A stretch of DNA of 32,000 nucleotides from positions 30,001-62,000 of the forward strand of contig DAOMZT010000003.1 in the NCBI GenBank assembly GCA_035400625.1. The letters run 5' to 3'. The translations under genes and the position numbers were made by a program. The notes below the pieces were generated by a model. It saw only the letters and a program-made list of their open reading frames with translations, ran no database searches and was not told where the DNA came from. Shown in pieces: positions 1 to 32,000 of the stretch. Within the stretch, counting starts at the first letter, position 1; the number at the start of each line of letters is the position of its first letter. The stretch comes from an archaeon. Lineage in GTDB: Archaea; Iainarchaeota; Iainarchaeia; Iainarchaeales; CSSED10-239.

Positions 1-1569
1 GCTAAAAAATATAATTTTGAATTAAGCATTCCAGGACTATTATTCATAGACACACCAGGACATAATGCCTTTGATAATCTAAGAGAGCGAGGCGGAAGTC
101 TTGCAGACCTAGTAGTAATAGTAATGGATATCAACAAAGGCTTACAAGTGCAGGATATTGAAACACTCAATATTCTAAAGATGTATAAGGTTCCTTTTTT
201 AGTTGTGGCTAACAAGTTAGATTTGGTTCATGGCTGGTGTCAAGAAGGAAAAGACATTTCAAACAACCTTACAACACAATCAAAACAAATAGAAGAAAAG
301 ATCGATGAATTAATCTACAGAATTGTTGGACAGCTATATGATAAAGGCTTTCAAGCAGAAAGGTTTGATAGAGTAACTGACTTTACAAAACAGATTGCAA
401 TAATTCCTGGATCGTGTGTTAATGGCTGGGGACTAGCAGAAACAGTTTTGTTTTTATCGGTTTTAAGTCAAAAATTTCTAGGAAAAAAAATAACAATTGA
501 TGAAAACGATCATATGCACGGGGCTGTTCTTGAGGTTGGCGAGCTTAAAGGAATGGGCTCGACTGCTGATGTTATTGTTTATCAAGGCAGTCTAAAGCTA
601 AAGGATGAAATTGTTTTTCCAACAAGATTTGGTTTACAAAACTCAAAAGTAAAGGCGATATTAAAACCAAACTTCATGACTGCAGTTGATAAGAAAGGAA
701 GTTTTGAAAACATTTCTGTGATTCATGCAGCTTCGGGAATAAAGGTTGTGGCTCCAGGAATTGATGCTTGTCTACCAGGTGCAGTAATTATCTCTGCAAA
801 TGATAAAGAAGCAATAGAGAGGCTAAAAACAAAATCATATAATTGTTTTATTAATAGCCCAGAAGGGGCGTTTATTAAAGCAGACACTCTTGGCTCTCTT
901 GAGGCTCTACATAAGCTATTAGAAAAGGAATGTATAAAAATAGCAAGCTCAGATATAGGTGAATTCACAAACAAAGACCTAACAGAATTGAAAATATTAA
1001 ACGAAAAAGACAAGATCCAAGGAGTTCTTTTCTTGTTTAATGTTAAAATCAGTCAAGAGTTTGAAGATGAGATAAATAAGTTAAAAATCCCTATATTTAA
1101 AAATAATATTATATATAAATTAATTGAAGATTATCAAGAATGGCTAAGCAAAACAAAAAAAACAGAGCATGATAAATTATTAAAGGAAATAATATATCCT
1201 TGTAAATTTAAGGTGCTTCCAAACTTTATATTTAGAAGTAGTAAGCCAGCAGTTGTTGGCGTAAGAATATTAGAGGGCAGGTTGATTTCTGGAGCAGTAG
1301 TTAGTTTAAATGGTAAAAAGATAGGGACAATAGAAGGCATACAATCAGAAGGAAAAGAAATAGAGATTGCTCAAAAAGATATGGAAGTGGCAGTGTCAAT
1401 TGCTGACGCCACCTATCTTAAAGACTTTAAGGAAGGAGATGTTCTTGAAATTTCTCTTAACCTTGATATGATTAGTAAGCTAGAGGCTCTGGAAGGAGAA
1501 TTAAGCCCAGAAGAACAAACAATGATAGAAGTTATTAAAAATGAAATTTATAAAAAACAAAATCAATGA
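1..1569 (+). CDS. infB: translation initiation factor aIF5B (IF-2 family GTPase), 5'-truncated by the window edge
   Basis: Frame 1 is open from base 1. Translation gives LLFIDTPGHNAF (G3 DxxG) and VVANKLDL (G4 NKxD), followed by aIF5B-like domains II-IV. TGA at 1567-1569. Lies upstream of S6e/aIF2-gamma. Confidence 0.9.
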   Translation, partial: AKKYNFELSIPGLLFIDTPGHNAFDNLRERGGSLADLVVIVMDINKGLQVQDIETLNILKMYKVPFLVVANKLDLVHGWCQEGKDISNNLTTQSKQIEEKIDELIYRIVGQLYDKGFQAERFDRVTDFTKQIAIIPGSCVNGWGLAETVLFLSVLSQKFLGKKITIDENDHMHGAVLEVGELKGMGSTADVIVYQGSLKLKDEIVFPTRFGLQNSKVKAILKPNFMTAVDKKGSFENISVIHAASGIKVVAPGIDACLPGAVIISANDKEAIERLKTKSYNCFINSPEGAFIKADTLGSLEALHKLLEKECIKIASSDIGEFTNKDLTELKILNEKDKIQGVLFLFNVKISQEFEDEINKLKIPIFKNNIIYKLIEDYQEWLSKTKKTEHDKLLKEIIYPCKFKVLPNFIFRSSKPAVVGVRILEGRLISGAVVSLNGKKIGTIEGIQSEGKEIEIAQKDMEVAVSIADATYLKDFKEGDVLEISLNLDMISKLEALEGELSPEEQTMIEVIKNEIYKKQNQ

Positions 1570-1587
1570 AAAAGAGGTGTATGAATT

Positions 1588-1998
1588 TTGAGATTAATAT
1601 TATCAGATCCAAAAACAAAAAAAAGTTATAATGCAGAAGCAGATGAAAAGACAAAGCTTCATTTGCTTGGAAAGAAAATCAACGATGAGGTTGATTTATC
1701 AAATATCGCTCCTGGTTTAAAAGGAAAAATAACAGGTGGCTCAGATAAGCAGGGCTTTCCAATGCACATAAAACTTGACTCTGAAGTTTCTAAAAAGATT
1801 CTAACTAAAAAAGGCACAGGCTTTAAATCAAAAAGGCCAGGTGAGAGAAAAAGAGTAAGAGTTGCTGGAAGAGTTGTAGTTGCTGGCACTGCCCAAGTAA
1901 ATATTAAATTAACAGAAGGAGACACAACAGGCTTTTCTGAAAGATTCCCAAAGCAAAAGAAAGAAGAATCTGGCACAAAGAAAAAGAAGAAGAAATAA
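1588..1998 (+). CDS. rps6e: 30S ribosomal protein S6e
   Basis: TTG start 8 nt after a GAGGTG SD (1574-1579). GKITGGSDKQGFPM and RKRVRVAGR segments are typical of S6e. Lys-rich C-terminal tail. Confidence 0.9.
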   Translation: MRLILSDPKTKKSYNAEADEKTKLHLLGKKINDEVDLSNIAPGLKGKITGGSDKQGFPMHIKLDSEVSKKILTKKGTGFKSKRPGERKRVRVAGRVVVAGTAQVNIKLTEGDTTGFSERFPKQKKEESGTKKKKKK

Positions 1999-2012
1999 AG
2001 TGAAATAAAAAA

Positions 2013-3206
2013 ATGGAAAAAACACAATCAGTTCTTAATATTGGAGTGGTAGGACATGTTGACCACGGAAAGACAACATTAACCTCAAAGATAACTGGAA
2101 CTTGGACAAATAAGCATTCTGATGAAATCAAGCAAGGAATATCTATTAAGCTAGGGTATGCAGATGCTTGTTTTTATAAATGTAAAACTTGTCAAGGCTT
2201 GCAAGCATATGGTGCAACAAATAAATGTCATCTTTGTGGTGGTCAAAGAGAACTTATAAGAAAAGTTTCTTTTGTTGATGCCCCTGGTCACGAGACATTG
2301 ATGGCGGTAATGCTATCTGGTGCAACATTACTAAATGGTGCAATACTTGTTGTTGCTGCTAATGAAGATTGTCCTCAGCCAAGAACTGTTGAACATTTTT
2401 CTGCATTAAAGATGCATGGCATAAAAAACATGGTTGTTGCTCAAAACAAAATTGATTTAGTTACAAAAGAAGAGGCACAAGAAAATTATAAAAAGATTAG
2501 AAAATTTTTAGATGATGAAGGTTATTCTCATGTTCCAATCATACCCACCTCTGCTCATTTTGATGCTAACATTGATGCATTAGTTTATGCATTAATAACA
2601 GCAATTCCTGTTCCTGAGTCAGATACAAAATCAGCACCATTAAAAATGAGAATTGTTAGATCCTTTGATATTAATAAACCAGGATATCCAATAGAGAAGA
2701 TAAGAGGGGGGGTTCTTGGTGGCGCAATTATGCAAGGAACCTTATCTGAAAAACAAAAGGTTTGGTTATATCCAGGAATTAACAAGCCAATTGAAATCAC
2801 AATAGAATCATTAAATTCTAACGGTATACCTTTTAAGCAAGTTCATGCAGGAGGGTTGATTGCTGTTGGAACAGATCTTGACCCATTCTATGTCGCAGGA
2901 GACAAGATGATTGGGCAATTGATATGTGATGAAAAATCTAAGCCGTTAATGGGCCAAGAATTAGAATTAAAATACACAAAAATAGAAAGACTATTGGACT
3001 CAAATAAAGACGGTATAAAGCTTGGAGAAAATGTGGTATTAATTATTGGCACAGCAGCACATTTAGGAAACATAAAGAAGATAAAAGGAGATATAGTAAA
3101 TATTTCTTTAAAGAATGTAGCAGTATATTACAAAAATGAAACAATAGCAATTAGTAGATTGGTTTCGGGGCGTTGGAGATTATCAGGTTATGCGCAAATC
3201 AGATAG
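2013..3206 (+). CDS. eif2g: translation initiation factor aIF2 gamma subunit
   Basis: GHVDHGKTTL (G1), DAPGH (G3), QNKIDL (G4), plus the CKTC...CHLCGG zinc-knuckle insert characteristic of e/aIF2-gamma. Confidence 0.95.
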   Translation: MEKTQSVLNIGVVGHVDHGKTTLTSKITGTWTNKHSDEIKQGISIKLGYADACFYKCKTCQGLQAYGATNKCHLCGGQRELIRKVSFVDAPGHETLMAVMLSGATLLNGAILVVAANEDCPQPRTVEHFSALKMHGIKNMVVAQNKIDLVTKEEAQENYKKIRKFLDDEGYSHVPIIPTSAHFDANIDALVYALITAIPVPESDTKSAPLKMRIVRSFDINKPGYPIEKIRGGVLGGAIMQGTLSEKQKVWLYPGINKPIEITIESLNSNGIPFKQVHAGGLIAVGTDLDPFYVAGDKMIGQLICDEKSKPLMGQELELKYTKIERLLDSNKDGIKLGENVVLIIGTAAHLGNIKKIKGDIVNISLKNVAVYYKNETIAISRLVSGRWRLSGYAQIR

Positions 3207-3597
3207 GGTAGCAAATGTTATTATTGATACAAATGTATTCATATACATGTATGAACTTAAAAAAGACATCTTTGAGTTTGCTTTAACAGTTTTACCAAAT
3301 GCAAAGTTTTTTGTGCTTTCTGAATCTTTTAAAGAAATAGAAAAAGTGTTTAGCAAAAAGCCAAGAAAGCTTTTGAATCTAAAAAGGTACATAGAAAAAT
3401 TAAAAGAATTAAATAAATTTGAGATTTTAGAGGTTGATAAAAGTTTGTTAGAAAAATATAAAAAAGTGGATAATTTATTAATATATTTTAGCAATAAATA
3501 CATAATATACACAAACGATAAAATTTTAAAATCAAAAATAAAGAAAAAAGGAAATAGAGTTTTAACATTAAGATTACATGATGTTTTTTTAAATTAA
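3190..3597 (+). CDS. PIN-domain protein (Fcf1/Utp24-like archaeal PIN nuclease)
   Basis: Overlaps the aIF2-gamma stop by 17 nt. Has N-terminal IIDTNVFIY and C-terminal IIYTNDK acidic PIN motifs. Sits in the conserved slot between aIF2-gamma and rpoE' seen in archaea. Confidence 0.75.
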   Translation: MRKSDRVANVIIDTNVFIYMYELKKDIFEFALTVLPNAKFFVLSESFKEIEKVFSKKPRKLLNLKRYIEKLKELNKFEILEVDKSLLEKYKKVDNLLIYFSNKYIIYTNDKILKSKIKKKGNRVLTLRLHDVFLN

Positions 3598-3611
3598 AGG
3601 AGATAGATAAA

Positions 3612-4238
3612 ATGGGCTATAAAAAATACACAATAGAGGGGATAGTTAGTATTGCTCCGCAGAGATTATCTGGAGAGCTAAAAGACATAATTCTTGATCA
3701 ATTATGTAATGATTATGAAGGGGTAATTGACAAAAATATTGGAGTAATTGTTGCAGTAACTGATGTAATATCTCATGATATCGGAGAGATTGTTCCTGCA
3801 GACCCTAATGTGTTTTTTAAAGTTAAGTTTTCAGTTGTAAGTTATCTTCCAAAGCTACATGAGATAGTTTCTGGTAATGTTTCTCAAGCAACAGACTTTG
3901 GGGCGTTTATCAAGATGGGTCCATTTGAAGGTCTTTGTCATGTTTCTCAGGTTATGGAGGATTTCAATTCTTATAATGCTGAGCTTCCAGGCTTTAATGG
4001 CAAAGAAAGTAAGCAAACACTTGTTGTTGGCGATGAGGTCATAGCAAGAGTTGCTAATGTTAGTTTAAAGCCAAGTATTGCAGACACAAAGATAGGATTA
4101 ACCATGAGACAATTTGGGCTTGGCAAAGCAGAATGGCAAAAAGTAGAAAAGAAAAAAGAAAAAGCAGTTAAGAAAACAACAAAAAAAGGAAAAGAAGACA
4201 AAGCAGATAATAAATCAAGATCAAAGAAAAAGAAGTGA
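3612..4238 (+). CDS. rpo7: DNA-directed RNA polymerase subunit E' (Rpo7) with Lys-rich C-terminal tail
   Basis: AGGAG SD upstream. Rpb7-like N-domain followed by an S1 domain (GNVSQATDFGAFIKMGPFEGLCHVSQV). About 35 aa of K-rich tail. Followed by spt4. Confidence 0.9.
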   Translation: MGYKKYTIEGIVSIAPQRLSGELKDIILDQLCNDYEGVIDKNIGVIVAVTDVISHDIGEIVPADPNVFFKVKFSVVSYLPKLHEIVSGNVSQATDFGAFIKMGPFEGLCHVSQVMEDFNSYNAELPGFNGKESKQTLVVGDEVIARVANVSLKPSIADTKIGLTMRQFGLGKAEWQKVEKKKEKAVKKTTKKGKEDKADNKSRSKKKK

Positions 4239-4244
4239 TAATTT

Positions 4245-4463
4245 ATGGTATATAAAGCATGTAGAAAATGTAGAAAAATTGTAGAAGACAATGTCGCAGA
4301 TGAAGATAAATCTTCAATTAAGGAATGTCCTGTTTGTGGGAATACTACGTTTACAACTTTCTGGAAGGGAAATGCCTTAATTGTTGATCCTGAAATTTCA
4401 GATATAGCAAAAGCAATGGAAGTAAAGACCCCAGGCAGATATGCATTAAGATTAAGTAGATAA
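4245..4463 (+). CDS. spt4: transcription elongation factor Spt4 (RpoE'')
   Basis: CRKC...CPVCG zinc ribbon, a C-terminal GRYALRL segment, and a conserved position after rpoE'. Confidence 0.9.
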   Translation: MVYKACRKCRKIVEDNVADEDKSSIKECPVCGNTTFTTFWKGNALIVDPEISDIAKAMEVKTPGRYALRLSR

Positions 4464-4476
4464 AAAGGAGATTAAT

Positions 4477-4815
4477 ATGAATATAGAAATTGAAAAACAA
4501 AGAAACGAGTTATTGCATAGAACTGCAATAATTGCCAAAATAAAAGGAGCAAAAACACCAGGCAGAAAAGAACTTTTAAAAAAGGTTTCAGCAATGCTTG
4601 GAGCTGATGAAAAGCTTTTGGTTGTTGATAAGATATCTCAAGAGTTCGGTAAGCAATCAGCAATAGCTTATCTAAAGCTTTATGATAATGCAAAAGTCCT
4701 AAAGGAACTAGAATTAAATCACAAGATCAAAAGAACTGGAGATCTTGAAGAAAAAAAGGTAGTTAAGAAAGAAGAAGCTACTGATGAGAAAAATGAAGAA
4801 AAAGAAAAGGAGTGA
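4477..4815 (+). CDS. rps24e: 30S ribosomal protein S24e
   Basis: AGGAG SD. NELLHRTAIIAKI...TPGRKELLKKVSAMLGAD...FGKQSAIAYLKLYD matches the S24e family. Acidic/Lys C-terminal extension. Confidence 0.9.
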   Translation: MNIEIEKQRNELLHRTAIIAKIKGAKTPGRKELLKKVSAMLGADEKLLVVDKISQEFGKQSAIAYLKLYDNAKVLKELELNHKIKRTGDLEEKKVVKKEEATDEKNEEKEKE

Positions 4816-4821
4816 TATTAA

Positions 4822-5046
4822 ATGGCAAAAAAGAAAGGCGGCGGAGTAAAGAAAGGAAAGACAAAACACAAGCCAACAGTTAATGTTAAGGTAAGCAAGT
4901 TCTATAGCGTTTCCGGTGACTCTGTTGAGAGAAAAGGAAAGGACTGTCCTAAGTGCGGAACTGGCGTAAAAATGGGCCTTCACAAGTCAAAAGAAGGAAA
5001 AACAAGATATGCTTGTGGCAAATGCGGAATGAATGTTTTTGACTAA
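4822..5046 (+). CDS. rps27ae: 30S ribosomal protein S27ae
   Basis: AGGAGTGA SD. CPKCG...CGKCG zinc ribbon. Typical S24e-S27ae adjacency. Confidence 0.9.
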   Translation: MAKKKGGGVKKGKTKHKPTVNVKVSKFYSVSGDSVERKGKDCPKCGTGVKMGLHKSKEGKTRYACGKCGMNVFD

Positions 5047-5067
5047 AATAGTTTCTTTTGATAAATT

Positions 5068-5607
5068 ATGTTATTTATTGCTGAAGAATTTATTTTAGAT
5101 ATTTTTCTATTTTTCATACCTTTTTATTTTATATTTTTATTTAATAGAGCAAATAGCTTTGCTCAGGTTTTTAGATTACAAGGTTTAAAAAAAATTTCTT
5201 TTAAAGAGTTTTTTAAAAAAACAATAATAATTTTTCTTTTGCTTTTTGTTTTAAGCTATACACTTAGTTTCTTTTCTGTGCTTTTTAAGGTTTCAGATCT
5301 TAATCTTGTAAGTGAAGAGATTTTAAGGTATTCGCCTATTGCTATTGTTTATCTTTTCTTGGTAAGGGTGTTTTTAGAAGAGTGGTTTTTTAGGGGTTTT
5401 TTAACCCCAAGGCTTGGTGTTATTTTATCTAGTGCTTTGTTTGCTATTGGGCATATTGCTTATGGTTCTATTATAGAAATAATTGGTGCCTTTGTGTTAG
5501 GTGTTTTTCTTTCAAGCACATATAAAAAATATAATAATCTTTGGCCAAATGTTTTTGCACATATTATTTATAATCTTGTAATATATCTTTTTCTTGTTTT
5601 TTTCTAG
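5068..5607 (+). CDS. CPBP family intramembrane glutamic endopeptidase (CAAX protease-like)
   Basis: Multi-TM protein with the EEWFFRGF motif (EExxxR) and downstream FAIGH and FAHIIYN His motifs of the CPBP/Abi family. Confidence 0.8.
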   Translation: MLFIAEEFILDIFLFFIPFYFIFLFNRANSFAQVFRLQGLKKISFKEFFKKTIIIFLLLFVLSYTLSFFSVLFKVSDLNLVSEEILRYSPIAIVYLFLVRVFLEEWFFRGFLTPRLGVILSSALFAIGHIAYGSIIEIIGAFVLGVFLSSTYKKYNNLWPNVFAHIIYNLVIYLFLVFF

Positions 5608-5789
5608 TTTAATTTTAACTTGATGGAGTTAAAGGTAACTTCTTGTAGTTAATTTTTCACTATGTGCTTTAAGAGAGGGTTATTAAGGGTCTCTCAAAAG
5701 TTGGTACATCTTAAAGTACATTTGTGTTATAAATGTTACATAAAATCAAGGATAGTATATATATACTGATGAACACACATATATTTTGG

Positions 5790-6000
5790 AATTTGATAAT
5801 ACAAAAAATCCAAGTGTTTTTAGATAACTAGACACGGAGCAAAAAGGATTAAACGGTATCTTCCAGGGGGGGTCGAATAAGATTGCTGAATGAAGAATTA
5901 ACCCTGAAAGAAAACTCAGGGTCGGTATAGGCAAGAGAAATATGCTATTACCTGGCTTGAAGGTCGAAACAGAATATTAGTGTGGTTTTCTCTTGTCTTA
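5790..6000. ncRNA. candidate structured non-coding RNA, class and strand unresolved
   Basis: The 456-nt gap (5608-6063) is unusually long for this compact window. Positions about 5830-5995 are visibly GC-enriched, as the tRNAs are. There is a 7-bp hairpin (5901-5907/5916-5922) and an 11-bp stem with one G-U (5930-5940/5987-5997). GGTCG occurs three times. No convincing ORF or SD. Confidence 0.35.
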
Positions 6001-6072
6001 AACTATTTCTCTCAAAATCAAAACATTTAAAAACATCTTTGCAGTTATTATCTTTAGTGTAAGGTGATTTTT

Positions 6073-6897
6073 TTGGTTAAAGCAAAAACAACAAAAAAAG
6101 TTTCAAAATTAGAAGTTAAGAAGAAAGCTAAAGCAAAATCAAAGCCAAAGCCACATAAAGATGCGCACACTTATTTTTCAACAACCAAAATTAGTTACCC
6201 AAGCGAGTTTAATAAGTTTGATTTGCACATACATTCAAAGTTTTCACCAGATGCAGTAAGTGAACCAGAAACAATTGTAAAAAGAGCAAAAATTGCAGGT
6301 CTTAAGGGCTTTGCAATAACAGATCATAACACAATAAGGGCTTGGCCAGAGCTTGCAAGACTAGCAAAGCAAAATGATCTTGTTTTTGTGCCTGGCCAAG
6401 AGATTGATGTTACTTTTAAAGGTAAAAGATTAGGGCACATCTTAGCATTATTTACTTATGATAAGATATCTTCTACAGACATATTTGATGTTGTTGATGA
6501 TGCAAGATCGCAATCTGCCCTTCTTTCCTTCCCTCACCCTTTTGATACTGGCAGATATTTTAAGGGCTTTGATTATTTAATGAATAATGGACCAATCTCA
6601 AGGTTTGTTCCTGCAATGGAGACATTTAATTCAAGAGTATTAACAAGTAGAGCAAACGAGATAGCAAAAGAATTTGCACAAAAGCACGGTCTTATACAAA
6701 CAGCAGGCTCTGATGCACATATGCCTTACGAGATAGGTAATGGCTATCTAATAGCAAAAGCACAAACAGAATTAGAACTTTTAAAAGAAATAAAGCTTGG
6801 CAGAGTTGTTGTTAATGGAGAACTTGCAGGGCTAGTTCCAAAGATTCACACACTTGGTGCATATCTAAAGATAGTAAAGGATAAGAATTTCAAATAG
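6073..6897 (+). CDS. PHP-domain metal-dependent phosphoesterase
   Basis: FDLHIHSKFSPD, AITDHNT and GSDAH motifs of the PHP fold. Lys-rich N-terminal extension. The TTG at 6073 sits 5 nt after an AAGGTGA SD. The track start (GTG 6064) lies inside that SD and is the alternative. Confidence 0.8.
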   Translation: MVKAKTTKKVSKLEVKKKAKAKSKPKPHKDAHTYFSTTKISYPSEFNKFDLHIHSKFSPDAVSEPETIVKRAKIAGLKGFAITDHNTIRAWPELARLAKQNDLVFVPGQEIDVTFKGKRLGHILALFTYDKISSTDIFDVVDDARSQSALLSFPHPFDTGRYFKGFDYLMNNGPISRFVPAMETFNSRVLTSRANEIAKEFAQKHGLIQTAGSDAHMPYEIGNGYLIAKAQTELELLKEIKLGRVVVNGELAGLVPKIHTLGAYLKIVKDKNFK

Positions 6898-7615
6898 TTA
6901 GTATTTTTTTAATATCTATTTCTTTATTTAGATTATTGATGATCCCGTCAAGGTGCCCAGCACCTACAACAACAACTATGTTTTCTTCAGGGATCTTTTG
7001 AAGATTATAAGCAATAAACTCGTCTCTTTCATCAACAAGTATTTCTTTTAGTTTCTTGTGTCTTTTTGTAAATAATTTCATTATTTCTTCAATAATTTCG
7101 GATTTTTCTTCTTCTGTTTCTACTTCTGACATCAGTTTGTTTATGTCTATTTTTTTAAGTTCTTTTTTTGGAATAAATAGGCCACCAAACAAGAGATTCA
7201 TTTTTTCTTTGAAGGTTAATCTTTTAAGTAGCTTTGAAAGAGTTATGTTAATGTCTCTATCCACAAGATATACCCTTGCACCAACAACTTTTGCTCCAGA
7301 GATTGCAGAAAGCATTTCTTCTCCTGGAGTGATATTGTATTTTTTAGCTATCTTTTTTTGTAGCCCGCCAAGTATGTAGCTTAGAAGAAAAACAGACTTG
7401 TGTTTTGTTTTAAAGATGTTTGAAAATTTAGGCTTTTTATTTTGTTCTTCTGGGTTCATTAGTGCATAAAGCCTATTGGCATCAAGTTCAACACAAACAG
7501 CAGTTGGTTTTTTGTCTAAGATAATCTCTTTAACCTGATCTCTGTTCTTTGCAGAAATATGTGCTGTGCCAATGATTGTGATGTGCTTATTATTAAAATC
7601 TAATTCTTTAATCAT
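6890..7615 (-). CDS. TraB/PrgY (GumN-like) family protein
   Basis: ITIIGTAHIS...VCVELD near the N-terminus and VVVVGAGHLDG near the C-terminus are typical of the TraB family. Overlaps the PHP gene 3' end by 8 nt in convergent orientation. Confidence 0.75.
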   Translation of the reverse strand: MIKELDFNNKHITIIGTAHISAKNRDQVKEIILDKKPTAVCVELDANRLYALMNPEEQNKKPKFSNIFKTKHKSVFLLSYILGGLQKKIAKKYNITPGEEMLSAISGAKVVGARVYLVDRDINITLSKLLKRLTFKEKMNLLFGGLFIPKKELKKIDINKLMSEVETEEEKSEIIEEIMKLFTKRHKKLKEILVDERDEFIAYNLQKIPEENIVVVVGAGHLDGIINNLNKEIDIKKILTI

Positions 7616-7722
7616 ATTCTTTTCAAAAATATATAAAAGGCAAACATTTTAAATATATAATATATTATATTTATAGTAACAAAATATTAAAATCAAAAAA
7701 TAGAGAAATGTGGTGTAAATAG

Positions 7723-10700
7723 ATGTTTTTAAGAAAAGTATCTTTAGTTTTATTGATTTTAATATTTGTAAGTTCTTCTGTTTTTGCAACAGTACTTGAA
7801 ATTGTAATACGTAGCGATAATAAATATGTGAATAGCGAAAGGTCTGTTTCTTTTAATGTAGCTGCAGACTCATATCCTGCTCTTTTGCATGTTTCTTCAC
7901 TTAAAGATCCAGAAGGTATTGATTTTAATGTAGATGGCAGTAGTGGCTTTGTGATTATTTCTTTTTCTGCAAGTTCTGCATCAACATCAAGTGAAGGGAT
8001 ACCTACAATACCAGTGTATAATGATAGAATAGATGTTGTTACAATATCTGCGGTTGGTGATAGCATCTCTGACACTTTTACTGTTGATGCTGTAAGGCCG
8101 ACAAATTCTGCTATAATTTCTATAAGTCCTGAAGGCCCTGATTCTGTACATGACAATTTTTATTCTGGACAAATAACAGTTGATTTTTCTGAAGGAGAAA
8201 TCTCTGATGATGAAACTTATGTTGATAGGCACATTGTTTATTTAGTGCCAGTCTCAAAATTGAATAATTATAGTTCTGAATATACAAAAAAATATGAAGA
8301 TACAAATACGACTAGGACAAGAGAGATTAATTCTGCCTCTGAAATTCCTGACGGCAATTATTATATAGTTGTTGATGCAAAAGATATTGCAGGAAATTAT
8401 TCTGATCCTAGTGATGTGAAAAACACAAAAGTAAATGTTTATTTTGATAATACACCAGCAAGCATTTCTGAAGTTAAGATTGATAATATAAAGGTTGACT
8501 TTGTACCAAGAGAAAGATATTTATACACTGACAAAAATGTTTTTGATTTAAGAGTTACAATGAGTGATGATGCCGGGGTTGCTAGTGGGACAATGACAGT
8601 AACTTTACCTAATAATGTCTCGAAATCTGCTGGTTATGATTCTGGTTTTTTAATATCTAAAGAAATAATATCTGATGGATTAACTAATTACCAAGTACAA
8701 ACAAGTCAAAAATATATGGTAAAAATCTTTGCAACAGATTATGTTTATAATGTCTATGAAGGAGATTTTAATATTATTGTGGATTTAACGCCACCAACAA
8801 TTCCTAATAAAAACGAATTAACAATAGATGACTATAATAAGAGCGTAACTATTGCTTGGCAAAAGGACGCATCATCTGATAGTCTTTCAGGATTAAAAGA
8901 ATATAGGGTTTACAAAAGCAATTCTGATTTCACAGAAATAACAAACCAAACACTAGTGTGTACAACAGGAACTAACATATATACTTGTAAAGATAATGAT
9001 GTTGAAGATGTTGGGAAAAAGATATACTACGGGATAGTTGGCGTGGATAATGTTGGAAACATAAGTGATGCCAACATTCGGTATATTTCAACAGGGCCTG
9101 GTAATTGTACTGTTGAAATTAATAAAGGAGATGATTATACTAATAACCCAGTTGTAGAATTAAAAATCAAATATCCTGATGATGTTAATGGAATGGGGAT
9201 TAGTTGTAATAATGGCAATCCAACAATAATAACTGTAGATGATGAGGCCACATTTAATTTAACTACTGGAACTGGCTGTTCATCAACAAATGGAGAAAAA
9301 ACAATTTATGTTAAAGTAGTAAGCAAAAACGACCCCAAAAGATTTTCTGTTTGTTCTTCAGACATAATTTTTGATAATACTGCTCCAACAGTTCCTACTA
9401 ACCTTGCTGCAACTTCACAAGCAGATGGTTCAGTAAAACTAACATGGACAGCATCTACTGAAAATCTAGAACCAAAGATCGTAAGATATAAGGTGTATTA
9501 TTCAACATCAAGCAATTTAACTAATGCTGCAGAATATAAAGAATCAAATACTAATAGTTATATCTTCAGATCAAATCAAGATGTTAATCTTTATTTTAAA
9601 GTTAGTGCATTAGATTTAAGAAATAACGAATCAGCATTAAGTTCATCAGTTCAGGCAAACATAAGAAAAACAGGACCAAGGTTTGAAATAAAAGTTAATC
9701 CTTCAAATGATGTTAATGGAGATATTTATGTAAATTCTGGAACAAAAACAATTGAGTTCTTAAGTGATGAGACATTATTAGGTAATCCTCAAGTAAGCAT
9801 AAAGAAAGCAAACAGCAATAATTTTATTGATGTTTTATCAACATATGATAATGTTACTAAGAAAGGGCAAGCAACAACAGTCTTTGTATCTTCAGGAACC
9901 AACATCATAAGAATAACAGGAACTAACACGAAAAATGAAAAAGCAACTTCTGAGTTAGAAGTTATAATGGATGGCACAGTTCCTGATTTTAATTTCACAT
10001 ATAAACTTGTAGAACCTACCTTTTATGAAATTGGATTATATAATCTGCCAGATGATGTTTTTAAAGTAGAATACTCAATAGATGATTTAAATGTTGTTTA
10101 TTCTGTGAAACAAGCAAAAGATTATAATTTCAGCAAATATGATTTTTCAGAAACACCTGATGGCAACTATACAATGTATATTAATGTTTATGATAAAGCA
10201 CTAAACAAAGCAACAAAGACATTTGCTTATGTTGTTGATCTTATTGATGAAGACAAAGTTGATTGTGATCTATTAAGAGGCGAGATTGTAAGTAAATTAG
10301 ATGCACTAGAAGAAAAAATAGATTTGTTTAAGGCAATAAAAATTATTGATTCTGCACTTGAGCAAACAATAAATGATAAAAAAAACATATTATTTACTAA
10401 ACGCTCAGAAGGAAATGACAAGTATTCTGAAAAAAATTATGTCTTAGCAAAAGAGGCTTATCAAATAACTTTAAACGAAATACAGGCAATTGCTGGTTTG
10501 TTGCCAGAAATAGAAATAATTAAATCAACAACTTTTCCAATAGTTTATGATGCAAATGCTTCAGTGTCCTTAGAAGAAATACTTGATCAAAATGTTTCTG
10601 TAAAAACAAAAGCACTTTATGATAGCAATATTATTCAAGTAGATAGAACTATAGAGACATTAAAAATCGCAACACAAAATTTCTTTTCAGTAAAGTTGAT

Positions 10701-11310
10701 TATTAAAAATACAAGTGCTGTATCTAAAGAAATAACAATTGTGGAAAATATCCCAAAACAATTTGCAAATAATGTTTCTAATTTGATATTTAATAAAGAA
10801 GTAGAAATATTGGTAACAGATCCTGTAATAAAATATACTGTTGAGATACCACCAAATGGTAGTGAAGAGCTTATTTATAGGTCTCTAACTCCTGTAACAG
10901 CAGTTGATGTTGATAAAAAGTATAATGTTTTAACTAAAGAATTTAATACAAGAGTGCCATTAATTGTTGATGGCAATATCTCTTCTGAGCAATTAGATAT
11001 TAAAAAGCCAATTAACTTGCAAATAATTATATATGCGGTAGTTGCTATTTTGTTAATAATAATTATTTTGCTAATAATTGGTGCAATTAATAATTATAAA
11101 AATAGGAAAATAGATATAAAACCTGATTCAAATAAGATGATGTATGATTATTTTGGTAAATATGAAAAAGAAACCAAAAAGGAAACTAAACAAGAGCCTT
11201 CAAAAATAGAAGACACTAAAAATCAAACAGAAGAACAAAAGAAAAAATCAGAATCAGATAAATTTAATGAAGATTACCAATATATTCTTTCTGCAATTAA
11301 AAGAAGATAA
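7723..11310 (+). CDS. large surface protein: signal peptide, repeated Ig/FN3-like beta domains, C-terminal TM anchor
   Basis: N-terminal signal-like LVLLILIFVSSSVFA. FN3-like signatures (LSGLKEYRVYKS, VRYKVYYS, PPTIPN/APTVPTN linkers). Hydrophobic helix IIIYAVVAILLIIIILLIIGAI near the C-terminus, then a charged tail. GGTG SD 7 nt upstream. Confidence 0.7.
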   Translation: MFLRKVSLVLLILIFVSSSVFATVLEIVIRSDNKYVNSERSVSFNVAADSYPALLHVSSLKDPEGIDFNVDGSSGFVIISFSASSASTSSEGIPTIPVYNDRIDVVTISAVGDSISDTFTVDAVRPTNSAIISISPEGPDSVHDNFYSGQITVDFSEGEISDDETYVDRHIVYLVPVSKLNNYSSEYTKKYEDTNTTRTREINSASEIPDGNYYIVVDAKDIAGNYSDPSDVKNTKVNVYFDNTPASISEVKIDNIKVDFVPRERYLYTDKNVFDLRVTMSDDAGVASGTMTVTLPNNVSKSAGYDSGFLISKEIISDGLTNYQVQTSQKYMVKIFATDYVYNVYEGDFNIIVDLTPPTIPNKNELTIDDYNKSVTIAWQKDASSDSLSGLKEYRVYKSNSDFTEITNQTLVCTTGTNIYTCKDNDVEDVGKKIYYGIVGVDNVGNISDANIRYISTGPGNCTVEINKGDDYTNNPVVELKIKYPDDVNGMGISCNNGNPTIITVDDEATFNLTTGTGCSSTNGEKTIYVKVVSKNDPKRFSVCSSDIIFDNTAPTVPTNLAATSQADGSVKLTWTASTENLEPKIVRYKVYYSTSSNLTNAAEYKESNTNSYIFRSNQDVNLYFKVSALDLRNNESALSSSVQANIRKTGPRFEIKVNPSNDVNGDIYVNSGTKTIEFLSDETLLGNPQVSIKKANSNNFIDVLSTYDNVTKKGQATTVFVSSGTNIIRITGTNTKNEKATSELEVIMDGTVPDFNFTYKLVEPTFYEIGLYNLPDDVFKVEYSIDDLNVVYSVKQAKDYNFSKYDFSETPDGNYTMYINVYDKALNKATKTFAYVVDLIDEDKVDCDLLRGEIVSKLDALEEKIDLFKAIKIIDSALEQTINDKKNILFTKRSEGNDKYSEKNYVLAKEAYQITLNEIQAIAGLLPEIEIIKSTTFPIVYDANASVSLEEILDQNVSVKTKALYDSNIIQVDRTIETLKIATQNFFSVKLIIKNTSAVSKEITIVENIPKQFANNVSNLIFNKEVEILVTDPVIKYTVEIPPNGSEELIYRSLTPVTAVDVDKKYNVLTKEFNTRVPLIVDGNISSEQLDIKKPINLQIIIYAVVAILLIIIILLIIGAINNYKNRKIDIKPDSNKMMYDYFGKYEKETKKETKQEPSKIEDTKNQTEEQKKKSESDKFNEDYQYILSAIKRR

Positions 11311-11313
11311 ATA

Positions 11314-12501
11314 ATGATAAGAGGATTAGAAACAAGAATAATAATTGTTGGGGCAGGACCTGCTGGTCTATATTGCGGTTACTTGATAAAAAGATTTAAT
11401 CCAAATATTTTAGTGACCATTATAGAAAATGATAAAGAAGTAGGAATACCAAAAGCCTGTACAGGTCATATCTCTATTTTTGGTTTAAAGAAATTAAAAT
11501 TAACTCCTTTTTTAGATATTGATAAATTGGTTGTTAATAGGATAAGAGGAGCAAACATACATGGTCCAAGCAAAGCAGAACTGCAATTTAGAACTAAAAA
11601 ATTCCAAACGGTAGTTGTAGACAGAGTGATATTTGATAGAGAAATAGAAAAGCTTGCAAGAAACGTTGGAGTGGAAATATTGCTTGGTCATCAAGTAGTT
11701 AGTGTTCAAGATGGTTCTGTTGCAGTAAATATTATTGATGAAAATAGATTGATTTATTTGGATTATACATATCTAATTGGTGCAGATGGGCCAAACTCAA
11801 TTGTCAGAAATGCATTTACTGAAAAGCCAAGCACTGAAGAATTTATATCAACATACCAGATTACAGCAAATGGTGATTTTACAAAAGACATGGTTGAATT
11901 ATATTTTGGGGATTTTTCTAAAAATTTCTTTGCATGGATTGTCCCAGAAAGTTACACAATTGCAAGAATTGGAATTGGTGTGCCATTAGGTCAAAATCCA
12001 AAGCAGGCACTAGATGATTTTATTGCAAAGAGAAATATAAAATTAACAAATATAAAGTTTGATTGCTCAGGACAGATCCCAGTTTCCAAGCCAATAACTA
12101 ATTATTATGAGAATAAAAAATTATTAATTGGTGATGCAGCTTGCTTTGTTAAAGCAACAAGTGGCGGGGGAATTATCTTTGGGCTAACAAGTGCAGAATG
12201 TGCAGCAAAAGCAATAACAGAAAGATTAAAGCACTTTAAAAAGCTTGAAAATTATAATAAGCATTTAAAACCAGTAATTAGAGAATTAAATATACATTAT
12301 AAATTATACAAATATAAAAGCCAAAAAACAAATCTAGAATTTGATAATCTTCTTTTAAAGCTAAAAGATGCAGGCATAGAGGATTTTCTTAATAACAATG
12401 GGAATATAGATTATCCTAGTAATTTCATACCAAAGTTGGTATTCTATCCGAAATTTTTGGTGTTTTATAAGGAATTAATTGATTTAATAAAGTCAAAATA
12501 G
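11314..12501 (+). CDS. geranylgeranyl reductase family FAD-dependent oxidoreductase
   Basis: IIVGAGPAGLYCG dinucleotide-binding motif, GADGPNSIVR and LIGDAACFVKATSGGGI motifs typical of archaeal digeranylgeranylglycerophospholipid reductase-like enzymes. Confidence 0.8.
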   Translation: MIRGLETRIIIVGAGPAGLYCGYLIKRFNPNILVTIIENDKEVGIPKACTGHISIFGLKKLKLTPFLDIDKLVVNRIRGANIHGPSKAELQFRTKKFQTVVVDRVIFDREIEKLARNVGVEILLGHQVVSVQDGSVAVNIIDENRLIYLDYTYLIGADGPNSIVRNAFTEKPSTEEFISTYQITANGDFTKDMVELYFGDFSKNFFAWIVPESYTIARIGIGVPLGQNPKQALDDFIAKRNIKLTNIKFDCSGQIPVSKPITNYYENKKLLIGDAACFVKATSGGGIIFGLTSAECAAKAITERLKHFKKLENYNKHLKPVIRELNIHYKLYKYKSQKTNLEFDNLLLKLKDAGIEDFLNNNGNIDYPSNFIPKLVFYPKFLVFYKELIDLIKSK

Positions 12502-12530
12502 CAAATTGTGTGTTTGTGTATTTTGTTTTA

Positions 12531-12639
12531 TTCGCACTATTTCTTGGACAACCAATCCCAGGCCCAACCGACCGATATATATATATCGGTTTTAACTTAT
12601 TTACAAAAAATATAATTAAATAACTCAAAATGGAGATGA
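12531..12639 (+). promoter_or_regulatory. conserved promoter/5'UTR cassette, copy A (TTGGACAACCAAT box, 20-bp palindrome, AT-rich leader, GGAGATGA SD)
   Basis: About 90% identical to 24702-24807, and 65 of the last 69 nt are identical. Perfect palindrome ACCGATATATATATATCGGT at 12571-12590. Ends 6 nt before the ATG at 12646. Confidence 0.6.
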
Positions 12640-12645
12640 TTTAAA

Positions 12646-12900
12646 ATGCCAAAAAAAGCAAGCACGTATAAATTAGTCAGAAAAAAGACAACAGGAACCA
12701 TGAAGGGCAAGCTAAAAAAAGCACCTGTGACAAAAGAGAGGGAATTAACAAAAAGTTTGATAGAAACATTAAAAAAAGAGGCAAAAAGCAAAGGCGTTAC
12801 ATTAAAATCATTACTAACAGAAAAAGAAATAAAAACACTAACAGAACGTGCACGCAACAAAGCCTTTGAAACAGCAGGGAAAAAAAGTCAGAGTAACTAA
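12646..12900 (+). CDS. small Lys-rich hypothetical protein (84 aa)
   Basis: ATG preceded by a GGAGATGA SD inside cassette A. Highly basic K/T/E-rich sequence with no recognised family. Its last codons contain an A7 run (12880-12886) where the next ORF overlaps in the +1 frame. Confidence 0.55.
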   Translation: MPKKASTYKLVRKKTTGTMKGKLKKAPVTKERELTKSLIETLKKEAKSKGVTLKSLLTEKEIKTLTERARNKAFETAGKKSQSN

Positions 12901-14104
12901 AGCAGAACATGTAAAAAATGTATTATCTAACCTTTATAGTGAATCGGGGGAATATGGCGGTTGGCATCCCGACGAGGTACATGAGGATTTTAAAAAACAG
13001 ATAAAATTAAGTGCAAATAAAAAATATGCAATTTTTAAAATTAAGGGGAAATCCAAAATGTTAGTTCTTCCTAAAGAAGAAGTACTTAAACTATTATTTG
13101 ATAAAAGAATTTTTAAAGACCTTAGGATTTATTCATGGGATTTTGGTGAATTATTTAAAGATATGAAGTATAATAGTAGTCCAAAAGCAAAAGAATATTT
13201 TGACACTTTAATTAAGGCAGAAATAGGCGAGCTAACTGAATATAAAGAATGGTATGATGAGGGATTTAAATATTATAGCTCTGGAAGTAGATATGAGCGA
13301 GGAATGGCGATGCAAGTAAAAATATCTGAAAATATGATACAGGGTTTATCTAAAGCAGGTGTGCCTATAGAAAAATTAGAACCTTTTGTAAGTGAAAAAC
13401 ATGTTCCTATTGGATATATAGCAAATTTTTCAGAAATGTTGGTGAAAAATTATGGTTTTAATGAGTATATTTCTAAAATTGTGCCTGGAAAGTGTAAGAA
13501 CTTAATGAGATTTGATAGCATTTATAATAGAGAAACCTTTAATAGTGGTATAAAAGGCGTGCTTGTAAAAATTAGAGATCCAAAGATCGCAATTGAAACA
13601 GCAAGTAAAGTTTTAACACTAACAGAAAGATCAGAGATTTGGAAAAAAGTTCCTCATCATAGAGGCTATGGGGAAAAAGAAATCCTGACTGACCTGCCAG
13701 TTTTTTGTGAAGTTTTAGGAAAAGGCGGTTTTTTTACAAGTAAACAACATGAAAAAGCAGCTGCAAGATTTCTTTTTGATGATATTAATTTTTTAAAAGA
13801 GAGTAACAGATCTAGTAGTGGTGGTTATGAATTTTTATCTAATAAAGAATTAAAACATGATACCTATAACTCGTATTTTGATGATTGGGATCATGTAGAG
13901 AATATTTCTCATTACTGGAGATATGGATTAAGGCCTTTATTAGAAAAAGGAACATTATCTAGAAAAAGACTATTAGAATTATTAGATGTGAGATGTGGTC
14001 CAGGAGAATCAGAAACAAAAACAAAATGGTTAAATCATTTAATTTTCTTTGAGGCCATAACTCCTGAACAGGTAAATCTTTACCAAAACTCGAAAAGAAA
14101 GTAA
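12848..14104 (+). CDS. hypothetical protein (orphan, about 418 aa; true start uncertain, possibly fused to the upstream ORF)
   Basis: Long uninterrupted ORF with coding-like composition. No SD before the GTG at 12848 and no in-frame ATG for about 70 codons. No family recognised by eye. Confidence 0.6.
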   Translation: MHATKPLKQQGKKVRVTKAEHVKNVLSNLYSESGEYGGWHPDEVHEDFKKQIKLSANKKYAIFKIKGKSKMLVLPKEEVLKLLFDKRIFKDLRIYSWDFGELFKDMKYNSSPKAKEYFDTLIKAEIGELTEYKEWYDEGFKYYSSGSRYERGMAMQVKISENMIQGLSKAGVPIEKLEPFVSEKHVPIGYIANFSEMLVKNYGFNEYISKIVPGKCKNLMRFDSIYNRETFNSGIKGVLVKIRDPKIAIETASKVLTLTERSEIWKKVPHHRGYGEKEILTDLPVFCEVLGKGGFFTSKQHEKAAARFLFDDINFLKESNRSSSGGYEFLSNKELKHDTYNSYFDDWDHVENISHYWRYGLRPLLEKGTLSRKRLLELLDVRCGPGESETKTKWLNHLIFFEAITPEQVNLYQNSKRK

Positions 14105-14198
14105 AAAAATCAAAAGAGAAGTTATTTCTCTTTTGTTATTTTTAATTCTATTTATAAAAATAACTGTTCATAAAATATATATTAATATACCGTTTTTT

Positions 14199-14271
14199 AG
14201 CCCGATGGTGTAGTGGCCAAGCATGCAAGGCTTTGAACCTTGCGACAGGAGTTCGAATCTCTTTCGGGCTA
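14199..14271 (+). tRNA. tRNA-Gln (anticodon UUG)
   Basis: Manual cloverleaf: acceptor AGCCCGA/TCGGGCT, D-arm GTGT-AGTGGCCAA-GCAT, anticodon arm CAAGG-CTTTGAA-CCTTG, T-arm AGGAG-TTCGAAT-CTCTT, discriminator A. No CCA encoded. Confidence 0.85.
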
Positions 14272-14276
14272 AACAT

Positions 14277-14351
14277 GGGAGTGTAGCTTAGCCTGGTTAG
14301 AGCACCCGACTGATAATCGGGAGGTCGCAGGTTCGAATCCTGCCTCTCCCA
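14277..14351 (+). tRNA. tRNA-Ile (anticodon GAU)
   Basis: Acceptor GGGAGTG/CTCTCCC (U6:U67 mismatch), D-arm GCTT-AGCCTGGTTA-GAGC, anticodon arm CCCGA-CTGATAA-TCGGG, T-arm GCAGG-TTCGAAT-CCTGC. Lies 5 nt after tRNA-Gln. Confidence 0.85.
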
Positions 14352-14378
14352 TATCCTCTTTAAAAGAATCTGAATATT

Positions 14379-15248
14379 ATGATAAAGGACCTAGAGCAAC
14401 TATTAAATAACGGGTATTATTATAGAGCTCAAAAGAAAAAAGAAACCGCAATATTAATAATACATGGTTTTGCTGCTTCTCCTATAGAGCAAAAGCCTCT
14501 TGCAGAATATCTAAAAGATGATTATGATATTTACGCACCAATTCTTCCTGGACATAAAACAAACATATTAGACTTTAGCAAACAAAAATATAAAAACTGG
14601 CTTTCTTTTTCTGAAAAAATATATGAAGAGCTATTAAAAGAATATTCTAAGGTAGTATTGTTAGGCTTTTCAATGGGCGGTACTATATGTCTGTATCTTT
14701 CAACAAAAAAAAGGCCACACAAGCTCATTACAATGTCAGCACCAATCAATTTTTTAGACCCTGACTTTGGAAAACTTATTTTAGCTGACTGGAAAAGAAC
14801 AAACATAAGGCTTTCAACAATAATTTCTGAAATTAATGAGATTTCTAAAAAGCAATCACAAACCAAACGATCAACATCAGAAAAAATCAGAATGGTTATT
14901 AATAACATATATAGAAAAAGCAGAAAAGAATTTATTAAACTAAATAATGAATTATTAGAATATGAAGACACTTATAATGAGATATCGACAAGTGCAATTC
15001 AACAGATATTTGAATTAGTAAAATTTGTTAAAAAACAAATATCTAAGGTAAATGCAGACATACTTATAATCCACAGCAAAAAGGACTACCTAATACCTGT
15101 AAGTAACTCCAAAGAAATAATGCTGTCTGTATCTTCAAATAATGTTGAAAGATTTCTTTTAGAAGAATCTGGACATCAAGTTATGCTTGATGTAGAATAT
15201 GAAAAGGTATTTAAGAAAATAAAAGAATTTCTATCTAGGGAAATATAA
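14379..15248 (+). CDS. alpha/beta hydrolase (esterase/lipase-like)
   Basis: HGFAASP oxyanion region, GFSMGG nucleophile elbow (GxSxG), late HSKKDYLIP (Asp) and ESGHQVMLD (His). A Lys-rich helical insert may act as a lid. Confidence 0.75.
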   Translation: MIKDLEQLLNNGYYYRAQKKKETAILIIHGFAASPIEQKPLAEYLKDDYDIYAPILPGHKTNILDFSKQKYKNWLSFSEKIYEELLKEYSKVVLLGFSMGGTICLYLSTKKRPHKLITMSAPINFLDPDFGKLILADWKRTNIRLSTIISEINEISKKQSQTKRSTSEKIRMVINNIYRKSRKEFIKLNNELLEYEDTYNEISTSAIQQIFELVKFVKKQISKVNADILIIHSKKDYLIPVSNSKEIMLSVSSNNVERFLLEESGHQVMLDVEYEKVFKKIKEFLSREI

Positions 15249-15734
15249 TTACTTTGTTTTCTCATTAACAAAAGAAATGTTTGGTGTAATAATTTGTTTT
15301 TCTTTATCAAATCTTGCTGTGCCAATTATGTGATTTCCATAAACACAAGCAACAAAGCCAGAAGATAGCAGATTCTTGTTTTTTATGTCTTTAGTTGCAA
15401 TTTCTTTTCCTGAAAAGTAAGTGTTTGTTTGGTTTCTTGTCAACTCTACAAAGTTTTGTTTTATTTGTTTTTTTGCAAAGCTTGAAAACCCAAGTGAGGA
15501 GGGTTTATAATCTTTGTAATTAGAGAAAATCTCTATCCCGAAAGAAATAGTAAAATTCTGTCTAATTTGATTTTCTATAATCTTTTGTGTTTCTCTTGTT
15601 TTATAAATAATTGAAACAGATTTTCCTGAAATAACAAAAAGATAATCTGCAAAAAAAGAACTATCAATGCCAAAGCGAGACTCTAAATAGTTTATTAGTT
15701 TTTTTCTTGTTTTTTCATCTAATTTTTTTGCCAT
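15249..15734 (-). CDS. hypothetical protein, possibly the stand-alone RsmF-type C-terminal PUA-like RNA-binding module
   Basis: Starts 2 nt after the stop of the upstream m5C methyltransferase gene. The C-terminal GFVACVYGNHIIGTARFDKEKQIITPN resembles the PUA-like tail fused to RsmF/NSUN enzymes. Assignment is by memory of that family only. Confidence 0.4.
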   Translation of the reverse strand: MAKKLDEKTRKKLINYLESRFGIDSSFFADYLFVISGKSVSIIYKTRETQKIIENQIRQNFTISFGIEIFSNYKDYKPSSLGFSSFAKKQIKQNFVELTRNQTNTYFSGKEIATKDIKNKNLLSSGFVACVYGNHIIGTARFDKEKQIITPNISFVNEKTK

Positions 15735-15736
15735 AA

Positions 15737-16684
15737 TTAATCCTTTCTAATCTTACAAATAAAAAAGCCCTCAATTCCACTTTTGTGTGGCCAAATCCTT
15801 ATTGCTTTTTTTAGCTCATTATCAAAGTTTTTATGCTTGTATTTTGTTAACCCCTCATCATAATTAAGCCCTGTAATTCTTGTCTCTTGAACTTTTGCAT
15901 TTTTATTTTTTTTAAGAAGAAAATCAATTACTTCTTCGTTTTCTTCAGGAGACAATGTACAAGTAGAATATACCAGCACGCCATTTGGCTTAAGCAAAGA
16001 AAAGGCATTAGCTATTAGCTTCTTTTGTAAATTAGATTTTGAGTTTACTTCTTTGTAAGACCAAGTTTTTAAGGAATCTGGTTTTTTCCTTATCATTCCT
16101 TCACAAGAGCATGGCGCATCTAGAAGTATTTTATCAAATTTAAAATTAAAATTAATTTTTGTAGCATCTCTACAAGTAATTATTGTGTTTCTTACACCTA
16201 GTCTTTTTAATGTGAATTTTAAGGTCTTAATTCTGGTTTTATCCACGTCGTTAGCAATAATTAATCCTTTGTTTTTCATTATTTGTGCTAAGATGCCTGT
16301 CTTGTTTCCGGGAGCAGCAGTCATATCTAAAACTATGTCTGTCTCTTTTGGATCAAGAACAAAAGCAGGGAGCATAGAAGATATCTCTTGCATTTGGAAT
16401 AAGCCGATGTTTTGTTCAATGGTGTTACCAAGACCAGAAACAAGAGACCTAATAAAATAGGCATTATCTATATATTTTACTTTTTCTAAATTAAGCCCTT
16501 GTTCTTTAAGAAAAGAAGCATCTTTGGCTTTAAGAGTATTAATGATTAAAGATTTTGTAAGTCTGGTTTTACAGGAATCCAAGAAAATAAGCACTTCTTG
16601 GTCTCCAAGTATCCATTTGTATTTTTCTGTAAATTCTTTAGGTAAATACACTTCCCCCATAGATATGTTAGTTAAGAAATACAT
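15737..16684 (-). CDS. NOL1/NOP2/Sun family RNA (cytosine-C5) methyltransferase
   Basis: SAM motif DMTAAPGNKT, catalytic DAPCSCEG (motif IV) and YSTCTLSPEENE (motif VI). Confidence 0.9.
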   Translation of the reverse strand: MYFLTNISMGEVYLPKEFTEKYKWILGDQEVLIFLDSCKTRLTKSLIINTLKAKDASFLKEQGLNLEKVKYIDNAYFIRSLVSGLGNTIEQNIGLFQMQEISSMLPAFVLDPKETDIVLDMTAAPGNKTGILAQIMKNKGLIIANDVDKTRIKTLKFTLKRLGVRNTIITCRDATKINFNFKFDKILLDAPCSCEGMIRKKPDSLKTWSYKEVNSKSNLQKKLIANAFSLLKPNGVLVYSTCTLSPEENEEVIDFLLKKNKNAKVQETRITGLNYDEGLTKYKHKNFDNELKKAIRIWPHKSGIEGFFICKIRKD

Positions 16685-16699
16685 TTAAAACAAGGCATT

Positions 16700-16728
16700 T
16701 TTTGGCCAACCAATAAGATATATAAATC
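16700..16728 (+). promoter_or_regulatory. TTGGCCAACCAAT box followed by a GATATATAAATC TATA-like element (box copy D)
   Basis: 16702-16714 matches the cassette A box TTGGACAACCAAT at 12 of 13 positions. It is followed 2 nt later by GATATATA and lies about 68-77 nt upstream of the acidic mini-protein ATGs. Confidence 0.4.
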
Positions 16729-16769
16729 TAATGTATCCATAATTTTTATATAAAAACTTTTTTTAAAAA

Positions 16770-16961
16770 ATGATGAATATGTTAGTGTATATGGTAGCAA
16801 AAAATGAGGAACAAGACTATAACCTTGATGACTTTGATTACGATGGCGACGAATGCATAATGGAAGAAAAAGAAGATATCGATACAGAATACACTCCAGA
16901 TGACTTTGATGACGAAGATGAAGAAGAGTACGATAGTGATCAAGACTATAGTGATGACTAA
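16770..16961 (+). CDS. hyper-acidic mini-protein 1 (63 aa from the first ATG; ATG 16779 or 16791 also possible)
   Basis: About 29 D/E, 2 K and no R. D/E runs are punctuated by Y/F (DDFDYD, DDFDDEDEEEYDSDQDYSDD). TATA-like TTTTTATATAAAA at 16744-16756 suggests a short or absent leader. Confidence 0.55.
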   Translation: MMNMLVYMVAKNEEQDYNLDDFDYDGDECIMEEKEDIDTEYTPDDFDDEDEEEYDSDQDYSDD

Positions 16962-17000
16962 AACAATTTTTTTAAAAAAACACAAAAGGTGGAATAAAAA

Positions 17001-17159
17001 ATGTATGTAATAACCAATGACTTAGAAGGTCAAGTCTTAAAGATAGATGACTACGATGAAGAAAACTATGAAGACTTTGATGAAGACGAAGACTATGAAG
17101 AAAGCGAAGAAGACGAAGACCTTGAAGAAGATTATGATGATTTTGAAGATGAAGAATAG
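17001..17159 (+). CDS. hyper-acidic mini-protein 2 (52 aa; below the ORF-track length cutoff)
   Basis: ATG 8 nt after an AAGGTGG SD (16986-16992). MYVITNDLEGQVLKIDDYDEENYEDFDEDEDYEESEEDEDLEEDYDDFEDEE, stop TAG at 17157-17159. About 30 of 52 residues are D/E. Same architecture as mini-protein 1. Confidence 0.55.
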   Translation: MYVITNDLEGQVLKIDDYDEENYEDFDEDEDYEESEEDEDLEEDYDDFEDEE

Positions 17160-17291
17160 ATAGGCTATTCTCTTAATTTCTATTTCTATATTTACTTTTT
17201 TTATGTTAAAAAATACATATTTAAAGGCTTCTATACCTATATATATTATATATTAAATACAATTTTTATAACAAAAAAGAGGGGTTTAAAA

Positions 17292-17699
17292 ATGAGCGAA
17301 AATGATTTAGAAAACCAAGAAATAAAATCTGTTGAAGAAGAAATTAAAGATGCTGTTGAAGATGAAGGAGTAGAACTTGATGATGAAAAATTACCTTTTC
17401 CAAATGCTACTGTTGTTAGATTAATGAGAAAGAATTTAGATAAGCACAAGCAAATAAAAGGGATAGTAAAAAAAGAAATGAATCTTTTTCTTGGCAGAAT
17501 TGTAGAAACTGTTTGTAAGAAAATGAATAGCTACGAATATACTTCTGTGGATTATGGCATGTTTAAGCAAGCAATAGAAACTTTTGAAAATATTCAATCT
17601 ATTGAACTTGAAAAAATTAGAATTATTAAAAACTTAGAAAAGATAAAAGCAGAATGTGATATTTTGATAGATGATGTAGAACGAAAATTCCATCAATAA
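17292..17699 (+). CDS. histone-fold protein (CBF/NF-Y/archaeal histone superfamily) with acidic N-tail and helical C-terminal extension
   Basis: AGAGGGG SD. The core LPFPNATVVRLMRKNL...GRIVETVCKKMNSYEYTSVDYGMFKQAIE aligns by eye to archaeal histone/NF-YB (LPIAP..RI.K...RKT...DI..A). About 33 aa of acidic N-terminal extension and about 35 aa of heptad-like C-terminal extension. Confidence 0.65.
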   Translation: MSENDLENQEIKSVEEEIKDAVEDEGVELDDEKLPFPNATVVRLMRKNLDKHKQIKGIVKKEMNLFLGRIVETVCKKMNSYEYTSVDYGMFKQAIETFENIQSIELEKIRIIKNLEKIKAECDILIDDVERKFHQ

Positions 17700-17718
17700 A
17701 ATTAGAAGGTGAAAGAGT

Positions 17719-19347
17719 ATGGGTAATGAAAGTCAAAATACTGTGTTTTTACCTGAAGGCTCTAAAAGAGAAAGAGGTAAAGACGCTCAAAGAATGAACA
17801 TAATGGTTGCTAAAGCTGTAAGTAATGCTGTCAAATCAACACTTGGCCCTAGAGGAATGGACAAGATGCTAGTTGATGAGTTGGGGAATGTCACAATCAG
17901 CAATGACGGTGCAACAATTCTTAAAGAAATGGCAATAGAACACCCAATAGGAAAGATGCTAGTAGAACTTGCAAAAAACCAAGATGATGAAGTAGGGGAC
18001 GGAACAACAAGTGCTGTTGTTATTGCAGGTGGCCTTGTAGCAAAAGCTGAGAACCTTTTAGATGAAAATGTACATCCATCAATAATAATTAAAGGCTATA
18101 AGATGGCTTCAGAAAAAGCAGTTGAGTATTTTAATGAAATTTCAGAGAAGGTTGCAATCAATGATAAGCAAGAACTTCTAGATATTGCAAAAACCTCAAT
18201 GACTGGTAAGGCATCAGAATATAGCTCAAATCTTGGTAACATTGTTCTTGAAGCAACTCTAAAGATTTCAAAATCAAATAAAGAAATAGACAGAGACCAA
18301 ATCAAGATTGAACAAAAGATTGGGGGTAGCCTTTCTGATACAAAGTTAATAGACGGTATTGTTCTTGATAAAGAGATTGTTCACTCAGAGATGCCAAGAA
18401 GCGTAAAGAATGCAAAAATCTTATTATTAAGTTCTGCTCTTGAAGTAAAAGAGCCAGAGACAGAAGCAAAGATACAGATAACTTCTCCTGATCAGCTACA
18501 GGCATTTATTGATGAAGAAGAACATTATCTTAAAGCAATGGTTGATAGAATAGAAGCAACTGGTGCTAATGTTGTTCTTTGTCAGAAAGGGATAGATGAT
18601 CTTGCTCAGCATTATCTTGCGAAAGCAGGAATAACTGCTATTAGAAGAGTAAGACAAACAGATATTGAAAGAATTGCAAAAGCCACAGGCGGAAAGATTG
18701 TCTCAAGAATAAAAGATGTTACAACTAAAGACCTTGGAACAGCAGAACATGTGTATGATAAAAAAATAGCAGGCGACTACATGTTGTTTATTGAAAAATG
18801 TCCAAACCCAGGGTATGTTACAATATTACTTAGAGGAACATCTGAGCAAGTTTTAGCAGAAACTGAGAGAACATTAACAGATGCTATAGGTGCTGTAATA
18901 TCTACAATCAAGACTGGCAAGTTTGTTGCAGCAGGTGGTGCTTCAGAAATAGAAGTTGCTTTAAGATTGAAAAACTTTGCAAAGACTGTAGGTGGAAGAG
19001 AGCAATTAGCAATAGAGGCATTTGCTGATGTTCTTGAAATCATTCCAAAGACCTTGGCAGAAAGTGCTGGTTTAGATGCAATTGATACAATTGTCTTTTT
19101 AAGAAGCAAGCATCAAGACCCTGCAAACAAAGCACTAGGAATAGACGTTGTTAATGGCATTGTAGCAGACATGAAGAAGAAAAAGGTAATTGAGCCAATA
19201 GCTGTTAAGACACAAGCAGTGACATCTGCTACAGAGGTTGCAGAGATGATTCTAAGGATTGACGATATCATTGCTGGTCAATCTAATAGACCAAGGACTC
19301 CACCAATGGGAATGGGCGGAATGCCTGGCGGAATGGGCGAAATGTAA
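17719..19347 (+). CDS. ths: thermosome subunit (group II chaperonin)
   Basis: [37 protein letters not shown] and VAAGGASE motifs, plus a GM-rich C-terminal tail ([13 protein letters not shown]). Confidence 0.95.
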
Positions 19348-19355
19348 TTTCAACC

Positions 19356-19386
19356 TTTTCCTTTTTTTCTATTTTTTAATTTTTTA
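19356..19386 (+). terminator. oligo-T tracts downstream of the thermosome gene (archaeal-type terminator)
   Basis: T7, T6 and T5 runs within 40 nt of the stop codon. Confidence 0.4.
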
Positions 19387-19390
19387 TATT

Positions 19391-19450
19391 TTGCACTAAT
19401 TCTCGGACAACATCGTAATCCGCACAAATCGATTATAAAATATAATAACA
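19391..19450 (+). repeat. degenerate third copy (C) of the cassette 5' part
   Basis: TTGCACTAATTCTCGGACAACATCG aligns with copy A TTCGCACTATTTCTTGGACAACCAAT, followed by an ATCGATTATAAAATATAA TATA-like stretch. No gene starts immediately downstream. Confidence 0.4.
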
Positions 19451-19457
19451 GTGGTAT

Positions 19458-19497
19458 TTACTAATGACCACAAAACCCTGTTAGTTGTCATTAGTAA
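19458..19497. repeat. 11-bp perfect inverted repeat with 18-nt spacer
   Basis: TTACTAATGAC (19458-19468) and GTCATTAGTAA (19487-19497). Lies inside the 331-nt gap between the thermosome and SSB-like genes, just downstream of box copy C. Confidence 0.6.
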
Positions 19498-19678
19498 TGA
19501 CAGCTTTTATAAAGGAAAATAAAGATATTTTAATAGAAGCCAAATATAATCAAGAAATAAAAGATAAGCAAAAATTATAACTCCTAAAACTCGTTATTTT
19601 TCCTTTTTCTTTCAAACATAAGGTTTTTAAATAACTTCTAAACTAAGATATATAACAAAACCATAACCTTGATTAGAG

Positions 19679-20026
19679 ATGATATTAGAAAAAATAAGAG
19701 ACATAAAGCACTATCAAAAGAAAGTGGATATTGTAGCAAAGGTTATAGACAAGACTAATGTCCGAGAAGTTGTTTCCAAACTTGATGAAACACGACACAA
19801 GGTTTGTGAAGTCCTAATAGGCGACGAAACAGGAACAATCTATCTTACAATGTGGGATGATGCTATTTCTAAAATAGAGATTGGTAAAACCTATATCTTT
19901 AGAAACCTATTTTCTTCTGAGTTTCAAAAATCAATGAGGCTAAACATTGGAAGATTTGGAGAGTTCGAGGAAACGGACAAACAAATAGATGTGAACTTGG
20001 ATAATTTCAGATCTCAAGTGCATTAA
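19679..20026 (+). CDS. OB-fold single-stranded DNA-binding protein (SSB/RPA-like, single OB)
   Basis: VDIVAKVIDKTNVREV...KVCEVLIGDETGTIYLTMWDD...GKTYIFRN is the typical pattern of archaeal/hSSB1-type OB folds. Confidence 0.65.
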   Translation: MILEKIRDIKHYQKKVDIVAKVIDKTNVREVVSKLDETRHKVCEVLIGDETGTIYLTMWDDAISKIEIGKTYIFRNLFSSEFQKSMRLNIGRFGEFEETDKQIDVNLDNFRSQVH

Positions 20027-20100
20027 AATAACCTTTAAATATATTTCTACAGCTATATTACTTAATAGACCGCAAAATTTCTAATTTGCCTAAGTTTATT

Positions 20101-20175
20101 GGGAGTATAGCTCAGCCTGGTCAGAGCAGTGGTCTTATACACCAAAGGTCGCAGGTTCGAATCCTGCTTCTCCCA
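20101..20175 (+). tRNA. tRNA-Ile (anticodon UAU)
   Basis: Acceptor GGGAGTA/TTCTCCC (U6:U67 mismatch), D-arm GCTC-AGCCTGGTCA-GAGC, anticodon arm GTGGT-CTTATAC-ACCAA (27:43 mismatch), T-arm GCAGG-TTCGAAT-CCTGC. The body is nearly identical to tRNA-Ile(GAU) at 14277. Confidence 0.75.
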
Positions 20176-20240
20176 CCTTTGGAAAAACCTTGTTTTTTTA
20201 ATTAAATATCTTTAAAAACATATTTATAATCTATTTTTCT

Positions 20241-21686
20241 ATGATACTTAAAGATACAAAAAAGATATTCCTATGGATATTTGGATTAATCTTTAGTGGT
20301 ATTGTTTATTTTATATTAAAAAACAACTATATCTTTGATACTTCAAAACACCCTTATATTCCTTTAGCAATATCTCTTGTAGTCTTTCTTTTGTTTTTTG
20401 GAGTTGGTATTTTTGTATCCCAGATATCAAATATCTTCTACTTGGTTCTTTCTAAAAGCAAAGACCTAAATGAAGTTCAAAAAATTGCAAGAGACGAACA
20501 GAAAGAAAAACAGCTTAAACAAATAACCAAAAATATTAGAAGAATCGTAAACTATATTTTATTTAAAAATTATTCTAAGGAATCAATCAAAGCACTATCA
20601 GATTATATAGGCCTGGATTCTGAAGCAACTGAAAGATTAATAAAAATAATAAAAGAAACCACCAAAATAAGGTTTGTCTATTGGATAATTGGTATTATTT
20701 TGTCAAGCTTAAATATGGTTTTGATTTATAGTCTTGATATATTTGTATTTTTAAGAACTCCAATGATTATTCCAGTAACAGTTTCTTTAGTAATTTATAT
20801 GTTGTTCTTTGTTGAAGGGTTTTTGATATTAAGACTGCCAAAGCATGTCTATCTTGATGTTTTGAAAATTACAGAAAAATCAAAAGAAGAAAGAAAATAT
20901 GCTTTAGAGAAAAACAAAGAAGAATTAAATAAGAAAGAAAGCATACAAAAAAAATCAATACAAAATATCAGAAACACAATCAAATATTTGATAGAGATTG
21001 GAGCTAATAGAGACTGGATACTTGATTTGTTAGTAAGTAATGGCTTTAGTAAAGAAGTTGCTCAAGACATTATGTTTGATATTATTAAAGAAGGCATAAA
21101 AGAAAAAGAACTATACAAAGCAGAAATAAGAGAAATAAAAAACATGCAAAAAACAAAAGAATTGTTTGTTAAGAAAATGCTTGAAGATTTTAATAATTTA
21201 AGAAAAATATATCAAGAGGTAAGCTATCTAAAAAACTTTGTTTCTAATCTTGAAGACAAAGAGGTAAAAGTGGATAGCTTTAGAGAAAAACAAGTAAGCT
21301 ATAAAACATTTGATATTCCAAACATTAAACAAACAGAAGAGATGTCTGCAAGTATTAATGAGATGAAGAAAAGAAGAGATTATGCAAATATTCCTGTAGA
21401 TGCCACTAATGGATCCAGAATAACTGCCCAAGAAGCAATGGCTAGCCTTCCTAAAAACGAATCTTCAAATCAAGATATTAATTTTTTATATGTTTTAATA
21501 AGGCCATATGCTAACAAATATACAAGAGAAGAACTACAAAGTATGATGCTATCTCTTGGTTATTCTGTTGCGATGATTGACGATGTTTTGATATTATTAG
21601 AGCAAAACGGAATAGACTTCAAACAGGATGAAAAAGGAGTATTTACTTTTGTTGGTAACATTATTGATAAGGCATCAAAGAAATAG
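20241..21686 (+). CDS. membrane protein with an internally duplicated TM-hairpin module and K/E-rich helical regions (hypothetical)
   Basis: Two similar TM hairpins (residues about 8-70 and about 137-200, both with a VSLV..LFF..G pattern). Each is followed by a charged helix and an IR(R/N)..(N/K)Y(I/L) segment. Three G(F/Y)S-containing helical motifs. Confidence 0.6.
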   Translation: MILKDTKKIFLWIFGLIFSGIVYFILKNNYIFDTSKHPYIPLAISLVVFLLFFGVGIFVSQISNIFYLVLSKSKDLNEVQKIARDEQKEKQLKQITKNIRRIVNYILFKNYSKESIKALSDYIGLDSEATERLIKIIKETTKIRFVYWIIGIILSSLNMVLIYSLDIFVFLRTPMIIPVTVSLVIYMLFFVEGFLILRLPKHVYLDVLKITEKSKEERKYALEKNKEELNKKESIQKKSIQNIRNTIKYLIEIGANRDWILDLLVSNGFSKEVAQDIMFDIIKEGIKEKELYKAEIREIKNMQKTKELFVKKMLEDFNNLRKIYQEVSYLKNFVSNLEDKEVKVDSFREKQVSYKTFDIPNIKQTEEMSASINEMKKRRDYANIPVDATNGSRITAQEAMASLPKNESSNQDINFLYVLIRPYANKYTREELQSMMLSLGYSVAMIDDVLILLEQNGIDFKQDEKGVFTFVGNIIDKASKK

Positions 21687-21760
21687 CCTAAATTGCCTTA
21701 TTTTAAAAACTTATTCTATCTAAAATATATTATTATCTAATATATAAAATTGATTTAATT

Positions 21761-24613
21761 ATGTCTGAACAATTTTCAAACAAAACAGAACTGGAAATTA
21801 AAGAATATTGGGAAGCAAAAGGCATTCCAGAAAAGGTAAGAGCAAAGAAAGGCAAAAACAACTATTACTTTATAGATGGGCCACCTTATGCATCAGGAAG
21901 TCTACATCTTGGAACAGCAATGAACAGAATCCTTAAAGATTTAATCATAAGATACAGACGAATGTCTGGATATACTGTCCTTGATACACCTGGCTTTGAT
22001 ACTCATGGTGTTCCAATCGAAGCAAAGGTGCAAAAGGCATATAACCTAAAATCAAAAGAAGATATTGAAAAGTTTGGAATTGAAAATTTCACAAAAGAAT
22101 GTTATAAGTTTGCAACAGAACATATTGATGACATGTCAAAGGAAATTTATAATCTTGGGCAATGGATGGATTTTAAGAGGCCTTACAGAACCCTTGACAA
22201 ATCGTATATGGAGACAGGGTGGTGGGTTTTTAAGAAAGCTACAGATAAAGGCCTTTTATATCATGACAAATACCCTGTGCATGTCTGTCCATCTTGTGGA
22301 ACAGCAGTTTCTTTTAATGAGATTGAACATAAGGACTTAACAGACACTTCTATTTATGTTAAAATGAAATCATTGGATATGCCTGATACCTATTATGTTA
22401 TCTGGACAACAACTCCTTGGACATTACCTGCAAATCTAGGAATAATGGTGCATCCAAGTTATACTTATGTTGAATTAATTTATAATAATGAGAAATATAT
22501 AGTAGCAGAAGAGCTTGTTGAAAAGATTACAAGAGAACTTGGCTGGTATGATTACGATCTTGGAAAAAAATATAAGGGCGAAGAGCTTGCTGGAAAAAAA
22601 TATGAGTCCATCTTAGGAGAATGGCTAGAAAATCTTGAAGAGCTAAAGAAAGATTGTTATAAGGTTGTGTTATCTCCAAGGTATGTGCATCTTGAAGAAG
22701 GAACAGGCCTTGTACATTGTGCACCAGGGCATGGTAGAGAGGACTATGTTGTTGGTAAAGAAAATAATCTTCCTGCATATTGTCCAGTTACTGTTGAAGG
22801 TGTTTATGATTCTTCTATGAAAATGTTTAAGGGCGAAAAAGTAAAAGCACTTGATCCTAAAATTATTGAATATTTGGAAGATAAACAAGCAATACTTGGA
22901 AAGCGCCCAATAACACATGCATACCCTACTTGTTGGAGATGTGTTTCGCCTCTTTTGCAGGTTGCTCTCCCACAATGGTTTTTAAGAATTGAACCAATGA
23001 AGGAAAGACTAAGAGAGATTAATCAAAAAGAAGTGACTTGGTATCCTGATTGGGCAAAAGAAAGATTTGATAATTGGCTTGATTCTTTGTCTGATTGGCC
23101 AATTTCAAGAGCAAGATATTGGGGAACACCAATACCTATCTGGCAATGTGAAAAATGTAAGGAGATTGAGGTGTTTGGGTCTTTAGAGGAATTAAAAACA
23201 AAAGTTCCTGATTTAGATGTAAATATGGATCTTCATAAGCCAGGAATTGATAATATCACATATGCTTGTAAATGTGGAGGTACAAAAAAAAGAATACCTG
23301 AAATCTTTGATGTTTGGTTTGATTCTGGAATTGCTTCTTTTGCAAGCTTAGGTTATCCAAGGCAAAAAGAAAAATTTAATGAGTTCTGGCCACCAGACAT
23401 TAATCTTGAAGGCTCTGACCAGATAAGGGGTTGGTGGAATTCTCAGATGCTTACTTCTGCAATATGTTTTGATAAGGCGCCTTATAAGTTTGTTGCTCTT
23501 CATGGAATGGTTCTTGCAGTTGATAAAAGAAAATTATCAAAGTCATTGGGTAATGACAGGCCACTTTCACAAAGGTTTTCTGAATTATCAATTGATTACT
23601 ATAGATATTATTTTGCAAGAGAATACAATGGAATGGATGTAATAATTGATGAAAAGAAATTTGCAGATATCAAAAGAGTGTTTAATCTTCTTGAAAATAT
23701 TTATTCGTTGATGGCATTATTGGATGATAAACAAAAGTTTAATCCATCAATTGATAATGATAATCTAGAGATAGAAGACAAATGGATCCTTTCTAAGTAT
23801 AATAACTTGGTTGATAGCTATCACAAGAACTATCAAGGCTGTAACTTTTCTAAAGCCACTCTTGATTTGGAAAAATTTATTTTAGAAGACTTTAGTAGGA
23901 CATACCTAAAGCTAATTAAGAAGAGAGAAACAAAGAACAATGTTTTAAGCCACATCTTTTCTGGTTTGTTATTGCTTTTGTCTCCAGCCACTCCACATTT
24001 AAGCGAACATCTTTTCTTAAAGTTTAAAGATAGAAAAGAAACAATACACCTAGAGGAATTACCTGTGGCAAATGCAAAGCTAATAGATAAAGAACTAGAG
24101 GAAAACTTTGATATTGCTCTTTCAATTGTGCAAGAAGCACTTGCTGCAAGAGAGAGAACAAAGAAAAGACTAAGATGGGTTCTTCCAAGGCTTGTAGTTG
24201 TTTCTCCTGATGCTGAGAAACTTTCTGGTGTAAAAGAGATTGTTTCAAACATGGCAAATGTTAAAGAAGTACAACTTCTGACAACTGTACCAAAAGGAAA
24301 CTTTGAGGAAGGAAAGATTTCAGAAAATCTTTTAATCTATCTTGACAATGATCTTCCATTGGGTCTAGAAGATGAATGGGAACTAAGCGAGTTAACAAGA
24401 GCAATACAGGCAGAGAGAAAGAAAAACAACCTTGTTCCAAGCCAGGTAGTAACTCTAAACATTGCTTGTAGTGATGAAGAGTTTATAAAAAATAAAAAAG
24501 AAGCAATTGAAACTGCAACTGCTACCAAGCTTTCTATTGTTCCATTTGATTCCAGCAATCCAAAAAAGCAAAAGCTAATAGAAAGAGAGGTTTGTTTCTC
24601 TTTTTCTTTCTGA
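21761..24613 (+). CDS. ileS: isoleucine--tRNA ligase
   Basis: Class I signatures PPYASGSLHLGT (HIGH-like) and KLSKS (KMSKS). CP1 editing motifs WTTTPWTLPAN and GTGLVHCAPGHGREDY. WPISRARYWGTPIPIW is typical of IleRS. Several Cys-pair zinc motifs. Confidence 0.85.
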   Translation: MSEQFSNKTELEIKEYWEAKGIPEKVRAKKGKNNYYFIDGPPYASGSLHLGTAMNRILKDLIIRYRRMSGYTVLDTPGFDTHGVPIEAKVQKAYNLKSKEDIEKFGIENFTKECYKFATEHIDDMSKEIYNLGQWMDFKRPYRTLDKSYMETGWWVFKKATDKGLLYHDKYPVHVCPSCGTAVSFNEIEHKDLTDTSIYVKMKSLDMPDTYYVIWTTTPWTLPANLGIMVHPSYTYVELIYNNEKYIVAEELVEKITRELGWYDYDLGKKYKGEELAGKKYESILGEWLENLEELKKDCYKVVLSPRYVHLEEGTGLVHCAPGHGREDYVVGKENNLPAYCPVTVEGVYDSSMKMFKGEKVKALDPKIIEYLEDKQAILGKRPITHAYPTCWRCVSPLLQVALPQWFLRIEPMKERLREINQKEVTWYPDWAKERFDNWLDSLSDWPISRARYWGTPIPIWQCEKCKEIEVFGSLEELKTKVPDLDVNMDLHKPGIDNITYACKCGGTKKRIPEIFDVWFDSGIASFASLGYPRQKEKFNEFWPPDINLEGSDQIRGWWNSQMLTSAICFDKAPYKFVALHGMVLAVDKRKLSKSLGNDRPLSQRFSELSIDYYRYYFAREYNGMDVIIDEKKFADIKRVFNLLENIYSLMALLDDKQKFNPSIDNDNLEIEDKWILSKYNNLVDSYHKNYQGCNFSKATLDLEKFILEDFSRTYLKLIKKRETKNNVLSHIFSGLLLLLSPATPHLSEHLFLKFKDRKETIHLEELPVANAKLIDKELEENFDIALSIVQEALAARERTKKRLRWVLPRLVVVSPDAEKLSGVKEIVSNMANVKEVQLLTTVPKGNFEEGKISENLLIYLDNDLPLGLEDEWELSELTRAIQAERKKNNLVPSQVVTLNIACSDEEFIKNKKEAIETATATKLSIVPFDSSNPKKQKLIEREVCFSFSF

Positions 24614-24630
24614 TTTTTGTTAAAAAGTAT

Positions 24631-24688
24631 TTGTTCACTCTCAGTGAACAAAAAACCCTTATTTTGTGCACTGGCAATGCACAATTTT
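24631..24688 (+). terminator. two hairpins after ileS, the second followed by TTTT
   Basis: 9-bp stem 24631-24639/24643-24651 with a 3-nt loop. 7-bp stem 24664-24670/24678-24684 with a 7-nt loop, then T4. Confidence 0.4.
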
Positions 24689-24701
24689 AGAAAGGGAAAA
24701 T

Positions 24702-24807
24702 TTCGTACAAATTCTTGGACAACCGATCCCTCCGCCCGACCGATATATATATATCGGTTTTAATTTATTTACAAAAAACATAATTAAATAACTTAAAAAG
24801 GAGATGA
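24702..24807 (+). promoter_or_regulatory. conserved promoter/5'UTR cassette, copy B
   Basis: Aligns to 12531-12639. TTGGACAACCGAT box at 24715-24727, identical 20-bp palindrome at 24739-24758, GGAGATGA SD at 24800-24807, 7 nt before the ATG at 24815. Confidence 0.6.
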
Positions 24808-24814
24808 AAGCAAT

Positions 24815-25351
24815 ATGAAAAAAGACGATAAAAAAATAATTGTTTGGGCAATAGTTGCTTTAGTTGTTGGTGTGCTTTTAGGTTTACTAATTACTAATTT
24901 AGCAACAACAGGAGAAGCAAAATACAGTCTAAGAAGTAGAAATCCAGAAAAATGGACTTTAGGAAGAAACGATAGTGTTGCTTTAAAACCAAACACTGAA
25001 ATACGAACAACTGATGGTCGATTAATGGCTACAGTAAATGAAAATAAAGAAGTTAAATTCAATACAAAAATAGGAAAAGTAACTGACAATCCAGATGGAG
25101 GAGTAACATATGATTTATATGTTGATGGTACAGGCGGAGGCGGAGCAAGTGTAAATCTGGGTTGTTCTTGTCAGATTGAAAATTTTAGTGGTGACTGTAA
25201 AGATCATTTTAGTTCATCATGTAGTGATACATATAATTATTATGGCGACTTTTCTTGTACCCCCGCTCGGTGCTGTAATTTATGTATGATCAGTATTAGA
25301 ATTAATGGGGGATCTATAGAAGTTTATAGTTTTGCTAATCATACAAACTGA
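24815..25351 (+). CDS. membrane-anchored/exported Cys-rich hypothetical protein (178 aa)
   Basis: SD from cassette B. N-terminal hydrophobic helix IIVWAIVALVVGVLLGLLI. Gly-rich linker (GTGGGGAS), then 8 Cys within the last ~60 residues (GCSC...DC...SC...SC...RCCNLC). Confidence 0.65.
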   Translation: MKKDDKKIIVWAIVALVVGVLLGLLITNLATTGEAKYSLRSRNPEKWTLGRNDSVALKPNTEIRTTDGRLMATVNENKEVKFNTKIGKVTDNPDGGVTYDLYVDGTGGGGASVNLGCSCQIENFSGDCKDHFSSSCSDTYNYYGDFSCTPARCCNLCMISIRINGGSIEVYSFANHTN

Positions 25352-25368
25352 GATTTAAAAAACTATGA

Positions 25369-25404
25369 ATTTTTTCTTTTTCTTTTTTTAAATTTTTAAT
25401 TTTA
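25369..25404 (+). terminator. oligo-T tracts downstream of the Cys-rich protein gene
   Basis: T6, T5, T7 and T5 runs beginning about 18 nt after the TGA. Confidence 0.4.
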
Positions 25405-25642
25405 CAATTTCTAATTTTCGTTCTCTTTTATAAGCTTTTCTTATCTTATGTTACTTATGATATACAAAATAGTCTTAGAGAATTCTGATTTTAAGTCAAG
25501 GTTTTGTATAGTAATCAATAACTTTAATGGCCAGTAAGGCCAACACTATATTTATTTGCATAGCTAACTTGTGTTTCTTGACATAAGTGTTTTGTTTTTA
25601 ATATATTTGTTTATTATTAATAATTAAAGGATGTGAAAAAAT

Positions 25643-26941
25643 ATGAAATATTATTCAGTTAAAGAAGCTTTAGATAAAAAGGAAGGAGATGTTTCCTTAA
25701 GAGGATGGGTATATAGAATTAGAGGCCAAAAAGATAATATCTTTATAACAATAAGAGACGAAACAGGAATCATACAGTTGGTTGCTTCAAAAGAAAAACT
25801 AAAAGAAGAAGAGTTTATAACTGCAAAAGCCCTAGGAATAGAATCTTCAATAATAGTTCATGGAAAAATAAGAAAAGAAGAAAGATCTCCTCAAGGCTAT
25901 GAAGTGGATATTGATTCAATAGAACTTGTAGGAAAATCAGACAACTATCCTATCTCAAAAGACTTCTCAGAAGAGTTTCTTCTAGATGTCAGACATCTCT
26001 GGCTTAGAAGCAGAAAGATGACTGCTATTCTTAAAATAAGATCAACAATATTTGGTGCAATACATGAATATTTTAGAAAAGAAGGATTTTACGAGTATCA
26101 ATCGCCAATCTTACAATCTGTTCAATGTGAAGGGGGCTCTTCTCTTTTCAAAGTTGATTACTTTGAAGAGAAAGGAGTTTTCTTGGCTCAGACATGGCAA
26201 CTTTATGCTGAGCCTGCTATCTTTTCTCTAGGAAAGATCTACACGATTGCTCCATCTTTTAGAGCAGAAAAATCAAAAACCTCAAGACACCTAACAGAAT
26301 TCTGGCATGCAGAGATGGAGGGTGCATGGATCGATTTTGAGCAATTGCAAGATTATGGAGAAGGCCTAATCAAGCATGTGATTAAAACAGTTCTTGAAAA
26401 ACACAAAGAAGATCTTCAAATCTTAAAAAGGGATATTAAATCTTTAGAAACTGCAATCTCAAAGCCATTTATTAGAATGACATATACTGAGGTCTTAAAT
26501 CTTCTTAAAGAAAAAGCAGATATGGAAATAGAATGGGGAAAAGACCTAAGAACTATTGAAGAAGACAAGCTAAGTAAAATGCATGACACTTTTACAATAG
26601 TTACAAGATATCCTAAAGCAGTTAAGGCCTTTTACATGAAAGAAGACCCAAAAGATCCAAATGTTGTTCTTGGCTTTGATTGTATAGGCCCTGAAGGTTA
26701 TGGAGAGATTATTGGTGCAAGTGAGAGAGAGCCAGATTTAGAGAAGATAAAGAAAAGGCTATCAGACGATGGAGAAGATCCAAAACAATATGAGTTTTAT
26801 CTAGATACTAGAAGATATGGGTCTGTTCCACATGCTGGTTTTGGCCTAGGTGTAGAGCGTCTTATAGCTTACATAACTGGTGTTGACAACATAAAAGACA
26901 CAATACCATTTCCAAGAACAATGGTTAGATATAAGCCATAA
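25643..26941 (+). CDS. asnS: asparagine--tRNA ligase
   Basis: N-terminal OB anticodon-binding domain. Motif 2 FRAEKSKTSRHLTEFWHAEME (the EFW..E.E pattern is typical of AsnRS rather than AspRS). Motif 3 region YGSVPHAGFGLGVERLIAYITGVDNIKDTIPFPR. Confidence 0.8.
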   Translation: MKYYSVKEALDKKEGDVSLRGWVYRIRGQKDNIFITIRDETGIIQLVASKEKLKEEEFITAKALGIESSIIVHGKIRKEERSPQGYEVDIDSIELVGKSDNYPISKDFSEEFLLDVRHLWLRSRKMTAILKIRSTIFGAIHEYFRKEGFYEYQSPILQSVQCEGGSSLFKVDYFEEKGVFLAQTWQLYAEPAIFSLGKIYTIAPSFRAEKSKTSRHLTEFWHAEMEGAWIDFEQLQDYGEGLIKHVIKTVLEKHKEDLQILKRDIKSLETAISKPFIRMTYTEVLNLLKEKADMEIEWGKDLRTIEEDKLSKMHDTFTIVTRYPKAVKAFYMKEDPKDPNVVLGFDCIGPEGYGEIIGASEREPDLEKIKKRLSDDGEDPKQYEFYLDTRRYGSVPHAGFGLGVERLIAYITGVDNIKDTIPFPRTMVRYKP

Positions 26942-26947
26942 CTAACA

Positions 26948-26995
26948 TTTTTCTTTTTCTTTTGTTTTAATGGTTTAAAGATAACCATCTTTTAT
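26948..26995 (+). terminator. T-tracts plus a small hairpin downstream of asnS
   Basis: T5, T5 and T4 runs, then the ATGGTT/AACCAT hairpin (26970-26988). Confidence 0.35.
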
Positions 26996-27116
26996 CTATA
27001 AATTATATATTACAATTTTAGTTTTTGTAATTTTAGTACAATAAACTTCTTAAAAGATTACTTTTTAAATAATGTGTTTTATATATATTTTTATAAAAAC
27101 AAAAAAGGTGGTTTTT

Positions 27117-28052
27117 TTGAGATTAAAAAATATTTTATCAATATTTATTATAATGGCATTTGTATTTCCGTTAATTAATGCAGATGTAACAATTCCAACT
27201 AGAACAAAAGTATATTTAGAACAAGATGGAATAGAGGTAGATTCTCAAATTGAAATTGAAATAAATGGATATGGATATAGTTATCCACCTGGCCCAAAGG
27301 TTTTTAAGGAGCAAGGAACATACACTCCAGAAAAGATAAAATCAATAAAAATAAACTATACAAAACCAGGGGAAATTATTTATGATCCATATTATATGAA
27401 TTACAGACATTTTGATTACTGGGAAATAAAAGGCAAAACAAAAACAGGTCAAGAATTCATAATTAAAGATATAAGTAAATTTTCAGAAATTATTAATTGT
27501 GAAAATAACCCTGTAGTTGAAAAAAAAGGAAAATATTATCGTTATAAAGATTATAAAAAAGTAATAGCCTGTTCTGAACAAGATGAGAATTCAAGATCAG
27601 CAGATCTTAGAAAATATTGTGAAGATTTTTATGCAGTTGCTGGAAGATGTACATTTAAAACTTATAATGAAATAATTGGAGCTCCATTAGATATGGATTC
27701 AGAAGAATGTAAACCCTTTTTTGTAGAGGTTAATAAAGAAGAAGTAACTGATGATAAAAATCACTCATTAGAAAGATTTTGTGAGATTAGAATTGATTTA
27801 AAATCTGCAGATTGGGGAAATGATGTAAATCCCTATTATGAAAACAAAAAAGAAACTACATTAACAGAGGAACCTGACAATAATAATTCAGTAGTTGTAA
27901 ATCCTGAAACAAATACAAATAAAACAGAAAAAGACACAAACCAGAGTAATAAAATAAGATCTAATCATACAGAAAATAATAATGTTCAAAAAAGAAGCAT
28001 ATTCAGATCAATTGGTTGTTTTTTCAAGGGATTATTTGGTAAGGGCTGTTAA
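27117..28052 (+). CDS. secreted hypothetical protein with 8 Cys and an N/T-rich low-complexity C-terminal region
   Basis: The TTG at 27117 sits 5 nt after an AAGGTGG SD (the track ATG at 27072 is the alternative). Signal-like LKNILSIFIIMAFVFPLINA. Ends with SIGCFFKGLFGKGC. Confidence 0.6.
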   Translation: MRLKNILSIFIIMAFVFPLINADVTIPTRTKVYLEQDGIEVDSQIEIEINGYGYSYPPGPKVFKEQGTYTPEKIKSIKINYTKPGEIIYDPYYMNYRHFDYWEIKGKTKTGQEFIIKDISKFSEIINCENNPVVEKKGKYYRYKDYKKVIACSEQDENSRSADLRKYCEDFYAVAGRCTFKTYNEIIGAPLDMDSEECKPFFVEVNKEEVTDDKNHSLERFCEIRIDLKSADWGNDVNPYYENKKETTLTEEPDNNNSVVVNPETNTNKTEKDTNQSNKIRSNHTENNNVQKRSIFRSIGCFFKGLFGKGC

Positions 28053-28054
28053 AT

Positions 28055-28399
28055 ATGCTTTATGAAACACAGTTCCTTCTTTCTCTTCTTATTACTGTTG
28101 TTATTGAAGTAATTGTTGTGTTTTTAATATCTAAATTTGTTTTTAAATATAATTTAAAAGAGCAAACAAATCTAATGATTGTTTGTGTTTTTGCATCTGC
28201 ATTAACATTACCATATTTATGGTTTGTTATACCGCCATATATTGTAGCTAATTATTATTTGATTGTAGGGGAATTATTTGTAGTAGTTATAGAAATTATA
28301 ATATACAAATTATTTACAAAAGCAAATTGGTTGCAAGCAATAGTTATCTCAGTTGTGGCTAATGTTATGTCTTTTTTATTAGGATTATTTATCTATTGA
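28055..28399 (+). CDS. small multi-pass membrane protein (about 4 TM, hypothetical)
   Basis: Starts 2 nt after the stop of the secreted-protein gene. Almost entirely hydrophobic helices. Confidence 0.55.
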   Translation: MLYETQFLLSLLITVVIEVIVVFLISKFVFKYNLKEQTNLMIVCVFASALTLPYLWFVIPPYIVANYYLIVGELFVVVIEIIIYKLFTKANWLQAIVISVVANVMSFLLGLFIY

Positions 28400-28477
28400 A
28401 AGAATTTTGATCTTGTGAACTATTTTTAAACATTATGATTATTCATATAATTATATAAATTAAAAAAGGTGATAATT

Positions 28478-28963
28478 GTGCCAACAATAGTTGCTATTAA
28501 AAAACCATTAATAAAGCCAAAGGCAGTAAAGCCATTATATATAAAAGAAAAAGTAACAAAAGTAACAACTGCAAAAACATCTAAAAGGCCAGCAAGAAGA
28601 GTAAGCTTGGCAAATGAAATTTCTAGCTTTCAAGGGGGAGTAAATAAATTACCAAAAAGCCAACAAAAAATTGCAACAAGAAATCTAATGCAAAAATTAG
28701 AAGCAAGACAAAGATATATTCAAACAAATATTGAAAAAATAAATAGAAATTTAAACAGGTATAGGTTCCAAAGAGAAAATATTGAATTTTTAAAAAGATC
28801 TAGATTACAAGAATTACAACGAACAAATAAAAACCAATATAAAATATGGGATTTAGCAGAAAAAAACCTTGTGGCAGGACAAAGACCAGCAGATCTTTTA
28901 AGAGCAGGATATACTGTTAGTGAAGTTGCTGCAGGTGTTTTTAAACTTAAAACAAAAAAATAA
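28478..28963 (+). CDS. basic hypothetical protein (about 161 aa)
   Basis: The GTG at 28478 sits 5 nt after an AAAGGTGA SD (the track GTG at 28469 lies inside the SD). K/R/Q-rich helical sequence. No family recognised. Confidence 0.5.
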   Translation: MPTIVAIKKPLIKPKAVKPLYIKEKVTKVTTAKTSKRPARRVSLANEISSFQGGVNKLPKSQQKIATRNLMQKLEARQRYIQTNIEKINRNLNRYRFQRENIEFLKRSRLQELQRTNKNQYKIWDLAEKNLVAGQRPADLLRAGYTVSEVAAGVFKLKTKK

Positions 28964-28964
28964 A

Positions 28965-29276
28965 ATGAACAAAGCAATCTGTTATGCAAACTTGACATTA
29001 AGTCATAAGAAACACCCTTTGCAGTTTACTGTTGGTCTGGGCTTTAAAGGCAAGTTGATTAATGGCAGAGTCAAAGGGATAGATCTAAACAAAGAAAGAA
29101 AAGCTTTAGAAGATTTCAATTTTAAGATTAGAGACAAAGAACTTTTTGTTTTGATTAAAGGCTACAAGGGAATGGAATCCCTTGCTAATTTCTATTTTAA
29201 AGAATTAAAAAATAAAAAAATTGATTTTATTATAATTAAGGAAAACAATACAGAAGAAATAATTATTGAAAAATAA
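28965..29276 (+). CDS. hypothetical protein (103 aa)
   Basis: ATG 1 nt after the upstream stop. The track start (GTG 28920) would overlap the upstream gene by 44 nt. No family recognised. Confidence 0.45.
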   Translation: MNKAICYANLTLSHKKHPLQFTVGLGFKGKLINGRVKGIDLNKERKALEDFNFKIRDKELFVLIKGYKGMESLANFYFKELKNKKIDFIIIKENNTEEIIIEK

Positions 29277-29278
29277 AA

Positions 29279-30724
29279 TCATTCATAATGCCAAGTAGTT
29301 CCTGTCTGGGTATCACTTAGTATTACTCCTTTTTTTTCTAAATTTAATCTGATTTGATCAGATTCTTCCCATTTTTTGTTTTTTCTTAATTCGTTTCTTT
29401 TCTGGATTAATTCTTCAATTTCTGCTTTTTGTATTTTGTTTTTGTCTTTTGGTGCGCTTTGTTCAAAATTAAAGACCTTAAATACAAGGTTTACTTTATG
29501 TAAGAAATCTAAGATTTTATGTGATTCTTCTTCTGTCAATTTTTGTAAATCCATTAGCTTGTTTGCTTCTTTGACTAGAAACCAAATGCTTGCCCAAGCT
29601 GAAGGAGTATTAAGATCATCATTCATTGCATTCTTGAAATTTTCAATAGTATTTTCAATAATTTCTTTTCCAAAATTAGTGTCTTTTTGATAATTTATTG
29701 CTTGTAGCCTTTTTATGAATTTGTTAAGCCTATCAACCGCTGCTTCTGAATCCTCAATTGCCTTTTCAGTATAGTTTTGAGGTTTTCTGTAATTTCCTGA
29801 AGAGAAAAGATATCTTAAAGATTCTGCTGAGTGTTTTTTAAGAAAATCTTCAATAGTAATAAAATTACCAAGAGATTTGCCCATCTTCTTTCCATCAACC
29901 ATGAGCATTGCTGTATGCACCCAATAGTTTACAACATCGTGTCCATAATACCCGTAGTTTTGTGCAATCTCGTTTTGATGGTGTGGGAAAAGATGTTCTA
30001 TTCCTCCGCCATGTATATCAAACTTTTCTCCTAAATATTTTGTGCCCATAACAGAACACTCAAGATGCCAACCAGGATAGCCCTCTCCCCAAGGCGATGG
30101 CCATTTTAGTATGTGTTCTGGCTTTGCTTTTATCCATAAAGCAAAATCTCCGATATTTTTTTTATTTGGGTCATTTTCAAATCTTGTGTTTTTCTCTAGT
30201 TCTTCAAGATTTTTGTTAGCGAATTTTCCATAATCTTTGAATTTAGAAATATCATAATATACATTTCCGTTTACTTCGTATGCAATCCCTGTCTTTAACA
30301 TTTTTTTAATCCATTCTTGCATCTCGATAATATGAGCAGAAGCTGTTGGCTCTAGATTTGGCCTTGAAATCTTTAAAGCATCAAAATATTTCCACATTCT
30401 ATGCGAATAATTATAGACTAGTTCCATTGGGTGAACTTTTCTTTCGCTAGCCCTTTTCTGTATCTTGTCTTCGCCAGTATCTGATAGGCCATCATCTGTC
30501 AGATGTCCAACATCAGTTATGTTTCTAACATAAAGTATGTCATAATCTAGAAAATACCTAAAATAATTTACAAGAATGTCATAATTAATATATGAAAAAG
30601 CATGCCCTAAATGAACATCATCATAAATAGTAACACCACACACATATATCTTTAATTGGTTAGGATTAACAGATTTGAAGATTTCTTTTTTCTTAGTTGC
30701 GGTATTATATAATTTGATTGCCAT
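29279..30724 (-). CDS. cysS: cysteine--tRNA ligase
   Basis: YVCGVTIYDDVHLGHA (HIGH), KMGKSLGN (KMSKS), and the WPSPWGEGYPGWHLEC zinc/cysteine-binding region typical of CysRS. Confidence 0.9.
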   Translation of the reverse strand: MAIKLYNTATKKKEIFKSVNPNQLKIYVCGVTIYDDVHLGHAFSYINYDILVNYFRYFLDYDILYVRNITDVGHLTDDGLSDTGEDKIQKRASERKVHPMELVYNYSHRMWKYFDALKISRPNLEPTASAHIIEMQEWIKKMLKTGIAYEVNGNVYYDISKFKDYGKFANKNLEELEKNTRFENDPNKKNIGDFALWIKAKPEHILKWPSPWGEGYPGWHLECSVMGTKYLGEKFDIHGGGIEHLFPHHQNEIAQNYGYYGHDVVNYWVHTAMLMVDGKKMGKSLGNFITIEDFLKKHSAESLRYLFSSGNYRKPQNYTEKAIEDSEAAVDRLNKFIKRLQAINYQKDTNFGKEIIENTIENFKNAMNDDLNTPSAWASIWFLVKEANKLMDLQKLTEEESHKILDFLHKVNLVFKVFNFEQSAPKDKNKIQKAEIEELIQKRNELRKNKKWEESDQIRLNLEKKGVILSDTQTGTTWHYE

Positions 30725-30777
30725 AATATACTTTAAATAATATAGTTATTAAAAATATATCTTAATTAGATATATTT

Positions 30778-31791
30778 ATGGTTAAAGCAAAAATATGTCT
30801 TGGAATAGAAAGCACAGCTCACACCCTTGGAGTTGGAATAATTGACTCTAATGGCAAGATACTAGCAAATTGTAAAAGGCAATTTGTAGCAAAGCCTGGT
30901 AGTAATACAGGACTTAAGCCATTTGATGTTTCTGTTCACCATTATGCTTGTGCAGTTGATGTTGTTAAAGAAGCATTATCTGAAGCAAAACTAAAGATGA
31001 AAGATATTGATGTAGTTTCTTTTTCACAAGGCCCTGGCCTAGCACCTTGTCTTTCTGTTTCTGCAACATTAGCAAGAGCATTAGCAGACAAATATAATAA
31101 GCCAATAATTGGTGTTAATCATTGTGTAAGCCATATTGAGATAGGTAAAACAATTTTAAAATGTAAAGATCCTTTGGTGATTTATACATCAGGAGCAAAC
31201 ACTCAAATTATTGCAAAAGATAATGGATATTATAAGGTAATTGGAGAAACTCTTGATATAGGCATTGGTAATCTTTTTGATTCTTTTGCAAGAGACATGG
31301 GTTATGGTTTTCCTGGAGGGCCTGTGCTTGATAAAATATATATGGAAAACAAGGAAAGGAACTATATTGATCTCCCCTATTCAGTAAAAGGAATGGATTT
31401 GGCATTCTCTGGGCTTCAAACAGCTGCAAGAAAAAAGATAGCAACAGAAAAAAAAGAAGATCTTGTTTATTCTTTTATGCATACAGCTTATGCCATGCTA
31501 TTAGAGGTGACAGATAGGGCATTATCTTACACAAAGAAAAAAGAAGTGATAGTGATAGGTGGAGTTGCAGCAAGTTCGGCCTTAAAAGAAATGCTTGAAA
31601 AGCTTTGTAAACAAAACAAAATAAAACTTTATATTCCGCCAAGCATTGTTTGTCTTGATAATGGTCTTTTGATAGCAGATCTTGGAATCAAGCATTTTAT
31701 TCACACCTATAAAGGCAAAGGCGGAATGAAATTACAAGAAACCCTAATCAACCCTAAGTTTAGAACAGACCAAGTAAAGATTGATTGGTGA
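30778..31791 (+). CDS. kae1: tRNA N6-adenosine threonylcarbamoyltransferase Kae1
   Basis: LGIESTAHTLGVGI, GVNHCVSHIE (metal-binding His pair), SGANTQ and a GVAAS C-terminal motif of the Kae1/TsaD family. Not fused to Bud32. Confidence 0.9.
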   Translation: MVKAKICLGIESTAHTLGVGIIDSNGKILANCKRQFVAKPGSNTGLKPFDVSVHHYACAVDVVKEALSEAKLKMKDIDVVSFSQGPGLAPCLSVSATLARALADKYNKPIIGVNHCVSHIEIGKTILKCKDPLVIYTSGANTQIIAKDNGYYKVIGETLDIGIGNLFDSFARDMGYGFPGGPVLDKIYMENKERNYIDLPYSVKGMDLAFSGLQTAARKKIATEKKEDLVYSFMHTAYAMLLEVTDRALSYTKKKEVIVIGGVAASSALKEMLEKLCKQNKIKLYIPPSIVCLDNGLLIADLGIKHFIHTYKGKGGMKLQETLINPKFRTDQVKIDW

Positions 31792-31795
31792 AAAT

Positions 31796-32000
31796 ATGGC
31801 AAATAGAGACATAGTTTATAATTTTTTAAAAAGAAGATTCAATGAAAATGAATCTGAATTAAAATATGGTGTATTTCCAGATAAGTATTTTAACCAAGAC
31901 ATAGATTCAGCAAAATCAAAATTATCAAAGATAGGAATAAAAGAACAAGAAGAAATTGTGAGAATTGTTGAAAAATTTAGTGCTAACCAACTATCTGCCG
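31796..32000 (+). CDS. hypothetical protein, 3'-truncated by the window edge
   Basis: ATG 4 nt after the kae1 stop. Open to the end of the window (MANRDIVYNFLKRRFNENESELKYG...). No kinase motifs visible in the 68 residues seen. Confidence 0.4.
   Translation, partial: MANRDIVYNFLKRRFNENESELKYGVFPDKYFNQDIDSAKSKLSKIGIKEQEEIVRIVEKFSANQLSA

Follow-up and report, generated by a model that had tools for sequence, protein, structure and literature searches.

A ~115-bp cassette with a length-variable (AT)n run, a putative core promoter and leader, is repeated upstream of unrelated orphan genes in an archaeon

Copies of the cassette and the genes behind them

The window, by which we mean the whole stretch of 32,000 nucleotides that was analysed, has a G+C content of 25-36% and belongs to a 30%-GC organism. 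Pfam families in the window and in the neighbouring contigs include aIF5B, aIF2-gamma, the thermosome, geranylgeranyl reductase, and archaeal-type ribosomal proteins; therefore, the host is an archaeon. Proteins identical or more than 90% identical to those encoded here carry the public names "archaeon" and "Candidatus Diapherotrites archaeon". The related contigs were drawn from many JGI, ENA, and Logan metagenome assemblies, and the sample series behind these assemblies (for example JGI 3300009688/3300025866 and ERR1414224) is one that we take to be from anaerobic digesters. Proteins encoded here are carried under the accessions HPV66460-HPV66464 by an 813-kb contig. With the contigs that encode the window's proteins, the genome was covered over ~52 kb, with roughly 8 kb on the left side of the window and 10 kb on its right.

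Two orphan genes in the window, A and B, are each preceded by a copy of one and the same non-coding cassette, and the coordinates of both copies and their parts are collected in Table 1. The original prediction had described a ~105-nt cassette duplicated at these two places, and the alignments bear this out: a repeat finder run on the window pairs 12568-12639 with 24736-24807 over 72 nt at 94% identity, the full alignment of copies A and B contains one 3-nt indel at ~89% identity across 106-109 nt, and the interval from the palindrome to GGAGATGA shows 4 mismatches in 69 nt. The perfect 20-bp palindrome ACCGATATATATATATCGGT, which had likewise been pointed out as common to both copies, has exactly two occurrences in the window, against an expectation of 0.00 from 100 shuffles with up to 3 mismatches allowed.

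Table 1. Coordinates of the cassette copies, their parts, and the associated genes in the window
Feature	Position	Strand	Description
Cassette copy A	12527-12645	+	Starts shortly upstream of the box and ends one base before the gene A ATG
Upstream box CGCACTATTTCTTGGAC	12533-12549	+	Core TTCTTGGAC at 12541-12549; candidate activator or repressor site
G+C-rich spacer	12550-12574	+	Length and sequence differ between species; 3' end CGACCG at the BRE position
(AT)6 microsatellite	12575-12586	.	Proposed TATA box; centre of the 20-bp palindrome 12571-12590
TCGGTT	12586-12591	+	Invariant in 13/13 variants; directly 3' of the TATA run
CTTATTTACAAAAAA	12596-12610	+	Predicted AT-rich promoter-proximal element and initiator; predicted start ~12603-12610
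Second AT-rich box TATAATTAA	12611-12619	+	AATTAA at 12614-12619, invariant in 13/13 variants; part of the leader or rival TATA box
Shine-Dalgarno motif GGAGATGA	12632-12639	+	6 nt before the gene A ATG
Gene A	12646-14104	+	Orphan; 485 aa with A6, split into two ORFs (84 aa and 418 aa) in the window
A7 homopolymer	12880-12886	+	Frameshifts gene A in the window strain; A6 in L145 and L146
Relic of a fourth cassette	19387-19432	+	Box GCACTAATTCTCGGACAAC at 19393-19411 plus degenerate spacer; TATA-to-gene part deleted
Cassette copy B	24701-24814	+	Box 24712-24720; (AT)6 24743-24754; palindrome 24739-24758; Shine-Dalgarno motif 24800-24807
Gene B	24815-25351	+	178-aa orphan; N-terminal hydrophobic signal or anchor; 8 Cys

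The number of copies is greater than the two of the original prediction. A profile built from 13 cassette variants recovers copy A at 12527-12650 (nhmmer, E 8e-30) and copy B at 24701-24818 (E 6e-25), and the profile search over the ~52 kb yields three full copies and no more; each of them is on the plus strand and runs up to an ATG. The additional one, copy C, lies 1.6 kb past the right end of the window (18813-18931 of contig L003), where the stop codon of PTH2 immediately precedes it and a 254-aa orphan, gene C, follows. In addition, a relic of a fourth cassette is left within the window (nhmmer E 0.023); it matches the 19-mer pattern of the upstream box with 1 mismatch (0.02 expected), and this pattern has 3 sites in the window against the same expectation of 0.02. 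At the position of the relic, the strain L156 carries an intact cassette followed by a 295-aa paralog of gene A. Read from the sequence as a promoter plus leader, the ~115-bp module precedes at least four orphan genes across strains, namely three unrelated genes and the paralog of one of them.

Searches farther afield returned unrelated sequences. The 18-nt core of the palindrome has 13 matches in a genome contig collection, all of them bacterial, at about the number expected by chance and none with the flanks of the cassette. The palindrome with a variable gap has 115 loci in metagenome contigs, all unrelated hairpins and mostly of the bacterial terminator-like kind. Both collections evidently lack this organism, so that the scans do not bear on the distribution of the cassette.

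The proteins encoded behind the cassettes are as different from one another as had been stated for the first two: BLASTP finds no detectable similarity between A and B (E > 5), A, B, and C are mutually unrelated, and neither Pfam nor PADLOC gives a match to any of the three genes. AlphaFold models of the orphan genes are poor (pLDDT 61 and 50), and Foldseek against the PDB returned helical-repeat noise only, with TM scores of at most 0.24. The 84-aa ORF and the 418-aa orphan that had been listed behind copy A are both present in the window, but they are really one gene split by an A7 homopolymer. The A7 tract that splits gene A is found in the window and in seven other assemblies, and two assemblies have A6 with an intact gene. 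Homologs of gene A share 43-84% identity and those of gene C 48-61%; the middle of gene A is hypervariable on a backbone that is 93-98% identical. The sister-species ortholog of gene B (99 aa, L149 639-938) has only the N-terminus in common with it and is preceded by its own cassette. The gene C product is possibly membrane-anchored, though it falls below the hydrophobicity threshold used, and the strain L151 carries a tandem duplicate of gene C. The homology does not always end at the start codons, as had been claimed from copies A and B, since that with copy C extends a few codons into gene A (ATGCCAAAA vs ATGGCAAAA).

Conserved blocks and a predicted leadered promoter

We aligned 13 cassette variants from three species-level lineages. 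L151, L152, L153, L154, and L156 are conspecific with the window strain or nearly so (93-99%), and two further species are represented by L149 and L150 (~84% nucleotide identity in the flanking genes) and by L155. The gene order is conserved in the contigs of the relatives and the cassette lies at the orthologous position in every one of them, so that a loss of the element from relatives carrying the same genes, which had been foreseen as an adverse outcome, did not occur. The blocks that are invariant or nearly so across the 13 variants are, in order, CACTAWTTCTTGGRC, the ATATATA run, TCGGTT, a T-rich block, AATTAA, and GGAGATGA, followed by the ATG; between the blocks, the identity falls to 60-75%.

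The upstream box, first noticed as TTGGACAACC, is real: TTCTTGGRC (TCTTGGRC) is kept in all 13 variants of the three species, two of which are not that of the window. Its distance to the 5' end of the AT run, read from the alignments, ranges from 10 to 25 nt and is not the fixed ~25 nt of the original prediction. The box also recurs as an exact 16-mer inside the ftsY gene of the sister species. The AT run itself is present as (AT)5-12 or as ATATATAAAC in 13/13 variants, with L151 and L154 having cassettes without any pure (AT)n run. The T-rich block ends in a pyrimidine-purine step 17-20 nt after the run in all variants; in copy A, this step is C12604/A12605, which is compatible with the predicted start. 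The Shine-Dalgarno (SD) motif reads GGAGATGA in 12 of the 13 variants and GGTGGTGA in the other, both of which fit GGDGRD at 6-7 nt before the ATG, and operon-internal genes of the window are preceded by this same motif at the same spacing.

In archaeal promoters, an 8-bp TATA box is centred ~27 nt before the transcription start, with a BRE just 5' of it and an AT-rich proximal element near -10; transcription starts at a pyrimidine-purine step, and the GGDGRD motif is found in leadered mRNAs only (PMC5316973). The cassette resembles such BRE/TATA/initiator promoters, for example those of the Thermococcus primary transcriptome (PMC5316973), in its AT-rich 8-bp box, its proximal AT-rich block with a pyrimidine-purine step ~20-25 nt downstream, and its GGDGRD motif 6-7 nt before the ATG. 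It departs from the archaeal core promoter as follows: the microsatellite proposed as its TATA box is purely (AT)n and varies in length, G+C predominates at the BRE position in the window species, and the whole ~115-bp module, with its extra box upstream, recurs almost verbatim at several genes. In the window, ATATATA-type boxes precede tRNA-Gln, SSB, a 63-aa ORF, Kae1, and other genes. In the SD-less genes, this box starts at -31 to -19, which fits leaderless transcripts, and in the first genes that bear an SD motif the TATA box is distal (-77 to -58 for Big1195 and -54 to -39 for a 135-aa ORF). In the cassette, the SD motif occupies -14 to -7 and the (AT)n run -71 to -60; an SD motif combined with a distal run therefore places the cassette in the leadered class.

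Taken together, the element is probably a shared archaeal core promoter with a 5' leader that includes an SD motif, and the (AT)n run is probably its TATA box. This agrees with the original prediction of a promoter/5'UTR module rather than a mobile element; all copies abut an ATG on the coding strand at syntenic positions. The TATATATA core, which had been put forward as a TATA box, is the best candidate for this role, being like the ATATATA-type boxes of the window and kept in 13/13 variants. We infer that TBP and TFB would assemble on the (AT)n run and that RNA polymerase would start ~17-24 nt beyond its 3' end in the conserved TTATTTAC/AAAA block (~12603-12610 in copy A and 24771-24778 in copy B), a prediction that assumes TBP on the 3' part of the run. 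The product would be an unstructured A/U-rich leader of ~40 nt with a canonical SD motif 6-7 nt before the ATG. TTCTTGGRC, the conserved box farther upstream, would be a separate site, probably for a regulator, and would link the genes in one control circuit (a TrmB-family gene, among the few transcription factors of the organism, lies ~15 kb upstream at L145 2705-3430); the shared cis elements make the co-regulation of these genes, proposed earlier as one regulon, a fair inference.

Some counterpoints belong beside this model. The window species has CGACCG directly 5' of the run, where relatives carry the purine-rich CGAAAG, CGAAGG, or CAAAAC, and the other TATA boxes of the window are preceded by an A-rich stretch. 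With TBP at the 5' end of the run, the range of 5-12 units would shift the start by up to 14 bp. The variable distance of 10-25 nt between the box and the TATA run is unusual for an activator site. The second AT-rich box, taken as AAAAAATATAATTAAAT at 12605-12621, matches the BRE-plus-TATA consensus of the genome at least as well, and it may be this box that is the actual promoter. A start-site signal in the Logan contig ends at 12596 was considered and rejected: copies A and C first differ in the 31-mer at exactly this position, so that the ends are an assembly break.

Exchange between copies and other readings of the cassette

Within the genome of the window, copies A and C are 95% identical, and copies A and B as well as B and C are 89% identical. 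Copy C of the window and copy C of the conspecific strain L151 are only 74% identical, in flanks that agree at 95.6-99.1% (BLAST), that are base-for-base identical in the ~250 nt around the cassette, and that belong to a locus whose protein is 96% identical. A three-way alignment locates the difference: the two C copies are the same up to TTCTTGGACAGA and again from AAGGAGATGA onward, and in the intervening ~80 nt the window strain matches copy A, with a core that we call alpha, and L151 has a different "beta" core (CGGTTCTTACTTTTTTATGTTTTTAAATTAATCAACTT). Alpha and beta parts are combined in the mosaic cassettes B of L156 and A of L154. In the sister species, the core of copy C is alpha-like and that of copy B is beta-like; therefore, both types are older than the species split and are exchanged between the loci by non-allelic gene conversion.

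To judge from these alignments, the likeness of A, B, and C is explained by an ~80-nt gene-conversion tract between the box and the SD motif. The three copies look freshly duplicated because non-allelic gene conversion homogenised them, and the module itself is old, with the same syntenic positions in three species-level lineages. The "recent copying" of the original prediction is right in this sense: it is the tract that accounts for the similarity, though the module is old. Such a pattern resembles the concerted evolution of rRNA operons (PMC8022953), in which intragenomic paralogs are closer than between-strain orthologs and the tracts are sharply bounded. Compared with the long rRNA operon (PMC8022953), the converted unit of the cassette is a ~80-nt non-coding promoter core between two short anchors.

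This exchange raises the reading that the cassette is mainly a homology anchor, whose conserved ends let variable genes and promoter cores swap in the manner of an expression site. A conversion tract bounded exactly by the box and the SD motif, the mosaic cassettes of L154 and L156, and the hypervariable middle of gene A on its conserved backbone all fit such swapping, as do the gain, loss, and duplication of cassette-linked genes between strains (L156 has a fourth copy where the window has a relic, and L151 has gene C in tandem). The anchors are merely 8-19 nt long, however, the exchange of promoter cores needs no dedicated function, and no recombinase gene lies nearby within the ~52 kb. We regard this reading, which would be compatible with a promoter, as quite improbable. 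A mobile origin, in the form of a miniature element (MITE) that happens to carry a promoter, is extremely improbable. The cassette shares with MITEs and other small intergenic repeats a length of ~100 nt, an internal palindrome, and its repetition between genes, and short-read assemblies break inside it, with the Logan contigs L143, L144, and L153 beginning within the cassette. The breaks coincide exactly with the first 31-mer in which copies A and C can be told apart, and the many random copies with terminal inverted repeats that the original prediction had named as the mark of a mobile element were looked for and did not appear in the ~52 kb. Unlike MITEs, the cassette has neither terminal inverted repeats nor target-site duplications (its ends, CGCACTA... 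and ...GGAGATGA, are not complementary); only 3 copies and 1 relic occur in ~52 kb, the copies stand in one orientation abutting the ATG at a fixed distance to the start codon, and their positions are syntenic across species. IMG/VR scans found no cassette or anything similar to it.

The palindrome invites two further readings. As the operator of a dimeric regulator, suggested in the original prediction, it is a very unlikely candidate. It is perfect, with G+C clamps, in all alpha-type copies of the window species, and it forms a stable hairpin or cruciform (-9.9 to -13.4 kcal/mol, z -3.9 to -4.9). The sequence directly 5' of the run, however, is CGACCG only in the window species and becomes CGAAAG, CGAAGG, or CAAAGG in the sister species and CAAAAC in the beta-type copies, so that neither the orthologous cassettes of the two sister species nor the beta-type copies in a conspecific strain have the ACCG of the left half-site. 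Furthermore, the distance between the half-sites shifts with the 5-12 units of (AT)n; from strain to strain and copy to copy it changes by 2 to 14 bp, too much for a fixed dimer. The alignment thus argues that the palindrome is not a conserved operator, because its left arm is species-specific and its arm spacing varies over 10-24 bp; its perfection is a by-product, because (AT)n is self-complementary and the flank ACCG...CGGT is species-specific. The same hairpin with its U-run (CCG(AU)nCGG-UUUU) could terminate or insulate the transcript of the upstream gene, or the region could encode a structured regulatory RNA, and we hold either to be highly unlikely and reject a riboswitch or small RNA. 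The stable hairpin followed by TTTT in the window species and the start of copy C immediately after the PTH2 stop codon fit a terminator. Archaeal termination relies on U-tracts, and just 4 U follow the hairpin of the cassette. The sister species (-2.5 kcal/mol, z +0.4) and the beta-type copies (-0.2 kcal/mol) lack this hairpin, RNAalifold on the cassette alignment predicts 0 pairs, and the folds of the whole cassette and of the predicted leader have z values of -1.64 and -0.12, respectively. In Rfam, nothing scored above threshold, with a sub-threshold chance match of 19 bits against a gathering score of 60. An alternative that keeps the promoter and moves its TATA box to the second AT-rich box (AAAAAA-TATAATTA, 12605-12618) is unlikely but a serious rival: at the tRNA-Gln and Kae1 promoters, among others, an A-rich flank and a TATA box form an arrangement like AAAAAA followed by TATAATTA, and AATTAA is invariant in 13/13 variants at 26-30 nt before the ATG. 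Transcription would then begin only a few nt ahead of the ATG and give a near-leaderless mRNA, and the role of the (AT)n run would be reduced to that of a spacer or modulator upstream. In the window, however, SD motifs pair with distal TATA boxes and proximal boxes occur in SD-less genes, and the second box, starting at -35, lies ~4-16 nt further upstream than the boxes of these SD-less genes (-31 to -19). A box starting at -35 would therefore place the transcription start inside the SD motif, so that the conserved SD motif would fall outside the mRNA or at its very 5' end; with a start inside or after it, the strict conservation of the SD motif is left without explanation. In addition, copy B has CATAATTA in the core of the second box.

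Length variation of the repeats and its meaning

Returning to the promoter with the (AT)n run as its probable TATA box, the number of AT units is the sole difference inside the cassette across ~20 assemblies. Copy A has 6 units (5 in L146), copy B has 6 (7 in L001, L004, and L009), and copy C has 9 (10 in L001 and 12 in L004), where the (AT)12 and the other L004 values are less reliable, as homopolymer indels are numerous in that assembly and its coverage is 2.7x. Compared with the window, L001 (17.2 kb) and L009 (12.0 kb) each show 4 substitutions and a single indel, which is the (AT)n of copy B; L145 differs by 2 substitutions and 1 indel in 13.2 kb, and this indel is the A-tract of gene A. 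The runs of the cassettes are the longest (AT)n tracts of the window. Simple repeats are thus present both in the promoter core, as (AT)n, and in the reading frame, as the A6/A7 of gene A, and both vary in length among near-identical genomes; by these comparisons, the (AT)n run is a hypermutable microsatellite.

On this basis we tentatively propose, as a possibility that is more speculative than the promoter itself, that the cassette genes are archaeal contingency loci, in which slippage of (AT)n would tune or switch transcription, slippage of A6/A7 would switch the translation of gene A, and alpha/beta swaps would reshuffle expression. The symmetric TATA box may also fire leftwards, giving a short antisense RNA with the complement of the box.

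In archaea, TBP and TFB are homologous to their eukaryotic counterparts. A eukaryotic promoter whose TATA element is a repeat is that of human UGT1A1, in which the activity of a reporter drops as the A(TA)nTAA box goes from 5 to 8 repeats (PMC12385207). Given this case and the homology of TBP and TFB, an effect of the repeat length on the strength of the archaeal promoter is plausible. Like the cassette, UGT1A1 has a TBP-type promoter with a TATA element that is a TA repeat varying by whole units in the population, 5-8 there (PMC12385207); unlike it, UGT1A1 is a single eukaryotic locus with a measured effect, and the cassette stands at several loci of one archaeal genome with 5-12 units and a putative effect.

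Bacterial systems offer a second comparison. The hif promoter of Haemophilus influenzae reportedly carries a TA repeat. The 1993 study of this promoter by van Ham is listed in a review (PMC11868660). In Mycoplasma hyorhinis vlp and M. mycoides Vmm, similar 5' regions carry a slippery repeat (reviewed in PMC10502178). In common with the cassette, the vlp, Vmm, and hif systems have unrelated or divergent genes with their own transcripts behind highly similar 5' regions that contain a hypermutable repeat, which is poly-A, or a dinucleotide in Vmm and hif. There are significant differences in how the repeat is placed, however: the bacterial promoters are of the sigma-70 type, their repeat sets the -35/-10 spacing, and their ON/OFF switching is demonstrated, whereas the repeat of the cassette is the proposed TATA box itself, in an archaeon, where any switching would be a prediction. 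Literature searches for DPANN promoters or for archaeal repeat-based phase variation found nothing specific, and a 2025 review lists archaeal phase variation as uncharted and a matter for future work (PMC11868660).

As we read it, the element works like an ordinary archaeal leadered promoter, and three of its features stand out: a ~115-bp module is reused verbatim at unrelated orphan genes, short conversion tracts have homogenised it, and a polymorphic microsatellite as the proposed TATA box is paired with a polymorphic coding homopolymer in one of the genes behind it. Gene regulation in DPANN archaea is hardly understood, since these organisms are uncultured and, to our knowledge, have no mapped promoters. 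The module gives a conserved and testable promoter architecture, consisting of the box, the TATA run, TCGGTT, the initiator block, and the SD motif, and a small putative regulon of lineage-specific genes, of which gene B at least has the signature of an exported protein. It is also a clear archaeal case of promoter homogenisation through gene conversion. Finally, it is a candidate for repeat-driven phase variation, as the only near-clonal length changes seen hit the TATA repeat and the coding homopolymer of the same genes. If this is true, Archaea would have their first described phase variation by simple repeats, no earlier system of this kind would have had the TATA box itself as its repeat, and a DPANN symbiont would gain stochastic variation in a few fast-evolving, partly exported orphan proteins.

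Gene A and its cassette among strains

Gene A, the orphan gene downstream of copy A of the cassette (the ~115-bp repeated promoter-plus-leader module), was compared with its homologs in three conspecific or nearly conspecific assemblies, L152, L153 and L154. The N- and C-termini of the protein are conserved and the hypervariable part is the middle third, with protein identities of 84%, 59% and 54%, respectively, against a genomic backbone identity of 93-98%. The 66 cassette nucleotides that precede the gene A ATG in L153 match those of the window exactly, although the protein has just 59% identity.

Three Logan contigs (L143, L144 and L153) have position 1 in the interior of the cassette. The possibility that these starts are biological ends was rejected, since L143 and L144 begin 50 nt upstream of the gene A ATG, at the first 31-mer that separates copy A from copy C; the three starts are assembly breaks due to the cassette repeat.

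Features in the window and in related assemblies (window positions unless a contig is named)
Feature	Position	Remarks
A7 homopolymer	12880-12886	inside gene A, 12646-14104
tRNA-Ile(GAU)	14276-14352	ARAGORN
Small ORFs with repeated acidic D/E-rich units	16770-17200	repeat-finder families D6, D9
Decayed cassette	19387-19432	box and spacer, without TATA box or gene; between thermosome and SSB genes
Imperfect 30-nt inverted repeat, GTCATTAGTAATGAC-type	19445-19510	shortly downstream of decayed cassette
tRNA-Ile (UAU)	20101-20177	ARAGORN
Short perfect hairpin TTGTTCACTCTCAGTGAACAA	24631-24651	IleRS stop codon to cassette B
Short perfect hairpin TGTGCACTGGCAATGCACA	24665-24683	IleRS stop codon to cassette B
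Gene A homologs	L152 10001-11461; L153 68-1486; L154 8502-9850	
Upstream box in ftsY/SRP54-family ORF	L149 20251-20266; L150 20357-20372; L151 about 16632-16650	

Cassette copies and upstream boxes at other sites

At the position of the decayed cassette, L156 carries an intact cassette followed by a 295-aa paralog of gene A, and the GTCATTAGTAATGAC-type inverted repeat is common to L156 and the window. Gene C, the orphan downstream of copy C, is duplicated in tandem in the conspecific L151 (5298-7234). The two products, of 251 aa and 240 aa, share 61% identity, and each gene is preceded by its own cassette with the alternative, beta-type core, both without the (AT)n run.

An exact 16-mer of the cassette upstream box (CACTAATTCTTGGACA) also lies within an ftsY/SRP54-family ORF in sister species, where it codes for a conserved island, D[TA]LILG[QH]P, in an acidic and Pro-rich linker that is otherwise variable. 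This occurrence is suggestive only, because the nhmmer E-values of the ftsY-internal matches range from 0.008 to 0.9; the match may mark a binding site common to both places, mark a target of antisense RNA, or be due to chance.

Other features of the window

The tRNA-Ile genes with UAU and GAU anticodons are 82% identical to each other. AUA is read by a modified CAU anticodon in most archaea, and a UAU tRNA-Ile is therefore uncommon. TGTGCA...TGCACA repeats comparable to the two hairpins precede an AAA_14 gene in a different species (L155, at about 6280-6350). The D/E-rich small ORFs at 16770-17200 received no family assignment.

The homopolymer in gene A

The A7 tract frameshifts the 485-aa gene A ORF into pieces of 84 aa and 418 aa, not only in the window but also in seven further assemblies; in two assemblies the tract is A6 and the gene is intact. 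Between the window and the near-clonal L145, this A-tract is the sole indel across 13.2 kb. The A7 tract could reflect phase variation, with slippage on GGG-AAA-AAA-A during transcription or translation as the alternative.

What the first reader, a model, noticed from the sequence alone, without database searches (positions are those of the whole stretch)
16770..17699. Two tandem hyper-acidic, aromatic-punctuated mini-proteins directly upstream of an extended histone-fold protein
Seen: ORF 16770-16961 (63 aa, about 29 D/E, 2 K, no R) and an ORF not in the track at 17001-17159 (52 aa, about 30 D/E, 1 K, own AAGGTGG SD). Both have a short hydrophobic N-terminal stub (MLVYMVAKN / MYVITND), then D/E runs interrupted by Y/F (DDFDYD, DDYDEENYEDFDEDEDYEE, EDYDDFEDEE). 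About 130 nt downstream on the same strand is a 135-aa protein. Its core reads as a histone fold, flanked by an acidic N-tail and a heptad-like C-terminal helix, so it is about twice the size of canonical archaeal histones. Established: canonical archaeal histones are about 65-70 aa and tail-less, and poly-acidic proteins act elsewhere as DNA mimics or histone chaperones. Inference: the trio could be a chromatin module, with acidic chaperone or DNA-mimic partners for a variant histone. I know of no described equivalent.
Basis: partly seen in the sequence, partly recalled or inferred. Interest (0 to 1): 0.7.

Follow-up and report, generated by a model that had tools for sequence, protein, structure and literature searches.

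The report
Acidic mini-proteins beside a coiled-coil histone
Two tiny, extremely acidic proteins are real, conserved genes that always sit just upstream of a DNA-bridging "coiled-coil" histone in one group of DPANN archaea; the histone type is already described, but the acidic partners are not, and they may regulate the histone.

Summary
ORFs 16770/16791-16961 and 17001-17159 encode 46-58% Asp/Glu proteins. They are the two most acidic ORFs in the window by a wide margin.

The 135-aa protein (17292-17699) is a histone-fold protein, but it is not an undescribed type. It belongs to the coiled-coil (CC, "HMfC-type") histones of Schwab et al. 2024. That family is reported in Iainarchaeota, typically has acidic tails and a long C-terminal helix, and HMfC bridges DNA in vitro.

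Both acidic ORFs are genuine genes:
- They keep their frame through indels in relatives.
- Substitutions fall about 3-5:1 on third codon positions, while flanking spacers show no phase bias.
- Conserved aromatic anchors are DYxLxDFDYD in acid1 and MYVINN…EDFEDFD in acid2.

acid1 lay upstream of the CC histone, on the same strand, in every context examined: 20 of 35 genome loci plus 11 metagenome loci, all from one Iainarchaeota clade. acid2 occurs only in the closest relatives. Neither matches Pfam, NCBIfam, PHROGs or PADLOC. AlphaFold2 predicts acid1 to be disordered.

My best reading is inference only. The two proteins are trans-encoded polyanionic peptides with aromatic anchors that bind the histone's basic DNA-binding face, like the cis acidic-aromatic C-tails of other CC histones. 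No binding was tested.

The parts
16743..16755 (+). A/T-rich TATA-like box (TTTTTATATAAAA) upstream of acid1; putative archaeal promoter
   Evidence: Read from the sequence. A similar TTTATATAA block sits at the same place in L001, L002, L004 and L005. Function is inferred, not tested.
16791..16961 (+). acid1: 56-aa hyper-acidic protein (52% D/E, net charge -27, 7 aromatics). The longest ORF starts at 16770. Conserved motif DYxLx[DE][FY]DYD, a second acidic-aromatic patch, and a C-terminal DSDxDY-like end.
   Evidence: ORF. Composition. In-frame orthologues in 20 of 35 genome loci plus L036-L046. Alignments A2 and A6 show Y10, D16, Y17, D18 and D50 invariant. Third-codon-position excess. AF2 gives pLDDT 63, pTM 0.17 and no secondary structure. 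NCBI annotates the 56-aa form as a hypothetical protein.
16986..16992 (+). Shine-Dalgarno-like AAGGTGG for acid2
   Evidence: Sequence. GGTGA/GGTGG is conserved at the same distance in L001-L009.
17001..17159 (+). acid2: 52-aa hyper-acidic protein (58% D/E, net charge -29). N-terminus MYVINNDxxGQxYK, then EDFEDFDEED and EDEDFE-type repeats.
   Evidence: ORF. Composition. Orthologues only in close relatives L001-L009 and four database clusters. Length varies by whole codons. Third-position excess.
17205..17284 (+). Conserved intergenic region upstream of the histone gene: ATTTAAAGGCTTCTATAC…TATATATATTATA block (putative promoter or regulator site) and GAGGGG Shine-Dalgarno at 17279-17284
   Evidence: About 90% identical to L001 with no codon-phase bias. 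The block is conserved in L001-L007. Function is inferred.
17292..17390 (+). Acidic N-terminal tail of the CC histone (residues 1-33; 15 D/E, 3 K; low-confidence region)
   Evidence: The tail is variable in sequence but acidic in all 20 acid1-bearing loci, with mean net charge -12.4.
17391..17591 (+). Histone fold of the CC histone (residues 34-100): LPFP cap, α1 38-48, L1, α2 57-79, L2, α3 88-99. Basic face residues R43, R46, K56, K60.
   Evidence: AF2 model with pLDDT 88-94 in this region. Foldseek top hits are all histone-fold proteins. The family profile hits H2B at E=9e-6 and NF-YB at 1e-4. hhalign against HMfA/B gives E=1.7e-4. Invariant residues.
17592..17699 (+). Long C-terminal helix (residues 101-134) of the CC histone, then the stop codon; there is no C-terminal tail
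   Evidence: AF2 helix 101-134 with pLDDT 94-97. Conserved across the family. All 84 close homologues end 1 residue (one cluster: 6) after the helix.
17719..19347 (+). Thermosome (group II chaperonin) gene, 19 nt downstream of the histone with its own GGTGA Shine-Dalgarno; part of the conserved block
   Evidence: Pfam Cpn60_TCP1 at E=5.6e-175. Adjacent to the histone in L001-L019 and L035; 0.8-3.9 kb downstream in 7 of the 15 more distant loci.
19679..20026 (+). 115-aa single-OB-fold SSB-like protein; last member of the conserved block
   Evidence: Pfam Ssb-like_OB at E=2.4e-12. NCBIfam SSB models align at positions 5-110 of 144-151, so the C-terminal tail region is absent. Synteny.

Best explanation
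The locus encodes a coiled-coil (HMfC-type) histone. It has a histone fold with a basic α1/L1 face, an acidic N-tail, and a long C-terminal helix. In this family that helix is predicted to join two dimers into a DNA-bridging tetramer.

Directly upstream, from their own expression signals, are one or two genuine protein genes (acid1, acid2). They encode roughly 55-aa intrinsically disordered polyanions in which a few aromatic residues are the best-conserved positions.

Most likely mechanism (inferred):
1. These peptides bind the histone's basic DNA-binding face electrostatically.
2. The aromatic residues act as anchors.
3. The peptides thereby compete with DNA. They could keep free histone soluble and off nucleic acids, or tune its bridging activity.

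In this reading they are trans-encoded counterparts of the acidic, Phe-containing C-terminal tails that many other CC histones carry in cis and that this clade lacks.

Shown: gene reality, the histone family, and the synteny. Inferred: binding and its consequence.
For: Histone identity:
- AF2 model has α1-L1-α2-L2-α3 plus helix 101-134.
- Foldseek top 50 hits are all histone-fold proteins.
- The 60-sequence family profile hits H2B, NF-YB and archaeal histone in the PDB.
- hhalign against HMfA/B gives E=1.7e-4 over 61 columns.
- Recurrent weak CBFD_NFYB_HMF hits in 7 of 10 diverse members.

CC-family membership:
- The paper's definition and its listing of Iainarchaeota.
- The HMfC cloning primer encodes MEEKLPFA, which is the family's EKLPF[PA] motif.
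- 52-55% identity to Methanobrevibacter homologues.
- R43/R46/K56/K60 have the same 3-10-4 spacing as the paper's R32/K35/R45/K49.

acid1 and acid2 are real genes:
- In-frame conservation with whole-codon indels.
- Mismatches by codon phase are 110/117/368 and 163/185/484.
- In a frame-blind nucleotide alignment the counts are 5/5/23 and 9/4/19, against no bias in the spacers.

Linkage:
- acid1 is found only upstream of the CC histone in every context seen. This holds when the genes upstream of it differ (RsmB, a tRNA, or GatB-HIT) and when a gene is inserted between them.
- The family is tiny, at 22 clusters in 5.8 billion.

Disorder: AF2 pTM 0.17 with no secondary structure.

Charge complementarity: histone residues 34-66 have net charge +6, and residues 34-135 have pI 9.1.

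Cis-tail analogy:
- 41 of 78 distant CC histones have C-tails of at least 8 aa. Of these, 30 are net acidic and 24 have an aromatic residue next to an acid.
- Recurrent tail motifs are VENDSFADFS, EEDDFIPLTGR and DEDDFKVG.
- All 84 close homologues lack a C-tail.
Against:
- Synteny comes from a single clade, so it may be inherited gene order rather than functional coupling.
- The histone already carries a strongly acidic N-tail in exactly the genomes that have acid1 (mean -12.4 against -1.9 elsewhere). There is no compensatory pattern and no obvious need for more polyanion.
- 37 of 78 distant CC histones have neither a C-tail nor a neighbouring acidic ORF.
- No CC histone representative has the acid1 motif fused to it.
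- 'DDF'-type motifs are expected by chance in any D/E-rich sequence that contains Phe.
- acid1, acid2 and the histone appear to have separate promoters, and T-runs follow each acidic gene.
- A thermosome and an SSB-like protein share the conserved block and are alternative partners.
Confidence: 0.4

Rival explanations
1. The acidic mini-proteins are real but have nothing specific to do with the histone. They could be general polyanionic, disordered 'shield' or holdase-type proteins (Hero-protein-like), cation or polyamine buffers, or accessory factors of the thermosome encoded two genes downstream. Their position next to the histone would then be inherited gene order within one small clade.
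For: The conserved block also contains the thermosome, which starts 19 nt after the histone gene. All acid1-bearing genomes belong to one clade, with histone identity of at least 62%. There is no compensatory relation with the histone tails. The acidic genes seem to have their own promoters and oligo-T stops.
Against: The acid1-histone neighbourhood survives rearrangements on its upstream side and insertions between the two genes. The most conserved positions are specific aromatic residues, which is typical of a defined binding motif rather than bulk charge. Similar acidic-aromatic motifs occur in cis on other CC histones.
Confidence: 0.25
2. The acidic peptides target the tail-less SSB-like OB-fold protein of the same block, or other ssDNA/RNA-binding proteins. 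They would act as a single-stranded-DNA mimic or as a trans-supplied 'acidic tail'. The parallels are DSS1/Sem1 acting on RPA and the acidic C-terminal tip of bacterial and crenarchaeal SSBs.
For: A 115-aa OB protein is conserved in the block. It aligns only to positions 5-110 of 144-151-aa SSB models, so it lacks their tail. acid1's W/F/Y-in-acid pattern resembles DSS1; this resemblance is recalled from memory and was not tested.
Against: The OB gene is separated from the acidic genes by the histone, the 1.6-kb thermosome gene and a 330-nt spacer. acid1 is always nearer to the histone. There is no Pfam DSS1_SEM1 hit even at E≤1. No interaction was tested.
Confidence: 0.12
3. The acidic ORFs are not translated. 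They would be GA-rich intergenic DNA or RNA, for example regulatory sequence for the histone/thermosome genes, that happens to be open in one frame.
For: The ORFs are very short and low in complexity. The antisense and +1 frames are also open. There are no expression data.
Against: There is a strong third-position substitution bias in the D/E frame only, and none in the flanking spacers. Indels are whole codons. A conserved start codon and Shine-Dalgarno are present. Specific aromatic positions are invariant across about 35-80% protein identity. Independent gene callers predict them.
Confidence: 0.03
4. The 135-aa protein is not a histone but a saposin-like or other helical-bundle protein. Pfam DUF3456/canopy scores just above its cut-off, and there is a weak NK-lysin hit.
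For: Pfam DUF3456 at E=2e-4, 22.1 bits against a cut-off of 21.1. NK-lysin at E=0.84.
Against: The family has only two conserved cysteines (C75, C122), not the six disulfide cysteines of saposin-like proteins. The AF2 model and Foldseek return only histone-fold proteins. The family profile hits H2B, NF-YB and archaeal histones at E down to 9e-6. It is homologous to the experimentally studied HMfC family.
Confidence: 0.03

Closest known systems
Coiled-coil (CC) histones, e.g. HMfC of Methanothermus fervidus (Schwab et al. 2024, Nat Commun, PMC11390915)
   Same: The 135-aa protein shares the histone fold plus long C-terminal helix, the EKLPF[PA] cap, basic α1-face residues with identical spacing, a highly acidic tail, and occurrence in Iainarchaeota. 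It is 52-55% identical to Methanobrevibacter members.
   Different: This clade has an acidic N-tail only and no C-tail. It sits directly upstream of the thermosome gene. It is accompanied by separate hyper-acidic genes that the paper does not mention. Tetramerisation and bridging were not tested for this protein.
Acidic intrinsically disordered histone-chaperone regions with aromatic anchors (Swc5 DEF/Y motif, Chz1, Spt16 C-terminal domain, APLF acidic domain) and prothymosin-α with linker histone H1 (from general knowledge)
   Same: Short, disordered, D/E-rich sequences in which a few F/Y/W residues are the conserved positions. They are proposed to shield a histone's DNA-binding surface. The CC-histone profile's best PDB sequence match is H2B, which is the target of DEF/Y-type motifs.
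   Different: There is no sequence homology. The proteins here are stand-alone, about 55 aa, and archaeal. Binding is not shown. The papers searched describe no archaeal histone chaperone.
Bacterial and phage DNA-mimic proteins that bind nucleoid proteins (Neisseria DMP12 and DMP19 with HU, PMC3643605 and PMC5722371; HI1450 with HU and T4 Arn with H-NS, from memory)
   Same: Small acidic proteins that occupy the DNA-binding site of an abundant chromosome-architecture protein.
   Different: Those proteins are folded and present a fixed array of charges. acid1 is predicted to be disordered. There is no homology.
DSS1/Sem1 (Pfam PF05160; from general knowledge)
   Same: A roughly 70-aa hyper-acidic disordered protein with conserved Trp/Phe in acidic runs. 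It acts as a DNA mimic towards RPA and as a 'glue' in complexes. An SSB/RPA-like OB protein lies in the same conserved block here.
   Different: There is no Pfam hit at E≤1. The motif order differs. DSS1/Sem1 is eukaryotic.
Cis acidic tails of CC histones, proposed by Schwab et al. to auto-inhibit by occluding the α1 face
   Same: Same charge character. Many C-tails carry [DE][DE]D·F-type motifs like acid1 and acid2.
   Different: acid1 and acid2 are encoded as separate genes upstream of the histone rather than as a C-terminal extension. No fused intermediate was found.

Membership tests
Coiled-coil (CC / HMfC-type) histones | Histone fold (α1-L1-α2-L2-α3) | tested here: met
   AF2 gives helices 38-48, 57-79 and 88-99 with pLDDT around 90. 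Foldseek PDB top hits are NF-YB/C, H2A/H2B and Asgard HHoB at probability about 1.0. The profile hits H2B at 9e-6 and NF-YB at 1e-4. hhalign against HMfA/B gives E=1.7e-4.
Coiled-coil (CC / HMfC-type) histones | Long α-helix C-terminal to the histone fold | tested here: met
   AF2 helix 101-134 with pLDDT 94-97. It is conserved in 60 aligned family members.
Coiled-coil (CC / HMfC-type) histones | Sequence homology to named members (HMfC E3GZL0, Methanobacteriota members) | tested here: met
   tblastn gives 52-55% identity to Methanobrevibacter loci L028, L032 and L034. The HMfC primer encodes MEEKLPFA… and …FDLTSKL, which fits the family's N-cap and C-end.
Coiled-coil (CC / HMfC-type) histones | Conserved basic residues on the α1 face (R32, K35, R45, K49 of the published logo) | tested here: met
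   R43, R46, K56 and K60 have the identical 3-10-4 spacing. R46, K56 and K60 are invariant in A1. The mapping is by spacing, not by the authors' HMM.
Coiled-coil (CC / HMfC-type) histones | Highly negatively charged disordered tail(s) | tested here: met
   N-tail residues 1-33 have 15 D/E and 3 K, with pLDDT around 50.
Coiled-coil (CC / HMfC-type) histones | Tetramer through a C-terminal coiled coil; DNA bridging | not testable with these tools
   Only monomer prediction was available. Testing this needs AF-Multimer and a bridging assay.
Nucleosomal archaeal histones (HMfA/B type) | Tail-less protein of about 65-70 aa with an RxTxxxxD (RKTxxxxD) L2/α3 motif | tested here: not met
   The protein is 135 aa. 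The L2 region reads EYTSVDYGMF, with family consensus PY[ST]x[VI][DE]. There is no Arg, and the T-to-D spacing is 3 rather than 5. α2 is about 4 residues shorter.
Saposin-like / canopy (Pfam DUF3456) | Six conserved disulfide-forming cysteines; saposin helical bundle | tested here: not met
   Only C75 and C122 are conserved. Foldseek returns histone folds only. The Pfam score is 1 bit above the cut-off.
DSS1/Sem1 (for acid1/acid2) | Match to Pfam DSS1_SEM1 | tested here: not met
   No Pfam family matched at E≤1 for either protein.
EF-hand-like DxDxDG calcium loop (for acid1 DFDYDGDE) | Conserved Gly at position 6 and Glu at position 12 of the loop | tested here: not met
   Position 6 is G, E, K or Q, and position 12 is E or K across orthologues. 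The invariant residues are Y10, D16, Y17 and D18.
Histone-chaperone-type acidic/aromatic (DEF/Y-like) motifs (for acid1/acid2) | Acidic run with a conserved aromatic anchor | tested here: met
   Y10, F15 and Y17 are invariant or nearly so within D/E runs in acid1. F26 is invariant in acid2. This is a pattern only.
Histone-chaperone-type acidic/aromatic (DEF/Y-like) motifs (for acid1/acid2) | Direct binding to a histone-fold dimer that competes with DNA | not testable with these tools
   No multimer modelling or experiment was possible.
Folded DNA-mimic proteins (DMP12, Ocr, ArdA type) | Stable fold that displays a DNA-like charge array | tested here: not met
   AF2 of acid1 with a 20-sequence alignment gives pTM 0.17 and no secondary structure. 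There are no PADLOC or PHROGs hits.

The most novel reading that the evidence does not exclude
acid1 and acid2 would be the first dedicated archaeal histone-binding polyanions. They would be stand-alone, disordered 'histone chaperone / DNA-competitor' peptides that use aromatic anchors on a histone fold, supplied in trans where other CC histones carry an auto-inhibitory acidic-aromatic tail in cis. That would show that acidic, disordered control of histone-DNA binding, a hallmark of eukaryotic chromatin, also arose in DPANN archaea.
Probability: 0.3. Interest if true: 0.75.

Novelty: new variant of a known kind. Interest (0 to 1): 0.5.

Why it matters
Coiled-coil histones are a recently recognised class of DNA-bridging histone. 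The role of their acidic tails is an open question, and the papers searched describe no archaeal histone chaperone or histone-specific DNA mimic.

A conserved pair or trio made of a separately encoded acidic-aromatic peptide and a tail-poor CC histone would make the proposed tail auto-inhibition easy to test. The peptide can be added in trans to bridging or EMSA assays and mutated at three aromatic positions.

If the link proves spurious, the locus still adds two previously unclassified, lineage-restricted mini-protein families. It also corrects the 'novel histone' reading.

Tried and rejected
- Single-sequence and 30-sequence profile searches of the PDB found no histones. hhalign of the shallow alignment A1 against HMfA/B was not significant. 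Only the 60-sequence family profile A4 reached histones.
- The Pfam DUF3456/saposin lead was rejected on the cysteine pattern and the fold search.
- The EF-hand DxDxDG reading of DFDYDGDE was rejected because Gly and Glu12 are not conserved.
- Rosetta-stone test: none of about 124 CC-histone representatives carries an acid1-like [FYW][DE][FYW][DE] motif.
- Compensation test (fewer cis charges where acid1 is present) gave the opposite trend for N-tails.
- Read-through fusion idea: all three ORFs share a frame, and there is no stop between acid2's TAG and the histone ATG. The frames differ in L001, so this was rejected.
- Pfam, NCBIfam, PHROGs and PADLOC gave nothing for acid1 or acid2. Rfam found only tRNAs.
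- The bacterial-type promoter/terminator scan was uninformative for an archaeon.
- I considered a single-chain fusion of acid2 and the histone for AF2. I dropped it because the natural 'linker' is hydrophobic junk and the histone is an obligate oligomer.
Full report
**Context.** The window is about 30% G+C. It carries archaeal housekeeping genes: an RsmB/F-like methyltransferase, a thermosome, aminoacyl-tRNA synthetases and ribosomal protein S24e. The proteins of the finding match, at 100% identity, hypothetical proteins from 'archaeon' metagenome-assembled genomes. Their relatives are labelled Candidatus Iainarchaeum/'ainarchaeum' and Ca. Forterrea. The organism is therefore a DPANN archaeon of the Iainarchaeota.

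**Observation.**
- acid1, as the 63-aa ORF from 16770, has 29 D/E, 2 K and no R.
- acid2 (17001-17159, 52 aa) has 30 D/E and 1 K.
- Both have 7-8 aromatic residues.
- Of 119 ORFs of at least 40 aa in the window, they have the two highest D+E fractions (0.58 and 0.46). The third is the 135-aa protein at 0.22.
- AAGGTGG lies 8 nt before acid2's ATG.

One correction is needed. Orthologues and NCBI's own annotation start acid1 at the ATG at 16791 (MVAKNEE…, 56 aa). The 'hydrophobic stub' of acid1 is therefore probably untranslated.

**The 135-aa protein is a coiled-coil histone.**
- A single-sequence Pfam scan gives only a sub-threshold CBFD_NFYB_HMF hit (E=0.018). It also gives a borderline DUF3456 hit.
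- The database holds 90 close homologues, several of which JGI names 'histone H3/H4'.
- An exhaustive profile search finds only 125 representatives at 50% identity among 1.84 billion proteins. This is a small, compact family.
- AlphaFold2 with a 30-sequence alignment gives mean pLDDT 81.8. The N-tail is low-confidence. Helices fall at 38-48, 57-79 and 88-99 (a histone fold), followed by one long helix at 101-134.
- The top 50 Foldseek hits against the PDB are all histone-fold proteins: NF-YB/C, H2A/H2B and the Asgard HHoB histone. Probabilities are about 1.0 and E-values about 1e-2.
- A profile of 60 diverse family members hits H2B (E=9e-6), NF-YB (1e-4) and 'archaeal histone A' in the PDB sequence set.
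- That profile aligns with HMfA/HMfB over 61 columns at E=1.7e-4.
- Seven of ten diverse members give the same partial CBFD_NFYB_HMF match.

The architecture is exactly that of the 'coiled-coil (CC) histones' defined by Schwab et al. 2024 (PMC11390915). That paper describes:
- 'highly negatively charged tails' at the N- and/or C-terminus;
- occurrence in Iainarchaeota among other phyla;
- candidate DNA-binding residues R32, K35, R45 and K49;
- DNA bridging shown for HMfC of M. fervidus.

In the window protein, R43, R46, K56 and K60 have the same 3-10-4 spacing, and three of them are invariant. The HMfC cloning primers in the paper's supplement encode MEEKLPFA… This is the family's EKLPF[PA] cap. 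Methanobrevibacter homologues are 52-55% identical.

The protein is not a nucleosomal histone. The RxTxxxxD motif is absent and α2 is about four residues shorter. The saposin-like reading fails because only two cysteines are conserved.

**The acidic ORFs are real genes.** Scanning 35 genome loci that encode relatives of the histone gave the following.
- An in-frame acid1 orthologue lies on the same strand upstream in 20 of them. These 20 are all loci whose histone is at least 62% identical to the window's.
- An acid2 orthologue is present in the nine closest loci.
- Lengths differ by whole codons.
- acid1 keeps an invariant core, DYxLx[DE][FY]DYD (Y10, D16, Y17, D18; F15 in at least 90%). It also keeps a second acidic-aromatic patch and a DSDxDY-like end, across about 30-80% identity.
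- acid2 keeps MYVINNDxxGQxYK and EDFEDFDEED.
- Pairwise differences by codon position are 110/117/368 for acid1 and 163/185/484 for acid2.
- In a nucleotide alignment made without reference to frame, the phase counts against L001 are 5/5/23 for acid1 and 9/4/19 for acid2. The three intergenic segments show no phase bias.

This excludes frame-independent conservation. The open antisense and +1 frames are the expected by-product of GAN-rich codons.

Profile searches of 5.8 billion proteins find only 22 acid1 clusters and 4 acid2 clusters, all 48-77 aa. No Pfam, NCBIfam, PHROGs or PADLOC family matches. AlphaFold2 with a 20-sequence alignment predicts no secondary structure for acid1 (pLDDT 63, pTM 0.17). 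It is best described as an intrinsically disordered polyanion.

**Linkage.**
- Every acid1 or acid2 gene whose surroundings could be read lies upstream of a CC histone gene. This covers 20 genome loci and 11 metagenome loci, L036-L046.
- The neighbourhood upstream of acid1 changes: RsmB in some lineages, a tRNA gene in others, GatB-HIT in others.
- In some lineages a gene is inserted between acid1 and the histone. acid1 still stays with the histone.
- The wider conserved block is acid1-(acid2)-CC histone-thermosome-SSB-like OB protein.
- In the window the thermosome gene starts 19 nt after the histone's stop codon, with its own GGTGA.
- More distant Iainarchaeota and the Methanobrevibacter loci have the histone but no acidic ORF within 2.5 kb.

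**What the acidic proteins might do.**
- The histone-fold core is basic. Residues 34-66 have net charge +6, and residues 34-135 have pI 9.1.
- Schwab et al. proposed that the acidic tails of CC histones occlude the DNA-binding α1 face.
- I compared tails across the family.
  - All 84 close homologues end 1 residue (one cluster: 6) after the C-helix.
  - Of 78 more distant representatives with a complete C-helix, 41 have a C-tail of at least 8 residues. Of these, 30 are net acidic and 24 have an aromatic residue beside an acid.
  - Recurrent tail motifs are VENDSFADFS, EEDDFIPLTGR and DEDDFKVG.
- acid1 (DDFDYD, PDDFDDE) and acid2 (EDFEDFD, DDFEDEE) look like these cis tails. This suggests that this clade supplies a similar peptide in trans.

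That is the reading I favour. The peptides would be DNA-competitive ligands of the histone's basic face with aromatic anchors, acting as a solubility or assembly chaperone or as a regulator of bridging. They would be functionally analogous to eukaryotic acidic chaperone segments with aromatic anchors, to prothymosin-α, or to bacterial DNA mimics that bind HU (PMC3643605).

**Weaknesses of that reading.**
- No interaction was modelled or measured.
- The synteny is from one clade.
- The histone N-tail is most acidic precisely where acid1 is present (-12.4 against -1.9).
- 37 of 78 distant members have neither a tail nor a partner.
- No fused form exists.
- 'DDF' is an easy chance motif in such compositions.
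- The genes appear to be separately transcribed, with TATA-like boxes and oligo-T runs.

Alternatives are a histone-independent polyanion, possibly linked to the thermosome, or a partner of the tail-less SSB-like OB protein.

**Novelty.** In the literature library only three papers mention CC histones. None mentions neighbouring acidic genes. Searches for archaeal histone chaperones or DNA mimics returned nothing relevant. The histone is already known. The acidic mini-protein families and their fixed association with it are, as far as I can tell, undescribed. I rate the whole as a new variant of a known kind, with moderate interest. It would rise substantially if binding were shown.

Noticed in passing
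window 20101-20177: tRNA-Ile with anticodon UAU (ARAGORN and Rfam), in addition to tRNA-Ile(GAU) at 14276-14352. The latter sits 3 nt after tRNA-Gln(UUG) at 14198-14272. From memory, a UAU isoleucine tRNA is unusual for archaea, which mostly decode AUA with a modified CAU.
   Followed up: no
window 17001-17699: acid1, acid2 and the histone are all in the same reading frame. The 44 codons between acid2's TAG and the histone ATG contain no stop, so TAG read-through would fuse them. In L001 the two genes are in different frames, so this looks like chance.
   Followed up: partly
window 17205-17275: The intergenic stretch upstream of the histone gene is about as conserved as coding sequence (about 90% identical to L001) and shows no codon-phase bias. 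It contains a block, ATTTAAAGGCTTCTATAC…TATATATATTATA, shared by L001-L007. It is likely a promoter plus a regulator site.
   Followed up: partly
window 19679-20026: A 115-aa single-OB SSB-like protein is conserved downstream of the thermosome in the same block. It aligns only to positions 5-110 of 144-151-aa SSB models, so it lacks their C-terminal tail region.
   Followed up: partly
window 15249-15734 (-) and 15737-16684 (-): A 161-aa ORF with no Pfam hit lies immediately downstream of the RsmB/F-like methyltransferase. It has a weak NCBIfam match to the C-terminal part of RsmF. It may be a split C-terminal domain. The pair is syntenic in L001-L009, L013 and L019.
   Followed up: no
L032 3104-3451 (-) and 3971-4360 (+): In a Methanobrevibacter MAG, the CC histone (129 aa, with a C-tail …LKDAVENDSIADFSIQ) lies divergently next to a 115-aa nucleosomal-type histone that has a long acidic C-terminal extension.
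   Followed up: no
protein P0113 (276 aa): A natural tandem doublet: two complete CC-histone units in one polypeptide, preceded by a roughly 60-residue hyper-acidic N-tail. It is a possible CC-histone 'pseudodimer'.
   Followed up: no
L036 3257-4095; L040 1036-1641; L038/L039 3257-3862; L043/L044 2773-4029 (-): Lineage-specific insertions lie between acid1 and the CC histone. One is a roughly 200-aa gene of unknown function that appears broken into 40-93-aa pieces in some contigs. Another is a 418-aa gene on the opposite strand.
   Followed up: partly
window 16672-16739 (-): A short minus-strand ORF (MDTLDLYILLVGQKMPCFKCIS) overlaps the RsmB start. Its ATG (a 'CCAT' on the + strand at about 16736-16739) is conserved in L001, L004 and L005. 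It could be a uORF or part of the divergent promoter region.
   Followed up: no
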